Below are positions 1 through 64,000 of a stretch of 64,000 bases of DNA, piece after piece. The stretch covers positions 288,001-352,000 of the forward strand of contig JBEKFP010000001.1 of the NCBI GenBank assembly GCA_050013255.1, read 5' to 3'. The stretch is from Candidatus Bathyarchaeia archaeon. GTDB taxonomy: Archaea; Thermoproteota; Bathyarchaeia; 40CM-2-53-6. Numbering within the stretch: position 1 is the stretch's first letter; each line of letters opens with the position of its first letter. Position numbers and translations under genes: made by a program. The notes under the pieces are model-generated. The model saw only the letters and a list, made by a program, of their open reading frames with translations, did no database searches and was not told where the DNA came from.

Positions 1-177
1 ACCACCAACTAGGCCACATGATGGGACACGAAGAGCACGCCTGAAGGATACAACGAGCGCAATGGAACGTTAGAGTATGCATACCATGTCAGCGCCCAAA
101 TAGCACCAATGACCAAGTATGCGCTCACAATTTGAAATCTTAATCTGTTATCAGCGTTAACCATCTCGGAGTTTAGA

Positions 178-387
178 TCACAATATGCGCCGAAACGCGA
201 TTATGGCCAATAATACCATCATCCCAGTGAAGGTATCCTCTGTAGGCGACAGGACAGTTACCAACATACGTTGGAGAGTTGTCTTACCGGCACCGTTAGG
301 CCCTATGAGTCCGAACACTTCATGCTTGATTTCAAGATCCAAATGATCGACTGCTGTGAAGTCGCCCGAATTTTTTCGTAATGCCAA
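178..387 (-). pseudogene. Remnant of an ABC exporter operon (ATPase N-terminus joined to a permease-like C-terminus)
   Basis: GLIGPNGAGKTT Walker A is followed after ~15 aa by a hydrophobic tail (FTGMMVLLAIIAFRRIL). The signature motif and Walker B are missing. Confidence 0.7.
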
Positions 388-463
388 AAGTCTGCACAGC
401 TAGATCCAGTGGGAGTCGCCATCCGGATTGTTTTCGAGCTCCATGAAGGATGAAGTCTGCCGG

Positions 464-1270
464 TTAGATAACGACCCGTGGGTACAGTTTGGCAGCGATG
501 GCAACGTTTATCGCGGTGGCAACAAGCAGGAATAGTAGGTCGAAGGGCACTCCGTACACGGTGGGTCCGTTGCTGAGCATCAAAGCTCGCAGCGCATCAA
601 CCTCATAAGTTAACGGATTAATCTGCGAGATAACCTGCAACCAACTTGGCATTATCGAGATCGGGTAAATTGCATTGCTTGCAAAGAAGAGTGGCATGGT
701 AAGAATTTGGCCTATTCCCATGAATCGCTCGCGTGTTTTCACCAAGCATGCTATGATCAAAGAGAACGTGGAGAATAAGGCAGACCCCAGAATTATGACC
801 ACCACAACCGCCAGGAGCGAAATAATGTTCCAACTCAAGCGTACACCGAGGGCAAGAGCGAGGGCGTAGACGATAACTGCTTGAGCTAGGCCTCGTTCTC
901 CCGCGGAAAGCGCTTTTCCGAGAACTAACGCTGATCGAGGAGTCGGTGTGGCCAAGAATTTGTGAACGATACCGAGATCACGCTCCCAAATGATCGCTAT
1001 GCCGTAGAAGATGGCGATGAAGAGGACGCTTTGTGCTAAGATTCCAGGAGCCATGAAATCAATGTACGGCAGGTTGCCGGTTGGGATGGCCCTGATCTGA
1101 GCCAATACCTCGCCGAAAATTAACAGCCAGAGGGCCGGCTGAACCGCACGTGTTATGAGTTCGGTCGAGTCGTGGTGGAGTTTGCGAGCTTCCAGTTCAG
1201 CGATTGTCAGGGTTTTCCCTGTGAAATTAGCTATGACGCCGAAATAGTCAATGATTCCGAGCCTTTGCAT
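464..1270 (-). CDS. ABC-2 type exporter permease (DrrB-like)
   Basis: About 6 TM segments; PGILAQSVLF, WERDLG, LATPTPR and INPLTYEVDALR motifs. Confidence 0.92.
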   Translation of the reverse strand: MQRLGIIDYFGVIANFTGKTLTIAELEARKLHHDSTELITRAVQPALWLLIFGEVLAQIRAIPTGNLPYIDFMAPGILAQSVLFIAIFYGIAIIWERDLGIVHKFLATPTPRSALVLGKALSAGERGLAQAVIVYALALALGVRLSWNIISLLAVVVVIILGSALFSTFSLIIACLVKTRERFMGIGQILTMPLFFASNAIYPISIMPSWLQVISQINPLTYEVDALRALMLSNGPTVYGVPFDLLFLLVATAINVAIAAKLYPRVVI

Positions 1271-2106
1271 TAACCCACCCTTCTCGCTACTCGCCTTACT
1301 CTCGATGTCTCACGAAAACCTCCAGCTGAGTCAACCTCAGCACCGGAGTAGTACGCAAACACATCATCCAGTGTGGCACCATCTCCGACAGACGACTTCA
1401 GTTCGGACGGGCTACCGATCGCAGCGACTTTGCCAAGGTGCATTATTGCAAGGCGAGCACACAGTTGCTCAGCTTCGTCCATGTAATGCGTGGTTAGAAG
1501 GAGGGTCGTCCCGTAATCTGCTCGCAGTTGCTGAATGTGTTGCCACACTGCCTTGCGAGCCACCGGGTCCAAGCCTACGGTAGGTTCGTCCAAGAATAGA
1601 ACCTTGGGTCTATGTAGCATGGCTTGTGCGATTTCCAGCCGCCTAATCATACCGCCGGAATATGTCCGCACAAGCTTGTCTGCGAAGTCTGATATTCCCA
1701 TGAAGTCGAGAACATCGCTAATCCGTTGCTGGCGTACTTTGCGTGGGATATCGTAGAGTTTAGCGAAGATCAATAGATTCTCGTAGCCCGTTAGGCCGCC
1801 GTCGGCTGAGAGAAGCTGTGGAACATATCCGATTACTCTCCTCACTCCCACCGCTTCATGGGTAATACTGTGGCCGTCCACAGAAGCATTTCCAGCGGTT
1901 GGAGGCAGTAAAGTTGTAAGCATTTTGATTACAGTAGTCTTACCTGCTCCATTTGGTCCAACTAGGCCAAATATTTCCCCAGGTTCAATCGAAATTGTCA
2001 ACTCGGCAACAGCAGTAAAATCACCGAAACGTTTAGTGAGCGACTGTGTTTGAAGTATCGCGCCAGCTTTGCTCTCTTGTTGTGTTACCGACTCAATTCT
2101 TTGCAG
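1270..2106 (-). CDS. ABC exporter ATP-binding subunit (DrrA-like)
   Basis: GPNGAGKT, YSGGM and LFLDEPT motifs. The ORF-track start (2235) lies deep inside marR, so the probable start is near CTG 2106. Confidence 0.9.
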   Translation of the reverse strand: MQRIESVTQQESKAGAILQTQSLTKRFGDFTAVAELTISIEPGEIFGLVGPNGAGKTTVIKMLTTLLPPTAGNASVDGHSITHEAVGVRRVIGYVPQLLSADGGLTGYENLLIFAKLYDIPRKVRQQRISDVLDFMGISDFADKLVRTYSGGMIRRLEIAQAMLHRPKVLFLDEPTVGLDPVARKAVWQHIQQLRADYGTTLLLTTHYMDEAEQLCARLAIMHLGKVAAIGSPSELKSSVGDGATLDDVFAYYSGAEVDSAGGFRETSRVRRVARRVG

Positions 2107-2575
2107 AGTCTTTCCCTCCGGTAAAGAGTTCGCTGAGCATTCGCATGGCTGTCGTAATAGTGGCGCGGTCAGATGCGGAAAGCTGGCGGAGCCTCTCTTC
2201 CAAGTTAGCCATGGTCGCCGCACGCGCAGATTCAAGTCTGGCGCGCCCAGCCTCCGTAAGCGTCAGCGTCATACGCCGTCGATCCTCAGGGTCTGTTCGA
2301 CGACTGACCAATCCACGAGCAACCAATCCATCGACGAGCAATGACATGGTTGGGAGGGTTAATCCAATGTGGTCGCCTACTTCGGATAGCGAAGCGCCCT
2401 CGTTTCTGTATACAAAAGCCAACGTTCGATACTGCGGCACAGACATTTCCTTGGCACCGTGCTTTCGCAACTCGGCTCGAATCACTCGGAAGACCATTGG
2501 CACAACGTCTAGGACTTCGTGTGCACACTCTCCTACAGAAGACCGTATCGTGCTCGCTTGCATTTTCGTTCGCAA
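2093..2575 (-). CDS. MarR family transcriptional regulator
   Basis: wHTH with LVARGLVSRRTDPEDRR...LTEAG; heads the ABC operon. Confidence 0.93.
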   Translation of the reverse strand: MRTKMQASTIRSSVGECAHEVLDVVPMVFRVIRAELRKHGAKEMSVPQYRTLAFVYRNEGASLSEVGDHIGLTLPTMSLLVDGLVARGLVSRRTDPEDRRRMTLTLTEAGRARLESARAATMANLEERLRQLSASDRATITTAMRMLSELFTGGKDSAKN

Positions 2576-2689
2576 ACTGAACTGTTTGGAGACCTAAGTA
2601 TTTACAGTTAATGGGTGATCTCTGTCTTGGAAAATGAGCCGACGCACCTTAACCGGCCCTTTTCTAAACTAACTTTAGGCGGTCAAGGC

Positions 2690-3154
2690 GTGATAGCAAC
2701 TATTGAAGAACTTAGGAGACTGCTGGTGGCCGTTGACGGTTCAGACAACGCTGCCCGTGCAGCTAAAGTTGCTGTGGCTTTAGCCAAAAAGTTCGGAGCG
2801 GAACTGATTGTATGCCATGTCATTCCAACGCCAACTTATTCGCTCGCCCAAGCAGACGTGTTAGGCGCAGGCGGACTATTGCTCGATTACTTTGAGAGCG
2901 CTCACAAAGACGCGAAGAAACTGGTGGATGGAGTTGTCAAGCTTGCAGAAGCGGACGATGTGAAAGCCATCGGTGTGATACGCGATAACGTGTTCTCGGT
3001 CGTGGAGGCCATAGTGAACCTTGCAGAAGACAGGAACACTGATGTAATCGTAATTGGAACGCGTGGATTGACTGGTTTCAGAAAACTGCTAGTCGGAAGC
3101 GTATCATCAGGAGTGATTGCCCACGCCCATTGCTCAGTGTTCATAGTTAGATAA
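2690..3154 (+). CDS. Universal stress protein (UspA family)
   Basis: LLVAVDGS and VIVIGTRGLTG...LVGSVS motifs; probable GTG start at 2690. Confidence 0.93.
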   Translation: MIATIEELRRLLVAVDGSDNAARAAKVAVALAKKFGAELIVCHVIPTPTYSLAQADVLGAGGLLLDYFESAHKDAKKLVDGVVKLAEADDVKAIGVIRDNVFSVVEAIVNLAEDRNTDVIVIGTRGLTGFRKLLVGSVSSGVIAHAHCSVFIVR

Positions 3155-3267
3155 GGAATGAACTTTACGACTGGAATGAGTCAGTTCATTTCCTCCTCCA
3201 TTCGCAGACTCGCTCACTCACTTTCGGTCTTCGACACGCAAAGTAAAAGGCTTAGTAGAGAAAATTC

Positions 3268-3457
3268 TGGCGGGCCCGCCGGGATTTGAACCCGGGACCC
3301 TTCCCCAAGAAGGCTTCTCGGCCGGTTTCTTTTCGGGTGGCTTCCCATGGGTTCTAAAAGCCCAGAGGTAAAAGCATCACCGACACCCGCTCGGCGTCTC
3401 CGATGCTCTACCTTTTCAGGATCCAATTTCGAAAGGATCTGACTGAGCTACGGGCCC
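3268..3457 (-). tRNA. tRNA-Lys(TTT) with four introns (17/17a, 30/31, 37/38, 43/44)
   Basis: Removing 3414-3440, 3376-3399, 3339-3368 and 3301-3332 at BHB-type bulges gives a 77-nt cloverleaf GGGCCCG..TCGGG-CTTTTAA-CCCGA..CGGGCCC-G-CCA. Confidence 0.88.
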
Positions 3458-3509
3458 CGAAGGCTCACAGCACGGACCACTATCAAAAGCGTTTCGCACG
3501 TATGAAGTT

Positions 3510-4484
3510 CTATGATGGTGCTTCTCCAAGAACCACAGTTACCGTGCCTTGTCCGTTGTTGCGCCCGATCGAGAGTTCGAGGTTCTCGCCGACCTTCTTG
3601 TTCTGGACAGAATGCTGCAAATCCTCCCAGCTCTTCAGCGGCTTCTTGTCGGCTTCTAGGATTACGTCGCCGGCGGATACGCCGCCCTGGTTAGCAGGGC
3701 TACCCCTCCCCACTTTGACAACCAATACGCCGTTCTCGCTTGGGATATCGTATGATTCAGCTATATCCCTGTTCAATGTCATACCTGAGATTCCTAGGTA
3801 CGGTCGGACAACTCGTCCGTTCTGTAAGATTTCCTTCGCAATTCTCCTGGCCGTATTGATTGGGATGGCGAACCCAATGCCCTGCGCAAACGGTATGTTC
3901 GCCGTGTTAACACCGATAACCGACCCCGTGCTGTCAACCAATGGGCCGCCGCTGTTTCCCGGGTTGATTGCTGCGTCGGTCTGAATCAAATCCTCATACA
4001 TGTGATCTTCGATGTGTATGTGCCTCCTCAGCGCACTTACTACGCCAACGGTTGCAGTCGGCCCTGGAAGCAAGAACCCGTATGGGTTACCAATCGCTAT
4101 GGCAATTTGTCCAACGACTAGGTTGTCCGAATCCCCCAACTTCACTTTAGGCAGGTCTTCGCCGTCCACGCGAACGACGGCAATGTCGGACATGGCGTCC
4201 GAGCCTAGAACTTCGCCTTTGAATTTCTTGCCTTCAGGGGTTACGACTTCGACGCGCGACGCATCTTCAACTATGTGGTGGTTGGTTAAGATTCCGCCAT
4301 TAGAATCAAATATTATGCCTGACCCTAAACCGCGTAATGGTATTGTGTCGAAGAAATTCTCGCGAATCACACGTAGAGTCGCCACAGTCACTACGGCGGG
4401 GCTGACTGTCTGGATCGCAGCAGTTACATCCTTCTCGTTAACAGGAATCAATTCCAATGATACCTCGGAGCAAAATGAAAACAA
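3510..4484 (-). CDS. htrA: HtrA/DegP-family serine protease with PDZ domain
   Basis: LTNHH, SDIAVV and IQTDAAINPGNSGGPL catalytic motifs; C-terminal PDZ domain. Confidence 0.93.
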   Translation of the reverse strand: MFSFCSEVSLELIPVNEKDVTAAIQTVSPAVVTVATLRVIRENFFDTIPLRGLGSGIIFDSNGGILTNHHIVEDASRVEVVTPEGKKFKGEVLGSDAMSDIAVVRVDGEDLPKVKLGDSDNLVVGQIAIAIGNPYGFLLPGPTATVGVVSALRRHIHIEDHMYEDLIQTDAAINPGNSGGPLVDSTGSVIGVNTANIPFAQGIGFAIPINTARRIAKEILQNGRVVRPYLGISGMTLNRDIAESYDIPSENGVLVVKVGRGSPANQGGVSAGDVILEADKKPLKSWEDLQHSVQNKKVGENLELSIGRNNGQGTVTVVLGEAPS

Positions 4485-4543
4485 CCGCGCTCTATTTAAT
4501 GACTAACTGATGACAAAATCAGACAAGAGGGCTAACGAGATGG

Positions 4544-4678
4544 CTGAAGAAGTTCCTTAGGTGCGGAAAATGTGGTTACGAATCCCTTTCCGAAACGTTG
4601 AACTCACCATGCCCTAAATGCAAGAGCCAAACGCTCGAAGAGAAAGACACGAAAGCCTTGTCGGGCTTCGATGATTAG
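4544..4678 (+). CDS. Small zinc-ribbon protein (44 aa, probable CTG start), not in the ORF track
   Basis: LKKFLRCGKCGYESLSETLNSPCPKCKSQTLEEKDTKALSGFDD contains two CxxC motifs. Confidence 0.6.
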   Translation: MKKFLRCGKCGYESLSETLNSPCPKCKSQTLEEKDTKALSGFDD

Positions 4679-4740
4679 ACAGACGTCACTGCACTAGCGT
4701 CTTGGCCAGTCTTTATTGTAGAGGAGTGCCGAACGCGGGT

Positions 4741-4845
4741 TGGCGCCCTTCGCCAGGAGAAGCCTAGGCTGCTCCTTTGGGCGGGATTCGAACCCGCGTC
4801 GACGACGTGACAGGCCGTCATCCTAGACCACTGAACGACCAGGGC
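4741..4845 (-). tRNA. tRNA-Asp(GTC) with an intron in the 3' acceptor strand (68/69)
   Basis: GCCCTGG...ACGGC-CTGTCAC-GTCGT. Removing 29 nt (4749-4777; BHB helix CGCC/GGCG, bulges CAA and AAG) restores CCAGGGC-G-CCA, 76 nt. Confidence 0.9.
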
Positions 4846-5071
4846 ATCGGCATCCCAGAAATCGCTGTGCCAGCTTAAAGCATTGCTACAATATACACTC
4901 CCGGAACAGAGAAGACGCCTACCTTACGCTTCTTCGCAAGGATGTGACGAGATACGGACTCATATTCGATTATGTTGCTAATCATTGTCGCGGCGCTGAT
5001 TCTTGTACCAGTCATCGTAGCCTACGCACATGTTCGTCAACGCCTGCTTGAAAGAATCTTTAAGAATAATT

Positions 5072-6793
5072 TCATCGGCGGGTTGTAAGAACCTCTGCGA
5101 AATCGCTCTCGAAATATTCATCCTTATCCCTTGTTAGGGAACTTCTCTGGTTGGTTTCGAGTTTCCGCAGGTCTGTCCTCTTGATCTTTCCGCTCACAGT
5201 CTTAGGCAATTCGTTTACGAATTGTATGATCCGCGGCCGTTTGTAAGACGCCATCCGTTGCCTAGTGAAGCTGAATATCTCCAAGGCCAATTCTCTGGAA
5301 GCAATCAATTTTGGCTTTAGCATCACATACGCTTTTGGAACGAACCCTCTCAACGGATCTGGGCTTGCAACGACAGCAACCTCCGTTATGGAAGGGTGGA
5401 CCAGAAGTTCGCTCTCTACTTCGAAGGCACTGATCCTGTAGTCTGAGCTCTTGAATACGTCGTCGGCTCTTCCTATGAACCAGAAGTAGCCGTTGGCGTC
5501 GCGTGATGCCAGGTCGCCAGTAAGGTACCAATCGCCGACGAAGACTTCCCGATTCTTTTCGCGCGGGTCGATATAGCCTTCCATCACGCCAACCGGCCTT
5601 CGCGGCTTGACTCGAATAGCAAGAATGCCATCAGTTTTTGGTGGAACGGGATTATATTCATCGTCCAAGATTTCTACGTTGAACCCCGGAGCCACAATAC
5701 CCATCGACCCCAATTTGATTTCCATCCCTGGGAAGAAACCAACTGTTATGGTTGTTTCAGACTGCCCGAAGCCTTCTCGTATGGTGAGCCCCGTTGCATC
5801 GTGCACTTTCTGGTTTATTTCGGGGTTCAATGGTTCGCCGGCGCTAATGAGTTCTCTGAGAGAGAAGTGGTAGTCCTTCAAGTTCTCCAAGAGTAGGAAT
5901 CTCCATACTGTTGGAGGGGCGCAGAGGGTTCTCACGTCGTGGCTCTCAATCACGCTTAGAACGCGTTTGGGGTCGAATTTTCCAGAATAATTGTAGAGGA
6001 AACTTGTGGCTTCTGCGTTCCAGGCCCCGAAGATGCTGCTATACGCGTACTTAGCCCAACCAGGCGCACTGATGTTGTAATGTACATCACCCTTCCTAGC
6101 CCCAATCCAGTACATGGTGCTTAGGTGCCCAACCGGATAGCTTCCGTGGGTTTGAAGAACAAGTTTAGGTTTCGCAGTCGTTCCCGATGTGAAGTAGATG
6201 AGGAGTTCGTCTTCAGAGCTAAATGTATCCTCGGTTCTAAAGTTTGCAGACTGATCGTCTATCTCCGCATAATCTGTCCAGCCATTCCTTCCTCCTCCAA
6301 CACTAACCTTAGACACGGAGTCAGGTATCGAGGCTGAATCAATTCTACTAGTTAGCTGTGCGCCGGTGAAGACGCACTTAGCTTTCCCCCTCCCAATTCT
6401 GTCTCGAATGTCGTCAACCGTCAGTAGGGTGGAAGCAGGTATGATTACGCATCCAGCCTTCATCGCTCCGAGAAAAACTTCGAACAATTCAACGGAGCTA
6501 GGCATCATAAGCATGATTCGGTCCTTCTTCTTGAGTCCTAGGGTCATCAGGAAATTGGCTGCCTTGTTGGACCGCTCTTTCATCGCTTGAAAAGTGACCT
6601 TCGTCTCTAACCCTTTGTCGTCTACGTACATTAGAGCAGGGTTGGAACATTTCCCCGCCAGAGTGTCGAAGTAATCCAATGCCCAATTGAACTGATTCCG
6701 CTGTGGCCAGTCGAATCCGGCCTTCGCTTCCTGGTAGTTGTGTGCGTTGAGAAGGAAATCTCGAGCTGCCGTGAATTCTCTTAGGCCTGCCAA
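5072..6793 (-). CDS. AMP-forming acyl-CoA synthetase (medium/short-chain type)
   Basis: YFTSGTTAKPK, EGFGQSET, TGD, GRADD and PKTVSGKI motifs. Confidence 0.93.
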   Translation of the reverse strand: MAGLREFTAARDFLLNAHNYQEAKAGFDWPQRNQFNWALDYFDTLAGKCSNPALMYVDDKGLETKVTFQAMKERSNKAANFLMTLGLKKKDRIMLMMPSSVELFEVFLGAMKAGCVIIPASTLLTVDDIRDRIGRGKAKCVFTGAQLTSRIDSASIPDSVSKVSVGGGRNGWTDYAEIDDQSANFRTEDTFSSEDELLIYFTSGTTAKPKLVLQTHGSYPVGHLSTMYWIGARKGDVHYNISAPGWAKYAYSSIFGAWNAEATSFLYNYSGKFDPKRVLSVIESHDVRTLCAPPTVWRFLLLENLKDYHFSLRELISAGEPLNPEINQKVHDATGLTIREGFGQSETTITVGFFPGMEIKLGSMGIVAPGFNVEILDDEYNPVPPKTDGILAIRVKPRRPVGVMEGYIDPREKNREVFVGDWYLTGDLASRDANGYFWFIGRADDVFKSSDYRISAFEVESELLVHPSITEVAVVASPDPLRGFVPKAYVMLKPKLIASRELALEIFSFTRQRMASYKRPRIIQFVNELPKTVSGKIKRTDLRKLETNQRSSLTRDKDEYFESDFAEVLTTRR

Positions 6794-6929
6794 ACTTATC
6801 GTGCCCGAGTCGAATAGAGTTTCTTCTAAGGGTTGTTTCTAATTCCTTGCATTAGCAAGAAGCTTGAGAAATCATTCATTGTCTCTAACCTTAAGTTGCT
6901 AAATATCGCAGCCGACAAAGACAAACAAA

Positions 6930-7415
6930 TTGGTTGAGGGTAGATTGCCGAGGAAAACTTCGATCAGCGAGAGCAAAGAGGCCCCCGATTTCGCCCTCGT
7001 GGACCATGCGGGTAAGTTGGTAAGGCTTCGTGATTTTCGCGGGAAAAAGGTTGTTCTCTTCTTCTATGTTCGCGATGATACGCCAGGGTGTACGAAGGAA
7101 GCGTGCAGCTTCCGTGACGGCTATGGACCCTTGAAAGCCAGGGGTGTTGTGTTGCTAGGCATCAGCCCAGACCCGATAGAATCGCACAAAAGTTTCGCGG
7201 ACAAATACGATCTTCCGTATCCTTTGCTTGTTGACGCGAAGGCGGAGTTCGCAAAGAGGTTCGGCGTTTGGGGTAAGAAGAACATGTATGGCAGAACCTT
7301 CTTTGGGGTAATTCGCTCCACTTTCATCATCAACGAGAAGGGTAAGGTGGTGAAGGAATACAGGCGTGTGAAGGTGGATGGACACTTGGACCAAATTCTC
7401 AAGGACTTGGGATGA
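6930..7415 (+). CDS. bcp: Peroxiredoxin (BCP/PrxQ)
   Basis: FFY..DDTPGCTKEACSFRD motif. Confidence 0.92.
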   Translation: MVEGRLPRKTSISESKEAPDFALVDHAGKLVRLRDFRGKKVVLFFYVRDDTPGCTKEACSFRDGYGPLKARGVVLLGISPDPIESHKSFADKYDLPYPLLVDAKAEFAKRFGVWGKKNMYGRTFFGVIRSTFIINEKGKVVKEYRRVKVDGHLDQILKDLG

Positions 7416-7915
7416 CCATTAGGGCAACTGTCCTTAGCAGTGTAAATCCCATGGTAAACTTGGATGTCGCGTATGTCCCAACCCCCAAGGACATCGTTCG
7501 AAGAATGCTGAGGCTGGCAAGCGTACGTCGCGGTGAAACCGTTTTCGACCTTGGAGCGGGAGACGGGCGCATCCTGATTGAGGCGGTGAGAAGGTTTGGG
7601 GCTAAAGCCATAGGCGTGGAGGTGGACCCGGAACGCCTGGTTCGGATCAAAGAACGACTAACCGCGACTGGCACAGAGGCCGCGGTGATCCAAGGAGACT
7701 TTATGGAGGTCAACGTCTCTTCGGCCGATGTTGTCGCCATCTACCTTTCTGACTCTGTCAACGCTAAGCTGGCATCAAAGCTGAAGAACGAGCTCAAAGC
7801 TGGGGCGCGGGTCGTTTCCTTGGATTATACACTCCCAGGCTGGGCACTAGAGAAGGAGCTGACGGTCAAAAGCGGTGGTATTTCGCGCAAAATATACCTC
7901 TATAGGGTCGAATGA
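7412..7915 (+). CDS. Class I SAM-dependent methyltransferase (aKMT-like protein-lysine methyltransferase)
   Basis: YVPTP, DLGAGDGR and GARVVS motifs. Confidence 0.85.
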   Translation: MTIRATVLSSVNPMVNLDVAYVPTPKDIVRRMLRLASVRRGETVFDLGAGDGRILIEAVRRFGAKAIGVEVDPERLVRIKERLTATGTEAAVIQGDFMEVNVSSADVVAIYLSDSVNAKLASKLKNELKAGARVVSLDYTLPGWALEKELTVKSGGISRKIYLYRVE

Positions 7916-8029
7916 GTCACGCACGTGCCATAGGAAAGTGGCATCTACATAAGTTACCCAGATGCCGGTCGAAACTTGTAAATAAAGAAGCATGCTACGC
8001 AGGTAGCAGGTTAGCATAGGGGAGGTGAG

Positions 8030-8248
8030 TTGTTGTCTAAGTTCAAGCTCCTCCTTCCTGCTATAGTCCTGGTCGTCTTAGTAGTCCTAATTCTGACCTC
8101 AAGCAACGCAAGTTACTTTTCGCCCGCCTGGTTATCCAAGGCTCTCTTGGGTGATGGAACTGGCGGAGGCGGACACGGCATTGCTAAGGCACTCTTGGGT
8201 GATGGTACTGGAGGCGGCGGTCACGGTCTCGCTAATGCTCTATTCTAG
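8030..8248 (+). CDS. Small exported/membrane precursor peptide with a duplicated KALLGDGTGGGGHG unit
   Basis: GGAGGTGA SD before TTG; N-terminal hydrophobic helix; repeat copies differ only at synonymous sites. Confidence 0.85.
   Translation: MLSKFKLLLPAIVLVVLVVLILTSSNASYFSPAWLSKALLGDGTGGGGHGIAKALLGDGTGGGGHGLANALF
8138..8227 (+). repeat. Two 42-nt coding repeat copies with a 48-nt period (8138-8179, 8186-8227)
   Basis: 6 nucleotide differences, all at synonymous third positions. Confidence 0.95.
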
Positions 8249-8343
8249 AGAGGGGAACTTCCAGTTCATCCTCCTCCCGTTTTTGTGCAAAATATAAAGC
8301 TATTATACTCGCTGAGCCATCCCCGCTGAAACGGCGAACAAGG

Positions 8344-9507
8344 ATGCTTGCGACCGAGAAGGTTGGGTTCCTCCAAAGACACAAAATTGTTACGGAGATC
8401 ATTAAGCAACTCGACAGTACGAATATCAAGATTCTTTCCGCCTTGTGGGAAACTGGCCCACGGAACCTTCTCGAAGTTTCTCGGAAAACGGGAATACCAT
8501 TTACCTCTGTGTATCACCGTGTGGGCAAAATAGAGACAAAGTCGAAACGCCTCGCCGCTGTAATTCCGCAGGTTTCCAAACTTGGAATGGTGAGGATGGT
8601 TCTTCTCACCACTGCGAATCCGGGCTTCGAAGAGAGCGTAACTGCGGCGTTGAAAATACCAAACCTTTGGCGTTCCGTGAACCGATGCGAAGGCGCCTTC
8701 ACACACCTGTCAGTTCACGTCGTCCCCATACAATTCATGAAACATTTCAGGACATACCTGAAACGACTTTCCGAATTAGATTTGATTAAACAATCGAAAG
8801 TGTTCCTTGCAGGAGAATACATCCCTAACTTCCCGGCCTTCAAGTACTACGACCCTGCCTCTAATCAATGGACATTTGACTGGGGGCGCTGGTTGAACGC
8901 GCTTAAGCGGGACCCCACTAAGACGATCGAAGACCCGGAAAGCTATGCTATGCTTGCGGATGAGAAAGACCTAATGATTATCAAGGAACTTGAGAAGAAT
9001 GCCCGAAAGAGCTTCGCAGAGATTGCGCCGTTGTTGGGAATATCTTTGCAAGGCGTCAAGTACCATTACGACAAGAAACTGGTGCCATCTGAAATTGTGA
9101 AGTATTTTGGTTTCGATGTCTGGCCGTATCCCGAAGAAGTGTCGGCTTATCATGAGGTCTTGCTTAAGTTTACTAGCAGCGTAGAGATGAACCGGTTCTT
9201 CAGCTTAGTCGATGAGTTGTTCTTTGTACTCGGTGTCTCGAAGGTCCTACATCATAACTCGCTGATGGTACGAACCTACATGCTACAGAGCCAGGTGTGG
9301 AGCATGTTCTCTTTCTTCTCTCAAATGGCAAAGGAAGGAATGCTTGAGTCATATTCTTCTGTTAGGCAAGATTTCAGCGGCAGAGAGACACAATCAATAT
9401 CGTACGAACTCTTCGACCGCGAGAAGGGATGGACTTTCGATTTGGATAACTGCCTGTCAGAGCTGGCGAAACTAACTCAACTCACGCCAGTGGTCCAAAA
9501 GGTCTAA
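8344..9507 (+). CDS. Tandem (double) Lrp/AsnC-type wHTH transcriptional regulator
   Basis: Two AsnC-like HTHs (LDSTNIKILSAL..VYHRV; DEKDLMIIKELEKNARKSFAEIA). Both halves end in a WTFD motif. Confidence 0.82.
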   Translation: MLATEKVGFLQRHKIVTEIIKQLDSTNIKILSALWETGPRNLLEVSRKTGIPFTSVYHRVGKIETKSKRLAAVIPQVSKLGMVRMVLLTTANPGFEESVTAALKIPNLWRSVNRCEGAFTHLSVHVVPIQFMKHFRTYLKRLSELDLIKQSKVFLAGEYIPNFPAFKYYDPASNQWTFDWGRWLNALKRDPTKTIEDPESYAMLADEKDLMIIKELEKNARKSFAEIAPLLGISLQGVKYHYDKKLVPSEIVKYFGFDVWPYPEEVSAYHEVLLKFTSSVEMNRFFSLVDELFFVLGVSKVLHHNSLMVRTYMLQSQVWSMFSFFSQMAKEGMLESYSSVRQDFSGRETQSISYELFDREKGWTFDLDNCLSELAKLTQLTPVVQKV

Positions 9508-9510
9508 TGC

Positions 9511-9664
9511 TGGTCCCGCGGGCCGGATTTGAACCAGCGACGCTCCGGTTTCCGTTGTTAGCCTAGTAGGCTGACATGGGTACGCCTTGGGCGCACACCT
9601 ACAGCGTCTCCGTCGCTCCGAATAAGAGAGACTCGGAAGCTCTACCAGGCTGAGCTACCGCGGG
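9511..9664 (-). tRNA. tRNA-Tyr(GTA) with two introns (30/31, 37/38)
   Basis: CCCGCGG/CCGCGGG acceptor with A73. Removing 9606-9633 and 9550-9598 gives TCCGG-CTGTAGA-CCGGA, 77 nt. Confidence 0.9.
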
Positions 9665-9797
9665 ACCGATTCAAAGCCTTCGCTCTGTAGCCTATAAGGT
9701 TTCATGAACCATACGCCGAGCTTTCCGGCTTTCGTCTGAAAATATGCACCCGAGTTAAATTCCAGGAACAATTATTCTCGGCCTTGGGTTAGTTGCG

Positions 9798-10205
9798 ATG
9801 GCATTCAAGCGTTCATTTCGTGTTCACTGGGTTGACACAGACACCGCGGGTGTCATGCACTTCAGCAATTTCTTTCGTTACTTCGAAGCTTGCGAAGAAG
9901 AATTCTATCGTTCCCTTTCTCTGCCCCTGACTGAGATTCGCGATAGGTTAGGCGTATTGTTACCGCGCGTCGAGGTCCACTGTCAATACAAAGCTGCATG
10001 CAGACTCGATGAGCTGATCGATATTACGTTGAAGGTTCGCGAGGTCCAGGAGAAGACCATTATCTACGATTTCCAGATAATCCGTCAATCAGATGGAAAA
10101 CTGGCGGCGGAAGGTTTCGTGAAATGCATTGCTGTAAATTCAGAATGGAAAGCTGTACCCTTACCCGCTGAAGTCGCAAGAACGGTTCGTAACAGCATAG
10201 TGTAG
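9798..10205 (+). CDS. Acyl-CoA thioesterase (4HBT/YbgC hotdog family)
   Basis: VHWVDTDTAGVMHFSNFFRYFE motif. Confidence 0.92.
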   Translation: MAFKRSFRVHWVDTDTAGVMHFSNFFRYFEACEEEFYRSLSLPLTEIRDRLGVLLPRVEVHCQYKAACRLDELIDITLKVREVQEKTIIYDFQIIRQSDGKLAAEGFVKCIAVNSEWKAVPLPAEVARTVRNSIV

Positions 10206-10248
10206 AGGTTGGACTGTGGTTGAAACTATACAATGTAAAAGTTAGAAG

Positions 10249-10911
10249 CTATCGCTGCGACCGTCCACACTTCTCGCAGAACGTTAGGTCCCTGGTATTC
10301 TTCGCGCTGCAGAATTTGCATTTCCAGCGATCAGTTTGACCTGAAATTGCGTCATGCTTTTGTCCACTCTTGATTCCGAGTAGGCATAGGATGATTCCTA
10401 CTAGCAAGATCTCGTAGCCGGCGAACTCGATAATTGGATTCAGGAGGGTTGCGTTCTCGACGGTGTTTAAGCTGAAGATTACGACTCGGCGAGCTGTGTC
10501 CTGGTTGTCGAAGACGAAGTAATAGGTGCTGCTAGTTGTGGGTGTGAAGGTGAAGTTGGAGGAGATGACCGTTGGCCGCGCTAGGATGATTGCGCTGGGC
10601 TCTCCTGCTCGCCATTGTGAGAAGTTTCCCTGGTCCATCACGTAGAATGCTACTTCATGCCCATCCGCAACTTCCAACGCCCCTTCCACTTGGGTGCCCC
10701 CTCTTAGGTCGGCCGAGAGGGCGGTGTAGTTTGTGGCTGGCACTGCTATGAGTGTGGTGGGTAGGACTGGGATCTCAGTCTGATAGTGCGATGCTAAACC
10801 CAAGGTCTGTGCAATTGGGCTGAGAAACAGTGGGCCCTGCTCAAGCGTAAACACTCCCGCTAGGAACAGGAGCAGGCCGATTGTCAAAATTTTCCTTCGC
10901 ATCGTGGTCAC
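10249..10911 (-). CDS. Membrane protein with a GOLD-like beta domain and a C-terminal RanBP2-like zinc ribbon
   Basis: N- and C-terminal TMs; YYFVFDN; WKCKFC..N...FCEKCG. Confidence 0.75.
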   Translation of the reverse strand: MTTMRRKILTIGLLLFLAGVFTLEQGPLFLSPIAQTLGLASHYQTEIPVLPTTLIAVPATNYTALSADLRGGTQVEGALEVADGHEVAFYVMDQGNFSQWRAGEPSAIILARPTVISSNFTFTPTTSSTYYFVFDNQDTARRVVIFSLNTVENATLLNPIIEFAGYEILLVGIILCLLGIKSGQKHDAISGQTDRWKCKFCSAKNTRDLTFCEKCGRSQR

Positions 10912-10955
10912 CGTTATTCAGTTTAGTTTAATTGCTCGATAGCTTCTAGAAAAGG

Positions 10956-11070
10956 TGGCGGGCCCGCGGGGATTCGAACCCCGGATCCCAGGCTTTCACC
11001 GCATCCGCTCCGAAGGCTTACACGAATCTGACGCATCTCTGTGTCTTAATCCTGGCTCGACTACGGGCCC
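10956..11070 (-). tRNA. tRNA-Arg(TCG) with two introns (29/30, 37/38)
   Basis: Removing 11018-11038 and 10995-11009 gives CAGGC-CTTCGGA-GCCTG; CCA encoded. Confidence 0.88.
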
Positions 11071-11276
11071 GTGTTGTCGGCAGCCATAGGCGAAGATTGG
11101 TGTATATGGTTAGCGAAGCACCCGTGGCCCGACCTCCGGAAGCTTAGGTGACGGTCATCCACGCCCCATTGACGTCACACCGAGGATGATACTCCTCTGA
11201 TATTCCTGGAGGGGGAAAGGGAATAGTGTTAGGTACCATACGTCTACTCTTTGCGTCGAACATGTGGTGAAAACAA

Positions 11277-11711
11277 CTGCCGATCTTATCCGGTGAGGAA
11301 ATTGAAAGGCGCGTGCGAAACGGCTCACTGGCCCTCACGCCTTTCGAACGGGGGTGCCTGAATGGAGGCGGTTACGACCTGCGCCTGGCAATGGAGGTGG
11401 TCATTCCACCCGGAGAACATCGCTTGGTAGCAACTCTTGAGAGAGTTGAGTTGGAAGATGATATAGCTGGGACATTGCATCTTCGCTCCTCACTTGCACG
11501 CAAGGGAATAATCGCCAGCCTAGCATTGGTAGACCCGGGCTTTCGCGGGCAACTAACGATTTCTCTCTTCAACGCCGGAGCCGAACCATTCAAAATGAGT
11601 AGGAATGACAGGTTCGTGCAGATGGTGCTACATGAGCTTAGCAGCAAGACGCATTACGTGTACGGTGGGAAGTACCAAGATAGCCAAGGAATTGTAGATA
11701 GCCACGTCTAG
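11277..11711 (+). CDS. dcd: dCTP deaminase / dUTPase family protein
   Basis: GYDLRL, LRSSLARKG, VDPGFRGQLT and YGGKYQ motifs. The conserved ILS N-terminus lies upstream of GTG 11313, so the start is likely CTG 11277. Confidence 0.88.
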   Translation: MPILSGEEIERRVRNGSLALTPFERGCLNGGGYDLRLAMEVVIPPGEHRLVATLERVELEDDIAGTLHLRSSLARKGIIASLALVDPGFRGQLTISLFNAGAEPFKMSRNDRFVQMVLHELSSKTHYVYGGKYQDSQGIVDSHV

Positions 11712-11813
11712 GCACGCTACTCTTTGTGTCAATACATGTCGAAAGTATTATTACTAGTGGGCATGGGCATGTGAATATCCTTACTTGTCAACTCGACTAC
11801 AGAAGGCGGCATC

Positions 11814-12563
11814 TTGAAAACAGGTTCACGTATATCCGACCTAAAGTACAAGCTCATGACCATTGAGCTCCTCAACCTAGCGAAAAACTACTACACATAC
11901 AGAGAACTCGCACAAATCATCGGACTCCCTGAGACCGTTCTAAGCAGATACGTAAAGGGTCACGTGCTACCGACGATAGATCGAGCGCAGAACATCAACA
12001 GAACCCTCCAGAAAATAATGCGTCTCGAAGGGGAGATTCAGCAAAGAATCCGTTTCGACGAATCAGGGTACTTCGACAACACTAAACTCATCTCAGACAC
12101 ACTACTCCTCGAACGCGCAGTTCAACATGCCGTAAACGCATTTGCTGGTATGCGCATTACAAAGATCCTTGCGGCAGCCGTTGACGGTGTACCTTTGGCG
12201 GCGCTTCTAGCACACAGGCTTGGTGTTGGCCTCATAATTGCAAAGAAGACAAGGGAAGTAGGAGTACGAGAGTTCATCGAGGAAATCTACATCCCCAACA
12301 GGACTGCAATAATGGTCAGTCTATACGTCCCACGAGACGCGCTAAGAAAAGGGGATTGCGTACTCATAGTGGACGATGTTATCGATAGCGGCGAAACACA
12401 GATTGCATTAACCCGAATCGTTCAGAAAGCCAAAGCAGAAGTCACAGGCATGTACGCTCTCATCAGTACGGGTTCAGAGTGGAAGAGCAGGATCGAAGCA
12501 GTCACTCATTGCCCAGTAGAAATCGTTTTGCAAGTAGGCAAGAAACCACTACAAGAAGTCTGA
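11814..12563 (+). CDS. HTH-phosphoribosyltransferase fusion (archaeal PurR/Apt-like regulator)
   Basis: YRELAQIIGLPETVLSRYVKGHVLP HTH plus VLIVDDVIDSGET PRPP-binding motif. Confidence 0.88.
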   Translation: MKTGSRISDLKYKLMTIELLNLAKNYYTYRELAQIIGLPETVLSRYVKGHVLPTIDRAQNINRTLQKIMRLEGEIQQRIRFDESGYFDNTKLISDTLLLERAVQHAVNAFAGMRITKILAAAVDGVPLAALLAHRLGVGLIIAKKTREVGVREFIEEIYIPNRTAIMVSLYVPRDALRKGDCVLIVDDVIDSGETQIALTRIVQKAKAEVTGMYALISTGSEWKSRIEAVTHCPVEIVLQVGKKPLQEV

Positions 12564-12663
12564 ATCAAGTTCGGACTTCGTTCGGCAACCAGCCCAGTTA
12601 CGGCTCGCTCTGCACGTCCGCAAGGCGGGGCATATTACAATATCCAGCTGACGTGTCAACCCG

Positions 12664-13707
12664 CTAGCTTTCATGTACGGACAACTTAGCTTCTAGCGTA
12701 TCCTGGGTTAGCAGGCCCTTTTCTGTGATGAAACCTGTTACAAGCTCAACCGGTGTGAGGTCAAATGCGGGGTTGAAGACCGGAACACCTTTCGGTACAA
12801 TTCGTTTTCCTCCCATGTGAGTGACTTCTTGCGGGCTCCTTTCCTCGATTCTTACTTCAGACTGCTCGGTCCTAAGGTCGAAGGTTGATGCGGGTGCAGC
12901 AACGTAGAATGGAATCTGGTTTGCTTTCGCTGCCAGCGAAATAAGATAAGTACCAACCTTATTGGCGACGAACCGCTTTGTGATTCTGTCCGCACCTACG
13001 AAGACGCTTTGTACCATGCCCTTACTCATCACGTATCCAGCAGCCCCGTCAACAATTAATGTCACTGGGATTCCGTCCCGGAGAAGTTCGTAGGTGGTTA
13101 ATTTGGCTCCTTGGAGCCTAGGCCGCGTCTCAGTAGCGATCACGCGAACCCTTTTGCCCTGCCCGATCGCTGTGCGAACCGGAGCGATGGCTGTGCCGTA
13201 ACTGACAGTCGCGAGCGTTCCAGCGTTGCAGTGGGTTAGGACCTGATCGCCGTCGTTAATCAGTCTGGCGCCATATTCGCCAATTTTTCGGTTTGCCTGA
13301 ATATCCTCCTCAGCCATTTTCTGAGCCTCGGCGACGATATGGGATGCTATTTCATTCGGTCCCCCCGCTGTTTGTCGAGCTTTTCGAAGGATCCTGTCAA
13401 TAGCCCAGAACAGGTTCCATGCTGTTGGGCGACTCTTTCGAAGTGCTTCCGCCGCTGTTTCAAGGTCCTGCATGAAATGCTCTTTATTTTTCGTTCTGCT
13501 CGCGTTGGCGGCGAGGGCTAGCCCCATGGCCGCGGCGACGCCTATTGCTGGTGCGCCACGAACGGTCATTTCTTTTATGGCCTTGGCAACCTGCGGGTAA
13601 TCTCTGAGGGATACGTAGGCAAACTTGTACGGTAATCTTGTTTGGTCTATCATTCTCACTCGGCCGCCAACCCACTCGACAGTTCTCAGTTCGGACATCG
13701 GCCGCAA
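12664..13707 (-). CDS. mtnA: Methylthioribose-1-phosphate isomerase (eIF2B-alpha-like)
   Basis: IDQTRLP, VRGAPAIG, RPTA, THCNAG, ETRPRLQG, ANKVGT and NPAFD motifs. Confidence 0.9.
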   Translation of the reverse strand: MRPMSELRTVEWVGGRVRMIDQTRLPYKFAYVSLRDYPQVAKAIKEMTVRGAPAIGVAAAMGLALAANASRTKNKEHFMQDLETAAEALRKSRPTAWNLFWAIDRILRKARQTAGGPNEIASHIVAEAQKMAEEDIQANRKIGEYGARLINDGDQVLTHCNAGTLATVSYGTAIAPVRTAIGQGKRVRVIATETRPRLQGAKLTTYELLRDGIPVTLIVDGAAGYVMSKGMVQSVFVGADRITKRFVANKVGTYLISLAAKANQIPFYVAAPASTFDLRTEQSEVRIEERSPQEVTHMGGKRIVPKGVPVFNPAFDLTPVELVTGFITEKGLLTQDTLEAKLSVHES

Positions 13708-13906
13708 GTAAATCGCCTGTTGACGAGAATGGTCGCGCGCGTTGGATTAGCTTTCCCATGCGAATCAATACCATGACTCTCTGCAAGATTCAATGTCGAA
13801 GAAGTTCCGTTTGAGGATACTTAGGAGTGAATTATCGCTCTCCAGTGCACTTGGTCACAAAAGCATTAAGGGATGAACGTATCAGCGGTGAGTCGAGTGC
13901 CCTATC

Positions 13907-14470
13907 ATGGAGAACAACCCCAGCGCAGCACCTCAAACTCCCGCGCAAGTCCAAGAAAAACCACCGTTTACCCCTTGGATCGCGGTGTCCGGCCCGGGTT
14001 TGGTATACCTACCCTACAAATCTGAACTCATGGAGCTTAGGGACCGAGGATTCGGCGACCTCCGGAACGACAGGCTTGTCCTTTCTCCGTACGAATCATT
14101 CTACCTTCTAGAGAAACAGAAGATTCGAGTGTTTGCCAAGGATGCAAGCCGGGAGTTGGAGCTTCGAGACTTAGTCCAGAAGTATTCAGTTGGCAAACCC
14201 GAGATCTGGATCAAGTACTTGGTCTACCGTGACCTACGGGACCGTGGGTACATAGTCCGCGAGTCCACTAAAGCCTTCGACTTTGACATTTACGGAAAAG
14301 GGCCGCTGAGGCGTTTAATCTCAATCGTTTACGAAGGTGGCGAAGCGAGCCTTCAGAAATTAAGTAAACTGCTTCAATATTCTGACAAGGAGAAGAAGGA
14401 ATTGATACTAGCCGTTGTTGACAGGCGGACCGACATAGTGTACTATACGTTGAGTTCGTTGAATGTCTAG
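13907..14470 (+). CDS. endA: tRNA splicing endonuclease subunit, probably the structural (beta) subunit
   Basis: LSPYESFYL, YLVYRDLRDRGYIV and LILAVVD..DIVYY motifs; no His at the catalytic-His position. Confidence 0.82.
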   Translation: MENNPSAAPQTPAQVQEKPPFTPWIAVSGPGLVYLPYKSELMELRDRGFGDLRNDRLVLSPYESFYLLEKQKIRVFAKDASRELELRDLVQKYSVGKPEIWIKYLVYRDLRDRGYIVRESTKAFDFDIYGKGPLRRLISIVYEGGEASLQKLSKLLQYSDKEKKELILAVVDRRTDIVYYTLSSLNV

Positions 14471-14486
14471 CAACGGTTACTATAGC

Positions 14487-15005
14487 CTATTGGGGCTGCC
14501 GCGCGTTGCAGTGAGGACAAATAAGTTCCCCACCCTGTAGCTGAGCACCGCACTGGACGCAATACTTGACCTGAGCTACACCTGTTCCGGGCTGGGGAAT
14601 TGATTGTGGTATGGCAGTCCCGGCGCCACGATGACGAATCGCACCTCCGATGGCTCCGCCGAAGGCACCTGCAACCAGACTTGTCAGCAATATGAAAATG
14701 ACTGCCTCCTGCAACTGCGATAACGGGGGGGTCGGCGTGTTTGGGATAGGTATTACTTCGAAGATCAGGAAGATTTGGGAGACTCCAAGGAAGAATGGTA
14801 CATTGAGAATTCCTGCAAGGGCACCAACCGCAGCTGCCTGACCAACCTTACCGTAAAGAACGTATGCAGCGACAACTCCTCCAACCACTGCTCCTATCAC
14901 TGTCGAGAATTGCAAATCACCGATGCTTAAAACAGCTGATAATAGGCCGCCTACAATCAGACCGCTCAACGTTGCAGCCCAAAGGTCTTTGCTTTTAGTG
15001 AACAT
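14487..15005 (-). CDS. Multi-TM membrane protein with a C-terminal zinc ribbon
   Basis: Gly-rich TMs; YCVQCG..ICPHC; probable start ATG 15005. Confidence 0.75.
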   Translation of the reverse strand: MFTKSKDLWAATLSGLIVGGLLSAVLSIGDLQFSTVIGAVVGGVVAAYVLYGKVGQAAAVGALAGILNVPFFLGVSQIFLIFEVIPIPNTPTPPLSQLQEAVIFILLTSLVAGAFGGAIGGAIRHRGAGTAIPQSIPQPGTGVAQVKYCVQCGAQLQGGELICPHCNARQPQ

Positions 15006-15124
15006 AGCAGCTCCAATTGCCAGAATTCCCGCCTCGCTATAAAGCATTGTACCTTCGATGTCCCGAATTCGACTCAACATTATAGGAGAGGCTCTCTTTA
15101 CTGCGAAGATTAGCGTGTGGAAAC

Positions 15125-16438
15125 TTGGTCGCAAAAGCGTTCACGCTCCCGCGAGGGATTAGAGATACAGATTCAGTTGAGATGAATCGAAGGCTTTGGC
15201 TCTATGGTAAGATACGCGATGTGGTCCGCAGATACGGGTTCCAAATGGTTGAACCTGCAACGATTGAGAACCTCAATACGCTTGAAGCCAAGAGTGGGCC
15301 AGCCATACGGAAGGAAATCTACTGGTTCAAGGACAAGGGCGGGAGAAGCCTTGGCCTTCGCTTCGACCTCACCGTCGGCATAGCAAGGATGATCGCGAAC
15401 CGATCCGACCTACCCGAGCCTATAAAATTCGCCACAATTGGCGGGAACTGGCGCTATGACGAGCCACAATACGGGAGATATCGCTACTTTACCCAATGGG
15501 ACGTAGAAATCTTCGGCTCAGAAAGCCCTTTGGCAGACGCAGAGGTGATCTGTGTCGGGGCAGACATCCTAAGCAGCGTCGGGTTGAAAGACTGCATTAT
15601 CAGAATAAGCAACAGGAAACTCACAGAAGCTTACCTCAAGCAATTGGGCATCAGGTCGGGCAAGAGACTTGATCAGTGCCTTAGAATCATCGATAAGCTG
15701 AGAAAGGCCAACCGCGAGCAACTGGAAAAGGAATTCCAAGCTGCCAAGATCGGGAAAGAAGCAGTAAAGGGAATTTTCTCGTTCATCTCCCTGAACGGAC
15801 GCCCAGCGAGTGTCCTTGGGAAGCTAGACAGTTTCACCTTCAGTGAAGAGAATGCTAAGAAAGGCTTGGAGGAGTTGAAGATTCTAGCAGACGCCCTAGC
15901 ATCACTAGGGCGTTTAGGGATCTGCGTATATGACCTAAGCATAGTGCGCGGAATTGGATACTACGACGGAATTGTCTTCGAAGCTTTCGATAAGGGTGGG
16001 GAAGATGTTGGCTCAATCTTCGGTGGCGGAAGATACGACCGGTTATGCAGAATATACGGAAAGCGGGACATACCGGCAACTGGCGTGGCAGGTGGAATTG
16101 AGCGCCTAATGATTTCCCTGGAACGAGACAACCTGTTCCCGAAGAGCCCTATGGGTGCCAAAGTTTTCATCGCAACGGTTCAAGAAGGCCTCAAGCAAGA
16201 AGCAACGAAGCTGGCACAGAAGCTTCGAGATAACGGAATCGCAACTGAGGTTGACTTGAAAACACGCCCGTTGGGGAAGCAGTTAGAATACGCGAACGCA
16301 GCTAAAATCCCGTTCTTGATAGTGCTTGGCCCACAAGAACTTCAAACCCAAACCGTCAAAGTTAAGGAAATGGCCACTCGAAACGAGATGCCCGTACCTC
16401 TCGACGCTCTTGTGGAAAAGCTCCAGTCTTTGAATTAG
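15125..16438 (+). CDS. hisS: Histidyl-tRNA synthetase
   Basis: LPRGIRD, LRFDLT, RYDEPQYGRYR, RGIGYYDG and GGGRYD motifs. Confidence 0.97.
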   Translation: MVAKAFTLPRGIRDTDSVEMNRRLWLYGKIRDVVRRYGFQMVEPATIENLNTLEAKSGPAIRKEIYWFKDKGGRSLGLRFDLTVGIARMIANRSDLPEPIKFATIGGNWRYDEPQYGRYRYFTQWDVEIFGSESPLADAEVICVGADILSSVGLKDCIIRISNRKLTEAYLKQLGIRSGKRLDQCLRIIDKLRKANREQLEKEFQAAKIGKEAVKGIFSFISLNGRPASVLGKLDSFTFSEENAKKGLEELKILADALASLGRLGICVYDLSIVRGIGYYDGIVFEAFDKGGEDVGSIFGGGRYDRLCRIYGKRDIPATGVAGGIERLMISLERDNLFPKSPMGAKVFIATVQEGLKQEATKLAQKLRDNGIATEVDLKTRPLGKQLEYANAAKIPFLIVLGPQELQTQTVKVKEMATRNEMPVPLDALVEKLQSLN

Positions 16439-16863
16439 TCGCCGCCGATGAAGATTTCTTTCTCATGGGACTGCAAGATTGCAGTTAGAGTTGCGCGCTC
16501 ACCGACTAAATCTCGCATCGAAACAACTCCAACCGGTTTCCCCTGCTCATCGACCACTACGACGTGCCTTATCTTATTCTTGTTCATCGCTTTGGCGGCC
16601 TCAGCCACGTCCGAGCTGGCTTTTGCGGTGATAACATGTTTCGTACTCACTTCGTCCACTGCTGCGTTCAGCTTTTTGCCCGATGCTATGGCTTTCATAA
16701 TGTCCCTTTCTGAGATTACGCCGGCGAGGTTTGTTCTTTCTTTTGGGTCGCATATGACTAGGAGGCCCATGTTGTTGTCAACCATGAGTTTTGCTGCATC
16801 GAGCATTGTCGTGCCCGAGGGAATCATGACTAAGGGCCGTTGCAGAATATCTCCAATGTTCAT
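16435..16863 (-). CDS. CBS domain pair protein
   Basis: GVISERD and IRHVVVVD..GVVSMRD motifs. Confidence 0.9.
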   Translation of the reverse strand: MNIGDILQRPLVMIPSGTTMLDAAKLMVDNNMGLLVICDPKERTNLAGVISERDIMKAIASGKKLNAAVDEVSTKHVITAKASSDVAEAAKAMNKNKIRHVVVVDEQGKPVGVVSMRDLVGERATLTAILQSHEKEIFIGGD

Positions 16864-16868
16864 GCTTG

Positions 16869-18035
16869 CTAATCCTCCTCCCTACCAAGCCTGGAATCCA
16901 TCGGAGTATAAGGTAAACCTGTTTTCCCTACGTAGAGAGCTTTAGGTCGAATCAGCCTGTTAGCTTTCAAGTATTCAATTGAGTGCGCCGTCCAACCTGC
17001 AATTCTGCTCATCGCGAAGATTGGCGTGAACAGGTCGGTCGGGATTCCCAAGATGTGGAAAACGATACCCGAGTATGAGTCAACGTTCGGAAAAATGGGT
17101 AAACCTGCAAGGTGTTTAAGGGCGCTGGCCTCAATGGCGACGGCAGTCTCGAATAACTTTGTCTGATTCCGCTTTGCTGCAAGTTCCCCACCGAGTTTCT
17201 TGAGAATAACGTACCTGGGATCCCAAGTCTTGTACACTCGGTGGCCGAAGCCCATGATCTTTTTCTTTTGAGCCAGGGCTTCAACAACGTAGCCTTCAGC
17301 TCTGGACGGGTCACCGACCTCCATAACCGTTTGGAGAGCAACCTCATTTGCGCCGCCGTGAAGAGGGCCCCTCAATGTTGCGATACCGGAGGTCATTATG
17401 GAGTACATATCAGCTAAAGTTGAAGCCGTTACCGTGCATGAGAAGGTTGATGCGTTCATTTCGTGTTCCGCGTGGAGGATCAGAGCGACGTCCATGACAT
17501 GGGCATCATATGGATCAGGCTCTTTCCCGGTCAGCATGTATAGGAAATCCGCAGCATGGCTCAAGCCCTGCTTGGGCAAAACAGGTTCCTTTCGGTTTCT
17601 GATTCGGTCAAATGCTGTAATGATCGCCGGCGTTTTCGCTAAGATTCTGAGCGCCTTGTCGATTCGTCCCTCGATGCTATCGGTCGTTGGTTGGGGGTCG
17701 TACAAGCCGAGGGCTGAAACTGTTGTTCGCAAAACGTCCATCGGATCGCTCTTGATGGGAAGTGACCGGATTAATCGTAATACTTCAGGTTCAAGGGACC
17801 GATCAGACTCGATTCGCCCGTTGAATTCTGCCAACTGGGATTTTGTTGGAAGCCAGCCGTAAATTAGAAGATAGGCAGTTTCCTCGAAGGTGGCACGCTC
17901 AGCCAAGTCTTCGATGCTGTAGCCTCTGTAGAAGAGTTTGCTGGCTTCACCATCAATGAAGCAGATCTTACTCTCCTTCACGTACACGTTGTCGAGCCCT
18001 TTGTGGATGACAACGGGTTCTCTTACGGGAGACAA
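16869..18035 (-). CDS. gltA: Citrate synthase / 2-methylcitrate synthase
   Basis: HAEHEMNAST, GPLHGGAN, MGFGHRVYK..DPR and PNVD motifs. Confidence 0.93.
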   Translation of the reverse strand: MSPVREPVVIHKGLDNVYVKESKICFIDGEASKLFYRGYSIEDLAERATFEETAYLLIYGWLPTKSQLAEFNGRIESDRSLEPEVLRLIRSLPIKSDPMDVLRTTVSALGLYDPQPTTDSIEGRIDKALRILAKTPAIITAFDRIRNRKEPVLPKQGLSHAADFLYMLTGKEPDPYDAHVMDVALILHAEHEMNASTFSCTVTASTLADMYSIMTSGIATLRGPLHGGANEVALQTVMEVGDPSRAEGYVVEALAQKKKIMGFGHRVYKTWDPRYVILKKLGGELAAKRNQTKLFETAVAIEASALKHLAGLPIFPNVDSYSGIVFHILGIPTDLFTPIFAMSRIAGWTAHSIEYLKANRLIRPKALYVGKTGLPYTPMDSRLGREED

Positions 18036-18126
18036 GCTGACCTGAATGGGCTCCCACGTGGTTGTTTATACAAATTGTCCAGTACAGACAAGGGAGCCTT
18101 GCGGGGCCTCTGGAGTGGGTCAATGG

Positions 18127-18918
18127 TTAGGTGATTCTTATTGTGCCGTCTCCAGTGAACCAAAACGGCGGACTGTAAACAGAATCAAGGGGGTCCCTCG
18201 ATTCCAAACTGCTGAAGGGCGCGACAGTATTGTATACGGAAGTGAATACGGTATTGCCCCTTGCCAGGTAGTAGAACATAGCGCCGGTCAGATCGTCGAT
18301 TTGTCCGAAAGCGAGGGTGATGCTTCCATTGCAAGAGATTACAGCCTTAACGCCTGCTTTGATGAAATAGCTGGCAATGAGGACAGAATTTGATGAAATC
18401 AACACTACCAATTTGACGTTCTTGAGAGAGTCCGCCTGCAAGTGCTCGCTCAGGAATTGGATACTAATGCCGAGGACTCCAGCATTCCCATTAACTCGCC
18501 CCAAGTCGAAGTCATCCGCGTATTTCCGTTCGGCAGCTAGATTGACGGTCTGTCCGACGTACCAGTAAGTTGTGTGTGCGAATGAATACGTATTCGTGCG
18601 CCAGACGATCACATCGTAGTTGTTCAGTTGAGTCGTGATGAAGTCAAGTGTCACAGCAGAGTTGGAAAGGAAACTCACTTGAAACCCGGCGTGAGCTAAA
18701 TCGTATTTGAGTGTCGTGGCATAGTAGCCCATTGGGGCTAGTGCCTCGAGCGAAGAAAGGATCACAGCCTTGCGCTGCGGTTGGGCCTGAACCGGCGCAA
18801 TCGCCACCAACGCCAATGAAACTAGGGCTAATATGAACGCAGCAAGTAACTTTCGTTGCAAATTCGTACACCTACGCGGCCACGAAGGATTCTGTGAGAT
18901 AAAGGGTGTCTTAGCCAA
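18127..18918 (-). CDS. Secreted hypothetical protein
   Basis: Signal peptide (RKLLAAFILALVSLALVAIAPVQA); alpha/beta-like body; start uncertain. Confidence 0.7.
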   Translation of the reverse strand: MAKTPFISQNPSWPRRCTNLQRKLLAAFILALVSLALVAIAPVQAQPQRKAVILSSLEALAPMGYYATTLKYDLAHAGFQVSFLSNSAVTLDFITTQLNNYDVIVWRTNTYSFAHTTYWYVGQTVNLAAERKYADDFDLGRVNGNAGVLGISIQFLSEHLQADSLKNVKLVVLISSNSVLIASYFIKAGVKAVISCNGSITLAFGQIDDLTGAMFYYLARGNTVFTSVYNTVAPFSSLESRDPLDSVYSPPFWFTGDGTIRIT

Positions 18919-19109
18919 CTGACAAATGCAAGTAAAAGACTCACCACAATTCTATCCGGAGTTACTTCTAGGATGCAACAAGGCCATGGACGCGAGTACG
19001 ACAATGTGTTCAGTTTGCCATGCGCTTTCCAGTCATTTCTCATTGCAAGGCCGTCAGCGCGGCAAGAATGGTTTCCTGCTGTTATCGTCTCTTGAGATAA
19101 ATGTGAGAT

Positions 19110-19304
19110 TCACTTACTGAAGCGAATAAGCAAGAGTCCGATTACTACTAGGATGCTTCCGCGGAAAATCGTGTCCCATGCGAGGTTGAATGGGCCAAAA
19201 CGCCAGTAAGCTGCCCCGTAAGCGTTGCCTAAGTAGACTCCGCCAAAAGTGCAAATCAAACCGCCGAGATATTTCATGAATTTCGAGACCAACACCATCG
19301 CCAT
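19110..19304 (-). CDS. Small two-TM membrane protein
   Basis: Two hydrophobic segments; GGAG SD-like sequence upstream. Confidence 0.55.
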   Translation of the reverse strand: MAMVLVSKFMKYLGGLICTFGGVYLGNAYGAAYWRFGPFNLAWDTIFRGSILVVIGLLLIRFSK

Positions 19305-19407
19305 ACTAGGGAGACATGGCGCTTTGGATTATGGTTAATGGGTTTCCATCCATTGAACTGAAACATTAATATACATAAAATGGTACACTAGTGTTTCGGC
19401 GCCCGAC

Positions 19408-20181
19408 ATGTCCCACGCTTTCAGACCGCAACCCCCTACCGCGGACATCGAGACTAGGTCGGCGACTTTCCCAGCACTCATCCAACTTCCCCAGCCACTG
19501 CTGGACTACAGCATCATCATTGCCATCATCAAGGGAGACGTCGGGGCAGTTAACATACTCAAAGACGCGATGAGCATTTCAAAAGACCTGCACATCGACA
19601 ACCTCCTCCTCGCATTAGGACCCACTACACCTCTATCCCTCCAACCACCCCCAGGATCAAGGATACTTTGGGCAACCTTCACGGACGGCCAAAACCTCCT
19701 CAACGGCCCCCGACTCACAATAGTGCCACCAAACCACCTAACAGACCTAAGCCTGAACCTTGAAAAACTCTCAAAGACAAGAACCGGCCGCATACCACTA
19801 ATCATCGGGGACTTCCTCGACAACGTGCTTTCCGTTTCATCCGCTCCAGCAGGACTCTACTCCTTCCTTTGCAAACTCTTCACGAGAATTCGAACAAACG
19901 GGCAGACCGCGTTCTTCCTAGCGACAGAAGACATGCACGACTCAAAGAAAACTGCGATACTCAAAAGATTCGCTGACGTTGTCATAGAGTACCGGGCAAT
20001 ACAAGAAATCGCCAACTACCGGCTTGAGGCTCGAATCCTCGACCACGCACAAAACCATTACAGCATATGGGACAGCAGCGAAAGCCCGGATTCAGAATAT
20101 GAAAACCAACCTTTTCCAAGCAACCAGCTCCCTAAGATCGGGCGCCAACCAAACCTCCTCCGAGAGCCCATCCCGGCTTGA
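19408..20181 (+). CDS. Degenerate KaiC/RAD55-like (DUF835-type) P-loop domain protein
   Basis: LTDLSLNL, IIGDFLD and EDMHD...KRFADVVIEY motifs; no Walker A. Confidence 0.65.
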   Translation: MSHAFRPQPPTADIETRSATFPALIQLPQPLLDYSIIIAIIKGDVGAVNILKDAMSISKDLHIDNLLLALGPTTPLSLQPPPGSRILWATFTDGQNLLNGPRLTIVPPNHLTDLSLNLEKLSKTRTGRIPLIIGDFLDNVLSVSSAPAGLYSFLCKLFTRIRTNGQTAFFLATEDMHDSKKTAILKRFADVVIEYRAIQEIANYRLEARILDHAQNHYSIWDSSESPDSEYENQPFPSNQLPKIGRQPNLLREPIPA

Positions 20182-20212
20182 ATGCGAAGCTTCAGGAAAG
20201 CCATTTGGCCAG

Positions 20213-21949
20213 TCACGCGGTTCTTATCGAGGCTGCTTCTTCCAACCCTAGTTCCTTAGTCGAAATCTCTCGCATCTTGAATTTTTGGACCTTCCCGGTA
20301 ATCGTCATTGGAAACGTTTCTGTGAACTTGAAGTAGGCTGGAACCTTGAAGTAGGCAATTCTAGTTTTGCAGAATTCCTGTAATTCCTCAGCGGTGGCTG
20401 TCTCGCCCGGTCTCAGTTTAACCCAAGCCATAACCTCTTCTCCGTACTTTCGGCTGGGAACACCGATAACCTGCACGTCAGAAATCTTAGGATGTGTGTA
20501 GAGGAAATCTTCCACCTCCCTTGGGAAAACCTTCTCTCCACCCCGGCTGATCATGTCCTTCGTGCGCCCAACTATGTTCACATAACCATTCGGCTGCATG
20601 ACCGCGAGATCCCCTGTATGCATCCACCCTTCCTGGTCAATGGCTTCCCGCGTAGCTTCCGGGTTGCTCCAGTACTTGAGCATCACAAGGTAACCGCGTA
20701 CGCAAAGCTCACCAGCTGTCCCACATGGGAGGGTGCGGTTGGTTAGTGGTTCGATGATCTTTGCTTCCACATGTGGAAGTGGACGGCCGACGGTTGATAC
20801 TCGAAGCTCTAAGGAATCGTCGAGTCGGGTTTGAAATGAGACGGGGGAGGTTTCCGTCATTCCATAACAAATTGTGATCTCACGTATGCCCATGTTCGAG
20901 ATGACTTTCTTCATGACCTCGACCGGGCATGGGGAACCCGCCATGACACCTGTTCTCAGGCTTGACAAGTCGAATTGGTTGAAGTTGGGATCGTTCAGTT
21001 CGGCGACAAACATTGTTGGTACGCCATGAAGCGCCGTACACCTTTCTTCCTCCACGGTTCGGAGCACGGCTTCCGAGCTGAAAGCATCAGACGGAAGAAC
21101 CATGGTGGCACCATGGGTTACGCACGCGAGGTTTCCTAACACCATGCCGAAACAATGGTAGAAGGGGACTGGGATGCATAGTCTGTCGTGGTGGGTGAAT
21201 TTCATTTCTTCGCCAACGAAGAAACCGTTATTCAAAATGCCGTGATGAGTTAGGGTCGCACCTTTCGGAAAACCGGTAGTTCCCGAAGTATATTGAATGT
21301 TGATGGCATCATAGCACTCAAGCATCCTTTCTCTTTCCTTGAGTTCCATTGGGGAGGAGTTCATTGTTCCGATTTCTAGAAAACGTTCCCAGGGAAGCAT
21401 TGAAGATGGAGAAGGCTCACCCCCATTGCTGAGTGTTACGATTCGACGTAGTGCCGGGACACGAGCCGCCTTGATTTCTTGGCCAGCCCCTATCTTCGGG
21501 AGTTTTCTAATTTCAGGTGCCAGTTCTGTTATCATCCAATGGTAATCCGAGGTTTTGAATTGCTTGGCCGTTATGAGGAGACTTATCCCGGATTGGTTCA
21601 GCGCATACTCCAACTCTTGAACTCGGTATGCGGGGTTGACGTTGACTAGGATCGCCCCAACCTTTGCAGTAGCGAATTGGGTTAGGATCCATTCCGCATT
21701 ATTTGGCGACCAGATACCCACACGGTCTCCCTTCCGTACGCCGAAACCAAGAAGCGCTACGGCGAACTCATCCACCCGCTCCTTCAGTTGGGCGTAGGTC
21801 ATTCTCAGGCCCTGATGCCTAGAAACGAGCGCTTCTGCATCCCCATGCCTCGAAACGACCCCGTCGAAGAACCCCCCAACTGTCTTTTCGATTAGAGATT
21901 TCTCTGTTGGGCCTTGTTCGTAGCTTGGGTCGGGCCCTTTTTCCTTCAT
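20213..21949 (-). CDS. AMP-binding acyl-CoA synthetase (ACSF2-like)
   Basis: QYTSGTTGFPKG, YGMTETSP, HTGD, GGEKVFPREVE and TGKVQK motifs. Confidence 0.93.
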   Translation of the reverse strand: MKEKGPDPSYEQGPTEKSLIEKTVGGFFDGVVSRHGDAEALVSRHQGLRMTYAQLKERVDEFAVALLGFGVRKGDRVGIWSPNNAEWILTQFATAKVGAILVNVNPAYRVQELEYALNQSGISLLITAKQFKTSDYHWMITELAPEIRKLPKIGAGQEIKAARVPALRRIVTLSNGGEPSPSSMLPWERFLEIGTMNSSPMELKERERMLECYDAINIQYTSGTTGFPKGATLTHHGILNNGFFVGEEMKFTHHDRLCIPVPFYHCFGMVLGNLACVTHGATMVLPSDAFSSEAVLRTVEEERCTALHGVPTMFVAELNDPNFNQFDLSSLRTGVMAGSPCPVEVMKKVISNMGIREITICYGMTETSPVSFQTRLDDSLELRVSTVGRPLPHVEAKIIEPLTNRTLPCGTAGELCVRGYLVMLKYWSNPEATREAIDQEGWMHTGDLAVMQPNGYVNIVGRTKDMISRGGEKVFPREVEDFLYTHPKISDVQVIGVPSRKYGEEVMAWVKLRPGETATAEELQEFCKTRIAYFKVPAYFKFTETFPMTITGKVQKFKMREISTKELGLEEAASIRTA

Positions 21950-22024
21950 TTGCGTTCGCGTGCCGATTGGGGCTTGGTGTGGAAGAATAATTCTTAGTAC
22001 CTTTACTAATTATGGTAAGATGCA

Positions 22025-22174
22025 TGGCGGGCCCGCGGGGATTTGAACCCCGGACTTCTGTACCAGTGCTGGGCTGGTTCTACAGCTTTTTCCGGGTGTT
22101 CCTTAGGGGGTTCGGCAACAAATTCCGCTTTCTCAGCGGAGCCTGCCGCTCTATCCAACCTGAGCTACGGGCCC
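22025..22174 (-). tRNA. tRNA-Arg(CCT) with three introns (30/31, 37/38, 45/46) and genomic C33
   Basis: A20 in the D-loop. Removing 22111-22142, 22088-22103 and 22056-22079 gives GCAGC-CCCCTAA-GCTGT-AGGTC, 78 nt. Confidence 0.8.
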
Positions 22175-22264
22175 AAGGGGGGAACGGGGCGGGTAAAGTA
22201 AAAGGATTAAGGCGCAGCAATTCGAAGAAGTTTAAAGAACCAACCGGATTTCCTTTGTCTCTGT

Positions 22265-22426
22265 GCGGGGATACCCGAGCCAGGTCAAAGGGGCAGGACC
22301 ACCCGGCGTGGTGGGGCCACACTTAAGATCAGAACTTGCCTTGGGTGACGAGAAGACATCCTGTGGCGTAGAGCCAGCGGATGGGCGCGTAAGCCTTCAG
22401 GGGTTCGAATCCCCTTCCCCGCACCA
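22265..22426 (+). tRNA. tRNA-Leu(TAA) with three introns (30/31, 37/38, variable arm)
   Basis: Removing 22298-22320, 22328-22357 and 22372-22392 gives an 88-nt class II tRNA: CAGGA-CTTAAGA-TCCTG, V-arm GGC-GTAG-GCC. Confidence 0.9.
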
Positions 22427-22464
22427 CCCACCTACAAGTATAACGTATGTGAGTCGTGTAATGG

Positions 22465-22704
22465 TTACCTGATTTTTCGGGTAAGCAGTAGGCTGAATGA
22501 AATGGAAAGCAGCAGTATGACTCCTAACATTATCGCAACCAACTTCCCCAATGACAAGACCGTCAACACCAAGACCCCTACGATTAAGAGAAGAACGAGG
22601 TTGAACCTGACTCCCCCAACGTTTCTTAACTTGACGACTGAAGCAACCAAACCCACAACCACAAGTAACACAAACAGGTCTACGAGAAGACTGAGCAAAC
22701 TCAT
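22465..22704 (-). CDS. Small hydrophobic membrane protein (about 3 TM)
   Basis: Almost entirely hydrophobic, with a basic C-terminus. Confidence 0.6.
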   Translation of the reverse strand: MSLLSLLVDLFVLLVVVGLVASVVKLRNVGGVRFNLVLLLIVGVLVLTVLSLGKLVAIMLGVILLLSISFSLLLTRKIR

Positions 22705-23038
22705 TCAGGCCGCCTCTACAAAATAGCGGGTTGTGAGGTAAGGTTCATCCGCGGAAAGGAAAAAACCACCAAGAGAAATGGAAGAATTAGAGTCCGCATT
22801 CAACCAATCCAAAGCCAATATTCAGTATCAGTCCGACCTAGACTTAATTGATTCTTGAATACAAGGTAATCGGGGCCGTAGTTCAATCAGCGAATCCGCA
22901 GGGCAATCTTGCACTGCACGATGATGTCGCGAAGAAAGGTGCGGAGGATGGGTTTGTAAGCCCCAAGGTCTCGGTGAATATTATGAGAAATGTTAGGTGT
23001 GAAAGTTAGGTTGATGGTATTGCCGATGTCTGTCTGAG

Positions 23039-23515
23039 CTAGTAAACGTTGTAGTACCATATGACTCGAACGTAGATGTCGCCGAAGAAAAATAGTGGCG
23101 GTACCCATTGATCAGCCTGGAATGCTGATGGGGTTACGAATAACCCGGAGACTACTACGCTTGACCCAGCTAAGCTCGCTGGAACTCGCACTTTGTCTGA
23201 GAGTATCATCCGATAGTTGCGCCCGTTAACTATAACGTAGAAAATTTGCGTCTCCGGGTTTGAACAAGGATTGACTGCCAGACTGCATGTTGGTGCCAAA
23301 GTCAAAACCTTTAGCGTCCCTAGCACGGTCACGTTCTCGTGAATTGGTTGGATTCCACCTCCCACTCCGACAGATGGTGGGGGTGCGGCCAAGATGTGAG
23401 GTTTAACCATCGAATTGTTGGGAACTACAGAATTGTAAGAGTAAACGGCAGCCATTACCAGGAAAGCAACCGCGACTAACGATATGGCGGACTTTACGTG
23501 CTTTCGATTTTTCAC
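23039..23515 (-). CDS. Membrane-anchored/secreted hypothetical protein
   Basis: Basic N-terminus plus TM, Pro-rich linker, OB-like beta region with a Cys pair. Confidence 0.65.
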   Translation of the reverse strand: MKNRKHVKSAISLVAVAFLVMAAVYSYNSVVPNNSMVKPHILAAPPPSVGVGGGIQPIHENVTVLGTLKVLTLAPTCSLAVNPCSNPETQIFYVIVNGRNYRMILSDKVRVPASLAGSSVVVSGLFVTPSAFQADQWVPPLFFFGDIYVRVIWYYNVY

Positions 23516-23899
23516 ATCAACCAGCCGCTAGAGTGACATCTACCATGGTGCAAAGCTGGGAAACCTAAAGGAACTCTTGACTAAACGTATCAAATCTCAA
23601 AACCCACCCGTAATCAAATTGATAATAACTAGCTACCTTATCTCGGAAAGTGCGACAGAATAAACTGCAACCTAATGGAACCACCTAATGGGAAGAGGGA
23701 TAATTCTAGCTGTCTAGGATTATATCCCAGTTCCCATTGCGTCACGTTGAAGCTTCCGAACACACCGCGGGTTCTCCCCTCAGGCTTCGCACGCCCTTAG
23801 GTGTAAGGAACCGGCGTAGGCCCTGACATTTTTCAATAGACTGTTGGCTTATTATACGACCATCCAAAGCCTTCCCTACTGCACGGAAGTGAAAATCTG

Positions 23900-25057
23900 T
23901 TGGCGAAGAAGTTCAAACGGATTGACACCAAACTCATCCATGCTGGCGAACCCGAACCACGCATTATGGGCGCGGTTAGCATGCCGATATTTCAGTCGGC
24001 AATGTTTGAATATTCTGGCGAGACAAGCTACCACGACCTCAAATACATTCGCTTGAACAACACCCCAAACCATACGGCGCTCCACGAAAAGTTGGCAGCC
24101 CTCGAAAACGCTGAAACCGCATTGGTCACAGCCAGCGGGATGGCAGCCATCTCAACGACCTTACTGTCGATTCTCTCCACAGGCGACCATTTGCTTTCCC
24201 AAAACTGCCTATACGGAGGAACACACGATTTTGTAACGAAGGATTTCCGCACATTCGGCATATCTTACGATTTCATTGACGCTAACGACCCAGAGTCGTG
24301 GAAGAAAAAGCTGCGGCCAAATACCAAGGCAATTTACGTAGAAACGATAACAAACCCTACGATGCAGGTTGCCGACCACAAGGCGATCGTCAAATTTGCA
24401 AAAGCTAACGGGCTGGTAACGCTAATCGACAACACCTTCGCGAGCCCGATCAACTTCCGTCCAACAGAATGGGGCTTCGACCTATCCCTGCACAGTTGTA
24501 CAAAGTATCTGAACGGCCATTCCGACATCGTTGCCGGCGCGGTCATAGGCCGCGCAGAATTGGTTGAGAAGGTCAAGCATAAGCTCGATCATCTAGGCGG
24601 TTCGCTCGACCCTCACGCCTGCTTTCTACTCCATAGAGGAATCAAAACGCTTGGAGTTAGGGTCAGGTACCAGAACGAGAGCGCAATCAAGATCGCAAAA
24701 TTCCTGTATGAACATCCGGCTGTCGAGAAAGTCAACTACCCAGGCCTCGAAACACACCCGCAGTACTCGAGAGCAAGAGAACTCTTTGACGGTTTCGGAG
24801 GTATGTTAAGCTTCGAACTCAAGGGCGGGGTTGCGGCAGCGCGCCGCTTCATGGGTCACACGACGCTACCCGTAATAGCGCCCAGCCTTGGAGGCGTAGA
24901 AACCTTACTCACCCTACCAGCCACTACATCACACTCCGGAATGTCCGCAGAAGACCGAAAGGCACTTGGCATCTCAGACGGGCTCATCCGCATGTCAGTT
25001 GGAATAGAAGCAACCGAAGACATAATCGAGGATTTCCAACAGGCTCTCGGTAACTAG
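23900..25057 (+). CDS. PLP-dependent trans-sulfuration enzyme (cystathionine gamma-lyase/synthase or methionine gamma-lyase)
   Basis: ASGMAAI, YGGT, DNTFASP, HSCTKYLNGHSD and SLGGVET motifs. Confidence 0.93.
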   Translation: MAKKFKRIDTKLIHAGEPEPRIMGAVSMPIFQSAMFEYSGETSYHDLKYIRLNNTPNHTALHEKLAALENAETALVTASGMAAISTTLLSILSTGDHLLSQNCLYGGTHDFVTKDFRTFGISYDFIDANDPESWKKKLRPNTKAIYVETITNPTMQVADHKAIVKFAKANGLVTLIDNTFASPINFRPTEWGFDLSLHSCTKYLNGHSDIVAGAVIGRAELVEKVKHKLDHLGGSLDPHACFLLHRGIKTLGVRVRYQNESAIKIAKFLYEHPAVEKVNYPGLETHPQYSRARELFDGFGGMLSFELKGGVAAARRFMGHTTLPVIAPSLGGVETLLTLPATTSHSGMSAEDRKALGISDGLIRMSVGIEATEDIIEDFQQALGN

Positions 25058-25109
25058 GAACTAGACGTTAAAATGCCCGTCGTCCGAATTCATTTCTCTC
25101 GAGATCAAT

Positions 25110-25910
25110 TTGACAACAAGTAGGACGAATGAAAGAAGAACCGCTCTAATTACGGGCGCGTCTAGCGGGATCGGCTTGGAACTCACCAAGCTCTTCGCCC
25201 GGGACGGGTACAACCTAGTGGTTGTAGCGAGAAATCACGAGGCTCTAACCCAACTTGGAAATGACTTGGAAGAGAAAAACGGGGTTTCCGTGAAGGCCAT
25301 TGCGAAGGATCTTTCCTCCCCTTCGGCTCCACAGGAGATCTATGATGAACTCCAAAAGTTATCGGTGAAGGTTGACGTTCTCGTCAACTGCGCAGGCTTC
25401 GGATCATTAGGTCCCTTCTCAGACATGGATCTCCCCACGGAAATTAACATGATAGAAGTTAACATCGTGGCGTTGACGAAACTGACCAAACTTTTCCTGA
25501 AGGACATGCTGCTGAAGCGGCAGGGAGGAGTTTTGAATGTTGCATCCACAGCCGCCTTCCAACCAGGCCCTTTTATGGCGGTCTATTACGCAACGAAAGC
25601 TTACGTCTTATCCTTCTCTGAAGCTCTTGCTGAAGAAATCCGGGAGTCCGGAGTTGTCGTAACAGCCCTTTGCCCAGGACCCACGAGAACTGACTTTCAA
25701 AGCAAGTCTGGTACAGAGCAATCGAGGCTTTTCAGAAGCAGGGGGATTTTGGGTGCCGAGACGGTGGCGAGAGCCGGATATGAGGGTTTCAAGAACAAGG
25801 AGACAGTGATTATTCCGGGGTTCATAAACAGGCTGCGCGCCCTGGACGTGAGATTAGCTCCAAGGGACTGGGTAACAAAAGTTGCGCGAAGAATGAATGA
25901 AAAAGTGTAG
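25110..25910 (+). CDS. Short-chain dehydrogenase/reductase
   Basis: TGASSGIG and YYATK motifs. Confidence 0.93.
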   Translation: MTTSRTNERRTALITGASSGIGLELTKLFARDGYNLVVVARNHEALTQLGNDLEEKNGVSVKAIAKDLSSPSAPQEIYDELQKLSVKVDVLVNCAGFGSLGPFSDMDLPTEINMIEVNIVALTKLTKLFLKDMLLKRQGGVLNVASTAAFQPGPFMAVYYATKAYVLSFSEALAEEIRESGVVVTALCPGPTRTDFQSKSGTEQSRLFRSRGILGAETVARAGYEGFKNKETVIIPGFINRLRALDVRLAPRDWVTKVARRMNEKV

Positions 25911-25913
25911 CGC

Positions 25914-26321
25914 TCACTGAGAATCTTCATGGACGCTGTCAGGCACTATCTCATGCAGAAGTCGGTCTCCGTGGCTGTTGAAAACTCCGATGTCACTGTA
26001 CGTTTGGAAGGGGTAAGCTATGATTACCATAATTCTTCCGTAGAAGTGGTTTATGTCATGCATTGAAGGCTGATTAGAACCGGAAGGGTGCGAATGCGAA
26101 ACGCCCATTATGCTTAGGTCCATTGGTAGCATTGTGCTCGAGAAGCTGGAAAAACCACGCCCATGCGTCGCGAGAGGCGGAATCAAAACTTCGTTGATCA
26201 ACATCCCGTCTTTGCCCGCTTTACCGCGAAGTAGAAGGATTGCCTCCTTCGGGTACGCGTCTATTGCATAGCTGAGAAGGCTGTCCGCAACAGACTTCTC
26301 GAATCGAACGAGGCTAATCAT
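25914..26321 (-). CDS. JAMM/MPN+ metalloprotease
   Basis: YPKE...SHSHPSG..PSMHD motif; probable start ATG 26321. Confidence 0.88.
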   Translation of the reverse strand: MISLVRFEKSVADSLLSYAIDAYPKEAILLLRGKAGKDGMLINEVLIPPLATHGRGFSSFSSTMLPMDLSIMGVSHSHPSGSNQPSMHDINHFYGRIMVIIAYPFQTYSDIGVFNSHGDRLLHEIVPDSVHEDSQ

Positions 26322-26613
26322 TGCAAGGGGAACCTGTCCTAACAGTTGCTTCGAGACTTGATTACGCTTGCTGTTGTGCAAGTTGGACTGCGAAGTATGC
26401 CAGGAGGCCAAGGTAAAGCGCAAGCTCCAATGTGTCAGGTAACAAGTAACTGAACGACCTCGCGTTAGTAGCTACCCACTCCACTATGTTGCCAAACTTA
26501 TGGCGACTGCTGGTTAATGAACTACGCCCCGTAGTTGATATTGTCTTCGAAGGAATATATAACAAGGCTGGATAAATCATCCTCAGTGTCCATCAAAGAG
26601 ATGAGACGGTATC

Positions 26614-26826
26614 TTGAGTCAGAAGAGGCGCGTGTCGGCTCTTGCCTACGTGTTGACCGCTGTGGGTATATTGGGAATCGTTATTTCTCTTGTCATAGAA
26701 CAATCCGATTACGACCCAGTTGCGTTTGGAATCGCCACCATTTCGATTCTGATAGCGATAGCAGGCCTCGCCCTTGCCTTCAAAGTTCCAGCTGGCATTG
26801 ACCAGCCGAAAGAAGGCGCTCCTTAA
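26614..26826 (+). CDS. Small two-TM membrane protein
   Basis: Two hydrophobic helices. Confidence 0.6.
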   Translation: MSQKRRVSALAYVLTAVGILGIVISLVIEQSDYDPVAFGIATISILIAIAGLALAFKVPAGIDQPKEGAP

Positions 26827-26991
26827 GGGAATCCAACAATCGCTCTGCCCTCGTCCCCTGCACTAAACCAGTCAAGGCAAGGCCATTCCGGACACCCTCA
26901 ACCGCAGAGTCCATCTCTGTTATGGTGAATATTTGAGGTTGTGAAGAGTTTTTTTGAGAGGATGAGTTTGGCGTAGGTTCGTGTCGAGACC

Positions 26992-28428
26992 GTGCAGTAT
27001 CGGTGGGTTGTCCTTTCAGTAACGACAGTCGGCATCTTCATGGCCGGCCTTGATACGCGAATAGTACTGATCGGCCTTCCCACGATAGCTGAATCGCTCC
27101 GAACAGACCTTGAGACGTTGCTATGGGTGACGCAGGGCTATCAAATCGCGATAACTATTGGCCTGCTCTTTCTCGGTCGGTTCACTGACATCTTTGGGCG
27201 GGTGAAGGTTTACAATCTGGGTTTTGCGATTTTCACCGTCGGTTCGGGGCTTTGCGTTTTTGCTCAAACGGGGAACCAGCTCATAATTTTCCGCATTATC
27301 CAAGGCGTGGGGGCGGCCATGTTGATCACTAATAGCGCCGCCCTAATCACCGATGCCTCGCCGGCGGCGGAGCTTGGGTTTTTCCTTGGAGTTAACCAAA
27401 TTGCGTTCACGCTTGGTGCTGTCCTTGGGTTGACGGTGGGCGGTGTCTTGATCGACACGGTAGGGTGGAGAAGCATATTCACACTAAACGTTCCCATCGG
27501 AATCTTCGCCACTCTCTGGGCTCACCTCCGCCTGAAGGAAACTGCCCAGACCGAAAAGCATGCTGGCTTTGACTATTCGGGCCTCTTCCTATTCACGACT
27601 TCCTTGACATTGCTTCTGGTGGTCATCAGCTTACAGACTATGGCCGCAATAGATAACATCGAAGCCGCGGTCCTTTATCTCATCAGCATAGTTACATTTG
27701 CACTCTTTCTCTACGTCGAACCGCGCATGGCTGAACCGATTCTGGATATGCGGCTGTTCAAGATTCGGCTCTTTTCGGCAGGGAACGTTAGTCAATTCTT
27801 GTATTCTCTCGGTTTTGGCTCTCTAAGCCTTATCATAATTCTGTACTTTGAACTGATCCGCGGATTTGATGCCCTCACGGCCGGGCTTCTCTTTCTCCCA
27901 TTAGATGTGGCTTTCGTCACCATCGCCCCAATAAGCGGGAAACTTTCTGATCGGTACGGAACACGCTGGCTAGCCACTCTAGGTATGGCCGTGGGAACCG
28001 TTGGTTACGTTGCCCTCGCATTTCTTCTCAACACAACAACCCCGCTAGTACAGATAGAGCTCATTCTCATTTTGGTCGGCCTCGGTCTGGGGCTCTTCTC
28101 ATCTCCAAACATTAGCGCAGTGATGGGCTCTGTTCCCCCTCAACGGCGTGGGGTTGCTTCAGGAATCAGAGCAACGGTCTTCAATACGGGTAGTGTCGTA
28201 AGCATCGGCCTCGTAGCGTACATAATCACGACGGCTATACCGTACCAAGTTGTCTCCGGCATAATTACTGGCGGCTACACGACCCTTACGTCTGGAGAGG
28301 CGTTAGGGTTTGTGAGCGGTATCGGGCGTGCGTTTCTTGTAGCCGCTGTAATCACCTTCGTAGGAATGTTCGCATCCAGCCTACGCGGACCTGAAACGAA
28401 AACACATACAGACCTCAGCACAAAATGA
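26992..28428 (+). CDS. MFS transporter (DHA2/EmrB-like, 14 TMS)
   Basis: LDTRIV..GLP, GRFTDIFGR and GKLSDRYG motifs. Confidence 0.93.
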   Translation: MQYRWVVLSVTTVGIFMAGLDTRIVLIGLPTIAESLRTDLETLLWVTQGYQIAITIGLLFLGRFTDIFGRVKVYNLGFAIFTVGSGLCVFAQTGNQLIIFRIIQGVGAAMLITNSAALITDASPAAELGFFLGVNQIAFTLGAVLGLTVGGVLIDTVGWRSIFTLNVPIGIFATLWAHLRLKETAQTEKHAGFDYSGLFLFTTSLTLLLVVISLQTMAAIDNIEAAVLYLISIVTFALFLYVEPRMAEPILDMRLFKIRLFSAGNVSQFLYSLGFGSLSLIIILYFELIRGFDALTAGLLFLPLDVAFVTIAPISGKLSDRYGTRWLATLGMAVGTVGYVALAFLLNTTTPLVQIELILILVGLGLGLFSSPNISAVMGSVPPQRRGVASGIRATVFNTGSVVSIGLVAYIITTAIPYQVVSGIITGGYTTLTSGEALGFVSGIGRAFLVAAVITFVGMFASSLRGPETKTHTDLSTK

Positions 28429-28456
28429 TTTTGAAACACCCAACCGGCACTTGACC

Positions 28457-28945
28457 CTAGCTCTCGCTTATGTCAGCAATCTTTGGGCTCAGAATGGCAA
28501 CCATGTCTCTGGTCCTGACCTCCAGTAGCTTGTTAACGTCTCCCCCACCAACTATTGCTGTTTCCTTCTCGAGAACTTGAGGGTCCAGCAGAATACGAAT
28601 GATGTTGCTGAAGGGTGGCACACCTCCGGCAGGGTACCCCGAATGCCTTAGCACTTCTTCGGGGGTAGCGAGCCGCACATCCCTGACAGCGAGCATGCGC
28701 TTGAGTTTCTTGTGGCTGACTTTGCTCTTCGCCGGCACAATTGCAAGTAATGAATCGCCTGCTGAGTCAACCATCACGATGGATTTGGCTATTTTCTCCA
28801 CCTGAACCTTTCTGCCGGCCTGTTCAACCGTCTTCACGGGCTCGCTGAACTCGATGAAGCGGTGCCACACGTTCTTGGAGCTGAGGACGAGTTCAAGTTT
28901 CTCAGAGTAGCTCAATGCTGGCGTCTTCTCCGCATGAAAGGCCAT
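28457..28945 (-). CDS. YbaK/EbsC aminoacyl-tRNA deacylase
   Basis: IAKSIV and SGYPAGGVPPF motifs. Confidence 0.88.
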   Translation of the reverse strand: MAFHAEKTPALSYSEKLELVLSSKNVWHRFIEFSEPVKTVEQAGRKVQVEKIAKSIVMVDSAGDSLLAIVPAKSKVSHKKLKRMLAVRDVRLATPEEVLRHSGYPAGGVPPFSNIIRILLDPQVLEKETAIVGGGDVNKLLEVRTRDMVAILSPKIADISES

Positions 28946-29066
28946 CGGAGGAACCCGCTTCCCGAATCTCAGCGATTAAAGTAAACGTATTGCCTAAGCA
29001 AATTGGGAGAACTCGAAAGCCGTATAGCTAATAGCGCATGAACCTTCATCTTGTAAGGTGAGTTGA

Positions 29067-29471
29067 ATGCCGCCTCGCAAAGGGCTAACAGCTGCGGACA
29101 TTATGACTGAACGTGTCGTGACCGGTGGGCCACACGACGGCCTCTGGAGAATCGCTAATGAGATGCAACGTCACAATATTGGGTCGGTCGTGATCGCGGA
29201 GAAGGGAAAGATACTTGGCATATTGACAGAGAGGGATTTTGTTCGAATAGTCGAACACGTAGGGGCTTTGCTTGAGAAAAATCTAGCTATACACCACATG
29301 TCCAAGCCCGTTCTTACCGTGCAATCGGACGCCTCGGTGGCGGACGTCATCAAGCTCATGCGTGAGAATCATGTTAGGCATTTGATTGTGCTAAACAAAG
29401 CTGGTGAAGTTGCAGGCATAATAAGCTCGCGGGACTTGATGAAGGTCGCAGCGGACGTTATGTCAGTATAA
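29067..29471 (+). CDS. CBS domain pair protein
   Basis: GILTERD and VRHLIV..GIISSRD motifs. Confidence 0.9.
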   Translation: MPPRKGLTAADIMTERVVTGGPHDGLWRIANEMQRHNIGSVVIAEKGKILGILTERDFVRIVEHVGALLEKNLAIHHMSKPVLTVQSDASVADVIKLMRENHVRHLIVLNKAGEVAGIISSRDLMKVAADVMSV

Positions 29472-29591
29472 CAAGATTCCTCGTTGATGCGCGGCCAAAC
29501 GCTCCTTCAAGGACATGAAGAAGTTTTGTGCTTACTCTCGATTATTTCGAAGCGTATTGATGATTGATTCCAAATTGAAGTAGCGTTTCGC

Positions 29592-30056
29592 TTATGTAAA
29601 TTCGGCCACGGTTGGATTGGCTAGCTTGGTGAGGGCTTGCGTACTAATCTTCACGCTCTTCGTGTGCGAGCCAGGGTTGAAGTACACATATTCCTGGCGC
29701 AAGATCGCACTATCAAACAACGTTTCGAGGTTAATGATGTTTCCCAGCGGGTAGACGCAGCCCACTGAGCATTGCGCAATCTCTTCTGCTTCCATCTTCG
29801 GGGCCAAGATGACAGGTGCTCCCTTGGTGACCAGGCCTAACCTGTGGAAGTCAATCTTCCTGTTCCCTGGGAGAACGGCGAGCAAGTAGGTCCCGTCGCT
29901 CTTCTTCACTATCATTGACTTGGCTATGTGGGCTTCATCGGTCTTCAGGAAATTCGCCATCTGGGGGCAGGTGTATACGGAGTCGTGTTCGAAGACCTCG
30001 TATTCTATTCCATGCGCCTTGAGCGCAGACAGGATTTTTTCTTCTACCTCAGTCAT
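29592..30056 (-). CDS. YbaK/ProX-family aminoacyl-tRNA editing protein
   Basis: FEHDSVYT, IAKSM, GCVYPLG and FNPGSHTKS motifs. Confidence 0.88.
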   Translation of the reverse strand: MTEVEEKILSALKAHGIEYEVFEHDSVYTCPQMANFLKTDEAHIAKSMIVKKSDGTYLLAVLPGNRKIDFHRLGLVTKGAPVILAPKMEAEEIAQCSVGCVYPLGNIINLETLFDSAILRQEYVYFNPGSHTKSVKISTQALTKLANPTVAEFT

Positions 30057-30062
30057 GTAGGC

Positions 30063-31676
30063 CTAGTTCACGATCCACCGTGATTGTTCGCGCATGAATT
30101 GCTGCACGTAATTCGGACCTAACCCGCTTTTGCCGGTAGACCCGCTGCCTTTCCATCCCCCGAAGGAGTTGACCCCGGGCCATGCACCAGTCGTCGCGCC
30201 TGCGCGCCTATTCGCGTAAGTTACTCCAGCCTGAATTTGGTCGAAGAATGTTTGCATTTCCTTCTTGTCCTTCGTGTAGATTCCGGCGCAGAGTCCGAAC
30301 TCGCTCTCGTTCGCAAGTCTCAGGGCTTCATCGAAAGATTCTACGCCTGCGACCACCACGAACGGTACGAACAATTCTTCCTTGAAGAGGCGGTGAGTTG
30401 TCGGTAGGCCGTCAACGATCGCTGGTTCGACGAAGTAGCCGTTTCCGTACTCGGCAGCCTGTGGTGTGCTGCCCCCGCTGATGAATTTCGCGCCATCTCG
30501 CTTTGCCTCCTCTGCCGCCCGCTGGTATGTTTCGACGGCGGCTTTGTTGATTATTGGCCCCAGGAATGTCTCTTTGCGCGTGGGGTCGCCTACCTTCACG
30601 TATTTCTGGGTGTAGTCTCTCAGAAGTTCTAAGAACTTGCTCTTGACACGTTGGTCGACGTATACGCGGGAACAGGCGCTGCATTTCTGCCCTCCGAAAC
30701 CGAAGGCTGCACGCATGACCCCTTCCGCAGCTTGGCCTAGATCTGCGTTAGCGGTGACTATGGCTGGGTTCTTGCCCCCCATCTCGGCTATGACGGGCTT
30801 GGGGTAGTCCTTTGCGAAGTGGTGGTACACTTGCATTCCCACATCCTTTGAGCCCGTGAAGACGAGCCCATCAACCCCAGGGTTGTCCTGCAACTCGGCC
30901 CCCACGGTCGCACCCGGTCCAGTTACAAAATTGTATACGCCTCGTGGGACGCCGGCGTCAACGAAGGCTCTGCAGAGCTCATATCCTAGAAGTGGAGAGT
31001 CGCTTGAGGGTTTGAAAACGGCTGTGTTACCGGCGGCGAGGACGCCCGTAGACATGCCAGTGGTCAATGCGAGGGGGAAGTTCCAGGGGCCGATAACAGC
31101 CCAGACTCCAAACGGTCGAAGCATGCTCTCTGTCTCCTGTCCTGGTCCCGGCGATTCAAGTGGCCGCAAGAAGGCTTTGTTAATTTCCATCTGCTCGCAG
31201 TAGTATCGAACCAGCTCAGCGGCTTCGTGAACCTCCGCTAACGATTCGGCGCGGTTCTTCCCGACTTCGAAGGCCATCCAAGCTGAGAGCTCGAATCGCC
31301 TTTCAATCATCAAGTCAGCGGCTTTGCGTAGGATCCCAATGCGGTCCTTGTATGGAGTCGCGGCCCATTTTGGATACGCTTCTCTAGCTGCTGCAATTGC
31401 AGCTTTTACATCGTCGCTGGTTCCCTTCGGAAAGTAGCTCACGATAATGCGGGTATCTATGGGGCAAACATGGACCATCTCTTCACCGGTCGCTGCCCGC
31501 TTCTCCCCGTTGATGAACATCTGGTAGTGGTTGCCAAGCTTGGCTCTTGCTTGTTCAACTGCCTCGTCGTACGCCTTGTCGTCCTCAGGTGTGACCTTAA
31601 GCGTTGCGTACGTAATTCGAGGTACTTTCGCCGACGCCTTACTTTTCGTCTTACTCTTCGTTTTCTTACGTCCCAT
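30063..31676 (-). CDS. Aldehyde dehydrogenase, 1-pyrroline-5-carboxylate dehydrogenase (RocA/PruA-like)
   Basis: PWNFP, FTGS, AEMGGKN, FGFGGQKCSACSR, EELF and FGGWKGSG motifs. Confidence 0.88.
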   Translation of the reverse strand: MGRKKTKSKTKSKASAKVPRITYATLKVTPEDDKAYDEAVEQARAKLGNHYQMFINGEKRAATGEEMVHVCPIDTRIIVSYFPKGTSDDVKAAIAAAREAYPKWAATPYKDRIGILRKAADLMIERRFELSAWMAFEVGKNRAESLAEVHEAAELVRYYCEQMEINKAFLRPLESPGPGQETESMLRPFGVWAVIGPWNFPLALTTGMSTGVLAAGNTAVFKPSSDSPLLGYELCRAFVDAGVPRGVYNFVTGPGATVGAELQDNPGVDGLVFTGSKDVGMQVYHHFAKDYPKPVIAEMGGKNPAIVTANADLGQAAEGVMRAAFGFGGQKCSACSRVYVDQRVKSKFLELLRDYTQKYVKVGDPTRKETFLGPIINKAAVETYQRAAEEAKRDGAKFISGGSTPQAAEYGNGYFVEPAIVDGLPTTHRLFKEELFVPFVVVAGVESFDEALRLANESEFGLCAGIYTKDKKEMQTFFDQIQAGVTYANRRAGATTGAWPGVNSFGGWKGSGSTGKSGLGPNYVQQFMREQSRWIVN

Positions 31677-31813
31677 TCATAATTCCCTCACAACCAGTTC
31701 AGTTCTGATTACTTAACGGGCCTCTTTTACATTACTGTGAGATGAGGGTGGTAGCGCTTGGTCGGCGTGAACTTCATTCTCCGCAAACTATTGCCAGTTC
31801 TAAGCATAGTTGA

Positions 31814-32527
31814 TCACGAAGCCTGCACGCCCAGGTAAAGCCTGCCAAGTTCCTTGTGTTCGAGGAGTTCACGAGCAGTTCCTTCGAAAGCATTTTTTCC
31901 GCCAACGAGTAGATAAGCAACGTCACCTATCTCCAAGGCGCGCCTTGCGTTTTGTTCTGCAAGGAGTATGGTTAGGCCGATGTCTTTGGCAAGTGACGAA
32001 ATGAGGTTGAGGACTTGTGTTGCAATTATGGGCGCCAAATTTGCGGTCGGTTCATCGAACATCATTACGTTTGGTTCCCTTATGAGTGCTAAGGCCATTG
32101 CGAGCATCTGCCGCTCTCCGCCACTAAGGCTAAGCGCCTTAGTGTTCGTGTAAGCTGAAAGCTGTGGAAAGAGCTGGAAGATCCTCTTTAGCCTCGTCCG
32201 GTAGTCATCTTGGTTAATCGTGTACCCCGCGAGTCTCAGGTTCTCCGTTATGGTAAGGTTCGTGAATACGTTGTCAGTCTGGGGGAGGAAGGCGATACCA
32301 CTCCTAGCTATTTTATGGGAGGCCAGGCCTGTGATCTCCTGCCCGTTATGCTTTATCGTTCCCTCATAAACGGTCGTGAGGCCCGTGATCGTTTTCAGGA
32401 GTGTGCTCTTTCCTGAGCCGTTCGGGCCGACGATGACTGTGACCTCTCTGGGTTTGGCGGTGAGTGTGACGCCGTTCAGAATTTGCAGTTTCCCGTAGCC
32501 AGCGAAGATGTTTTCGACATTTAGCAA
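31814..32527 (-). CDS. livF: Branched-chain amino acid-type ABC ATPase (LivF)
   Basis: GPNGSGKS and LSGGERQML motifs. Confidence 0.9.
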   Translation of the reverse strand: MLNVENIFAGYGKLQILNGVTLTAKPREVTVIVGPNGSGKSTLLKTITGLTTVYEGTIKHNGQEITGLASHKIARSGIAFLPQTDNVFTNLTITENLRLAGYTINQDDYRTRLKRIFQLFPQLSAYTNTKALSLSGGERQMLAMALALIREPNVMMFDEPTANLAPIIATQVLNLISSLAKDIGLTILLAEQNARRALEIGDVAYLLVGGKNAFEGTARELLEHKELGRLYLGVQAS

Positions 32528-32530
32528 TTT

Positions 32531-33295
32531 TCACGCGCCCAAGTATGCTTCGATTACTTTGGGATCGTTGATGACTTGTTGGGGCGGGCCGGCTGCAAGA
32601 AGCTTACCGGAAGCCATCGCGTTCACGTAATCGACGTATTTGAGAGCGATGTCGAGCCTATGCTCGACAATGAAGAATGTTATTCCATATTGTTCCCTCA
32701 GCCGAATGATTCTTGCGAATATTTCATGAGCTAAGGTTGGGTTTACTCCTGACACCGGCTCGTCGAGCAGGTACAGGTTGGCGTCACTCATCAGGGCTCT
32801 CCCAATTTCCACTAGCTTCATTTGTCCACCGCTCAGGAGCGAAGCCGGCGTGTTCAATTGCTCGGACATCCCAAGCAATTCCAGTATTTTCGTCGCCTTC
32901 TCAATAGCGTCTGTCTCGTGTTTTGCCCAAAGCCGTTTGACCATTGACTTCGCGAATGATTCTCCGGGGTGATTCTTCTCAGCGACAAGTAAGTTCTCAA
33001 GCACAGTTAGCTTGCCGAACATCGAGGGTATCTGAAAGGTCCTTGCGATGCCCGTTCCGTAAACCTGCTGAGGCGACCAACCCGTTATCTCGGTTGAGCC
33101 ATAGTAAATCTGCCCTTCGTCTGGTTTCTGGAAGCCCGTGATAACATTGATCAACGTAGTTTTTCCCGAACCGTTTGGCCCAATGAGGATGGTCACTGTC
33201 TTCTCGTCTACGTTGAGTGTCACTCCGTCTAAGGCGTGAAGATTACCGAATGATCTCTTTACATCCTTGACTTGCAGCAGGCTGCCCATTCTCAA
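32531..33295 (-). CDS. livG: Branched-chain amino acid-type ABC ATPase (LivG)
   Basis: GPNGSGKT, GIARTFQ and VIEAYLG motifs. Confidence 0.9.
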   Translation of the reverse strand: MRMGSLLQVKDVKRSFGNLHALDGVTLNVDEKTVTILIGPNGSGKTTLINVITGFQKPDEGQIYYGSTEITGWSPQQVYGTGIARTFQIPSMFGKLTVLENLLVAEKNHPGESFAKSMVKRLWAKHETDAIEKATKILELLGMSEQLNTPASLLSGGQMKLVEIGRALMSDANLYLLDEPVSGVNPTLAHEIFARIIRLREQYGITFFIVEHRLDIALKYVDYVNAMASGKLLAAGPPQQVINDPKVIEAYLGA

Positions 33296-33296
33296 C

Positions 33297-34325
33297 TCAC
33301 CTTTTTGCCTGGACGACTGAAGGTTCCCTCTGCCATGTTCTGACGATGCCTTCTGGCCTATAGATGAGAATGAGGATCGTTATGAGGCCAAGTAGGAGAT
33401 AATTCAGCCAGATTATGTTGAACGGCAGAATTCCAGCAAAGGCATACTTGTAGTAGAGGATTAGCTTGTCCAGAGCGACAAATATGAAGGTCCCCACCAG
33501 GGCCCCTCTGTTGCTTCCGATTCCACCGAGCAAGATCATAAGCCAAGGCAGAAACGTCCAGTCAAATCTCGCATAAGTGGGCGTTACGGCGCCGCTGTAC
33601 ATAACCCACAGGCTTCCAGCAATGCCGCACAACGTCGAGCCAATCAATATCGCGACTGTTCTGTATCGAGTGATGTCTTTACCCAGCGACCTCGCCACGA
33701 CCTCATTGTCCCGAATGGCTCTCAGAGTCCGTCCAAGAGGCGTTCTGATGAGATAACCGGCGTAGGCAAAGATTGCAATTGCAACCAGAAGGAGCACGAA
33801 GGTTCCCGCGTAGAACCTGTACTGCCCTGCCCACCCTAGGACGTCTGGTACGCTAACTCCAGGCGGCCCACCTATGAGAGGCTTGTACCCTATTCCTATG
33901 ACGTTGAGTATCTCTCCGAAAGCCAGAAGCGTGATTGCCAAGTAATCCTCCCTGAGTCTAACGGCAGGCGCTGAGGAAATCAGACCCATTGCCGCGCCCG
34001 CTACGCCTCCGACTATAAGGAACAAAACCAGAAATGCGATGGCTAAGAGAGGCTGCGATATCAGAATAGGATTGATAAGCGCTAACACTGAAACATTGTT
34101 GAAAATGGGACTCAAGTCCGTTCGTATACCGAGCAGACTCAAAGCGAGTCTTGTTGAGAGGCCACCTGTGAAGTAAGCCCCACCTGCGACTGCGAAGAGA
34201 ATGCCGAAATTAGGTATCCCGGTTATGCCCTCTTGCAAGTTCAGGCCTATGTTAATGATTAGATAGACCGCCAGCAATGCCAAAAGGTCTGCTGTGAATA
34301 GGATTAGTTGGTCCAGCGCTGACAC
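33297..34325 (-). CDS. livM: ABC permease (LivM)
   Basis: RLREDYLAITLL and GRTLRAIRDNE motifs. Confidence 0.9.
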   Translation of the reverse strand: MSALDQLILFTADLLALLAVYLIINIGLNLQEGITGIPNFGILFAVAGGAYFTGGLSTRLALSLLGIRTDLSPIFNNVSVLALINPILISQPLLAIAFLVLFLIVGGVAGAAMGLISSAPAVRLREDYLAITLLAFGEILNVIGIGYKPLIGGPPGVSVPDVLGWAGQYRFYAGTFVLLLVAIAIFAYAGYLIRTPLGRTLRAIRDNEVVARSLGKDITRYRTVAILIGSTLCGIAGSLWVMYSGAVTPTYARFDWTFLPWLMILLGGIGSNRGALVGTFIFVALDKLILYYKYAFAGILPFNIIWLNYLLLGLITILILIYRPEGIVRTWQREPSVVQAKR

Positions 34326-35245
34326 TAGTTACCCCTCCGAACGAGCAGGCCTGCGAGCCCTCGAGGCGCAACTATCAAGGTGGCTGAGAGCACTATGAGT
34401 GGGATAATGGGTTCGTAGAATGAAACCCAAGGGCCAACAATTGAGGCTAGCACCGAGGTGCCGACCACGTCGACCAAACCCAGCAGGAAGCCTCCCAATA
34501 CGGCGCCGTATATCTGCTCGAGGCCTCCAACTATGCTGGCGCAGAAAATGCTGGCCAGTAGGATTGTTCCGATGCCTGGGTTGATCTCAGTCCATAGCGG
34601 GATTAGGGATCCCGCAATTCCTGCGAGTCCTCCAGCGATGAACCAGGACACGGCTAACATCATGCTAACGTTGATTCCAATTGCTTCTGATAGAGAGGGG
34701 TTCTCCATCGACGCCCTCAACGCTATGCCCAACGTAGTAAAGTTCAGAAGTAGGTACATGGCTGCCGAGCAGAGGGCTAGCGTTCCAAGCGCTACAAAGA
34801 GTATCCCCGGTTCGCCCAAGAACTTGAAGTCTAATCCGCTTAACAGAACATTGCGGGAAGGAACCTTGTAAGCGGTGTTCAGGTAGTCAGCGTGTATGTT
34901 CGTGACACCTAGCATTATGATATCAAATGCTAGCGTTGCAATCATCAACATGACGGCCGATGAGTTCCTCCTCCTCATCGGTTCCAGAACCGCATAGAAC
35001 AGTAACAAACCCACAAGGCCTACCACAACGAAAGCAACTGGAACGCCAACATACGGGTTCGGACTTAGTATGATAGTTAGCGTGTATGTGACGTAGGCAC
35101 CGACCGTCACGAAGGATGCGTGTGCGAAGTTTGCAACCTTCGTCGTCCTGTATAGCAGAGTAACTCCCAGTGCCATAAGCGACAGAAGCGCTGAGTACGT
35201 GAGCCAGCTCACAATAGTCGGAAACAGGTCCATTTGCTCAGTCAC
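34325..35245 (-). CDS. livH: ABC permease (LivH)
   Basis: VANFAH and GIALRASMEN..GIN motifs. Confidence 0.9.
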   Translation of the reverse strand: MTEQMDLFPTIVSWLTYSALLSLMALGVTLLYRTTKVANFAHASFVTVGAYVTYTLTIILSPNPYVGVPVAFVVVGLVGLLLFYAVLEPMRRRNSSAVMLMIATLAFDIIMLGVTNIHADYLNTAYKVPSRNVLLSGLDFKFLGEPGILFVALGTLALCSAAMYLLLNFTTLGIALRASMENPSLSEAIGINVSMMLAVSWFIAGGLAGIAGSLIPLWTEINPGIGTILLASIFCASIVGGLEQIYGAVLGGFLLGLVDVVGTSVLASIVGPWVSFYEPIIPLIVLSATLIVAPRGLAGLLVRRGN

Positions 35246-35452
35246 CCCATGCCTAACCCGAGCTTCATGCCTTTTCCTAAGGCCACCTCTTAGGGGTCAC
35301 GCATTAACACCTTTCCTGCAATTAAGATGACTCAGGGTACACGTGTAATTTGCAGTGCCCCTCGGGAGTTCGTGCCGACATAACGCATGATTATCCCGAT
35401 CAGAGGCACATCCGTAAGAAAAAGATTAGAAAAAAAGTGGGGAGTTGTGAGG

Positions 35453-36670
35453 TTAAAGTTGCATCAGCCATGTAACCTGTTGGTTTACTGATGAATAGGT
35501 GGCAACCCTTTGCCAATTGCTTTGAACCACGGCCCAGAACTCCATGTCCATGGTCACTCTGTCTCCAGCCGCGTTGAGTTCAGAGTTGCCTGTGGCACCC
35601 CAGTATGCTGCTGCTACCGTCGGAACTGCCGCTTTGATTGCGTCACTGTCGTATTTGCCAGCGTTGAGAATTGAGAGGGCCGCTATCCAAGCTGCGTCGT
35701 AGGTGGCCAGCGCGTATATGTCCGGTTCCTGCCCGATCGCAGATTGAACTTCTTTGTTCAGGGCCAGATGCTTAGAAGTCAGTGGCGCCATGAGCTGTAC
35801 GGATATTAGGTTCACCTTTGTCGCTATAGCGCCAGCGTTTTGGATGATGACCGTGTCCTGCGACAAAGTATCAGGGCCAAACCATGTTAGTGTGAGCAGC
35901 GGACTATTCCTGGTGTTGGCTTGGCTCAGCATGGTAGCAACGTCTTCCCACATGTTGGCGAAGATTGCAACAGGCTTCTTGGCGCTCAGGAGAGGGGCCA
36001 CTTGCTGTTCAAGTGCGTTGATTGTGACGGTGAAATCTGTCGTAGTTGGATAGGCGTAGGTTACGTCCGCGACTAAGTTTCCTCCGGCTGCTGTCCATGC
36101 GGCCTTGAACGCGTCATGAATAGAGAGGCTGTAAGTGTCCTCGGCCGAAACCATGGCAACGTTCATGAATCCTTTACTTTGAAGGGCAGCCGCGAGCGCG
36201 GCGCCTTCAGCTTCAGCCGCGGGTACGACCCGAATCTCGTAATCTCCAGGTGGAGCTACGGACTCTCTGGCAGCAGTTGAAGTACCATCGATCACGATTA
36301 TCTTATTGGTGTCGGCGAATGAGTCGATCGATTTCATAGCCCCGCTGGTCATTCCTCCTATGACAACTTTGCAACCTTGGGCATACAGGTCCTGTATTCG
36401 CTGTAGAGCTACGTCGGGCTTGGTCTCGAAGTCTTCATAGAAGAACTTGAAAGTTGTCGGAATACCCAAAGAAGTCACATAGGTGTTGATCTCACTTTCG
36501 GCAATTTTGACGGTCGCTTGAGCTCTCACGCCGTAACTCGAAAAGTCTCCAGTTAGACTTAGCAGAACGCCGATTGGAATCACCGATGGCAACGTGGACG
36601 TCAGCGGCGGTGGGGTTGGATGTAACGCGTAGCCAAGTCCGCCGCCAATCACAAGCATTACTAGCATCAA
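35453..36670 (-). CDS. ABC substrate-binding protein (LivJ/K-like), membrane-anchored; true start probably ATG 36713 across a 1-nt frameshift
   Basis: IGVLLSLTG, YDAAW and GATG..LNAAGDR motifs. Confidence 0.88.
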   Translation of the reverse strand: MMLVMLVIGGGLGYALHPTPPPLTSTLPSVIPIGVLLSLTGDFSSYGVRAQATVKIAESEINTYVTSLGIPTTFKFFYEDFETKPDVALQRIQDLYAQGCKVVIGGMTSGAMKSIDSFADTNKIIVIDGTSTAARESVAPPGDYEIRVVPAAEAEGAALAAALQSKGFMNVAMVSAEDTYSLSIHDAFKAAWTAAGGNLVADVTYAYPTTTDFTVTINALEQQVAPLLSAKKPVAIFANMWEDVATMLSQANTRNSPLLTLTWFGPDTLSQDTVIIQNAGAIATKVNLISVQLMAPLTSKHLALNKEVQSAIGQEPDIYALATYDAAWIAALSILNAGKYDSDAIKAAVPTVAAAYWGATGNSELNAAGDRVTMDMEFWAVVQSNWQRVATYSSVNQQVTWLMQL

Positions 36671-36896
36671 AGCAATGATGGGTGGCTTTAGAAATGCACT
36701 AGCCGTTTTTCATATCCTCCTCAAAAGGAAAATCGGAGGCGATTCAGCGTTTAAGATATGTGTACGTAGTATTTGTGAAGTATATGTTCTGGATTTTGAT
36801 GGCTAGTAAATTTCAGAAGGATTTTCTTGCCGAATAGCGGGCTGGAGCTGTTCCCCTTTTTCCGAAGGGTACAGCCTCGTCTCGATTCCGGCACAA

Positions 36897-38000
36897 TCAT
36901 TGGATTATGAGCAACGGCTTGCCTAACACGTCCGTCTTCGGCTTGATTCCGAGCCCCGGTTGGTTGCTCGCGGCCATGCGGCCGTTCACGCGTTGGGGTG
37001 CGCCGTCAGCGGTCCCCACGGTGACGTAGCTGTTAAAGTCGGTTGTACTGAAGAAAAACTCCGGGGGCGTACTGTGAGCTAGGTGCGCGATTGCCGCGGT
37101 CGTAATGTCTCCTCCCCAACTATCTTCAATAGTCATAGCTATGCCCAGCGAGACGCAGAGATCACGCGCTTGACGCGTTTTCGTAAGGCCGCCGAATTTG
37201 CTGATTTTGATATTCACCACGTCCATCGCCAAGTCAGCCTTGCCGCGCAATAACATGTCGACGCCATCAATCACCTCATCCAGTACAAACGGATGGTTCG
37301 TGTGGCGGCGAATGGAAAGACATTCTTCATAGGTCAAGCATGGTTGCTCGATGTAGACATCCGCATCTTGAATTGCGCGAATAACTCGCATGGCGTCGTG
37401 CATCAACCATCCCGTGTTCGCGTCCGCCACAAGACGGTCGCCCGGCTGAAGTTGCGCGGATACGGCTTGGATACGCTTGATGTCTACGTCTGGGTCGCCA
37501 CCGACCTTGAGTTGGAAGCGGCGATAACCTTCCTTGCGATATTGTGCCACCCGACTAGCCATCGTTTCAGGTGACTCTTGGGAGATGGCTCGGTAGAGCC
37601 CAAAATCTTCGCCGTAGCGCCCGCCCAGTAAGGTGCACACTGGTTGACCGGTGACTTGGCCGAGGATATCCCAGCAGGCGATGTCGATGGCAGACTTCAC
37701 GTAGGGATGCCCTTTGAGTGCAGCGTCCATTCGACGATTTAGGCGGGCGAGTTCGAGTGGGTTTTCGCCCAGTAGGTGCGGCCCCAATTCGGCGACGCCG
37801 GCGCGTACGCCGCTCGCGTACGCAGGCAGGTAGTACGGCCCAAGCGGGCACATCTCACCGTACCCTACGACACCGGTATCCGTCTCAACCCCGACAATCG
37901 TACTATCGAACACCGAAACGGATTTGCCGCCAGACCACTTGTAGCTGCCCTCCTTCAAGGGAAGGTCCACTTTCCAAGCTGATATTTTCTTAATCTTCAT
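36897..38000 (-). CDS. Enolase-superfamily (MLE subgroup) enzyme resembling cis-3-hydroxy-L-proline dehydratase / Hyp-betaine epimerase
   Basis: [33 protein letters not shown] and EDSWGGDI motifs. Confidence 0.82.
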
Positions 38001-38165
38001 GCCGCGACCTCATGAGCTAGCATGTTCAACCTCAGTTCTTTTCGTAAGCATGATAACACCATTGCATTCTGGCAGAGGCAATCAGGTCAACATCCTAAGG
38101 GCGATTTGGTGGCTGAGAGAAAACGGAAGGCCATTGATAGAGATTGGTGTGCAGCGAGCATCAAG

Positions 38166-38609
38166 TCACCATTTCTTGGTTTCTTCAGGTTCGAGTAGAA
38201 CGTTCTTCTGAGACTCAATTTTCTTCAACTGGTCATATGCTCTCTCAAACAATTCCTCATTCAGATTCCCCACAGTAAACCTCATAGTGTTTTCCAGGAA
38301 TTTCTGGATTTCAAATGGGCTCTTCAATTCATGTGTCATCCCCACCTCTATGTCCCCTGCCTTCACAACTCCAACGGTAACATTCCTTCCTTGAAATTTC
38401 ACTCCTAGCCTTTTCCTTCTTCCCCAAATCGCCCATGCCACAACCGAATCATCATGCGTTCTCGCGTAGGCAGCTAGAAGCCTCAAACAACTCAAATAAT
38501 CTTCTTGGACCGACACTCTCTGAGAATCAACGTTGAATTGGGTATTGTTGTCAGCGGTGTTCTTAGCCATCCAGTATAGTTCTACAGTTCGCTTGTACGC
38601 TTCCGACAT
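38166..38609 (-). CDS. Hypothetical protein
   Basis: 147-aa ORF filling the gap; AT-richer than its neighbours. Confidence 0.6.
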   Translation of the reverse strand: MSEAYKRTVELYWMAKNTADNNTQFNVDSQRVSVQEDYLSCLRLLAAYARTHDDSVVAWAIWGRRKRLGVKFQGRNVTVGVVKAGDIEVGMTHELKSPFEIQKFLENTMRFTVGNLNEELFERAYDQLKKIESQKNVLLEPEETKKW

Positions 38610-38745
38610 TGACTAGGAATTCTCCCTAAGCCTAGGTTAGGCAAGCCACACGCACTCGGCGGCAAGTCACAAAAATAAACAATTCTAAGGCTGAGTGCAG
38701 AGCTTTGGTTCAGAAGCTGTCTGCGAGGCTTCCACGCGACCTTTA

Positions 38746-39108
38746 CTAAAGGTATTTTCTGATTTCGGCTTCGACTTCCTCTGGTGCCACGACGTGTATT
38801 TTCGGCCCAGCTTCAGCTAGGAGTTTCTTGGCTTTATCGCGAGCTGGCGCTGGGACGATGAGTACGACTGGTATGTCCATAGTCTTGCATGCGAAAAGCA
38901 AGTCTGCCGGCCCCATGCGTTCCTGTTCAGCAGGCACGACCTTGTGCAAGTAGCCGACCACCACGTTAACCTCGCCCTTGCTAAGGTGGTTGACGTATTT
39001 GCCGTGCCCGTCCCATGTGTTGGCCACTGGTAATGTCTCAACGCCTTCAGCCGCAAGTTTCGATAAGAGGAGTGGATCAGTTCCTTCAAAATAACCGACT
39101 CTCGGCAA
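38746..39108 (-). CDS. Conserved-looking hypothetical alpha/beta protein
   Basis: GGTGA SD before TTG; globular composition. Confidence 0.7.
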   Translation of the reverse strand: MPRVGYFEGTDPLLLSKLAAEGVETLPVANTWDGHGKYVNHLSKGEVNVVVGYLHKVVPAEQERMGPADLLFACKTMDIPVVLIVPAPARDKAKKLLAEAGPKIHVVAPEEVEAEIRKYL

Positions 39109-39185
39109 TTGTCTTCACCTTGACCAGTATTTTGTCCTAGCCAACGATAAAAGGTTACGAATGCTACGAATAGCGTGACCGCCCA

Positions 39186-39857
39186 ATGCACCAACCTAAG
39201 GCAATACTCTCTTGGTCTTCCGGCAAGGACAGCGCAATGGCGTTATACCGAACACTCGCCTCGAAACAATTCGAAGTGGTCTGCCTCCTAACCACGCTCA
39301 GCCAACCATTTCGCCGGGTTTCCATGCATGGCGTCAGGGAGGAACTTCTCGATAGGCAGGCAGGGTCCCTAGGGATACACCTGGAGAAGGTGCTGATCCC
39401 CTACCCCTGCCCGAACGCAGTCTACGAAGAAAAAATGCGGAACACCCTATCTCTGTGGAAGGAGAGAGGAGTTACACATGTCATATTCGGCGACTTGTTC
39501 CTTGAAGACATTCGCAGGTACCGGGAGGCGAACCTGTCGCAGCTCGACCTGACACCAGTCTTTCCAATCTGGGGAACGGACACAACAAGTCTTGCGCGTG
39601 AAATGTTGGAAGTTGGTTTCCGAGCGGTCCTAACTTGCGTTGACCCTAAGAAGCTCGATGGCAAATTTGCCGGCCGCCAATTCGACAGTTCCCTACTGGA
39701 AGACCTGCCACCGATGGTCGACCCTTGTGGCGAGAACGGTGAATTCCACACATTTGTTTATGATGGACCAATCTTCCGGGAATCGATCCCCGTAGAAATC
39801 GGTCAATCGGTTTTGCGAGATGGGTTCCAGTTTGCGGATGTATTGTTGAAGCGCTAA
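39186..39857 (+). CDS. PP-loop ATPase, Dph6/MJ0570-related
   Basis: SWSSGKDS, FGDLFLED and DPCGENGEFHT motifs. Confidence 0.9.
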   Translation: MHQPKAILSWSSGKDSAMALYRTLASKQFEVVCLLTTLSQPFRRVSMHGVREELLDRQAGSLGIHLEKVLIPYPCPNAVYEEKMRNTLSLWKERGVTHVIFGDLFLEDIRRYREANLSQLDLTPVFPIWGTDTTSLAREMLEVGFRAVLTCVDPKKLDGKFAGRQFDSSLLEDLPPMVDPCGENGEFHTFVYDGPIFRESIPVEIGQSVLRDGFQFADVLLKR

Positions 39858-40225
39858 CTTGGTTTGCCACCTGACCGTTTGCGCAAGTAGTAGACAGGAA
39901 TGAGAATTACGAGGGCCAATTGGAGGGCCGAACCAGCTAGAAATGTCAAGGATGCAAGTGAGAAACCCGCCATCACGAATGATTGGTGCTCTGGCTGAGG
40001 AACCGAGACCGCAAGCGTGAGAATCGAGAGAACGAAAGCGAGTGGGTACGCTATCCTATGCCCAGTCGCGGCAAGGGCGGCCACAAGGACGTAGGCTAAC
40101 CATCCGCCCAATACCGAGTAGAAAAGCCAAGCCGGTACGAGGCCGTATAGTTGGGGAAGTAGAAGAACGCCTAGGGCGACTGAGAGGAAAATGAGGAGGT
40201 TGATCGAACGCGTAATGGAGGGCAT
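39854..40225 (-). CDS. Four-TM membrane protein
   Basis: Four hydrophobic segments. Confidence 0.7.
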   Translation of the reverse strand: MPSITRSINLLIFLSVALGVLLLPQLYGLVPAWLFYSVLGGWLAYVLVAALAATGHRIAYPLAFVLSILTLAVSVPQPEHQSFVMAGFSLASLTFLAGSALQLALVILIPVYYLRKRSGGKPS

Positions 40226-40318
40226 GGGGGCACCGTCGTTTCTGCGATGAACTTGGACAGATGATCGCCCCCATATGAAGTTGAAGAAAAATAGAGAGGA
40301 AGGAGGGCGAGAATGCTT

Positions 40319-40441
40319 CTAATGCTTCAGTTCATCGATTCTCTCAGTTACGCCTTTCAACTCACTCTCTAGGTTGCTCTTGTATTCTTCAAGCCATTCT
40401 AGCTTCTCTTCCTTCGTAAAGAACCTGCGTCCACCACACAT
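40319..40441 (-). CDS. 40-aa coiled-coil protein (DUF5320-like), not in the ORF track
   Basis: GGAGGT SD; MCGGRRFFTKEEKLEWLEEYKSNLESELKGVTERIDELKH; T-rich tract downstream. Confidence 0.8.
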   Translation of the reverse strand: MCGGRRFFTKEEKLEWLEEYKSNLESELKGVTERIDELKH

Positions 40442-40558
40442 TACTTCAACACCTCCTTGATACGTCAACTCTCATGACTAGTGCGGGGCAGATTTAGCGA
40501 CTAAGCTCAGCCGTTTTCGGTCATACAGGGTCGACCGCTCGGAACACATTTCAGTGGT

Positions 40559-40864
40559 CTATTTCGAGGTTTGAATGGGCTTCCCACATTCTCGACAAAA
40601 ACTAGCAATGCTTGGGACGGACGCTCGACACGACGGGCATCGTTTTGTGCGTCCCCCGGATTGGGCCCCGGGGAGAAAATGTTTCCCTAGCTCAATGACG
40701 CTTCCAGCAATCATTGCGGAGCCGAAAGCTAGGCTGACCAGGTTCTCGACCACCCACCCACCACTTGGAACCCATGAAGTGAGTAGCTGGTAGAGGGTGA
40801 CCAGGCCTAGGATGAGGACTGCGAGCGACAAACCTATGGAGAGAAACAACTTCAAGGATGTCAT
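40559..40864 (-). CDS. Two-TM protein with a C-terminal zinc ribbon
   Basis: CPSC...FCRECG motif. Confidence 0.78.
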   Translation of the reverse strand: MTSLKLFLSIGLSLAVLILGLVTLYQLLTSWVPSGGWVVENLVSLAFGSAMIAGSVIELGKHFLPGAQSGGRTKRCPSCRASVPSIASFCRECGKPIQTSK

Positions 40865-40960
40865 AATCCACTTTCCCCACGTTGAATTATTGCTTTTGCA
40901 TTCGACGTGGGGGAACGCAAAGCAGATAGCAGTCTACGTGCGCGTATTACCGAACGACCG

Positions 40961-42424
40961 ATGCGTTTCACCACAGGTGCCTTCTCGCGCATCGTATTCA
41001 TGCTAATGCTCTTAGCTCCGGTACTATTGATACTGCCTGCCGAATCTAATGCAAGCTTGGCGCCGTGCACCGGGCTGCAGTGTAAGCTTCAACCCTACAC
41101 AGAAATTCCGAGCCCAACGACAATCGCGACCTGTGACCCACTCGTCTATGTCGTACAGGAGGTTTATGATAAGGTCAAGATCACAGGATTCACAGTGGAC
41201 AAGGCAATTTATCGCCCGGGCGAATCATTGGCATACTCCGGACACGTGCAGGTTAGCGAGGACATACAATACGTGAATTGCTATGGGCAAAGCTACATGG
41301 GGAATCAAGAGGTCTCGCCTAGCCAATCAAAGGTGCAAGTTCAGCTTCTTGGCGGAAAGTTCGCGCTAACGCCCTCGTCAGACGGTTCTTTTAGTGGAAC
41401 TTATTCAATCCCATTTACCGAACCATCGGCTGACTACACTGCCATTGCAACGGCAACATTTGGAACTGCAACCGATAGCGCATCAGCCTCCTTCCGAGTT
41501 GAAGCATACCAACCAGTTCTAAGCATCACCTACGCGACGTCAGCCCTAGCGGCATTTCCGGGAGAAGGCATTATCCTCGTAGGCAACGGATGGATTCCAA
41601 ACATGCAGGTTACTGTTTACGTGGATGATAATTTCACAACCGCCTCAGATTCAACGGGCCACTTTGCCCTAACAATTCCCGTTCCATTAGAACAACCATA
41701 CCAAGAAGGCATGCACAACATCACGGTAACGCAAGCCAACCTTGTGATGGCGCAGAGCTTTTCGATTAGGTACCACCAACTCATCATAACCCTAAGCAAC
41801 TTAGCCCCCATCGCGCAGGGCGACGATTTTGCCGCTTCGGGAAATGTAACAGCAACCGAAACGGGGAAAGGTGTTGCTGGAGCTAATGTAACAATCCTCT
41901 TCATGGGCAAACAATTCAATGCCACCACAGACGATAAGGGCTACTTCAAAACGAATGCGATTGGGACAGACCCATCCATCAAACCCGGTTCGTATGACAT
42001 CGTAGCTAATGCCACCCGCCGCGGATTCAGGGCATCACAGAATGCAACGCAAGAGTTCAAGGTGATACCAAAGCTAAACCTCCCCGCGGTGACGGTTGCA
42101 GTTGCCTCAGGTGCAGCCGTTGGCGCAGCTTTGTCGTTAAGGGGAAAGCTCCAAAAGCCCTCATCGAAGGCGCCCTCCCTCGGGCCTGGAACAGGTTCAC
42201 AACCTTCTGTCGTGCCAGGTTCTGAGCAAGTTGTTTCCAAAATCGGCCCAGGGGGTCAGCCGAGCATCGGCCCCGGCCTGTCCAAGAGCACTCAGCTTGG
42301 ACAGAGGCAAATTCAACTAGGCCCGCTGCAAGGGCCACGAGCGTCTGAGTTTTGCATCCACTGCGGCTCGAGCATTACACGCGGATCTAAGAAATGTCCC
42401 GACTGCGGAATACGGCTAAGGTAG
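40961..42424 (+). CDS. Single-pass surface protein: Ig-like domains, TM, Pro/Gly/Ser linker, cytoplasmic zinc ribbon
   Basis: Signal peptide; VDKAIYRPGE and TTDDKGYF Ig-like motifs; FCIHCG..CPDCG. Confidence 0.8.
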   Translation: MRFTTGAFSRIVFMLMLLAPVLLILPAESNASLAPCTGLQCKLQPYTEIPSPTTIATCDPLVYVVQEVYDKVKITGFTVDKAIYRPGESLAYSGHVQVSEDIQYVNCYGQSYMGNQEVSPSQSKVQVQLLGGKFALTPSSDGSFSGTYSIPFTEPSADYTAIATATFGTATDSASASFRVEAYQPVLSITYATSALAAFPGEGIILVGNGWIPNMQVTVYVDDNFTTASDSTGHFALTIPVPLEQPYQEGMHNITVTQANLVMAQSFSIRYHQLIITLSNLAPIAQGDDFAASGNVTATETGKGVAGANVTILFMGKQFNATTDDKGYFKTNAIGTDPSIKPGSYDIVANATRRGFRASQNATQEFKVIPKLNLPAVTVAVASGAAVGAALSLRGKLQKPSSKAPSLGPGTGSQPSVVPGSEQVVSKIGPGGQPSIGPGLSKSTQLGQRQIQLGPLQGPRASEFCIHCGSSITRGSKKCPDCGIRLR

Positions 42425-42432
42425 ATGTAGCT

Positions 42433-43899
42433 ATGCCACTAGGAAGGCGCTTATGTTTTGTGACCTTATTTTTCGTTCTGCTTAGTCTCGCTGTTTTATG
42501 CTCGCCCGCACGTGCACAATCAGGCGCAACCTTTCAGTTCAACTCAATTAAGGTCACCGTGGACGTTGCCTCTCCAAGGCTCGCGCATGTAACCAGGGAG
42601 GTGTCGATACTTTTCCAATCGGGAAATTGGACCTACCTCGATTGGGGGCTATGGTACCAAGGAAAAACAGTGACGATGAGCAAGGTATTTGACAACGCAG
42701 GAAACTTGGGTTTTGTTTATCCTACGCCAGCCTCGCCATCTGACCAGCCTGTCCTGCGAATTCTCTTCCCCAAGACTTTCACGAGCGGCGAAGTTTACAA
42801 TTTCACCTACGCCTATGATGTTAGCTCGGACCAAGATTCATTCACCTGGAGCGAAACCCTCGACTCGTCTCAAATCCTCATCCAATCACTAACCGTGACA
42901 ATCAAACTCCCCATCGGTTACCGCACGACGGGTGCGCAACCAACTTCAGCTGCGGTAACTCAGGGACAGGACGGTAGGAACTCCGTAACCTGGACCGGAA
43001 CAAACCTGTCAGGGATACCATCTGTTGGGCTCGCACTGGGATTCAACGCGGAATCTACTCCTTCGGTATACAACCCGGCAAGCCTATTGCCATACGTTGG
43101 CGCGGTCGCAGCATTCGCCAGCCTTGGAGTGTATGGATTCAGAAGATTCCAAACTTCCAAGAAACGCCGCGTCGAACCAGAGGTAGTGCTGGAAAGTAAA
43201 GCGAAAGAGCTTGCTGCGCAAGCGCCCCGCGAAACAGTACCTACCGGCCTTCCGGTCCTGGACTATCTGCTGAAAGGCGGATTACCAATAGCAAGCGCGA
43301 CACTACTCACCTCTCCGGCCAGTGACGAACGGGAAAACATAATCCGCAGATTCCTAGAGGCTGGAGCCAAGATGGGAGGGCGGAACGTCTACTTGACGAG
43401 GGATTTCTCAAAGGCCACCGACCTACTGACCTCTTACCCCTCGAGCCTTTCGGCTGTAGTTACAAGGAGCGAGGACCTAGCGCAAAAGCTTCCAAACGTC
43501 CGCTTCAGCACAAAATTGGAAAACCTCACGGCCATCAATATCGACCTAATGACCCTCCTACAAGGCTCTTCGTCAGAGGCAGCTGCCGATTCCAAGCGGC
43601 TATGCATCGATGTTCTTGACGATATGCTGCTTATTCACAAGAGCCTGGTCACACGAAAGTGGCTGACGGAAACCCTCCGCAGGGTCAAGGCTCTCGGCTT
43701 TACAGTCTTAGCCACCCTGAACCCGCAAATTCACACGCCTTCGGACATTCAAGCCATCCTCGAAATGTTTGACGGTCACGTTGAACTCAGCGAGAGAGAA
43801 ATTGAAGGAAACATGAAGAGAGTTCTACACATTCGCAAAATGTTCCAATGGAGTTTTCTAGATACCGAAGCCGTCTTGGACAGAGAGAAGACGTTCTAG
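42433..43899 (+). CDS. Single-pass membrane protein: beta-sandwich ectodomain plus cytoplasmic inactive KaiC/RAD55-like domain
   Basis: Signal peptide; TM; PTGLPVLDYLLKGGLP; Walker A replaced by SPASDERE; IRKM motif. Confidence 0.82.
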   Translation: MPLGRRLCFVTLFFVLLSLAVLCSPARAQSGATFQFNSIKVTVDVASPRLAHVTREVSILFQSGNWTYLDWGLWYQGKTVTMSKVFDNAGNLGFVYPTPASPSDQPVLRILFPKTFTSGEVYNFTYAYDVSSDQDSFTWSETLDSSQILIQSLTVTIKLPIGYRTTGAQPTSAAVTQGQDGRNSVTWTGTNLSGIPSVGLALGFNAESTPSVYNPASLLPYVGAVAAFASLGVYGFRRFQTSKKRRVEPEVVLESKAKELAAQAPRETVPTGLPVLDYLLKGGLPIASATLLTSPASDERENIIRRFLEAGAKMGGRNVYLTRDFSKATDLLTSYPSSLSAVVTRSEDLAQKLPNVRFSTKLENLTAINIDLMTLLQGSSSEAAADSKRLCIDVLDDMLLIHKSLVTRKWLTETLRRVKALGFTVLATLNPQIHTPSDIQAILEMFDGHVELSEREIEGNMKRVLHIRKMFQWSFLDTEAVLDREKTF

Positions 43900-43940
43900 G
43901 GAACAGCACGTGCTTGAAATCGATAATCGCCGAGACGTGG

Positions 43941-44453
43941 TTATCGTGCTATTATGCGGGATTCCTTCAGAACGTCTCCGTGCCCACGCGTGAAATCCTC
44001 GCTACTTAGTTCCTTGGGGTTTACGAATTTTAGGTCAGAGAACCAGTCTGGCCGCTCCACCTTATCCTTCAATGTCCCCTCGTATACGAAGCAAAGGTCC
44101 CAATGGGCGGCTTCGGGGTCCTTCGGATCCTGAGAGAGATGGGACTGGACCTCCCGAAACGTTAGCTTACCGTGCGCCACTCCAACTTCCTGTGTAAGAA
44201 CTCGCATGGCGGCGTCTTCAGGCTTTTCTCCGTACTCCAAATGGGACGCAGGCAGGGTCCACTTGTTGGAGGAGGCGTATTTTGGCGCGAACATTTCGCC
44301 GACGTAGAACCTTTCGACCCACACTTCAGGTTTAGCCATCTTCCCAACAAGGATACCACCCTTTCCCCTCAGAACGAGGAAGACAGAAATGCACGCACCA
44401 CCCTTCGGCACATGCCCTTCCATGAACAGCGCTTTCTTGATCATTATGAGCAA
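43941..44453 (-). CDS. NUDIX-fold hydrolase
   Basis: WTLPASHLEYGEKPEDAAMRVLTQEVG (variant Nudix box). Confidence 0.82.
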   Translation of the reverse strand: MLIMIKKALFMEGHVPKGGACISVFLVLRGKGGILVGKMAKPEVWVERFYVGEMFAPKYASSNKWTLPASHLEYGEKPEDAAMRVLTQEVGVAHGKLTFREVQSHLSQDPKDPEAAHWDLCFVYEGTLKDKVERPDWFSDLKFVNPKELSSEDFTRGHGDVLKESRIIAR

Positions 44454-44516
44454 CGGCGCAAGGCTACGACCCGCTCACAATATAAGAATTGAACGCAAAC
44501 CTCCAAGACTGGAACC

Positions 44517-46211
44517 TTGACCTCCGCATTCTCGCTAGTCGTGGAAGCAAAACCCCACACCTCAGTTTACACGATGCACAAATATTTCGCGCGAAGGCCT
44601 TGGAACGTCTTCAACGAACTCATCTCACACTATTCCACGGCGGGTGATATTGTTCTAGACCCATTTTGTGGCGGCGGGGTCACAGTCGTTGAGTCCCTCA
44701 AACTTGGCAGGAAGACGGTCGGAGTTGACGCTAACCCGCTGGCCACGTACGTAACGGAAATGGAATGTAAACCCCTAAACCTGCATTTCTTCCAACAAGC
44801 GCTCCTCGACCTAAGTCAAAAGGTCGAATTGGAAATCTCGCAGCTTTATCGAACCAAATGTGCTAGATGCGGGTGTGAAGCGGTTGCCGATTGGATTGAA
44901 TGGGATGAGGCAACAGGACGAATACTTCGGCTAAAATACAATTGCCAGAAATGCGGGACAAGCGGCAAGAGAACACCTAAACCGCATGATCTCAAGCTTG
45001 CAAAACAAATCAACGAAAACTTTGCCCAAAACGTTAGACAGAGGAAGCTGTGGTACCCTAAGACTCGAATACCAAGCGGTGACAAAACTAACTCTCTCCT
45101 GAGTAAGAACATCAATTTCTTCCACGAACTATTCACGAAGAGAAATCTGCTTGGGCTCTCCATTCTTTTAGCTGAGATTAATCGGGTGGAGGACAGAGAG
45201 TGCAGGGATTTTCTGAAGTTTGCGTTCAGCAGTTCATTGAAGTGGGCAAGCAAGCAATCCCACCTTAGAGGGGAAATAGTTGAGGGCTGGGCCATGCACG
45301 CCTACTGGATATATCCGAAAAGCCTCGAAATCAACGTCTGGAACACTTTTCGAAGACGAGCACAGGCAGTCCTTCGTGGGAAGAAGTATAGCAATGAACA
45401 AATAGGAAAATTCTTCGCACCTGCAGGAAACTTCAACGAATTGGTCACCGGAAACGCTTCTTGCCTCGTCCTCAACCAGAACTCCACCAAACTTCCATTC
45501 CCCGAGAACTCCGTCGATACCATCGTTACAGATCCACCTTACGGTGGTAACGTGAACTATGCTGAACTCTCGGATTACTGGCATATCTGGCTGAGCGAAG
45601 GAAAAATCGTTGACAAGAGCAGCGAGGTGATAATCAACAAAACTCAGGGGAAGGGAGTTGAAGAGTATGAATCGCTTCTTTCCGCCGTGTTGAAAGAGTG
45701 CTACAGGGTTCTCAAACCAGGCCGTTGCCTCGTCTCCACTTTCAACAGTAGAGACATACGAGTTGTGGCAAGCTTCGTAACCGGAGCCGCGAAGGCTGGT
45801 TTCACGCTTCACCCTGACGGGCTACTTTACCAGGACCCCATTCGATCTTACACGACAACCTTTCACGCCATGCAAATCGGCGCCTTCGTCGGAGATTTCA
45901 TCTTCACCTTCGTCAAAGAGAAGACCCGTCACGTTGCCGATTCAGGGCGGAGTCTTGTTGGGTTGAAAGAAACTTTGGCCGCCTCGGTTGCAGGTGCGGT
46001 GGCTGGTGAGATAACTGAGCCGCAGCTAAGGGAACAAGCCTACAGGTCACTCATCCCATTTCTCGCTGCCAACGCCTGCGTTGACCCTGTAGCGTGTAAG
46101 GAAGCTATTGATTTCTTTGAGGCCAAAATGAAAGAACGTGAACAATACTTTGGCCAACTCAGAAAGAGAATCGCCGCGAAAAGAAAGCGAAAGTTCAGTC
46201 GGAGAGGATAG
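44517..46211 (+). CDS. Solitary DNA amino-methyltransferase with a zinc-binding insert (COG1743-like)
   Basis: MHKYFARRP, DPFCGGG (motif I), CxxC..CxxC, TDPPY (motif IV) and ECYRVLKPG. Confidence 0.88.
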   Translation: MTSAFSLVVEAKPHTSVYTMHKYFARRPWNVFNELISHYSTAGDIVLDPFCGGGVTVVESLKLGRKTVGVDANPLATYVTEMECKPLNLHFFQQALLDLSQKVELEISQLYRTKCARCGCEAVADWIEWDEATGRILRLKYNCQKCGTSGKRTPKPHDLKLAKQINENFAQNVRQRKLWYPKTRIPSGDKTNSLLSKNINFFHELFTKRNLLGLSILLAEINRVEDRECRDFLKFAFSSSLKWASKQSHLRGEIVEGWAMHAYWIYPKSLEINVWNTFRRRAQAVLRGKKYSNEQIGKFFAPAGNFNELVTGNASCLVLNQNSTKLPFPENSVDTIVTDPPYGGNVNYAELSDYWHIWLSEGKIVDKSSEVIINKTQGKGVEEYESLLSAVLKECYRVLKPGRCLVSTFNSRDIRVVASFVTGAAKAGFTLHPDGLLYQDPIRSYTTTFHAMQIGAFVGDFIFTFVKEKTRHVADSGRSLVGLKETLAASVAGAVAGEITEPQLREQAYRSLIPFLAANACVDPVACKEAIDFFEAKMKEREQYFGQLRKRIAAKRKRKFSRRG

Positions 46212-46221
46212 CTACGCATTC

Positions 46222-46674
46222 TCACGTGGGCGTCGCCATTGACTCGCCCTCTTCCTGCCGTGATGAATCATCACTCCCGTAATCCCATGATAGCACACGG
46301 TCGGGCTTTAGCATCATAACGACACGGTCAGGCTGCTTAGCGGCTTCGGCTAACCATTCTTTTGCATCCTCTTTCCCGTAACGGAAGGAGATTTTCTTCA
46401 ACCACTCGTCTCGATTCTCCTTGAGGGCTTGAGCGTTGCCGAACGCGCATACCGCCACATAGGGACGCATGTCCGTTGCGATACTCAAAGCGACAGCGGG
46501 GTTACGCGTGATATGTTGCCCCTTCAGGCGGCCGAGGCGTGTTGTGAAGTAGAATATTCCATTCTGGTACGCGTACCAGATTGGATTCACACGCGGCTTT
46601 CCTTTCTTTGAGGCCGTCGCCAGATGTGCCATTCGTGGTGCTTGCAGGAACTTTTCGAGTTCGGCCTTGGATAA
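46222..46674 (-). CDS. PPOX-class (pyridoxamine 5'-phosphate oxidase-like, possibly F420-binding) oxidoreductase; start uncertain
   Basis: AHLAT..GKPRVNPIWY, K..HITRNPAV and VLSWDY motifs; a family-like helix LSKAELEKFL precedes ATG 46632. Confidence 0.82.
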   Translation of the reverse strand, partial: LSKAELEKFLQAPRMAHLATASKKGKPRVNPIWYAYQNGIFYFTTRLGRLKGQHITRNPAVALSIATDMRPYVAVCAFGNAQALKENRDEWLKKISFRYGKEDAKEWLAEAAKQPDRVVMMLKPDRVLSWDYGSDDSSRQEEGESMATPT

Positions 46675-46695
46675 TGGAAACTCTCTTCCCTCTGG

Positions 46696-47223
46696 CTAGT
46701 CTTGAAGTTTACCTGGTTCGAGGCGGCTGTCGTAATTGCTTAGGGAGGCAAGCTCGCTTAACGGTTTGCGGTTCTTCCGTTTTCCGGTGAGTTTCTTGGC
46801 TGGGTACCCAAACCCTACAACGACGCTAGGACTCAAGTCATTCGGAATCCCAAAGTCCTTCCGCAGGGTTTCGAGGTTCAACCCGGTGAACAGGCAGGAG
46901 CCAACGCCAGAATTCCACGCAGCGATTTGCATATCCTGAGCCGCCCTGCCCGCGTCGAGCATGTGGAACCCAAATTTCGGGTTCGTTAGGACGATAACCG
47001 CGAAGTTGGCTTGAGCAACCCAACCGCCCGTGGTGCTGTCTTCGGCCAGGCGTTTGAGATTATCACGCCCTTGAACTAGGATGAAGCGCCAGTGTTGATT
47101 GTTCATGCCGCTACCGGTGAGGCGGGCAGCTTCCAGCACCTTCAGCTTCACGTCGGCGGGAACGTTTCTAGGTTCGAATTCACGCACTTCCAGTTTGGTT
47201 GCAACGCATTCATACGCATCCAT
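46696..47223 (-). CDS. Nitroreductase family protein
   Basis: VREF, AARLTGSGMNNQHWRFI, GVGSC and GFGYP motifs. Confidence 0.9.
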   Translation of the reverse strand: MDAYECVATKLEVREFEPRNVPADVKLKVLEAARLTGSGMNNQHWRFILVQGRDNLKRLAEDSTTGGWVAQANFAVIVLTNPKFGFHMLDAGRAAQDMQIAAWNSGVGSCLFTGLNLETLRKDFGIPNDLSPSVVVGFGYPAKKLTGKRKNRKPLSELASLSNYDSRLEPGKLQD

Positions 47224-47275
47224 CTAACTCATCTCTCCCCTATTGGGACAAATCGAGAGATAAACATAGAATGCG

Positions 47276-48562
47276 TTAGCCAGGTTGAAGGGCATTCAAG
47301 CCTGCAAAGTGTGCCTTGCTGCCAAGCTCTCTCTCGATGCTAAGGAGCCTGTTGTATTTGTTAACTCGTTCACCTCGGCAAGGGGCCCCCGTCTTGATTT
47401 GCCCCGAGTTCAAGGCCACGGCGAGGTCTGAGATTGTTGTATCCCACGTTTCCCCTGACCTGTGGCTTACGACAACCCTGTAATGATTAGCAAACGCCAG
47501 CTTCGCGGCATCCAAGGCCTCGGTCAACGTGCCAATCTGGTTGACCTTCAACAAGAGCGCATTCGCGGCACCCTCATCGATCCCATTTTGAAATCGCGAA
47601 ACGTTAGTGACGAAGATGTCGTCGCCCACAATCTGAACCCGACTGCCCACCTTCCGAGTGAACTGCGCCGTATGGTCGAAATCCTCCTGCTCGAAGGGGT
47701 CTTCGATGTAGCGGATTGGGAAACGATCTATCAACTGTTCATAGAAATCTCCCAGTTGTTCCGGGGACAACTCCTTTCCATCGATCTGGTATGTTCCGTT
47801 CCGGTAGAATTCCGAGGAGGCAGCGTCAAACCCTAAGAAAACATCCTTTCCAGCGGCGTAGCCGGCTTCGGAGATGGCTTGCGATAGGATCTCTAGCGCC
47901 TCGAGGGTTCTGTTCAGTGGCGGCGCGAATCCGCCTTCATCGCCAACGTTGATTGCTAGTTTTCCATATTTGGATTCGATGACGTGTTTGAGTTTGTGGT
48001 AGATTTCTGTGCCAAAGCGTAGGGCTTCTGTGAAGCTCTTAGCCCCCGCGGGTAGGACCATGAATTCTTGGACTTTCAGTTCCGTCCCAGCATGCTTGCC
48101 ACCATTGATTACATTCATGGCCGGTACGGGTAGGGTTCTACCGTTTCCATCACTGAGATAGCCGTAGAGTGGTTTTCCCTCAAGCCGAGAGGCAAGCTTC
48201 GCCACAGCCAACGAGACGGCTAAGATGGCATTCGCGCCTAGCCGAGACTTGTTCGGAGTTCCGTCTAGGTCAATCATTACATGGTCAATGTTGAATTGTT
48301 GCCGTGGGTCGAGGCCTTTGAGCTTCGGGGCAATCACTTCCTCAATGTTCCTTACCGCTTTGAGCACGCCCAATCCTGAGTAACGCTTCTGATCCCCGTC
48401 CCGGAGCTCCAGGGCCTCGTGCGTTCCCGTCGAAGCGCCCGATGGCACTGCAGCCCTCTCGCAAATGTCATCAGAATAGGCGGCTGCTTCAACGGTTGGG
48501 TTTCCCCTTGAGTCTAGGATTTCCCGGCCGCTCACTTTCGTTATTTTGAACTGGCTGGGCAA
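47276..48562 (-). CDS. eno: Enolase
   Basis: ILDSRGNPTVE, PSGASTG, VGDEGGFAP, LLKVNQIG and SHRSGET motifs. Confidence 0.97.
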   Translation of the reverse strand: MPSQFKITKVSGREILDSRGNPTVEAAAYSDDICERAAVPSGASTGTHEALELRDGDQKRYSGLGVLKAVRNIEEVIAPKLKGLDPRQQFNIDHVMIDLDGTPNKSRLGANAILAVSLAVAKLASRLEGKPLYGYLSDGNGRTLPVPAMNVINGGKHAGTELKVQEFMVLPAGAKSFTEALRFGTEIYHKLKHVIESKYGKLAINVGDEGGFAPPLNRTLEALEILSQAISEAGYAAGKDVFLGFDAASSEFYRNGTYQIDGKELSPEQLGDFYEQLIDRFPIRYIEDPFEQEDFDHTAQFTRKVGSRVQIVGDDIFVTNVSRFQNGIDEGAANALLLKVNQIGTLTEALDAAKLAFANHYRVVVSHRSGETWDTTISDLAVALNSGQIKTGAPCRGERVNKYNRLLSIERELGSKAHFAGLNALQPG

Positions 48563-48674
48563 TTGCGAACATCAAGGCATGGAAAAACGTGCGTGACATA
48601 ACAATCTTTGCGAAGCAATAATACGCACAGAAGCAATACCCATGAGTGATTGTGAAGAGGTGTACCCGTAGGAC

Positions 48675-50600
48675 TTGCGCCCGATAATTTGCTTGTTTTT
48701 GTTTGTACTCTTGCTCTTGGTGTCCGTTCCATTATCAGCTGCCCGGACAAACCCGTCGGCTTCGACGACAGACAACCTGAACGGCGTAGTTATTTTGGCG
48801 TCGAATAATGGTTGGGCTGTTGGGAACGCGGGGACAACTGAACACTTCGATGGCTCGTCTTGGACTCTGGTTGCTTCAGGTACTGGCTTAGACCTTCTCG
48901 GAGTCTCATTTGGGCCCCCGTGGGCTCCCAACTCGGATTCAGGTTTCGCTGTAGGTGGAGACGGCGTGACGGCTGTCGCCCTTTACAGGAGTCCAGTCTC
49001 ATGGCAATTAGCAATGGCTGGGCTCTCGGGGCCGGACGCGCGGAAACTTGGGGCGGTCTTCTCGACCAGTTCGACTGACGCGTGGACCGTTGATTCTCTC
49101 TCAGGTGCCTTCTGGCATTGGTCTGGGACGGTGGGGTTGGGGGGTGGATGGAACGAAGTCTCCTCAGCGTCGTCCGGCCTCAATTCCATCTATATGGTCA
49201 GCGCATCAGAAGGCTGGGCGGTAGGCGTTGGCGGAATCATATACCACTATTCAGGTGGGGGATGGATGTCATCCTCCACTGTTGGAACAACGCTGAACTC
49301 CGTTTTCATGGTTAACCAAAACGAAGGATGGGCCGTTGGCAATAGCGGCACAATTGTCCACTACTCGTCGGGAACATGGTCAGGCCCCTTCTCACCCTCG
49401 CCCACGAACCAGAACCTCAAAGCAGTTTTCATGGTGAGTCAAACCGAAGGCTGGGCAGTGGGTGCTTCCGGAACCGTATTGCATTACTTGAACGGGGCTT
49501 GGTTGCTGGCCTCGAACCAGTTTGGGACAAGCCAAAATTTGAATGCAATCTCCTTCTTCGCGGGAAATGGTTGGGCAGTAGGTGACTTTGGAACAATCGT
49601 GCCTTTGAGCGCTCAAGGGCTTCCCCAAGGCATTCCTGGGTCGACTTTTCAGTCCGTCTACCTTTCGAACGGTGGCGACGGGTGGATAGTCGGGTGCTCC
49701 ACTGCAGGTTGCGGATTTAGTGCCGGCGACCTCACGCTGCTCCATTGGAACGGCAACTCATACACTCGAGGCAGTGCGTCCGCGACCCCGACGGACCTTT
49801 ACTCAGTCTCCATGGTGAGCCCCTCCGAGGGGTGGGCTGTTGGCGGCTCGGGCAGCAGCCCCGAGATACTACATTACAATGGCGGAACATGGATGCAAAC
49901 CCCCGCGCCGCCCGTTAACGGGATCCTACGCTCAGTGTTCATGGTTGACGGGAGTAACGGTTGGGCGGTTGGAGATAACGGCGCAATCCTCCGGTATTCA
50001 GGTTCATGGGGATCAGTCTCCGCTCCCACAACGAACACGTTGCGGAGTATCTTCATGGTTAGCGCTGGTGATGGGTGGGCTGTGGGTGACGGAGGGACGA
50101 TAATTCGATCCCAGAACGGCCAATGGGTCCTTTACGCCAGCCCAACAAGCGCGTCTTTGAATTCGGTCTTTTTCCTGGACTCTAGCCACGGATGGGCGGT
50201 GGGATCCGGGGGCACGATCCTCTACTACAATGGTGTAGTGTGGAGCCCCGTTGCCGCGGGAGTTTCAGCAAAGCTGAACTCCGTAGCACAGGTGAACCCG
50301 CAGGAAGCTTGGGCCGTGGGAGATTCTGCGACAATCCTGCATTGGAATGGAATAAGCTGGTACCAAGTTTCGCCTTCCCCTCCAATCTCCGGCAACCCCA
50401 ACTTGAATTCCATCTTCATCTCGTCGAATGGTTTCGGCCTAATCGTGGGCGCACCCCAAGCCCCAGGCAGCCAAGGAACCATCCTGCGGCTTTCAGCACT
50501 GAGCCCAGTGCCGGAACTACTTAACCCACAACTCATACTTGCAGCAATAATCGGAATGGCGCTGCTCATAAGCCCAATCAGGCGCCGAAGACCCAAATGA
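48675..50600 (+). CDS. Secreted WAVG-repeat beta-propeller (YCF48-like) with a PEF-CTERM-like sorting tail
   Basis: More than 10 repeats of L.SVFMV...GWAVG..G.I.HY.G..W; C-terminal VPEL, TM and RRRRPK. Confidence 0.82.
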   Translation: MRPIICLFLFVLLLLVSVPLSAARTNPSASTTDNLNGVVILASNNGWAVGNAGTTEHFDGSSWTLVASGTGLDLLGVSFGPPWAPNSDSGFAVGGDGVTAVALYRSPVSWQLAMAGLSGPDARKLGAVFSTSSTDAWTVDSLSGAFWHWSGTVGLGGGWNEVSSASSGLNSIYMVSASEGWAVGVGGIIYHYSGGGWMSSSTVGTTLNSVFMVNQNEGWAVGNSGTIVHYSSGTWSGPFSPSPTNQNLKAVFMVSQTEGWAVGASGTVLHYLNGAWLLASNQFGTSQNLNAISFFAGNGWAVGDFGTIVPLSAQGLPQGIPGSTFQSVYLSNGGDGWIVGCSTAGCGFSAGDLTLLHWNGNSYTRGSASATPTDLYSVSMVSPSEGWAVGGSGSSPEILHYNGGTWMQTPAPPVNGILRSVFMVDGSNGWAVGDNGAILRYSGSWGSVSAPTTNTLRSIFMVSAGDGWAVGDGGTIIRSQNGQWVLYASPTSASLNSVFFLDSSHGWAVGSGGTILYYNGVVWSPVAAGVSAKLNSVAQVNPQEAWAVGDSATILHWNGISWYQVSPSPPISGNPNLNSIFISSNGFGLIVGAPQAPGSQGTILRLSALSPVPELLNPQLILAAIIGMALLISPIRRRRPK

Positions 50601-50680
50601 CACTAACTACGCCCCCGATAATTCACACACAATTTTCTCTTAAGGAAACGTCCCAGTTGGGATGGGTCAGGGATTAATCG

Positions 50681-51424
50681 ATGAGACGTTGGATACGAAA
50701 ATTACTGATTTCAGCCCTGCTCGTATTCCCAGTCATCTTCATCGCACTGACTTACCTCGAAGATCTTACCGAGACCGGTTCGGAAGGTCCAGTCGGGGGA
50801 ATCATCTCTTCGATGTTGAACCTTCCACAACTTGTGATTAACCTAGCTACGGCGGGGGGCTACGCGGGCATCTTCTCCCTCATGTTGCTGGAAGCCGCCG
50901 CTTTCCCGGTCCCCAGCGAAATAATTCTCCCACTAGCTGGGTACCTGGTTTCGCGAGGAACATTGCAGTTCTGGCTGGTTGTTGCGTACAGCACAGCCGC
51001 TGCAATCATAGGCTCATTCATCGACTACTTCCTAGGCTGGAAACTTGGCAGCCCGTTTCTAAGCGGACATGCAAGGTTACCCTACATCGATGCAAGGCAC
51101 CTGCAGAGAACCCGCGTTTGGTTCGAGAGGTACGGACCTATAGCGGTTGTATTATTGCGGTTGGTCCCCGCGGCGCGAGTCTTGATTTCGTTTCCAGCAG
51201 GCGCATACAGAATGAGTAAGTGGAAGTTCGCACTCTACACTACCGCGGGCTGCCTGCCTTGGAACATAACGCTCGTCTACTTGGGATGGTGGCTTGGGTC
51301 CTCGTGGGAAGAGGTCGTGGCAGCCTTCAGATACATCAATCTCGTCGTTTACGTTCTCCTAATTCTTCTCGCGATTTGGGTTGGCTGGAGGCTGACGGCG
51401 AAGAGCACGAAGCCCTACCGCTGA
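50681..51424 (+). CDS. DedA family membrane protein
   Basis: PVPSEIILPLAG, WFERYG, RLVPAAR..ISFPAG motifs. Confidence 0.92.
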   Translation: MRRWIRKLLISALLVFPVIFIALTYLEDLTETGSEGPVGGIISSMLNLPQLVINLATAGGYAGIFSLMLLEAAAFPVPSEIILPLAGYLVSRGTLQFWLVVAYSTAAAIIGSFIDYFLGWKLGSPFLSGHARLPYIDARHLQRTRVWFERYGPIAVVLLRLVPAARVLISFPAGAYRMSKWKFALYTTAGCLPWNITLVYLGWWLGSSWEEVVAAFRYINLVVYVLLILLAIWVGWRLTAKSTKPYR

Positions 51425-51432
51425 TTCATGCA

Positions 51433-51807
51433 TTAGTTTTCTTTTAAGGCTCTGTGAAGCTGATCCACCCGACGCTTCGTCACCCAGTCCTTGTGATGCC
51501 GGAAGCCGCCCCCGAAAGTTTTCGGGATATGCAACAATTCGTGGATCAAGGTTTTCTCTTTTTCTTCGTAGGGTAATGAGTCGTATTGCTCAGACAAGAC
51601 TTCAACTGCATAGTAAGCTGGTTCGCTCAAGGCTTGTTGCCAAATGCGTGGCAACGAGTGGACGCGAGCTATGACATGGCCTGCCTTTGACCCGTAGCTT
51701 CGGTAGCAGTAAACCCGGTTCTTCGGAATATGCGCGAAACCTAGCTTGTCTATGATGCCCCCTAGCATCTCGGAGACGTCGGATGCACGTTCGTAACGAA
51801 ATTGCAT
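51433..51807 (-). CDS. Putative metallopeptidase (HExxH)
   Basis: TLIHELLHIP..FGGG motif. Confidence 0.8.
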   Translation of the reverse strand: MQFRYERASDVSEMLGGIIDKLGFAHIPKNRVYCYRSYGSKAGHVIARVHSLPRIWQQALSEPAYYAVEVLSEQYDSLPYEEKEKTLIHELLHIPKTFGGGFRHHKDWVTKRRVDQLHRALKEN

Positions 51808-51877
51808 GGGCACTCGAGGGGTGCACGTATCTAAAATGTGATTGGCCAAGTTCTTTGAAATGATAGCCGAGTAGCGT

Positions 51878-52402
51878 TTAGGTTTTTGACTTAATCAGCG
51901 CGAGAGCCGTTTCCACCGCTTTCTGCGGAGTATTCTCTCCGAGTATCCGTTCGACCTTGCGATCATCGATGTAAGTGTCCACTAGCCGGTCAGCCATTCC
52001 CCCAGTACCTTTCAAGGCGATGATCGGTATCCCCTTCTGGTAGGCCGCTGCCACTTCGATCATAGTTCCCGCCCCACCGCCAACGATTATGATTGCATCC
52101 GCAGAGTAAGAGGTCACGAAATCCCTGGCGAAACCTATCCCAGTCGCAATTACGGCGTCGCAGAATTCGTTCGCCGCCCCTTTATCATCTTGAGGTACAA
52201 TGCCAATCACGAAGCCCCCACCGTCCTTAGCGCCGTGGCTAGCTGCCTCCATCACCCCGCCCAGCCCGCCGCTGATTAGAAGCGCGCCGCGCCTTGCAAC
52301 CTCCAACCCCACTTGGTAGGCCGCTTGGTATGCTGTCTCAGTGCAATGCTCTTTTGCGAATCCGATGACAAGGATTTGTACACGTCTGGGCATCCGGACC
52401 AC
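51878..52402 (-). CDS. LOG family protein (TIGR00725-like)
   Basis: GGLGGVMEAA, TGIGFAR and GGGAGT motifs. Confidence 0.88.
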   Translation of the reverse strand: MVRMPRRVQILVIGFAKEHCTETAYQAAYQVGLEVARRGALLISGGLGGVMEAASHGAKDGGGFVIGIVPQDDKGAANEFCDAVIATGIGFARDFVTSYSADAIIIVGGGAGTMIEVAAAYQKGIPIIALKGTGGMADRLVDTYIDDRKVERILGENTPQKAVETALALIKSKT

Positions 52403-52418
52403 TTGGCGAGTTCTGGAG

Positions 52419-53009
52419 CTACGGTATTGGCTCCGCTTCGATCCTTCTCCGTATCTCCGCCACTAATGTTTTCACTGATGCAAGTTGGATTTGGTCGAGT
52501 TTCGAGAGGATGTCTTCTACGATTAGCGCCTTTCGCACATGTACGTTTCCCAGCAAATACTCTTCGTAGGCCCAGAGAAGTGCCTCAATTTTGTCGGCGG
52601 CTTTCACAATGTTTACCTCAGTTAGGGAAGTTTCTCGACTCGCCCTGCGCAAACGAACGTACTCGTGGGCAAGGCTCGGCGGCAGGCTTCCCATCAAGTT
52701 CTCGAACCATTCAAGGGCACGGTTATCCAATTTCTCCGCGAAAGGCGCATCCTGGTGCTTGAAGGGGTGGTGAATGTCGCCGGTTCGGGCCTCCTCGGCA
52801 TCGTGCAAGAGCGCCATTCTAAGCAACCGCTCCACGTCAACTTTAGTGCCCTTCTCCTTTTCGAGGTCTGCTAGAACCATAGCGTACAAGGCCGTGAAGT
52901 AGGAATGTTGCGCCACATCTTCGCGGAAATGGCACTTGTAAACGCTGAACCTTCCCACCGTCATTAGCGACCTGATGGCTAGTAGGAAATCGAGGACTTC
53001 CGGTTTCAA
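52419..53009 (-). CDS. HD-domain hydrolase (YfbR/5'-deoxynucleotidase-like)
   Basis: EDVAQHS, ALLHDAEEARTGDI and VKAADKIE motifs. Confidence 0.88.
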   Translation of the reverse strand: MKPEVLDFLLAIRSLMTVGRFSVYKCHFREDVAQHSYFTALYAMVLADLEKEKGTKVDVERLLRMALLHDAEEARTGDIHHPFKHQDAPFAEKLDNRALEWFENLMGSLPPSLAHEYVRLRRASRETSLTEVNIVKAADKIEALLWAYEEYLLGNVHVRKALIVEDILSKLDQIQLASVKTLVAEIRRRIEAEPIP

Positions 53010-53048
53010 CAGTGTCCCTCAAGTCTAGGAAGAATCGTCTGGCGTATT

Positions 53049-53588
53049 CTATCTTTCTACGTGCCTCAAGCTTTTCTCCAGCGTAAGCGAGTTCAGCCGC
53101 TGGACTTCAGGAATGGCATAGTACTTGGTCAGAATTTCCTGCGGGTTACTCGATTCTCTGTACCCCTGCTTCTTGTAGAAGGAAATTGCCCAAGACGCCT
53201 TGGTGTAAGTCCCGATTATGATTCTAGTGGCCCTGTTCGAATTCGCTATGGTGTCTTCAATGCGAGTTTGCAAGAGGGTGCCGATGCCTCTCCCCTGCGA
53301 TTCAGGACGGGTGTAAGCATGCCTGATGAGCGCTACGTCTTCAACGAATTCGTACCCCATTACCCCGAGAACGCGGCCTTTTTCCTCGTATGCAAGGAAG
53401 GAGACGCTCTCTATTTCCCGTTGCAACTCATCCAGTGTCATCTGCGGGTCATGGTAAACGTGAGGCGGCAAGACAGGTTCGTACGCCTTCGCCGCCTCAT
53501 TGATGATTCTGTAGATTACCTCAAGGTCACGGGGGGAACATTCTCTTATGGTTCCACGAAGAGAGGACAACTCAATCAGGGGCTTCAA
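53049..53588 (-). CDS. GNAT acetyltransferase
   Basis: IRHAYTRPESQGRGIG and AISFYKKQGY motifs. Confidence 0.88.
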   Translation of the reverse strand: MKPLIELSSLRGTIRECSPRDLEVIYRIINEAAKAYEPVLPPHVYHDPQMTLDELQREIESVSFLAYEEKGRVLGVMGYEFVEDVALIRHAYTRPESQGRGIGTLLQTRIEDTIANSNRATRIIIGTYTKASWAISFYKKQGYRESSNPQEILTKYYAIPEVQRLNSLTLEKSLRHVER

Positions 53589-53936
53589 TTAGCTAGGAGT
53601 GTCTGAGACTGAAACGCCTCATTTTGGCGTCCCTCAACTATAAGCCGTTCAGTCTCAAAATAGGACCTCGAGTAGGGCTAAACCCCCCTTACCCGTCTTA
53701 TTAGGCCCAGGGCTTTCCCCCCGTATTCGTGCGAATTTAAGGGGAAATACGCTTCTGTAGCCGCCTAATAGACGCTCGAACATGTGAAATTCACCGCCTC
53801 AACTCATTCGGGGTACGCACGTGGTAGTGTCCAATTGAAAAATTGAGTCTCGTTCTTGAGAGAGAAACGAAGCCAGAACGCGATTCGCACGTCTTGGCTC
53901 AGGATAAGGGTCGCCTAACTATCTGGAGGTGATTGT

Positions 53937-54179
53937 ATGGCTAGAACGAGTATGCTCACACAAAAGTCGGTCGTTGCTGACGATACTCTCTCGATGCTTA
54001 CCGGCCAACCAAGGGGTGCTCTTTTGAGTTACACCGAACTTACCAAGATGATGCACCAGTACATCAGAACGAAACAACTAAGGCTCAAAGCTTGCCCGAG
54101 TTGCAACGCTCCAATCCCAGGCTACGCGACCTTCTGTGACAAGTGCGGTAAGGACGTAACACCAGCACCGATCCAGTAA
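53937..54179 (+). CDS. Small SWIB/MDM2-like plus zinc-ribbon protein
   Basis: GGAGGTGA SD; DDTLSMLTG...SYTELTKMMHQYIRTKQL resembles SWIB helices; CPSC..FCDKCG. Confidence 0.7.
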   Translation: MARTSMLTQKSVVADDTLSMLTGQPRGALLSYTELTKMMHQYIRTKQLRLKACPSCNAPIPGYATFCDKCGKDVTPAPIQ

Positions 54180-54204
54180 ACTCTGAAAAGTAGCGCAAGT
54201 ATAC

Positions 54205-54232
54205 CTTTTTTTCCTTTTTTTGTTTCTTTTTT
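54205..54232 (+). terminator. Oligo-T archaeal terminator
   Basis: Three long T runs about 25 nt after the 53937-54179 stop. Confidence 0.7.
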
Positions 54233-54243
54233 TGGCCTCTGAT

Positions 54244-55950
54244 TTAGAGGAGCTGCTGTCTGTCCAACATGAGTTCGCTCTCTGAGTAGTCGCGGCCGTA
54301 CATTTTCTTGACAATTAAGAACCTTCTTGATCGCTCTTGGAGCGCCCGTTCGTAGATTTCAATAACCCCATCAAAGACGCCTATGATTGTCTGAACGTCT
54401 TCCTTTGGAGCAATCGACGGATCGAGCGTGGCCAAGACTGTGAAACCGTTTGCCTTGCGTTTGGATACGAAATCGGACAGCCACTTTCGAGTTGTTAGCG
54501 CTTTGTTACGCAGAAGGAGGTCTGAGAGTAAATCGATGACGATGAGCTTGCCTGGCTCGTTCTTGATTTTAGATTCGATAATTTCATTTGAGGTTATGCT
54601 GAGGCCACTTAGGTCACCGACATCAGGTATCTTGAAGAGGTTCCCATGGCCGGACGCTATTCTGTCTGCTAATGGGTTCATGGCATAGAAGTTCTGTCCG
54701 AATCTTGTGGTAAAGTCCCGCGTTCTAGCCGTGTCATTTGACAAGTAGAAAGTCGACCTCCCAGCAGTAAGGCTTGCCTCAATCATCTTCCGAATGAGCA
54801 AGTCTCTCTCATCATACGATTGGGAGACGATCAACACAGCGTGACCTTCCGGGAGACCACCCGCCAACATGCCGTCAAGAGCCTTGTGTCCGGTCGAGAT
54901 GCTCGGCTCGGAAGAAGGCTTTGGACGCACAATATCCTTGGTCATCCCAGATTTAACTTGAGGTTCCATTATCGCCGTCGCCGAAGTTGTTTTTCTCTTT
55001 CTCGCGACAACAGCAATCGACGCGACCATGACAATGGCGACCAGCCCCCCGATTAATCCATACATACCAAATGGGACTTGGGCCAAGAGCGCAGGCTGGC
55101 CCACGACGGTCGTGCTCCGGCTTGCATTAGACGAACTACTTGATGCACTGCTAGTGCTGGTTGTGGAAGGTATTGCCATCGGAAATGTCAACAGGGTAAG
55201 GGTGACGGAACGGTAGTAATCCCAAGGGCAACCAGAACTGAAGCTCCCTGGTCCCGCGCAGAACTCCATAAACATCAAACCATCAACCCCAGAGACGCCG
55301 TATGTTCCTCCGACTGTTAGACTCCAATGGTCTGGATAGCCGGATTTCAAGAGAGCCCTAAATTCATAGGTCAGTGAATCGCCAACGGCCGCTCCGGCAG
55401 CCTCGACGACATGATATTGGGTCGCTCCATGGTCACGGACCAACTTTTGTGTGGTGGGGTCGCGGTAGGCTTCACTAGCTCCGGAACCTATGCCCCATGG
55501 CCAGAGGTAATTTGCGTAGAAGTACGGACTATAGCCGTTGGCACTCCAATAATATTCGAAATCAGGACTGACATCATTCAGGTTCGACAAGGCCGAAGAC
55601 CAATGTGTCTGAACCAGAAAATAGAGCCATGTATCGTCGTGTTTGAGTCGGACGGCTAAGTTCAGCGTGCTCACCGGTGCTTGGCCACAGCCTGAAGTAC
55701 ACTGGAGGGTGAGAGTAGTTTCCGGAGCATCTGACCATTCATCGCCGTAAACAGCCCCGTTCAATGTAACACTCTTGGTTAGTACTGGAACTTGGATCGG
55801 TACGACCGTCCCAACAATAGTTTGAGCTGGCGCACTGGCATTTGCAAAGGGGATGACGGAGCCAAGCAAGATTACTATGAACAGGGCGGCTCCGATACAT
55901 ATTCTCAAACTATTTTCCGACACGAATCTAACCGGTCGACGTTGAATCAT
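54244..55950 (-). CDS. Single-pass membrane protein: DOMON/CBM9-like ectodomain, S/T linker, TM, inactive KaiC/RAD55-like domain
   Basis: LNG..GDEWSDA and HDDTWLYF motifs; ISTGHKALDGMLAGGLP; Walker A replaced by SQSYDERD; VKKM. Confidence 0.82.
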   Translation of the reverse strand: MIQRRPVRFVSENSLRICIGAALFIVILLGSVIPFANASAPAQTIVGTVVPIQVPVLTKSVTLNGAVYGDEWSDAPETTLTLQCTSGCGQAPVSTLNLAVRLKHDDTWLYFLVQTHWSSALSNLNDVSPDFEYYWSANGYSPYFYANYLWPWGIGSGASEAYRDPTTQKLVRDHGATQYHVVEAAGAAVGDSLTYEFRALLKSGYPDHWSLTVGGTYGVSGVDGLMFMEFCAGPGSFSSGCPWDYYRSVTLTLLTFPMAIPSTTSTSSASSSSSNASRSTTVVGQPALLAQVPFGMYGLIGGLVAIVMVASIAVVARKRKTTSATAIMEPQVKSGMTKDIVRPKPSSEPSISTGHKALDGMLAGGLPEGHAVLIVSQSYDERDLLIRKMIEASLTAGRSTFYLSNDTARTRDFTTRFGQNFYAMNPLADRIASGHGNLFKIPDVGDLSGLSITSNEIIESKIKNEPGKLIVIDLLSDLLLRNKALTTRKWLSDFVSKRKANGFTVLATLDPSIAPKEDVQTIIGVFDGVIEIYERALQERSRRFLIVKKMYGRDYSESELMLDRQQLL

Positions 55951-56123
55951 TACGATAAGCCTTTTCCCAGAGGAAACTGCTTGAGCATGGCAATTTAACG
56001 GTTTTGAGTGTTCGCAACGAACAGGGTGGCCTAGAACGCATCCTTCTTGTGTGGGTCTAATTGTGCGTACTCATGCTGAGGTGCGGCGAGTTCTGCTAGG
56101 GAACCTCCACTGAGACCCGTAAG

Positions 56124-56291
56124 TCAAGAATCTGAAGGCATTCTAGGGCGCTTGCCTGCCCCGTTGCAGGTCGGGCATTTCTGAAAGCGCCCAATGTCGT
56201 CCTTGCCGATTATCCAGGTTCCGCAACTACCCAAACATTTTAGGCATATGTCAGCGTCCGGTTTCTTGACTGAGAGTTCAGCAGATGGCAT
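56124..56291 (-). CDS. Small DnaJ-type zinc-finger protein
   Basis: GGTGA SD before ATG 56291; CLKCLG...CPTCNGAG. Confidence 0.65.
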   Translation of the reverse strand: MPSAELSVKKPDADICLKCLGSCGTWIIGKDDIGRFQKCPTCNGAGKRPRMPSDS

Positions 56292-56463
56292 ACTATCACC
56301 TTGGTCAATCGACGGGATTAAGCTGTGAGGCGTGGGAATTGTCGGCTGAGTTCTACGAAAGTAAGTCATGCTTCAAATTCTAATGCCCGCCCCATTGGAC
56401 CCACACACACGAAATTGACCGACGACCGAAATCCACAACTGGAAGTTCACTATAGACAATTCT

Positions 56464-57171
56464 GTGAACGCTGTGCCACGGATTCCGTTAATCGAGGATT
56501 TGACCGCTGGACCTATTCCGGCCGGTTCTTTTCTCGTGGTGGAATATGATGCCGCGTCGCAATGGTACAATGCGTCCCTAACCATCGCAGCTGAATGGCT
56601 AAGAACTGGAGGGCCGCTTGCGTACTATGTGGATACTCAGGCTCCTGACAGGATTCGCTCACGGCTAAGACAGTTAGGAGTGAACACAGATGCTCTCGAA
56701 AAAGGTGACCTTCTCAGGATTATTGACTGGTACACGGTCACGCTAGGTCAGAAATCTCAGGAAAAGTTCGCTTATGATTCGCTGAAAGTCGCGGATCTAA
56801 GCATCTGGTTTTCAAAGTTCCTGAAGGGCCCGCCCGAGGGCGCTTGGTTGAATATCGTGGACAACTATTCAACTTTGGCAAGGTTTAACGATGAGAAAGC
56901 TTGGGTCGAATTCGCGCTCACCCGAGCCATTCCAGCCGTTCTCCCGGGAGGACAAGTAGGAATCATAGGAATCATCAGAGGCGTCCATAGCGAATGGGCC
57001 ATCAAGCAGCTGGAAGCAGCCGTTGAAGGCGTACTCGACTTCAAACTTGAGGAAATAGGAGACGAGACAAGGAACCTCATTCGAGTTAGGAATATGCGGA
57101 ACGTAAGCTTTGACGCACGATGGCATCGTTTGAAAACTGCTGAGAACTTCGAAGTCACCCTAGAGAAGTAG
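56464..57171 (+). CDS. Stand-alone inactive RAD55/KaiC-like protein
   Basis: IPLIEDLTAGPIPAGS; Walker A replaced by YDAASQWY; IVDNYS; RVRNMR. Confidence 0.82.
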   Translation: MNAVPRIPLIEDLTAGPIPAGSFLVVEYDAASQWYNASLTIAAEWLRTGGPLAYYVDTQAPDRIRSRLRQLGVNTDALEKGDLLRIIDWYTVTLGQKSQEKFAYDSLKVADLSIWFSKFLKGPPEGAWLNIVDNYSTLARFNDEKAWVEFALTRAIPAVLPGGQVGIIGIIRGVHSEWAIKQLEAAVEGVLDFKLEEIGDETRNLIRVRNMRNVSFDARWHRLKTAENFEVTLEK

Positions 57172-57483
57172 GAAAGAGCTTGGGAGACTTGGTTATGGCG
57201 TATTCTTCTTTGGCGAACCGATACCGGTTTGGATTGTGTAGCTATTTTTCGAGTCAAACTCCACCAAGAAATTTGATCCCGGAGGGACCGTTCCGCTGAG
57301 TAGATCCTGGATTATTGGAATGCGGGGCAAATTGGCCACGTGGAGTTATCATGCAACAGGAGTTTGTAGCTTTTGTTTTCGTTTGTGTGAGTCTAATGGC
57401 GCGCAAACACACTACAAGATCCTCCTCGATTTCGGAATGAATTTTGCTAGCGCGTAGACAATCAATTCGCGTGTGGTTTTCAT

Positions 57484-58845
57484 TTGGTCAACAAACGCAC
57501 GGTCCGTATCACGTTTGCAGCCGTAATGGTTTTGATTGCACTCATTGGAGGAATCTTCTGGCAGAACCGCACTCTCGGTTGGAGCCACGAGAATCAAATC
57601 ACACAGGGTTCGGGAGATTCGAGGCTTGTCGATTTGACAACGGACCCTTCTGGTAATACGTTGCATTTGGTATGGGAAGACACCCGCGATAATAGTACTC
57701 AAGTTTACTACAAGCGCAGCGTCGATGATGGAGTAACTTGGGGTCCGGATATCAGACTGAGCAACTTGACAGCTGGAACCGTCGAGCCTGAGCCACGCAT
57801 AGGAACAGTTGGGAATACGGTTCTCGTATTCTTCTCGAACAAGACACATACCGGTGAGCACATATTCTATGTCTCCAGCGTCGACGGGGGGAACTATTTC
57901 TCGCCCCCAGCCCAATTAACCAATGACATAGGCGATCAATCCCATGCGGCCGTAGCGCTCGTTGGGTCCACGATTCATTTTGTCTACCAAGATCAGCTCA
58001 ACAATGGAGACGAACGCATCTTCTACACCAAGAGCTCCGACAAAGGCTTGACGTGGCAAGATCAAGTCGCATTAACAAACACACCTGAGGCACAAGATCA
58101 CTATCCGGCAATCGCGGCGGTGAATAATCGAGTGTTTGTAGCATGGTGTAGATATTATCAATACGATGAGGCCATTTACGCCAAAGCGAGCTTTGATTCA
58201 GGCGCGAACTGGAAACCTGACGTTCAGGTCTCAGAATACGCGCCACCATCATTCCAGGAATTTCCGGCCATCGGCTCGAACGGCACACAAGTGCACGTGG
58301 CATGGGACAGCCAAGGCATACAGTATTCGCAAAGCGAGGACTCAGGCATCACATGGTTTAATCCCATCCCCATCACGAACACCACCCGACAGTATCTCGC
58401 GCCACGGATTTCCGTTGTCAACTCTCATATCCAAATCGTGTCGGCAGCGATTTCCACAGTCGGGGCGCCTCCACGCATTAAGGTAGACTCCGATGTGTAT
58501 TACGTAAGCAGCTCAGACGGTGGTAAGAGCTGGATAAAACCACTCTCTCTTACAACGCACGAATTCGGAAGATTATCACTAGCACCCGTAATATGGAGCC
58601 AGGGAGACGTAACCTTCGTAGCTTGGGAGGACAATAGAAATGGCCGATTATCCATATTCTTCCTCTCCAACCCAGACTTTTCAGTATTGCGTGGTTTCGA
58701 GTGGCAACTGTTTGGTTTAACAGCAATCGCACTCGTCGTTACGATTATCGTCTACGTTGGTTTAGAAATCTGGATTCGCAGAACTGCGAGTCGTGGTAAG
58801 GTTCGTAGGCGGCGCTCGCGCCGCAAGAGCCAACAATCTAGTTGA
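57484..58845 (+). CDS. BNR/Asp-box (sialidase-like) beta-propeller, membrane-anchored
   Basis: Six S.D.G..W/F Asp-boxes; N-terminal signal and C-terminal TM with a basic tail. Confidence 0.85.
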   Translation: MVNKRTVRITFAAVMVLIALIGGIFWQNRTLGWSHENQITQGSGDSRLVDLTTDPSGNTLHLVWEDTRDNSTQVYYKRSVDDGVTWGPDIRLSNLTAGTVEPEPRIGTVGNTVLVFFSNKTHTGEHIFYVSSVDGGNYFSPPAQLTNDIGDQSHAAVALVGSTIHFVYQDQLNNGDERIFYTKSSDKGLTWQDQVALTNTPEAQDHYPAIAAVNNRVFVAWCRYYQYDEAIYAKASFDSGANWKPDVQVSEYAPPSFQEFPAIGSNGTQVHVAWDSQGIQYSQSEDSGITWFNPIPITNTTRQYLAPRISVVNSHIQIVSAAISTVGAPPRIKVDSDVYYVSSSDGGKSWIKPLSLTTHEFGRLSLAPVIWSQGDVTFVAWEDNRNGRLSIFFLSNPDFSVLRGFEWQLFGLTAIALVVTIIVYVGLEIWIRRTASRGKVRRRRSRRKSQQSS

Positions 58846-58872
58846 CGATGGTTTCGCTAGGTTTCCGGCAGA

Positions 58873-61413
58873 TCATTCGCTTAATGTGGCGAGCGCTTTC
58901 AACCGGATTGCCTCAACCTTTCTGTAAACCTTCGAGGGTTTCGCTACCTGGCCCTCAACTCTTAGCAAATCTTCCACTTTAACTCCGAATAGTTTCTGGT
59001 TCTCCTGAAGGTAGGGCAAGACCAAGTTCCAGTCAGCGCTCTCGACGGAGGTTAATTGGCCCCCGTTCAATTGATCCAGCCCAACCTTCCTGGATGGGTC
59101 TCTTACGTAGATTGCCCCACCTGAGGCGAGGGAGAAGAGGTTGCCGCCGGGGTATGGAGTCTCAAGCTCACGAATTCGGCCATCATCTCCTAACCCTATT
59201 CCGTTAACGACTATGAAGCCGCCCCCATTGAGGGGGTCGCCAGCCATGAAAGACTCGGCTAGGTAGTCGAGGCAAGTGCCGTTTATGACGACACGCGGGC
59301 GGCCAACGGCGTTGATGAGTGGCCGGCCGGCCGCGTTGCCTAGGACGTAGACGTCGCCGCCTTTGGCAGCGTACATGAAGGTCTGGCCAACATCCCCGAA
59401 GATAACCAGTTTCCCGGACTTCATGATCTGGGCAACTTGGTCTTGGGCTGAGGTGTGGACGTAGATTTCGGCGCCATCAAGCCCCGAACCCAAATAATCG
59501 CCGGGGTTCCCGAAGACATCGATTCGAAAGCCTTCCGAATGCTCACCCAACCCCGCACCGCAGAACCGCTGCCCACGCCAATCAAAAGACATCACACGCT
59601 TCCAACCTTGCTTATAGGCGGCTACAATCATGGCTGAAGCCGAACCTTCACCTTCCGAATCGAAACCTGAAACGTCAAGCAACAGTGTCCCCTCACTTTT
59701 GGTGGGGGACCGCAGCGAATTCCTGTTTGCTGAATTGACCAAGACCCAACCTGAATTGTGTGTGTCGGAGAGTTGCGGAAATTCTCTAAGTATTTTGAAG
59801 AGCGATGATTCCACCTTTGCGCGGATTCTTCCCTCCTTGGCGTATGGAACCAGGTGAAGACAATCTAACAGCCAGGTCAGAACTTCTACACTCTTCACTT
59901 TCTCGTTGTACCCGTTCTTCGCCGCGTTCTCTAGGTTCACGCAGAGGGCTTCGATGGATTTTGCGCCCGCTCGAGCATCAGCTAGCAGTTCCCTGAAATT
60001 GCCTGGAACCAATCTCAAAGCATCATCTAGAATTTCATTTGCTGGCCTCTTGGCTGGGACGGAAACTTCGCGCCCGAATTTGTCAGTGCATTTTAGTTGA
60101 GGTGTTCCGGAGGATCTGTCAACGGTGAAGATGAAAGCGCCCCCATCCGTGTAGCTTCCACCTCTTGCATTCCAGTAAAGGTCGGCTTTGGCTGCGTATC
60201 GAGAATCCTCGCCAGCGAGGCTCTTGAGGCAGGCGTCGATTGCTTGGCGTTCGGAAGCGATCAGGCCGATCTTGACTGGACCATCTTGTAATGCGAATAC
60301 TTGGGGTCGAAGCATTGACGTGTCGGTTATGCCCAATAGGTGCAGCTTGCTGCTGTTCTCTTCGCTTCGGCCGACTATGAAGAACCATGGCCCATCAGGT
60401 GAACCGTGAATATGTGCGGTTTGAATCTCCCGATAGAGAGACCTCTTGTCTTCGGGAAGCATGTAGAAGTCACGTTCGGTTGTCGGCGCCATCGCCTCAA
60501 TCAAAACCTCAATCGGATAACCGTACACTCTCCTCCAAAGATCGAAGAGGTAGACTGCGACCTCCGTGTCGGTCAAGAAGAGCGGGTAGATTTTTCGTTG
60601 AGCAAGGTATTCAGCGATTGAGTGGTAGTTCGAGAAGTCGCCGTTGTGCACTAGTGCCTCGTGGAGGCCGACGAAGGGATGTGCGCCGCCGGGATGCCAA
60701 ACCTTCCCCTTTGTGGGATACCGGTGGTGCCCGATCCAGACGTGTGCCTTGAAATCCTCCAACCTATAGTACCGTATGACTTGGTCTCCCCACCCAACAA
60801 TCTTCAGGACCATCATGTCCTTTCCATGCGAAAGCACGAACGCCTTCTTCTCACCGAGAGATGCGTAGAATTTCTTATTCAGAGCGTAACTGTTCTGGAA
60901 GATGAATTCGTCCTCGGCGAGTTGGCGGTCCACAATGCCGCTCTCATTCATGAATTGGCCGAGAACACCTTCCTTCACCCGGCAGAAATAGCGGCGAACG
61001 GCTGGAGGTTTCACCTGTAAGCCTGGTATACTCTTGTGGTCGGGTACGGCCCCAAGCCATTTGGCTGAGTCGACCCTCAGATTCGGCAGGATGAATTCAT
61101 TCTCGACCGCGCTGCTAGCTGAAGGGTCAAGGTATGCGATTTGGATTAGGTAGTTTTCGCGAAGAATTTCTTCTGATACTCCGAGCTGTTCTGGTGAGAG
61201 GCCTAGGGCTGCGATTCCTCCGCCCTTTCCGTTTCCGCGGTTCTTCATTTGGAGAAGCGCTTGGAGGAAGTGTTTGCCAGCGATTGGTTCTGAGCAGGCA
61301 GCGCCAACTACGCCGCACCCGCCTTCAGCCTCTAGCTTTCGGCTGAGGCTCATCCCCTCAACTAGCCTTGCACGGGATTGGATGATTCTCGCGGCTGAAT
61401 GCATTCTGCTCAC
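58873..61413 (-). CDS. gltB: Glutamate synthase-related: Ntn amidotransferase domain (GltB1) fused to GXGXG domain (GltB3)
   Basis: GGCGV, GHHRYPT, AHPF, HNGD and TDTE motifs; GDYLGSG/GNAAGR repeats. Confidence 0.88.
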   Translation of the reverse strand: MSRMHSAARIIQSRARLVEGMSLSRKLEAEGGCGVVGAACSEPIAGKHFLQALLQMKNRGNGKGGGIAALGLSPEQLGVSEEILRENYLIQIAYLDPSASSAVENEFILPNLRVDSAKWLGAVPDHKSIPGLQVKPPAVRRYFCRVKEGVLGQFMNESGIVDRQLAEDEFIFQNSYALNKKFYASLGEKKAFVLSHGKDMMVLKIVGWGDQVIRYYRLEDFKAHVWIGHHRYPTKGKVWHPGGAHPFVGLHEALVHNGDFSNYHSIAEYLAQRKIYPLFLTDTEVAVYLFDLWRRVYGYPIEVLIEAMAPTTERDFYMLPEDKRSLYREIQTAHIHGSPDGPWFFIVGRSEENSSKLHLLGITDTSMLRPQVFALQDGPVKIGLIASERQAIDACLKSLAGEDSRYAAKADLYWNARGGSYTDGGAFIFTVDRSSGTPQLKCTDKFGREVSVPAKRPANEILDDALRLVPGNFRELLADARAGAKSIEALCVNLENAAKNGYNEKVKSVEVLTWLLDCLHLVPYAKEGRIRAKVESSLFKILREFPQLSDTHNSGWVLVNSANRNSLRSPTKSEGTLLLDVSGFDSEGEGSASAMIVAAYKQGWKRVMSFDWRGQRFCGAGLGEHSEGFRIDVFGNPGDYLGSGLDGAEIYVHTSAQDQVAQIMKSGKLVIFGDVGQTFMYAAKGGDVYVLGNAAGRPLINAVGRPRVVINGTCLDYLAESFMAGDPLNGGGFIVVNGIGLGDDGRIRELETPYPGGNLFSLASGGAIYVRDPSRKVGLDQLNGGQLTSVESADWNLVLPYLQENQKLFGVKVEDLLRVEGQVAKPSKVYRKVEAIRLKALATLSE

Positions 61414-62672
61414 CTGTACACCAGCAGGTCGGTTCTTCCCTTGAGTTCCTTAATCGAGCGGAGGCCGAGGCTTGCTAGGATGGTTTTCCACTGCTCGGCC
61501 CATGAAGTGTAGAGGTTGATGATTCTTTGAGCGCCCCATTGTGGGTCAATGAGTAAAGTAAGTTCAGGGTCGGTTGTTGTGATTCCGACTTGGCAGCCCC
61601 TTCCGCGCTCGCAGTTGCCGCAGTGCGTGCATCCAACTGCAACAGCTTCAGCCGTCCCAATCACGCAGCCGTCAGCGCCGAGGGCGATGGCTTTGGCTAC
61701 ATCGTATGCGGTTCTTATTCCGCCACTCGCCATCACTGTCACCTCGTCCCTGACTCCTTCTGCGGTTAGGTAGCGGTGAACCTTCGGAATCGCATACTCT
61801 ATCGGCATGGCAATGTTCTTCTTGGCGATCTCTGGGGCTGCGCCCGTCCCGCCGTAGCCGCCGTCGATGTGCAGGATGTTCGCGTTTGCGTAGTAGCTGC
61901 CAATGGCGACCATGTCAACGTCGACTGGAGTCGAAACCTTCACGGATACCAAGCAGTGGGGATTGACGGCGCGAATCCAGTCGACATGTTTCTTGTGGTC
62001 TTCGACCGAGTAGACGCTGTGAAATGGAAATGGGGAATAGAGTGAGGTGAAGGGTAGTGATTCTCTCATGCTGGCGACTTCTGAGGTCACCTTGTCCGCG
62101 AGCAGGTGGCCCCCCAGGCCGGGTTTCGCCCCCTGCGCATACTTCAACTCCACAATCCTCGCTGCTTGAATCGTATCCTCGCGCACCCCGAACATTCCGG
62201 TCGCGACTTGCGTGATCACGGAATCCTTGTACTCCATGAGTTGCGGTGGGTATCCCCCTTCACCAGTGGAGGTGAAAGTGTTCAGCCGCCTTGCGGCAAT
62301 GGCCCTGGCAAGCATGAAGTTGAGGCTGACCGAACCGAAGGACATGCCGGCGCCGTAGATTGGGATTGGGATTGTAATCTTGGGGCCGAAGCTGCGGCGG
62401 TTCAATTCTATGGATAAGTCGTAGTCTTCGTCTTCCATGCTTGCGCTGTCTTGGATGTTCTTGAAATCCAGCCGGTCGAAGCCTCCGCCTGATTTTCCTA
62501 CCTTGTACTCAAGTTGGGTGGGAGGCTTGCCTGTCGTGGCTTGGTGGTAGGTTGCGAATATCAGGTCCGAGGTCCAGCGCTTGTTTCCGAGCCCGCCTGG
62601 GATGCCGTGTTCAAGGGTTGGCAGGACTTTGAGCCCGTGGTGGATTAGTTCAATGTGCTTCTGAACGATCAT
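61410..62672 (-). CDS. Glutamate synthase FMN-binding subunit (GltB2)
   Basis: GMSFGS, TGEGG, KYAQGAKPGLGGHL, GGTGAAP and CTHCGNCERGRGC motifs. Confidence 0.9.
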   Translation of the reverse strand: MIVQKHIELIHHGLKVLPTLEHGIPGGLGNKRWTSDLIFATYHQATTGKPPTQLEYKVGKSGGGFDRLDFKNIQDSASMEDEDYDLSIELNRRSFGPKITIPIPIYGAGMSFGSVSLNFMLARAIAARRLNTFTSTGEGGYPPQLMEYKDSVITQVATGMFGVREDTIQAARIVELKYAQGAKPGLGGHLLADKVTSEVASMRESLPFTSLYSPFPFHSVYSVEDHKKHVDWIRAVNPHCLVSVKVSTPVDVDMVAIGSYYANANILHIDGGYGGTGAAPEIAKKNIAMPIEYAIPKVHRYLTAEGVRDEVTVMASGGIRTAYDVAKAIALGADGCVIGTAEAVAVGCTHCGNCERGRGCQVGITTTDPELTLLIDPQWGAQRIINLYTSWAEQWKTILASLGLRSIKELKGRTDLLVYR

Positions 62673-62673
62673 T

Positions 62674-63999
62674 TCATGTTCCGTGCGTGATATCGGCAAA
62701 CGCCTCCTTTTCCAAATCCTCGTTGAACATCGCCCGGCCCACGTCACCCCGCAACCGTCTAACGTCTCGCATTCCCATCGCGCTCAAGATCTCGATGAGC
62801 TGGTCGTGCCACGAAACGAGCAGGTTGACCAAACGCTGCTCCCCCCACCTCGTGTCGAATTTCTCCGGCGCGATGCGGCCAGTTTCAGGTGACTTGCACT
62901 CGCCCAAGAATTGGGCTTGAAGGGCGATGAGCGCGGTTGTATCGATGGCTACGAGGTCGGCACCACAAATTATTGCCTTGGGGACGTGTTCAGCGAGTGT
63001 AATTCCTCCGCTCACGATTATTGTAACGTCGTCCCGGAGAGATTCCTTCACAAGCTTCCGATGGACGGAACGGATTAGATCCCCCACATACCTTGGGTTC
63101 TCCTTGCCCCATCCTCGACCGTGGTAATCTGCATAGAGATGAATTATGTCCACACCGACCTGAACCAAGTCTAGGGCTGTTTCATCTGAATTGTCTGAGA
63201 GTGGGACACGAACTGAAACGGGCGCTTTAGGGTTAGTTTTCCTAATTCTATCAATCGCCTCGGGCTCGTATTTCGTTAGCTCGATGGCTTGCGCGGCAAG
63301 TATCGAATAGCCGTGTTGGTAGGTGTTTGCTGGTGATATCATGGGGATTAATCGTTGCGGCTGTGGGCCTGGGAGTTGCTGAACCTGGCTTGGATGTGCG
63401 ATGAATAGAGTTCCTGTTTTTGCAGCGGCCCCGGCGATTGATTGCAGTATTGATTGGTCGTTTAGGTTTGGTGGCAGGTTGTCGAAGATTATTGGTAGTG
63501 CGATTTCGACGGTGCTGGTTGAGTGGCTGGGTTTCTGGTTGAAGAAGTCTAGAAAGCGCTGTTTCCTTCCTACGTCGACTATGGTGGAGATGTATTCCCT
63601 GCCGTAGACGCCGTCGCGTGTGGGCCGGACTATTTCTGACATGTCGGTCCACATCGAGTCCCAGCCTGGGCCGGCGAAGGCTCCTTTGTACCCCATCCCC
63701 TTGATGGGAATCTTTCCCGTCTCAGCCTCGTACGAGACCGTAGCTATTGGTGACCCGCTCGAGGTAGCGGGGTCCTCAGGAACCCAGTAGGAGTCTGCGA
63801 ATTTGTAGAATTCCGGGTTACGGTCGACCGTGCAGAAGTTTGGGTACTCCTGAACGCACCGCATGCACCCCGTACATTTTTCCCTGATGGGGTGAAAGCC
63901 ACCGAACCGGCTGCCGAATACTCCGTAAATGCATGGCCTAGTCATTAGGGCGGCGCGGTACTCTTTTCGCCTCAACTTGAAACCGTAGTCGAAGACCTC
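62674..63999 (-). CDS. Ferredoxin plus degenerate GltB2-like FMN-barrel protein (5' end probably outside the window)
   Basis: CTGCMRC; WTDMSEIVRPTRDG; SGGI..KAIICGAD; frame open to the window edge. Confidence 0.82.
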   Translation of the reverse strand, partial: EVFDYGFKLRRKEYRAALMTRPCIYGVFGSRFGGFHPIREKCTGCMRCVQEYPNFCTVDRNPEFYKFADSYWVPEDPATSSGSPIATVSYEAETGKIPIKGMGYKGAFAGPGWDSMWTDMSEIVRPTRDGVYGREYISTIVDVGRKQRFLDFFNQKPSHSTSTVEIALPIIFDNLPPNLNDQSILQSIAGAAAKTGTLFIAHPSQVQQLPGPQPQRLIPMISPANTYQHGYSILAAQAIELTKYEPEAIDRIRKTNPKAPVSVRVPLSDNSDETALDLVQVGVDIIHLYADYHGRGWGKENPRYVGDLIRSVHRKLVKESLRDDVTIIVSGGITLAEHVPKAIICGADLVAIDTTALIALQAQFLGECKSPETGRIAPEKFDTRWGEQRLVNLLVSWHDQLIEILSAMGMRDVRRLRGDVGRAMFNEDLEKEAFADITHGT

Positions 64000-64000
64000 T

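Follow-up and report, generated by a model that had tools for sequence, protein, structure and literature searches.

A tRNA-Lys(UUU) gene of peat and soil Bathyarchaeia divided by four short BHB-type introns into five exons, two of them of 7 and 6 nt

Transfer RNA genes that carry several BHB-type introns are known from the Thermoproteales, from Asgard archaea and from the nucleus of Cyanidioschyzon merolae. The tRNAscan-SE 2.0 paper (PMC8450103) states a maximum of three introns per tRNA gene, the same figure that an earlier note on the DNA described here had given. A 2024 study of Asgard archaea (PMC11291895) includes intron-4 columns in its Supplementary Data 4, where, for example, an Atabeyarchaeia Lys-TTT gene is given four introns by tRNAscan-SE and three by R2DT, and a preprint (10.64898/2026.10.13.758758) reports up to five introns per gene in Asgard archaea. 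In light of these calls, the suggestion of the earlier note that four introns in one gene may be new does not hold. BHB motifs are cut after the second nucleotide of each 3-nt bulge (Marck and Grosjean 2003, cited after the same preprint), and in C. merolae the order of intron removal correlates with motif stability (PMC3728597). A literature search returned no paper on tRNA introns of Bathyarchaeia, and term and literature searches found no mention of this group in either the preprint or PMC11291895. With the gene described below, a phenomenon already known is found in a further lineage; the gene type itself is not new.

The gene lies at 3457..3268 on the minus strand of the window, by which we mean the whole stretch of 64,000 nt that was analysed. 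It is about 190 nt long and comprises five exons and four introns, all colinear, with exon lengths of 17, 14, 7, 6 and 33 nt and intron lengths of 27, 24, 30 and 32 nt when read on the minus strand. On that reading, the exon/intron segmentation of 3268-3457 proposed earlier proved exact. Exon 1 (3441..3457) supplies the 5' strand of the acceptor stem, U8 and A9, the 5' strand of the D stem and the D-loop up to C17. Exon 2 (3400..3413) runs from A17a to G30 and includes the remainder of the D-loop, the 3' strand of the D stem, A26 and the first four nucleotides of the anticodon stem. The two micro-exons follow, with exon 3, GCUUUUA (3369..3375), contributing G31, C32, U33, the anticodon UUU and A37, and exon 4, ACCCGA (3333..3338), contributing A38 and the 3' strand of the anticodon stem (39-43). 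Exon 5 (3268..3300) holds the variable loop, the T arm, the acceptor 3' strand, the discriminator G73 and an encoded CCA. When joined, the exons give 77 nt that form a full cloverleaf and are called tRNA-Lys(ttt) by ARAGORN, as expected from the earlier claim that splicing yields a canonical Lys(UUU) of this length. The spliced 77-mer has a 7-bp acceptor stem, a D stem GCUC/GAGC with a 9-nt loop containing GG, an anticodon stem UCGGG/CCCGA enclosing the loop CUUUUAA, a variable loop GGGUC, and a T arm CCGGG-UUCAAAU-CCCGG, followed by the discriminator G and CCA. Its cloverleaf is computed at -36.0 kcal/mol, versus -38.5 kcal/mol for the minimum free energy (MFE) fold.

The locus is easily overlooked. 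A whole-genome search with the Infernal tRNA model under permissive filters covered 187 nt of it end to end, with a score of 31.8 bits, but the gene was called neither by ARAGORN without introns nor by Rfam at the gathering threshold, both of which found only the neighbouring tRNA-Asp. Its five exons follow one another in order on a single strand, within 190 nt, so this is not a split or permuted tRNA gene. Self-splicing introns of groups I and II possess a ribozyme core of hundreds of nucleotides; the introns here measure 24-32 nt, and no Rfam intron family matched within the window. At least half of the words of the locus are held by contigs of 17 peat or wetland DNA runs, which shows that the arrangement is not an assembly artefact.

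In the BHB register used throughout, a 2-nt exon bulge is preceded by four exon nucleotides, and these pair with the four intron nucleotides that precede the last two of the intron. A BHB-like motif in correct register is found at each intron, with the same four central helices that the earlier note had named. All four junctions have two 3-nt bulges on opposite strands, whose placement gives the exon junctions, and all four introns have a flanking inner helix h' (5, 6, 2+4 and 5 bp, respectively) that covaries across congeners. The eight cut positions in the precursor, marked by hyphens in the bulges below, are those predicted by the motif definition. Intron 1 (3414..3440), located in the D-loop at 17/17a, has the central helix UCAG/CUGA (4/4), bulges UC-A and AA-A, and a 5-bp inner helix GAUCC/GGAUC. 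Its boundary could be slid by +1 or +2 nt with no change to the product, and it is the BHB register that selects 3414..3440. Intron 2 (3376..3399), at 30/31, has the central helix CAUC/GGUG (4/4, one G.U), bulges GG-A and AU-G, and a 6-bp inner helix GACGCC/GGUGUC. Intron 3 (3339..3368) occupies the canonical 37/38 position, with the central helix CUUU/GAAG (4/4, one G.U), bulges UA-C and CC-A, and an inner helix of 2+4 bp with one mismatch. Under the chosen boundary A38 is constant in all lineages, while a shift of +1 would yield a variable position 38. Intron 4 (3301..3332), at 43/44, has bulges GA-A and AA-G and a 5-bp inner helix AAGAA/UUCUU; its central helix ACCC/GGGG pairs at only three of four positions owing to an A.G mismatch, whereas six congeneric copies have the full 4/4 helix (ACCC/GGGU).

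The spacing of these motifs accounts for the size of the micro-exons. The three 3' motifs adjoin head to tail with zero spare nucleotides. Exon 3 is made up of 1+4+2 nt, namely the third nucleotide of the preceding 3' bulge, the central-helix strand of the next BHB and two bulge nucleotides. A120 has two roles, as third nucleotide of a BHB3 bulge and as first, mismatched position of the BHB4 central helix, and because of this double use exon 4 is one nucleotide shorter than exon 3. Tiled in this way, the two micro-exons (7 and 6 nt) match or fall just short of the smallest exon that can provide a complete exon side of a BHB (1+4+2 nt).

A DNA search of 40 relatives, combined with a pattern scan of GTDB species genomes, recovered 40 copies of the architecture, 22 of which are distinct. 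The copies reside in MAGs named Bathyarchaeia or Bathyarchaeota, from soil, peat and sediment. Across the 22 distinct congeneric copies, 72 of the 77 exon columns are invariant (16/17, 13/14, 7/7, 5/6 and 31/33 for exons 1 to 5) and pairwise identity is 99.2%, as compared with 39 of 113 invariant columns and 72% identity for the introns. In the congener alignment, the 37 proposed BHB pairs are paired in 95.6% of cases, versus 36-52% once the 3' partner has been displaced by 1-3 columns. Compensatory double changes are seen at seven BHB pairs, a count reached by none of 500 shuffles. The inner helix of intron 1 shows one compensatory change, from A-U to G-C, and that of intron 2 shows compensatory double changes at four of its five pairs. 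One relative, L011, has U27 changed to C in exon 2 and A43 changed to G in exon 4, each being the sole change in that exon. This compensatory change within the anticodon stem couples two exons that are 61 nt of DNA apart. Judged by these alignments, the BHB geometry of the four junctions is far more than chance would produce.

The two outer introns vary in their distribution. Intron 1 is precisely missing in 9 of the 22 distinct congeneric copies, which read an uninterrupted GCTCAGTCAGGTAGAGC at that place. On a gene tree built from the remaining columns, only one branch of which has strong support, the presence or absence of this intron (A1 columns 18-46, L001-L051) is scattered and requires seven changes. 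For instance, the close pairs L003/L005 and L017/L020 each differ in this respect. AG microhomology flanks the intron. We tentatively regard this pattern as repeated precise loss of intron 1 within the genus. Intron 4, on the other hand, occurs in every copy from the genus, and none of the other lineages that the pattern scan recovered has it. Other Bathyarchaeia genera (L028, L062) keep introns 1-3 and lack intron 4, and in the genera without it (L028, L032, L062) ACCCG(G/A) runs straight on into the variable loop and T arm. Since these relatives read ACCCG next to the variable loop, the identity of micro-exon 4 is fixed, and the presence or absence of introns 1 and 4 thereby fixes the outer introns independently of any motif. 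The GCUUUUA micro-exon, lying between introns at 30/31 and 37/38, also recurs in further Bathyarchaeia and among MAGs of other archaea.

Two further features came to light in the same comparison. Intron 3 holds GGGCUUUUAGAACCC (3349-3363, minus strand), which nearly repeats the mature anticodon arm and includes GCUUUUA. The near copy is confined to this genome and the four relatives nearest to it (L001-L005), the loop sequences of the other congeners being unrelated, and it may reflect either chance or local duplication. Copies of this archaeal Lys gene were also present on short contigs of MAGs with bacterial titles, namely Acidiferrales, Acidoferrum, Methylomirabilota and Nitrospiraceae (L031, L033, L046, L051), which is most likely a matter of binning contamination in those MAGs.

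The earlier note had proposed a check for another Lys(TTT) gene. A BHB-plus-cloverleaf finder, applied to 489 of 4393 acceptor-pair seeds and to each of the 36 seeds whose T arm is intact, returned no second Lys(UUU) gene. Among the 36, the anticodon UUU came from this locus alone, and a pairing of Lys-like acceptor and Lys-like T arm was seen nowhere else in the genome. From these searches, the Lys(UUU) gene is likely to be unique in the genome. Lys(CUU) is encoded separately (G000:C1:855328-855465), and two of its three introns lie at 30/31 and 37/38, as in Lys(UUU).

The finder, which is heuristic, solved 26 tRNA genes of this genome and counted 54 introns in them altogether. Its first pass failed on eight real tRNA-like seeds, Lys(CUU) among them, which was solved after a rule change; under a relaxed rule two of the failed seeds have no solution and several are ambiguous. 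The finder also favours, at times, a long 'variable arm' over a further intron (as in L022, L048 and L054). Subject to these properties, it assigned four introns to Leu(CAG) (G000:C1:524981-525175, minus strand) and four each to Pro(GGG) and Pro(CGG) (G000:C3:122293-122472 and C1:1387439-1387614, both plus strand). The 229-nt Trp(CCA) gene (G000:C2:632656-632884, plus strand) needs five or six excisions, and at least five. These genes also speak against the suggestion that four introns may be new. Within the window, a cluster of tRNA genes occupies 9511-9664 (-), 10956-11070 (-), 22025-22174 (-), 22265-22426 (+) and 4771-4846 (-). By the finder, it includes Tyr(GUA) and Arg(UCG) with two introns each and Leu(UAA) with three, along with one 150-nt gene that has a Lys-like acceptor and for which the finder gave no parse; tRNA-Asp lies there too.

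A TATA-box-like element, UUUUGAUA (3481..3488, minus strand), ends 24 nt upstream of tRNA nucleotide 1 and is preceded by an A-rich, BRE-like stretch. The motif CTTTTGATA is found at equal upstream distance in the congeners L026, L027, L034, L040 and L050. By analogy with archaeal promoter architecture, the element is a putative promoter. Downstream, a T-rich tract, UUUUCUCU (3257..3264, minus strand), begins 4 nt after CCA and likely acts as a transcription stop, as in archaeal oligo-T termination.

The genome also encodes the enzymes that such a precursor would require. There are two EndA homologues, both of which match PF01974 and PF02778. One is a beta-type (structural) subunit of 187 aa (13907..14470, plus strand) with no His at the corresponding DHAPF position. 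The other is an alpha-like (catalytic) subunit (G000:C2, L067:1213-1785) with a conserved Y/H/K context, whose closest solved structures are the crenarchaeal chains 3p1z_B (the best, E 1.5e-38), 2cv8_A, 3ajv_B and 2zyz_B. The two would make up the pair expected of a broad-specificity (alpha-beta)2 enzyme, with their assembly predicted from subunit type. RtcB is present as well, with a match of 494 bits. The RtcB match (G000:C1:110968-113778, minus strand) falls in two blocks about 1.4 kb apart, covering 1-60 and 49-426 of the Pfam model, and both blocks lie within a single open frame of 1039 aa, which suggests that this RtcB contains an intein.

RNA data and folding were considered next to the genomic evidence. 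In the contigs of three metatranscriptome runs sharing few words with the locus, no spliced or joined form of the gene was seen; what these contigs contain are copies that belong to relatives, all unspliced and set in foreign flanks. One contig of 176 nt joins exon 1 to exon 5 by way of 47 other letters and belongs to a different Lys gene. The MFE fold of the precursor (-86.6 kcal/mol) uses slipped registers rather than the BHBs. Behind the slipped registers are UCAGUCAG and GGUGAUG, each of which has two pairing frames. A structure containing all of the BHBs comes to -54.5 kcal/mol, roughly 30 kcal/mol less stable. Because bulged motifs are always penalised in such calculations, the MFE fold is not counted against the BHBs. 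The four minimal HBh' motifs, together with the acceptor and T arms, can be written as one nested structure.

Simpler readings of the same DNA have to be weighed against a gene with four introns. The earlier note had allowed for a better parse with fewer introns, and two candidates were in fact found, both of which the comparative data speak against. One is the output of ARAGORN in its intron-permitting mode, c[291268,291457] Lys(ctt) i(28,119), a 71-nt 'Lys(CUU)' with identical ends and a single 119-nt intron. The other, listed among the top solutions of the BHB/cloverleaf search, is a 78-nt tRNA with three introns, where a 58-nt intron extends from 37/38 to inside intron 4 and the anticodon stem becomes UCGGG/CUUGG. 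That either of these is the true parse strikes us as extremely improbable. The one-intron solution makes its D arm and anticodon stem out of intron 1, which is missing in nine congeneric copies. The three-intron solution requires an anticodon stem with three G.U pairs and, for a class I tRNA, a variable region of 9 nt, and it hides ACCCGA inside an intron, even though five of the six columns are invariant, the sole change is compensatory with exon 2, and orthologues without intron 4 place ACCCG immediately before the variable loop. The second GCUUUUA, within intron 3 at 3349-3363, was also tried as the true exon 3 and was rejected, as there is no BHB at that place and the copy is missing in most congeners. 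It is likewise highly unlikely that the locus is a decaying or non-functional relic, with Lys(UUU) decoding left to some other gene or to Lys(CUU) on its own. Such a relic would fit with its being missed by tRNA finders at default settings and with the mature RNA not being observed in the metatranscriptome contigs, and the second-gene search extended to 489 of 4393 acceptor-pair seeds and 36 intact-T-arm seeds. Nevertheless, a relic would hardly retain 72 of 77 exon columns unchanged over 22 copies with introns that are 72% identical, or acquire compensatory changes in its splice helices and anticodon stem, or keep a promoter-like motif in common with congeners, and the search over those seeds found no other UUU candidate. 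Under standard wobble rules, moreover, Lys(CUU) cannot decode AAA.

We conclude that the locus is very probably a functional tRNA-Lys(UUU) gene, the sole one as far as searched, with four HBh' introns that are spliced by EndA and RtcB. Its sequence anatomy, conservation and covariation, the polymorphic presence of its introns and the presence of the enzyme genes are established. Transcription, cleavage, ligation and any order among these events we infer as follows. A single precursor of about 190 nt would be transcribed from the TATA-like promoter and would present the four introns, at 17/17a, 30/31, 37/38 and 43/44, as relaxed HBh' motifs. Each of these would consist of a 4-bp helix between the exon end and the intron 3' end, two 3-nt bulges cut after nucleotide 2, and then an intron-internal helix. 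Eight cuts would be made by the genome-encoded, heteromeric splicing endonuclease of the (alpha-beta)2 type, and RtcB would join the exons into the canonical 77-nt tRNA with its genomically encoded CCA.

Whether the four introns must leave in sequence is a separate matter. The earlier note had held that splicing must be ordered because neighbouring BHBs compete for nt 32-41. This is not compelled, since all four minimal HBh' motifs fit the one nested structure and competition is thus not compulsory; the overlap with neighbouring motifs is limited to the extended outer helix of BHB2 and to A120. An obligatory order with one intron removed at a time, for example intron 2, then 3, then 4, is in our estimate rather doubtful, although several observations point toward it. 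Ordered intron removal is documented in C. merolae (PMC3728597) and in the tRNAscan-SE 2.0 paper (PMC8450103). A possible outer helix for intron 2, formed by AGAG of exon 2 and CUUU of exon 3 in an hBHBh' arrangement, would take up the CUUU at nt 84-87 that is the central helix of BHB3. For intron 3, the anticodon stem becomes an outer helix only once intron 2 is gone, and A120, as noted, is common to BHB3 and BHB4. Local motif energies rank intron 2 as the most stable (-11.4 kcal/mol), ahead of introns 1 (-8.5), 3 (-4.6) and 4 (-2.4). Weighing against an obligatory order, besides the compatibility of the minimal motifs, is that the crenarchaeal-type (alpha-beta)2 EndA accepts HBh' motifs without an outer helix; nor were splicing intermediates seen. 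Simultaneous cuts at neighbouring introns would free exons of 6-7 nt, which makes one-at-a-time splicing a reasonable supposition. From the modelled structures, removal one at a time, perhaps with intron 2 ahead of intron 3, is plausible.

Lys genes of other lineages are also heavily interrupted. By hand reading, Lys(UUU) of Bathyarchaeia SMAG_U6295 (L054, region 6826-6890) has four introns, at 17/17a, 30/31, 37/38 and 48/49. The corresponding genes of 'archaeon YF1.bin89' and of a Centralia MAG titled 'Thaumarchaeota' (L022, L048), again read by hand, have introns at 30/31, 37/38 and 48/49 and one in the T loop, and that of a Nitrososphaerota MAG (L052) appears, on the same kind of reading, to be still more interrupted.

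A different arrangement is seen in a DPANN clade ('Nanobdellati'/Nanohalarchaeota MAGs), where a single Lys tRNA gene carries two tandem anticodon loops (L021:2568-2648, plus strand; L036, L037, L038, L045, L056 and L059; gene in L079:71-209, minus strand). A GCTCTTA (CUU) loop in phase with the 5' anticodon stem is followed by a GCTTTTA (UUU) micro-exon, and two splice paths can be drawn with one common 3' site. The path to UUU takes out two introns one after the other, the first of 21-45 nt (inner helix 2-5 bp), and each has a central helix of 4/4. The path to CUU takes out one long 37/38 intron (central helix 3/4), for which four of six sequences have a TACA(G)/(C)UGUA inner helix. ARAGORN calls the gene Lys(ctt), as opposed to Lys(UUU) by our finder, and a further Lys gene did not turn up in three DPANN genomes of this clade. 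From sequence, the tandem loops may permit cis alternative splicing into two isoacceptors, or one of them may be a relic in a genome that needs Lys(UUU) only.

Extreme fragmentation of tRNA genes reaches beyond the hyperthermophilic Thermoproteales and a few Asgard families to the abundant Bathyarchaeia of peat and soil. Default annotators miss or mis-parse such genes; to illustrate, ARAGORN and Rfam missed this locus, and ARAGORN with introns allowed gave the wrong anticodon. As a result, the tRNA complements and completeness estimates of such MAGs will be wrong. The congeneric series, with intron 1 present or precisely absent, intron 4 specific to the genus and splice helices that covary, provides clean natural data for following how introns are gained and lost. 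The gene is also informative on how small an exon the endonuclease/ligase system tolerates. A bolder proposition, which we rate at slightly under an even chance, is that this genus rivals the Asgard record holders in tRNA fragmentation, that the tiled BHBs of Lys(UUU) represent a physical limit at which overlapping helices would impose one-at-a-time splicing and so protect the micro-exons, and that precise loss of the D-loop intron has occurred repeatedly within the genus.

Compared with described systems, the gene has features of each and is identical to none. Like the nuclear tRNA genes of C. merolae, it has BHB-type introns in multiple positions, which in that organism are the D arm, 37/38 and the T arm; unlike it, those genes belong to a eukaryotic nucleus, hold at most three introns and, in the accessible portion of PMC3728597, are described with no comparably small micro-exons. 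Its genome shares with the Asgard archaea (PMC11291895, 10.64898/2026.10.13.758758) a level of about two introns per tRNA gene, many D-arm introns that annotators miss, and the occurrence of four-intron genes, while the host phylum differs (Bathyarchaeia/Bathyarchaeota). As for the Thermoproteales (Pyrobaculum, Thermofilum and Caldivirga; Sugahara et al. 2008, as summarised in PMC8450103), the likeness lies in having several short BHB/HBh' introns at canonical and non-canonical positions, closely spaced and, in those organisms, processed by a heteromeric (alpha-beta)2 EndA (PMC8450103). The gene departs from them in having four introns, as against the maximum of three published there according to that paper, in belonging to a peat and soil lineage of Bathyarchaeia that is not cultured, and in its micro-exons of 7 and 6 nt, which are bounded by three tiling BHBs.

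What the first reader, a model, noticed from the sequence alone, without database searches (positions are those of the whole stretch)
4741..4845. Intron inside the 3' acceptor strand (68/69) of tRNA-Asp
Seen: after the T-arm the gene reads CCA, then a 29-nt insert, then GGGC-G-CCA. The insert forms a strict BHB: CC-CGCC-[CAA]-AGGAG...CTCCT-GGCG-[AAG]-GG. Known: archaeal non-canonical introns are mainly reported between the D-arm and T-loop. Inference: the acceptor stem cannot form until splicing, so splicing must precede RNase P/Z processing. Standard tools would call this gene truncated or pseudo.
Basis: partly seen in the sequence, partly recalled or inferred. Interest (0 to 1): 0.75.

Follow-up and report, generated by a model that had tools for sequence, protein, structure and literature searches.

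The report
Acceptor-stem intron in only tRNA-Asp gene
The only aspartate tRNA gene found in this uncultured peat/soil archaeon (Bathyarchaeia) has a 29-base enzyme-spliced intron inside the last strand of its acceptor stem, and the RNA tail behind the gene appears to be needed to fold the precursor into the shape the splicing enzyme cuts.

Summary
On the minus strand, tRNA-Asp(GUC) runs 4845-4778 (nt 1-68), then a 29-nt insert (4777-4749), then GGGC-G-CCA (4748-4741). The insert and the 3' T-stem strand form a strict bulge-helix-bulge (BHB) motif, and cutting it gives junction 68/69.

It is a working gene, not a scar:
- The same intron sits at the same site in 22/22 genomes of the genus and in four other families of the order. 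There are 18 different but always paired intron helices.
- The joined exons match the uninterrupted 3' part of tRNA-Asp genes of other archaea.
- I found no second Asp tRNA.
- The genome encodes a crenarchaeal-type two-subunit splicing endonuclease (one subunit in this window) and the ligase RtcB.

New here: right after CCA the trailer carries 7-11 nt complementary to the 5' T-arm strand. Folding predicts the BHB forms only with this trailer attached (P about 0.9 versus 0.08), so splicing should precede 3' trimming. Intron-less relatives, and a sister genus with a 53/54 intron instead, lack this complement.

There is no RNA evidence. Introns in the acceptor stem are mentioned in the literature, but I could not check whether 68/69 itself has been reported. 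This scan earlier noted similar flank "stand-ins" in this genome and in Asgard archaea.

The parts
4874..4880 (-). TATA-like box (CTTTAAG), centred about 31 nt upstream of tRNA nt 1; putative archaeal promoter
   Evidence: Read from the sequence; position inferred, not tested.
4778..4845 (-). Exon 1 of tRNA-Asp(GUC), nt 1-68: 5' acceptor strand, D arm, anticodon arm, T arm and the first three bases (CCA) of the 3' acceptor strand
   Evidence: Nearly invariant in the 23 genomes of the genus, the window's own included.
4749..4777 (-). 29-nt BHB intron. Intron nt 2-6 and 19-23 form helix h'. Intron nt 24-27 (GGCG, 4754-4751) pair with tRNA nt 63-66 (4783-4780) as the central 4-bp helix. The first intron base and the last two lie in the two 3-nt bulges.
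   Evidence: 18 distinct h' helices; all 5 h' pairs co-vary.
4741..4748 (-). Exon 2: GGGC (nt 69-72), discriminator G73 and the encoded CCA
   Evidence: The joined exons match the contiguous 3' part of tRNA-Asp genes of other archaea.
4732..4741 (-). Trailer stand-in: A76 plus ACCCGCGUU, complementary to nt 46-55 (4800-4791), the 5' strand of the T arm. It is predicted to open the T stem so that the BHB can form, and to hold the 8-nt exon 2 on the body.
   Evidence: Absent from intron-less homologues and from the sister genus with a 53/54 intron. The function is inferred.
4791..4800 (-). Partner of the trailer: end of the variable region, the 5' T-stem strand and the first two T-loop bases (linear nt 46-55)
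13907..14470 (+). EndA-family protein without the catalytic histidine: the likely structural (beta) subunit of the splicing endonuclease
   Evidence: The catalytic alpha subunit lies outside the window on contig C2.

Best explanation
This is the functional, and apparently only, tRNA-Asp(GUC) gene of a Bathyarchaeia archaeon. A 29-nt archaeal BHB intron interrupts it between nt 68 and 69, inside the 3' strand of the acceptor stem.

Proposed pathway:
1. In the primary transcript, the trailer just after CCA pairs with the 5' strand of the T arm (about 10 bp).
2. This frees the 3' T-stem strand (nt 63-66) to pair with the 3' end of the intron. The result is a strict hBHBh' motif at the tip of one long rod.
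3. The (alpha-beta)2 splicing endonuclease cuts both bulges.
4. The trailer helix keeps the 8-nt exon 2 attached while RtcB joins A68 to G69.
5. The T arm and acceptor stem then refold, and only then can RNase P and the 3'-end enzymes work.

Shown: the motif, its conservation and co-variation, the enzymes, and the link between the trailer complement and the intron. Inferred: actual excision, the role of the trailer, and the order of the steps.
For: Anatomy.

Conservation:
- Full-length matches in 22/22 genomes of the genus, plus genomes of other families.
- 38 of 401 Bathyarchaeia genomes carry the intron form, all in the window's order: genus g1 22/22, g7 5/5, g9 3/4, g11 4/7, g4 2/2, g22 1/3.
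- Exons are nearly invariant, while the intron loop and flanks vary.

Structure:
- 18 distinct h' helices, mean 6.2 bp against 0.67 bp in shuffles.
- 93.4% of cells paired against 39-54% in slid controls, and all 5 h' pairs change on both sides.

Product:
- The joined 3' part is the sequence found uninterrupted in tRNA-Asp genes of other archaea.
- The spliced RNA folds with a 7-bp acceptor stem, a T arm and an anticodon arm.

Uniqueness:
- About 40 other tRNA genes of the genome have a contiguous acceptor-N-CCA end.
- No other GUC anticodon arm lies near tRNA features, and no second copy turns up by DNA search.

Enzymes:
- Catalytic EndA, closest to the Aeropyrum pernix alpha subunit 3p1z_B (E 1.5e-38), aligned without gaps across the lysine-bearing loop stretch.
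- Structural EndA homologue in the window.
- RtcB.

Trailer:
- 7-11 nt complement to the T-arm 5' strand in every intron-bearing lineage, at different offsets and extents.
- Duplex energy is -11.7 to -22.6 kcal/mol. Intron-less Asp homologues give -4.7 to -10.6, and other tRNAs of this genome have a median near -8.6.
- The sister genus has near-identical exons but a 53/54 intron, and its trailer gives only -0.7 to -8.8.
- Predicted probability of the central BHB helix is 0.88-0.96 with the native trailer, against 0.08 when the RNA ends at CCA.
- Across all variants of the genus the probability rises from 0.00-0.06 to 0.85-0.97.
Against: - No RNA data. The one metagenome scan found only intron-less genes of other organisms.
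- In the strict register the outer helix h is only 2 bp. The minimum-energy fold prefers a 3-bp h with a 2-nt bulge.
- The central helix, h, and most of the trailer helix lie in invariant tRNA sequence, so they cannot show co-variation.
- The minimum-energy fold of the whole 116-nt region is not unusual against shuffles (z = -1.52).
- Outside the genus the trailer effect is uneven. It is clear in L025/L063 and L059 and weaker in L028 and L051. In L024, L030, L060 and L062 the T stem opens but the BHB helix stays at low probability. It is absent in most of the L026 group, whose trailer folds on itself.
- The genomes compared are relatives, so the statistics overstate independence.
- tRNAs with an intron inside the T loop were not covered by my scan for a second Asp gene.
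Confidence: 0.88

Rival explanations
1. The intron is real and spliced, but the trailer complement plays no part in splicing. It could be a 3'-processing or termination signal, or a leftover copy of the T-arm 3' half. On this view the BHB is formed with protein help or transiently.
For: - In the L026 group the trailer forms its own hairpin and has no predicted effect on the BHB.
- In L028 and L059 the element looks like a near-copy of the T loop plus the 3' T-stem strand. Because TTCGAA is its own reverse complement, copy and complement cannot be told apart there.
- A few unrelated tRNAs of the genome reach similar duplex energies by chance: -19.0 and -15.3 kcal/mol.
Against: - The complement is present in all intron-bearing lineages. 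It is absent from the intron-less homologues and from the sister genus with a 53/54 intron.
- In L024 and L063 the complement extends into the variable region. The trailer base opposite the position before GAC is A where the tRNA has T, and G where it has C. That fits pairing, not a copy.
- Offsets differ (0, 1, 4, 5, 13, 16 nt) while complementarity is kept.
Confidence: 0.3
2. The locus is a dead or scarred tRNA gene, for example the remnant of an element that integrated into the tRNA 3' end. The cell's Asp tRNA would then come from elsewhere.
For: Integrases often target tRNA 3' ends. My scan for a second Asp gene does not cover genes with an intron inside the T loop.
Against: - Exons are conserved nearly base for base across the 23 genomes of the genus, while the intron loop and flanks drift.
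- The insert keeps an exact BHB with compensatory changes.
- No second copy of the tRNA's 3' part exists in the genome.
- Neighbouring genes are housekeeping (an AMP-binding enzyme and a peroxiredoxin), with no integrase.
- No other GUC tRNA was found.
Confidence: 0.02
3. The intron is spliced, but end processing does not have to wait. RNase P, and perhaps the 3' enzymes, could act on a cloverleaf-like conformer in which the intron hairpin sticks out of the acceptor stem, with the RNA switching between the two folds.
For: Without the trailer, the predicted fold keeps the T arm (P about 0.9) and part of an acceptor-like helix, with the intron as a side hairpin. In archaea generally, no fixed order of splicing and end maturation is known (background knowledge).
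Against: If the trailer were removed first, the BHB would be predicted at P = 0.08, and the 8-nt exon 2 would be held by only 2-3 bp after cleavage. The conserved trailer complement argues that the trailer is still present at the time of splicing.
Confidence: 0.25

Closest known systems
Non-canonical BHB introns in multi-intron tRNA genes of Thermoproteales, Thaumarchaeota and Asgard archaea (reviews PMC4090602, PMC4033280; PMC8450103; PMC11291895)
   Same: A short protein-spliced intron defined by two 3-nt bulges around a 4-bp helix. The host has an (alpha-beta)2-type endonuclease with broad specificity. BHB formation needs local unfolding of the tRNA.
   Different: Positions listed in the reviews run from 20/21 to 59/60, plus 3/4. 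Here the site is 68/69 in the 3' acceptor strand, only 8 nt from the end. The host is Bathyarchaeia. The BHB is predicted to depend on sequence outside the mature tRNA.
Intron at 3/4 in the 5' acceptor strand of some Thermoproteales tRNAs (Sugahara 2008, as cited in PMC4090602)
   Same: An intron inside the acceptor stem, so the stem cannot form before splicing.
   Different: It lies on the opposite strand and at the opposite end of the tRNA. I could not read the primary paper, so I do not know how that BHB is formed.
Split (trans-spliced) tRNAs of Nanoarchaeum equitans and Caldivirga, and permuted tRNAs of Cyanidioschyzon and Thermofilum (PMC4090602, PMC3218864, PMC3978253)
   Same: Leader or trailer sequences outside the mature tRNA pair up to build or support the BHB. 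In permuted tRNAs, splicing must come before end maturation.
   Different: Here the gene is colinear and a single transcript. The trailer pairs with an exon strand (the T-stem 5' strand) rather than with another flank.
tRNA-Asp of the sister genus in the same family (loci L079-L084)
   Same: Nearly identical exons and the same T arm and acceptor stem. Also one BHB intron that borrows a T-stem strand.
   Different: The intron is at 53/54 and uses the 5' T-stem strand (CGCG with CGCG). There is no trailer complement. Two further genera of the family have introns elsewhere and a contiguous 3' end.

Membership tests
Archaeal BHB (endonuclease-spliced) tRNA intron | Two 3-nt bulges on opposite strands, separated by a 4-bp helix | tested here: met
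   CGCC with GGCG, flanked by the bulges CA|A and AA|G. Kept in all 35 variants.
Archaeal BHB (endonuclease-spliced) tRNA intron | Flanking helices h and h' (the strict hBHBh' form) | tested here: met
   h' is 5 bp here and averages 6.2 bp, with all pairs co-varying. h is only 2 G-C pairs in the strict register, extended through an internal loop by the 10-bp trailer helix.
Archaeal BHB (endonuclease-spliced) tRNA intron | Cutting after the second bulge base on each strand and joining the exons gives a canonical tRNA | tested here: met
   The product has a 7-bp acceptor stem, G73 and CCA. The same 3' sequence occurs uninterrupted in tRNA-Asp genes of other archaea.
Archaeal BHB (endonuclease-spliced) tRNA intron | The host encodes a splicing endonuclease able to cut non-canonical sites, and an RNA ligase | tested here: met
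   Catalytic alpha subunit closest to crenarchaeal (alpha-beta)2 enzymes, a structural beta-like subunit, and RtcB. Activity was not tested.
Archaeal BHB (endonuclease-spliced) tRNA intron | The intron is removed in vivo | not testable with these tools
   The metagenome scan for the joined junction found only intron-less genes of other organisms.
Integration scar / att-site remnant in a tRNA gene | A direct repeat of the tRNA 3' part, with an integrase or mobile element next to it | tested here: not met
   No second copy of the 3' part in the genome. Neighbours are an AMP-binding enzyme and a peroxiredoxin.
Split or permuted tRNA gene | Halves at separate loci, or the 3' half upstream of the 5' half | tested here: not met
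   The exons are colinear and 29 nt apart.
Self-splicing group I/II intron in a tRNA gene | A ribozyme core of hundreds of nucleotides | tested here: not met
   The insert is 29 nt, and Rfam finds nothing but the tRNA here.

The most novel reading that the evidence does not exclude
The 3' trailer acts as an obligatory cis-acting splicing helper. It stands in for the 3' T-stem strand, so it forces the precursor into the BHB fold and tethers the 8-nt last exon. This sets a fixed order: splice, refold, then trim both ends. Together with the leader and trailer stand-ins this scan noted at other acceptor-stem introns in this genome and in Asgard archaea, it would point to a general, undescribed rule: tRNA introns near the ends need helper sequence outside the mature tRNA.
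Probability: 0.5. Interest if true: 0.65.

Novelty: new variant of a known kind. Interest (0 to 1): 0.55.

Why it matters
The gene is essential, because it is the only decoder found for the Asp codons, and it works only after an unusual splice 8 nt from its 3' end.

If the trailer model holds, it shows how an intron can survive inside the acceptor stem, where two things stand in the way of splicing:
- the splice motif competes with a very stable T arm;
- the last exon is too short to stay bound on its own.

It would also give a rare case in which the order of tRNA processing steps is written into the sequence.

Practical point: ARAGORN and Rfam give this gene a wrong 3' end. Intron-aware annotation is needed for Bathyarchaeia before a tRNA is called missing or defective.

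The turnover among sister genera (68/69, 53/54, or other sites in near-identical exons) is good material for studying how such introns are gained and lost.

Tried and rejected
- Literature check of position 68/69. The paper search cannot handle a slash: '68 69' found nothing, and a control search for '59 60' also fails on a review that prints 59/60. The primary catalogues (Sugahara 2007 and 2008, Marck and Grosjean 2003, Tocchini-Valentini 2011) are not held. The tRNAscan-SE 2.0 supplements list no positions. I therefore cannot say whether 68/69 itself has been reported.
- RNA evidence. The single metagenome scan for the joined junction returned 12 contigs, all uninterrupted tRNA genes of other organisms (11 tRNA-Asp, one of another isotype), with no spliced transcript.
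- A second T-arm-like motif (TCGAAYCC) about 20 nt further down some trailers looked like a duplicated T arm. It is the conserved C-terminal coding end (GFDD-stop) of the convergent neighbouring gene, so I dropped it.
- RNAalifold on the mixed alignment chose the ordinary T stem, because trailers with different offsets do not align. I scored the BHB-plus-trailer structure explicitly instead.
- Contiguous-complement length with G-U pairs over 41-nt trailers separated the groups poorly: background 5-8 nt, with a maximum of 10. Duplex energy over 26 nt separated them well.
- My scan for GUC anticodon arms carrying a 37/38 intron gave over a thousand chance hits. I replaced it with a scan restricted to real T-arm/CCA loci.

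Full report
**1. What is there**

The tRNA lies on the minus strand.
- From 4845 down to 4778 it reads as a normal tRNA-Asp: acceptor strand GCCCUGG, a D arm with a G10-U25 pair, anticodon loop CUGUCAC, a 4-nt variable region, the T arm GCGGG/UUCGAAU/CCCGC, and then CCA.
- A 29-nt insert follows (4777-4749), then GGGC, G73 and an encoded CCA (4748-4741).
- CCA plus GGGC is the exact complement of the 5' acceptor strand, so the break falls between nt 68 and 69.
- ARAGORN and Rfam both find the gene, but they run its 3' strand into the insert. Rfam scores it 43.4 bits and marks non-standard pairs in the acceptor stem.

**2. The splice motif**

- The 3' T-stem strand plus nt 66 (CGCC) pairs with GGCG near the end of the insert.
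- On one side lies the bulge C67-A68-A. On the other strand lies the bulge A-A-G69.
- Beyond the bulges are AGGAG/CUCCU inside the insert and C61C62/G70G71 in the exons.
- This is the strict hBHBh' geometry. Cutting after the second bulge base on both strands gives exactly the 68/69 junction.
- Because an A flanks both cuts, 67/68 would give the same product. The bulge geometry is what fixes 68/69.

**3. Organism and spread**

- The genome has 2.46 Mb, 3 contigs and 50% G+C.
- Contigs carrying the same locus are named Bathyarchaeia or Bathyarchaeota, from peat and soil projects.
- All 22 other genomes of the genus match the whole 116-nt region at 89-99% identity.
- In a sample of 401 Bathyarchaeia genomes, the intron form occurs in 38, all in the window's order, across five families.
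- Exons are almost invariant. The intron loop and the flanks differ between species.

**4. Structure is conserved, not sequence**

- There are 35 distinct variants with 18 different h' helices, all paired at the predicted register. The mean is 6.2 bp, against 0.67 bp in shuffled inserts.
- On a 26-sequence alignment, the BHB-plus-trailer structure pairs in 93.4% of cells, against 39-54% when partners are slid by 1-3 columns. All five h' pairs change on both sides.
- The central helix and h never vary, because they sit in constrained tRNA sequence. They therefore neither support nor contradict the structure.

**5. It is the working gene**

- About 40 other tRNA genes of the genome have an uninterrupted acceptor strand, discriminator and CCA directly after the T arm. 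Only this one has an insert there.
- No other U-GUC-R anticodon arm lies near tRNA features, and the DNA search finds no second copy.
- tRNA genes with an intron inside the T loop escaped this scan, so 'only' means 'only one found'.
- The joined 3' sequence occurs uninterrupted in tRNA-Asp genes of other archaea.
- The spliced RNA folds with a 7-bp acceptor stem.
- No integrase or repeat of the tRNA end is nearby.

**6. Enzymes**

- Two EndA homologues exist.
- The 190-aa protein on contig C2 is closest to the catalytic alpha subunits of the crenarchaeal (alpha-beta)2 enzymes (3p1z_B, E 1.5e-38). It keeps the Tyr/His/Lys context and aligns without gaps across the stretch that, from my memory of the A. 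pernix enzyme, holds the lysine-bearing loop tied to broad specificity.
- The 187-aa protein at 13907-14470 of the window lacks the catalytic histidine and looks like the structural subunit.
- RtcB is present.

**7. The trailer**

- Directly after CCA comes ACCCGCGUU. Together with A76 it is complementary to linear nt 46-55, which cover the end of the variable region, the 5' T-stem strand and two T-loop bases.
- The minimum-energy fold of the precursor is one long rod: this 10-bp helix, an internal loop, then h, the bulges, H and h'.
- With the native 10-nt trailer, the central BHB helix has probability 0.88-0.96 and the T stem 0.00. If the RNA ends at CCA or G73, the values are 0.08-0.09 and 0.90-0.91.
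- Two of three shuffled 10-nt trailers behave like no trailer.
- For every variant of the genus, the 30-nt trailer raises the BHB probability from 0.00-0.06 to 0.85-0.97. Shuffled trailers average 0.03-0.32.

**8. The trailer complement goes with the intron**

- Every intron-bearing lineage has 7-11 complementary bases, but at offsets of 0, 1, 4, 5, 13 or 16 nt and with different extents.
- In L024 and L063 the complement reaches into the variable region, with A opposite T in one and G opposite C in the other. In L059 it reaches into the T loop.
- Duplex energies are -11.7 to -22.6 kcal/mol for intron-bearing genes. They are -4.7 to -10.6 for intron-less Asp homologues, and about -8.6 (median) for other tRNAs of this genome. 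The genomes are relatives, so the P value there overstates the case.
- The best control is the sister genus. Its exons are almost identical, but its intron is at 53/54 and borrows the 5' T-stem strand, and its trailer has no complement (-0.7 to -8.8).
- Two further genera of the family have a contiguous 3' end and introns elsewhere.
- Outside the genus the folding effect is uneven, and in one family (the L026 group) the trailer folds on itself.

**9. Mechanism proposed (inference)**

- The T stem (five G-C pairs) would normally win over a 4+2-bp BHB.
- The trailer removes the competitor strand. After cleavage it also keeps the 8-nt last exon on the body until RtcB joins it.
- Refolding then creates the T arm and acceptor stem that RNase P and the 3'-end enzymes need.
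The order relative to RNase P remains open.

**10. What is known**

- Reviews list non-canonical positions from 20/21 to 59/60, and, 4 an extreme case (PMC4090602).
- A 2025 paper says introns occur in the D arm, the T arm and the acceptor stem (PMC12397907).
- tRNAscan-SE 2.0 extends candidates by 60 nt to catch introns near the ends (PMC8450103).
- A 2026 preprint on Asgard archaea notes 'few' in the acceptor stem.
- So the class is known but rare. I could not check 68/69 itself.
- In the papers I could read, helper pairing by flanks is described for split and permuted tRNAs, not for a colinear gene.
- Earlier notes of this scan describe similar stand-ins at other acceptor-stem introns in this genome and in Asgard archaea. 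I took the wording from them. I had noted the trailer pairing before reading them, and I tested it independently here.

**11. Verdict**

This is a real, conserved, almost certainly spliced intron at an unusual site: a new variant of a known kind. The trailer dependence is the part worth an experiment.

Noticed in passing
L079-L084 (sister genus of the same family; e.g. G138:C30:15783-16205): tRNA-Asp with near-identical exons carries its single T-arm intron at 53/54 instead of 68/69 (central helix CGCG with CGCG, h' GAUCAG with CUGAUC). Two other genera (L088, L090, L091) have a contiguous 3' end and apparent introns after nt 7, in the D loop and in the variable region. Intron turnover in one gene within one family is rapid.
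   Followed up: partly
G000 contig C1:110968-113778 (outside the window): The RtcB ligase match is split into two Pfam pieces about 1.4 kb apart inside one 1039-aa open frame, which suggests an intein in RtcB.
   Followed up: no
L043, L045, L052 (genome contigs): Three contigs that carry this Bathyarchaeia tRNA-Asp locus, identical to loci in Bathyarchaeia genomes, belong to MAGs labelled Acidiferrales, Acidoferrum and Methylomirabilota. They are probably mis-binned archaeal contigs.
   Followed up: no
G000 C3:126898, 134100 and 137326, and C1:1306697: Four near-identical tRNA 3' fragments (T arm GUGGG/CCCAC preceded by GUCCCACGA). Three of them lack a proper CCA end and cluster within 11 kb on contig C3. 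They look like repeated att-type remnants of integrated elements.
   Followed up: no
L026, L027, L051, L053, L061 (one family of the order): In this family the tRNA-Asp trailer forms its own 7-bp hairpin (UUUCGCG ... CGCGAAA) whose loop contains GCGGG. Only a weak 6-bp complement to the T-arm strand remains. It may be a different solution, or a terminator.
   Followed up: partly
window 13907-14470 (+): The structural EndA-like subunit gene lies in the same stretch (3.3-22.4 kb) that an earlier first-reader note of this scan describes as holding six intron-containing tRNA genes. I verified only the tRNA-Asp gene and this EndA homologue.
   Followed up: partly
G000 C3:28331 (+) and C1:25833 (-): Two other tRNAs have trailers with unusually strong predicted pairing to their own T-arm 5' strand (-19.0 and -15.3 kcal/mol), although their 3' acceptor strand is contiguous. 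This could be chance, or could relate to other introns in those genes.
   Followed up: no

Follow-up and report, generated by a model that had tools for sequence, protein, structure and literature searches.

A conserved pairing of a putative exported-peptide gene with a tandem Lrp/AsnC regulator gene in one genus of Bathyarchaeia

A small gene encoding a putative exported peptide and the gene of a fused double Lrp/AsnC-type protein, which probably controls it, form a conserved module in one genus of the Candidatus Bathyarchaeia, a reading to which we assign a probability of roughly 0.55. The pair lies in a window of 64,000 nts (positions 288,001 to 352,000 of contig JBEKFP010000001.1, assembly GCA_050013255.1), the whole stretch of DNA that was analysed. 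The precursor would enter the Sec pathway and be cut by signal peptidase I after V-x-A, or after S-N-A in the long form encoded in the window, to yield a peptide of 15 to 17 residues either released or loosely associated with the membrane. This product would combine a Gly-rich head, usually with a His, and a hydrophobic II-x-ALL tail; in the window's genome it would comprise two such units in tandem. In many relatives, the gene of a “CxHC” micro-protein constitutes a third member of the module.

The peptide gene of the window (Table 1) starts with a TTG codon, which aligns with the ATG of its orthologues and is separated by 1 nt from the Shine-Dalgarno sequence GGAGGTGA. The initial annotation had reported a 72-aa ORF behind a perfect site of this kind, and the same 8-mer was indeed found conserved 1 to 8 nts ahead of the start codon in 6/6 orthologues examined. 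Neither the peptide nor the intergenic regions gave any match in Pfam, NCBIfam or Rfam. A family profile built from seven syntenic orthologues identified 50 clusters at 90% identity in a collection of 5.8 billion proteins, and an exhaustive HMM search of 1.84 billion representatives returned 26 family representatives. The family amounts to about 65 sequence clusters, whose members all measure 37 to 82 aa, come from metagenomes or MAGs, and have neither an annotation nor a Pfam family. Pairwise dN/dS values between four short-form orthologues range from 0.15 to 0.37, which bears out the earlier proposal that the peptide sequence is under selection. The peptide gene was hence shown to be real and under purifying selection, and to represent an unannotated and previously unnamed Bathyarchaeia family.

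Table 1. Features of the peptide-regulator locus, with positions given in the window.
Feature	Positions	Strand	Basis
TTGTAAATAAA box, probable BRE/TATA element of the peptide gene	7976..7986	+	Intergenic alignment
Shine-Dalgarno site GGAGGTGA	8021..8028	+	Sequence; invariant in eight orthologous loci
Peptide precursor gene, 72 aa	8030..8248 (TAG stop included)	+	ORF list, family profile searches, dN/dS
Predicted Sec signal peptide, residues 1-27	8030..8110	+	Family-wide sequence pattern
13-residue insert S28-L40 (SYFSPAWLSKALL)	8111..8149	+	Peptide-family alignments; long subfamily only
Unit 1, GDGTGGGGHGIAKALL, 16 aa, G41-L56	8150..8197	+	Tandem Repeats Finder and sequence
Unit 2, GDGTGGGGHGLANALF, 16 aa, G57-F72, closing the protein	8198..8245	+	Tandem Repeats Finder and sequence
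T-run after the peptide stop, possible archaeal terminator	8280..8284	+	T-rich block in 7/8 orthologous regions
AAAATATAAAG, probable TATA box of the regulator gene	8289..8299	+	Conserved AT-rich block
Tandem (fused double) Lrp/AsnC-type protein, 387 aa	8344..9507	+	Pfam HTH matches, AlphaFold2, Foldseek

The commonest form of the family is 43 to 45 aa long and consists of a Sec-type signal part of about 28 aa and a tail of 15 to 17 aa. These short forms open with M-(S/F)-(K/R)-x-K and continue with some 17 hydrophobic residues and a brief polar segment; V-x-A then precedes the tail, which runs up to the stop codon as G-D-x-x-G-G-G-x-H-x-I-I-x-A-L-L. Ala occupies position -1 in 47/47 short forms and Val position -3 in 46/47; the part ahead of the predicted cut is 28 aa long in 34/47, and the remainder measures 15 to 17 aa. 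The His of the tail is frequent without being universal (it is missing from P0053, P0054, P0058, P0063 and P0065). As judged from sequence rules (n-region, hydrophobic core, V-x-A), the signal-like helix noticed in the window follows a Sec-type signal pattern found across the family, and the window's genome carries a gene for an archaeal signal peptidase I. The window's peptide belongs to a long subfamily of 58 to 82 aa, with one or two units each, in which an insert of 13 to 14 residues replaces the -1 Ala and N-A-S-Y or N-V-S-Y stands where the short forms have V-x-A. Its own signal shows a basic n-region (LLSKFK), a hydrophobic core and S-N-A ahead of the predicted cut; because the long subfamily is devoid of V-x-A, this cut site is less certain than that of the short forms. 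The 43-45-aa forms lack this insert, whose end is similar to the tail of a unit.

With its roughly 17 residues, the hydrophobic core is long enough for an uncleaved anchor. The precursor could accordingly be a single-pass membrane micro-protein with its N-terminus inside and a Gly-rich tail of 15 to 45 residues outside, acting in the envelope or the membrane; its gene would then be no more than a target of the neighbouring regulator, and the cell would make no diffusible peptide. The core and its flanking T/G come near transmembrane length, the hydrophobic II-x-ALL end would favour association with the membrane, and the canonical V-x-A site is gone from the long subfamily. However, the 47 short forms keep V at -3 and A at -1 almost without exception, with G-D immediately after, and the length of 28 aa is fixed; a signal-peptidase site predicts just this, whereas a plain anchor would hardly account for it. 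In addition, the tandem duplication copies exactly the post-cleavage part. An uncleaved membrane protein is hence considered quite unlikely, and export followed by cleavage is retained in what follows.

Tandem Repeats Finder detected 2.0 copies with a period of 48 nts at 8138-8235, so the repeated unit is 16 codons long. Unit 1 corresponds in length and pattern to the whole mature tail of the short forms, and unit 2 abuts it directly, with no spacer between them. These sequences suggest that the ancestral gene had one protein-ending tail of 15 to 17 aa and that the whole tail was duplicated head to tail here; two-unit forms occur in at least nine clusters, most family members having a single unit. 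The initial annotation had divided the region into Gly-rich cores placed between recognition spacers. Since the whole 16-aa tail is duplicated with a 48-nt period, these “spacers” are the hydrophobic end of each unit and not recognition sequences. The likeness drawn to a cyanobactin-like layout is abandoned for the same reason, the tail being duplicated head to tail without a spacer and the units abutting with neither proteases nor tailoring enzymes at hand. What survives of that interpretation is a selected gene with a Sec-type signal beside a regulator. Its count of six differences, all synonymous, between two 14-codon copies was also reproduced (8138-8179 vs 8186-8227; 6 synonymous, 0 non-synonymous; S=11.7, N=30.3), an outcome whose chance is about 0.278^6 = 5e-4 with randomly placed changes; between the full units (G41-L56 vs G57-F72), 11 nts and 3 residues differ.

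Known multi-copy precursors, such as the yeast alpha-factor, the fungal Kex2-processed repeats and the cyanobactin PatE, similarly present a signal peptide and then tandem copies of a short unit, and the resemblance extends to purifying selection acting on both copies. Unlike them, the window's precursor has only two copies, no dibasic or recognition spacer, and no PatA/PatG-type or Kex2-type protease or tailoring enzyme next to it. No PatA/PatG-type protease or tailoring enzyme was found in any of the peptide contexts examined, and the earlier statement that no RiPP-type enzyme adjoins the peptide gene holds at the locus.

The regulator gene is co-oriented with the peptide gene and its ORF starts 95 nts past the peptide stop, in agreement with the first description of a double Lrp/AsnC protein at this place. 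Two HTH_AsnC/HTH_24 matches were obtained at residues 24-62 and 206-243 (PF13404, E 4.2e-12; PF13412, E 1.3e-12; two stretches), each half of the protein ends in WTFD (residues 176-179 and 363-366), and no membrane segment is present. The N-terminal winged HTH of the AsnC type that is characteristic of Lrp/AsnC regulators is therefore found. Pfam AsnC_trans_reg gave no match to the protein; the presence of a RAM-type domain is supported by structure. The AlphaFold2 model (pLDDT 91.4, pTM 0.88, from a 32-row alignment) consists of two consecutive halves, each made of a wHTH and a beta-alpha-beta-beta-alpha-beta fold with an extra hairpin/helix of about 40 residues ending in WTFD. With Foldseek, each half matches 9w4w, 7fby, 2dbb, 2cyy and 2gqq (probability 1.0, TM 0.6-0.7 per target), which are archaeal and bacterial Lrp/AsnC (FFRP) regulators, several of them with amino-acid ligands. 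The protein thus resembles the Lrp/AsnC feast/famine regulators by the wHTH and RAM-type fold of each half and by the fact that its gene adjoins a conserved partner gene, from which it is at times divergently oriented; unlike the usual members, it joins two Lrp units in one chain, each carrying the extra segment of some 40 residues.

Over its full length, the protein is matched best in structure by the siroheme decarboxylase NirDL (4ch7, E 1.2e-10, TM 0.55/0.66); among solved structures, Foldseek found this fused double-Lrp architecture in NirDL and AhbA-AhbB alone. If the 387-aa protein were an enzyme of the NirDL/AhbAB type, its adjacency to the peptide gene would be unrelated to gene control, and it may be added that the canonical AhbA/B C-terminal domain (PF17805) is not found elsewhere in the genome. 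However, identity to NirDL is only 10-12%, regulator HTH models match the protein (HTH_AsnC-type, E 4e-12) while NirD/AhbA-specific models do not, and the NirDL/AhbAB signature (AsnC_trans_reg2 PF17805, NirD-like HTH) is absent among the Pfam matches at E <= 0.1. In contrast to NirDL and AhbA-AhbB, the protein belongs to a multi-paralogue family, with 2 to 6 paralogues per genome in varied, non-heme contexts, and no heme or nir genes adjoin it. Because the regulator HTH models match, the NirD/AhbA signatures are missing and the paralogues occupy varied contexts, the protein is read from its sequence and model as a transcription factor and not an enzyme; a role as siroheme decarboxylase is most improbable.

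The association of the peptide gene with the tandem-Lrp gene was observed in 19/19 family members whose neighbourhood was examined, namely 11 loci in species-representative genomes and 8 family members on metagenome contigs, and spans at least five unrelated gene contexts, two paralogue clades of the regulator and both orientations. When all regulator homologues were taken from the species-representative genomes and their flanks scanned, the peptide gene was found co-oriented and 35 to 110 nts upstream of the regulator. The regulator clade of the window carries it in G000, G014, G004, G013, G019 and on a metagenome contig, and a co-oriented upstream peptide gene is likewise present in G020 and G011. 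A separate, well-supported paralogue clade carries the peptide in G002, G003 and G009, and G012 of this clade retains a decayed remnant. On metagenome contigs, all six additional, divergent family members adjoin a tandem-Lrp gene (6/6), four being co-oriented with it and two divergently transcribed, and the other genes around them differ once more. In a tree of the regulator (47 rows, quick IQ-TREE), the two peptide-bearing clades have SH-aLRT supports of 96 and 99 and lie in different genomic places: methyltransferase, peptide, regulator and thioesterase (MT-pep-reg-4HBT) for the clade of the window, and MBL-fold protein, unknown protein, peptide, regulator and 589-aa surface protein for the clade of G002, G003 and G009. 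The other contexts are PPIase...pep-reg, metallophosphatase...pep-reg, and reg/CxHC divergent from pep. Because adjacency holds across clades, contexts and orientations, the pair behaves as a module that was duplicated, moved and inverted together.

The distribution of this pairing is narrow. The peptide is present in 10 of the 23 genomes of the window's genus, with at most one copy per genome, and in none of 36 genomes of four sister genera; in G009, a further member of the genus, the peptide copy is cut by the end of the contig. Close homologues of the regulator come from Candidatus Bathyarchaeia/Bathyarchaeota sources, mostly peat and soil, and all loci recovered by a contig search with the regulator alignment are of the Bathyarchaeia type, a small number of them lying in MAGs that bear a bacterial label; no Asgard relative was recovered with the patterns used. 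When small genes combining an SD site, a basic start and a hydrophobic core were sought blindly, the hits near the closer regulators were the known peptide genes, all of them and no others; the same script found no exported micro-peptide beside 28 more distant regulator homologues (30-41% identity). The test proposed at the outset, that small secreted ORFs should recur beside double-Lrp genes, therefore succeeded within one Bathyarchaeia genus, in different contexts and orientations, and failed at the 28 distant homologues; the pairing is confined to one genus-level lineage. Within it, regulator orthologues occur without a peptide gene in G015, G007 and a “CxHC clade”, showing that the regulator has additional roles, and in G016 a TGA interrupts the regulator while the adjoining peptide gene is intact.

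A third small gene, encoding the cytoplasmic “CxHC” micro-protein, is found at many peptide-regulator loci and is missing from the locus of the window. An HMM of this ORF detected it in 22 of the loci examined. The protein is 47 to 85 aa long, has no hydrophobic segment and carries the motif C-(D/E)-H-C...L-V-G-x-K-V...I-M-K-R-V...H. Sub-threshold resemblances were obtained to XylR_N in Pfam (E 0.017, on a longer relative) and to TetR_C-like clusters in an Atlas feature search (0.87). Its gene occurs in three arrangements. In the first, it lies directly upstream of the regulator and the peptide is absent; these loci form the CxHC clade, to which a paralogue in the window's genome (C1:1393158-1393403) belongs. 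In G013, G016, G019, G020 and G011, it is oriented divergently to the peptide gene. In L067 and L068, it forms an operon with the regulator, and the peptide gene is transcribed divergently from this operon.

An alignment of eight orthologous intergenic regions points to the DNA through which the peptide gene may be controlled. The TTGTAAATAAA box forms an invariant block about 44 to 45 nts ahead of the peptide start codon, and a second conserved box, ATAAGTTACC, lies about 28 nts further upstream and may serve the divergent CxHC gene. The T-run that follows the peptide gene is a possible terminator, and an AT-rich block is conserved about 45 to 55 nts ahead of the ATG of the regulator; from these elements we infer that the two genes have separate promoters. 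Phylogenetic footprinting of the eight regions revealed no clear palindromic operator besides the two AT-rich boxes. Regulators of the Lrp/AsnC family commonly control a neighbouring gene, as in AsnC-asnA, LysM-lys and BkdR-bkd. By analogy with this habit of the family, the most likely role of the tandem-Lrp protein is to control the expression of the peptide by binding the conserved promoter region, its partner here being a tiny exported peptide and not, as in those three cases, a metabolic enzyme or operon.

Neighbours seen around the pair include a peroxiredoxin, a methyltransferase, a thioesterase, an MFS transporter and an HtrA-like protease. The methyltransferase of the window (7412-7915) is similar to NF041081, a model of archaeal protein-lysine methyltransferases, with a match below the cut-off (E 8e-33). 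It was rejected as a peptide-tailoring enzyme because it also adjoins regulator orthologues without a peptide (L007, L013 and the CxHC clade) and is missing from other peptide contexts. Membrane proteins encoded nearby, a GOLD-like protein of 220 aa here and one of 250 aa in L067, were compared as possible homologues and showed no similarity by BLASTP (E 1.8).

A small, exported, Gly-rich product with a hydrophobic end, found patchily within a genus (10/23 genomes), would fit a membrane-active antimicrobial peptide, archaeocin or bacteriocin-like, whose production is controlled by the regulator. However, the contexts examined contain no recurring gene for immunity, a dedicated transporter or maturation beside the peptide gene. 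In 36/47 short forms, the mature part bears a net charge of -1 or -2, unlike most membrane-active peptides, and the sequence is conserved and not diversifying, with dN/dS below 0.4. Antimicrobial activity is thus a very improbable function for the product of this family.

The module may also be compared with the RRNPP(A) cassettes of Bacillota and their phages (Rap-Phr, PlcR-PapR, NprR-NprX and AimR-AimP), in which two adjacent genes encode a propeptide of 40 to 50 aa with a short C-terminal product and its partner. The propeptides of these cassettes likewise start with basic residues, which are followed by a hydrophobic core and a signal-peptidase site. RRNPP systems are recognized by a small propeptide, a Sec-type signal, a cytoplasmic DNA-binding partner of 250 to 500 aa, TPR repeats through which this partner binds the peptide, and adjacency (PMC10075063). 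Here, the precursor of 72 aa, and of 37 to 82 aa in the family, lies within the propeptide range of 10 to 100 aa; a Sec/SPase I signal is predicted by sequence rules; the partner is a cytoplasmic protein of 387 aa with two predicted HTH domains; and the two genes are direct neighbours at 19/19 loci examined. No TPR model matches the regulator, whose fold is a double wHTH plus RAM. By its archaeal host, by its fused double Lrp/AsnC protein in place of a TPR partner and by the frequent third, cytoplasmic CxHC gene, the module differs from the RRNPP(A) cassettes; it is not a member of the RRNPP family and may, by analogy, work like one of its cassettes.

In a full loop of this kind, the exported product, whole or as a C-terminal fragment, would accumulate outside the cell, be imported by an oligopeptide ABC transporter and bind the RAM-like domains of the tandem-Lrp protein, so changing transcription, and the two-unit precursor would double the dose. 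Four of the five RRNPP signatures are present, and the size of 43 to 45 aa and the layout match propeptides of the Phr/PapR/NprX type (PMC10075063). Adjacency survives duplication, relocation and inversion, no genome examined has more than one peptide copy, and both internal copies are under purifying selection. Peptide uptake would be possible since the genome encodes ten SBP_bac_5 peptide-binding proteins, a permissive and non-specific observation. Against this, the partner has no TPR domain, the RAM pockets of Lrp proteins bind amino acids or small molecules (complexes with L-Ile, Gln, Leu and Phe are among the Foldseek matches), and none of the genome's peptide importers is linked to the module. 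A strict dependence of receptor on ligand is further contradicted by the regulator orthologues that persist without the peptide, by the peptide gene persisting beside the disrupted regulator of G016 and by the absence of the pairing at the 28 more distant homologues. Co-folding of the regulator with precursor residues 27-72, run without controls, gave a score of 0.01 (mark 0.32), a value that we weigh on neither side. We consider this loop rather unlikely. A peptide circuit between archaeal cells, in which a Phr-like propeptide would release a GD...ALL pheromone of about 16 residues or a shorter C-terminal fragment, and in which the amino-acid-sensing RAM fold of the fused double-Lrp protein would have been recruited to read it, is in turn unlikely. 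The favoured reading is that of an exported peptide whose promoter is probably controlled by its neighbour.

The initial annotation knew of no comparable archaeal system, and no archaeal system made of a peptide plus an Lrp protein was found in the literature; we know of no peptide-based communication system described in archaea. According to a paper of 2026 (PMC13286277), the first characterised archaeal quorum-sensing signal is a small molecule secreted by Haloferax. The locus described here represents a new, well-delimited peptide-regulator module for which a signalling role is plausible; among archaea, it is a promising candidate for gene control tied to a peptide. It offers a defined and testable pair, with two 16-residue peptides that can be synthesized, a soluble 387-aa protein with a confident model, and conserved promoter DNA that is usable as a probe. 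Its hosts are Bathyarchaeia of peat and soil, which are uncultured yet globally abundant. Even if the peptide were only a regulated exported product, the module would add an unannotated family of small proteins, the CxHC family and a fused double-Lrp family to the regulatory parts of archaea.

A second family of small genes, encoding conserved CxHC micro-proteins of 47-85 aa, is tied to the same tandem Lrp/AsnC regulator genes as the exported Gly-rich peptide. These proteins carry, in order, C-(D/E)-H-C, LVGxKV, IMKRV and a final H, belong to no Pfam family and are predicted from their sequences to be cytoplasmic. Their genes either sit directly upstream of the regulator gene or are transcribed divergently from that of the peptide.

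In the related genome G016, the regulator orthologue is broken by one in-frame TGA into two overlapping pieces, while the peptide and CxHC genes upstream of it are both intact; the break points either to a pseudogene or to an error of assembly. In G012, a decayed remnant of the peptide gene lies 100 nt upstream of a clade-I regulator, a paralogue found in another genomic place, and consists of an SD-like site, a start and then AAGD-GGGGG, without a hydrophobic core.

Features near tandem-Lrp regulator genes (G, genomes, G000 being that of the window; L, extracted loci; C1, contig)
Feature	Position	Strand	Remark
Methyltransferase	window 7412-7915	+	NF041081, E 8e-33, below cut-off
tRNA-like 3′ end	window 9509-9545	-	
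Zinc-ribbon membrane protein	window 10249-10911	-	
Zinc-ribbon membrane protein	L048:3833-5620		
Zinc-ribbon membrane protein	G000:C1:1390433-1391095		
CxHC micro-protein	G000:C1:1393158-1393403		L003:1240-1434
CxHC micro-protein	L045:4729-4920	-	
CxHC micro-protein	L011:1248-1457		
CxHC micro-protein	L067:3748-3888	-	
HELGxxLG protein	L067:4282-5037	-	
HELGxxLG protein	L068:4286-5029	-	
Interrupted regulator	G016:C1:1348432-1349812		L040
Peptide-gene remnant	L016:736-825		G012

The methyltransferase encoded upstream in the window resembles the archaeal protein-lysine N-methyltransferase aKMT, and its synteny with the regulator is kept in many genomes, with or without the peptide gene. On the other side, the reverse complement can be read as the T-arm of a tRNA followed by its 3′ acceptor strand and CCA, convergent with the regulator gene and ending 4 nt past the stop codon of that gene; neither ARAGORN nor Rfam called a tRNA there. 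The archaeal regulator family also occurs on seven contigs (L092, L095, L098, L099, L126, L132 and L136) binned in MAGs that bear bacterial labels, namely Methylomirabilota, Acidoferrum, Acidiferrales, Dormiibacterota and Verrucomicrobia, which is probably binning contamination.

In two loci of the divergent arrangement, the peptide gene is adjoined by a gene for a 250-aa secreted protein with a zincin-like HELGxxLG motif and no match in Pfam, which might be a processing protease. In three different contexts, genes 0.1-2.4 kb from tandem-Lrp genes encode proteins that cross the membrane once, with a domain outside the cell and a zinc ribbon at the cytoplasmic C-terminus. The ones compared showed no sequence similarity to one another, and the whole genome encodes only about 18 proteins of such layout, or about one per 137 kb. 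These zinc-ribbon proteins might be signal-transducing partners.
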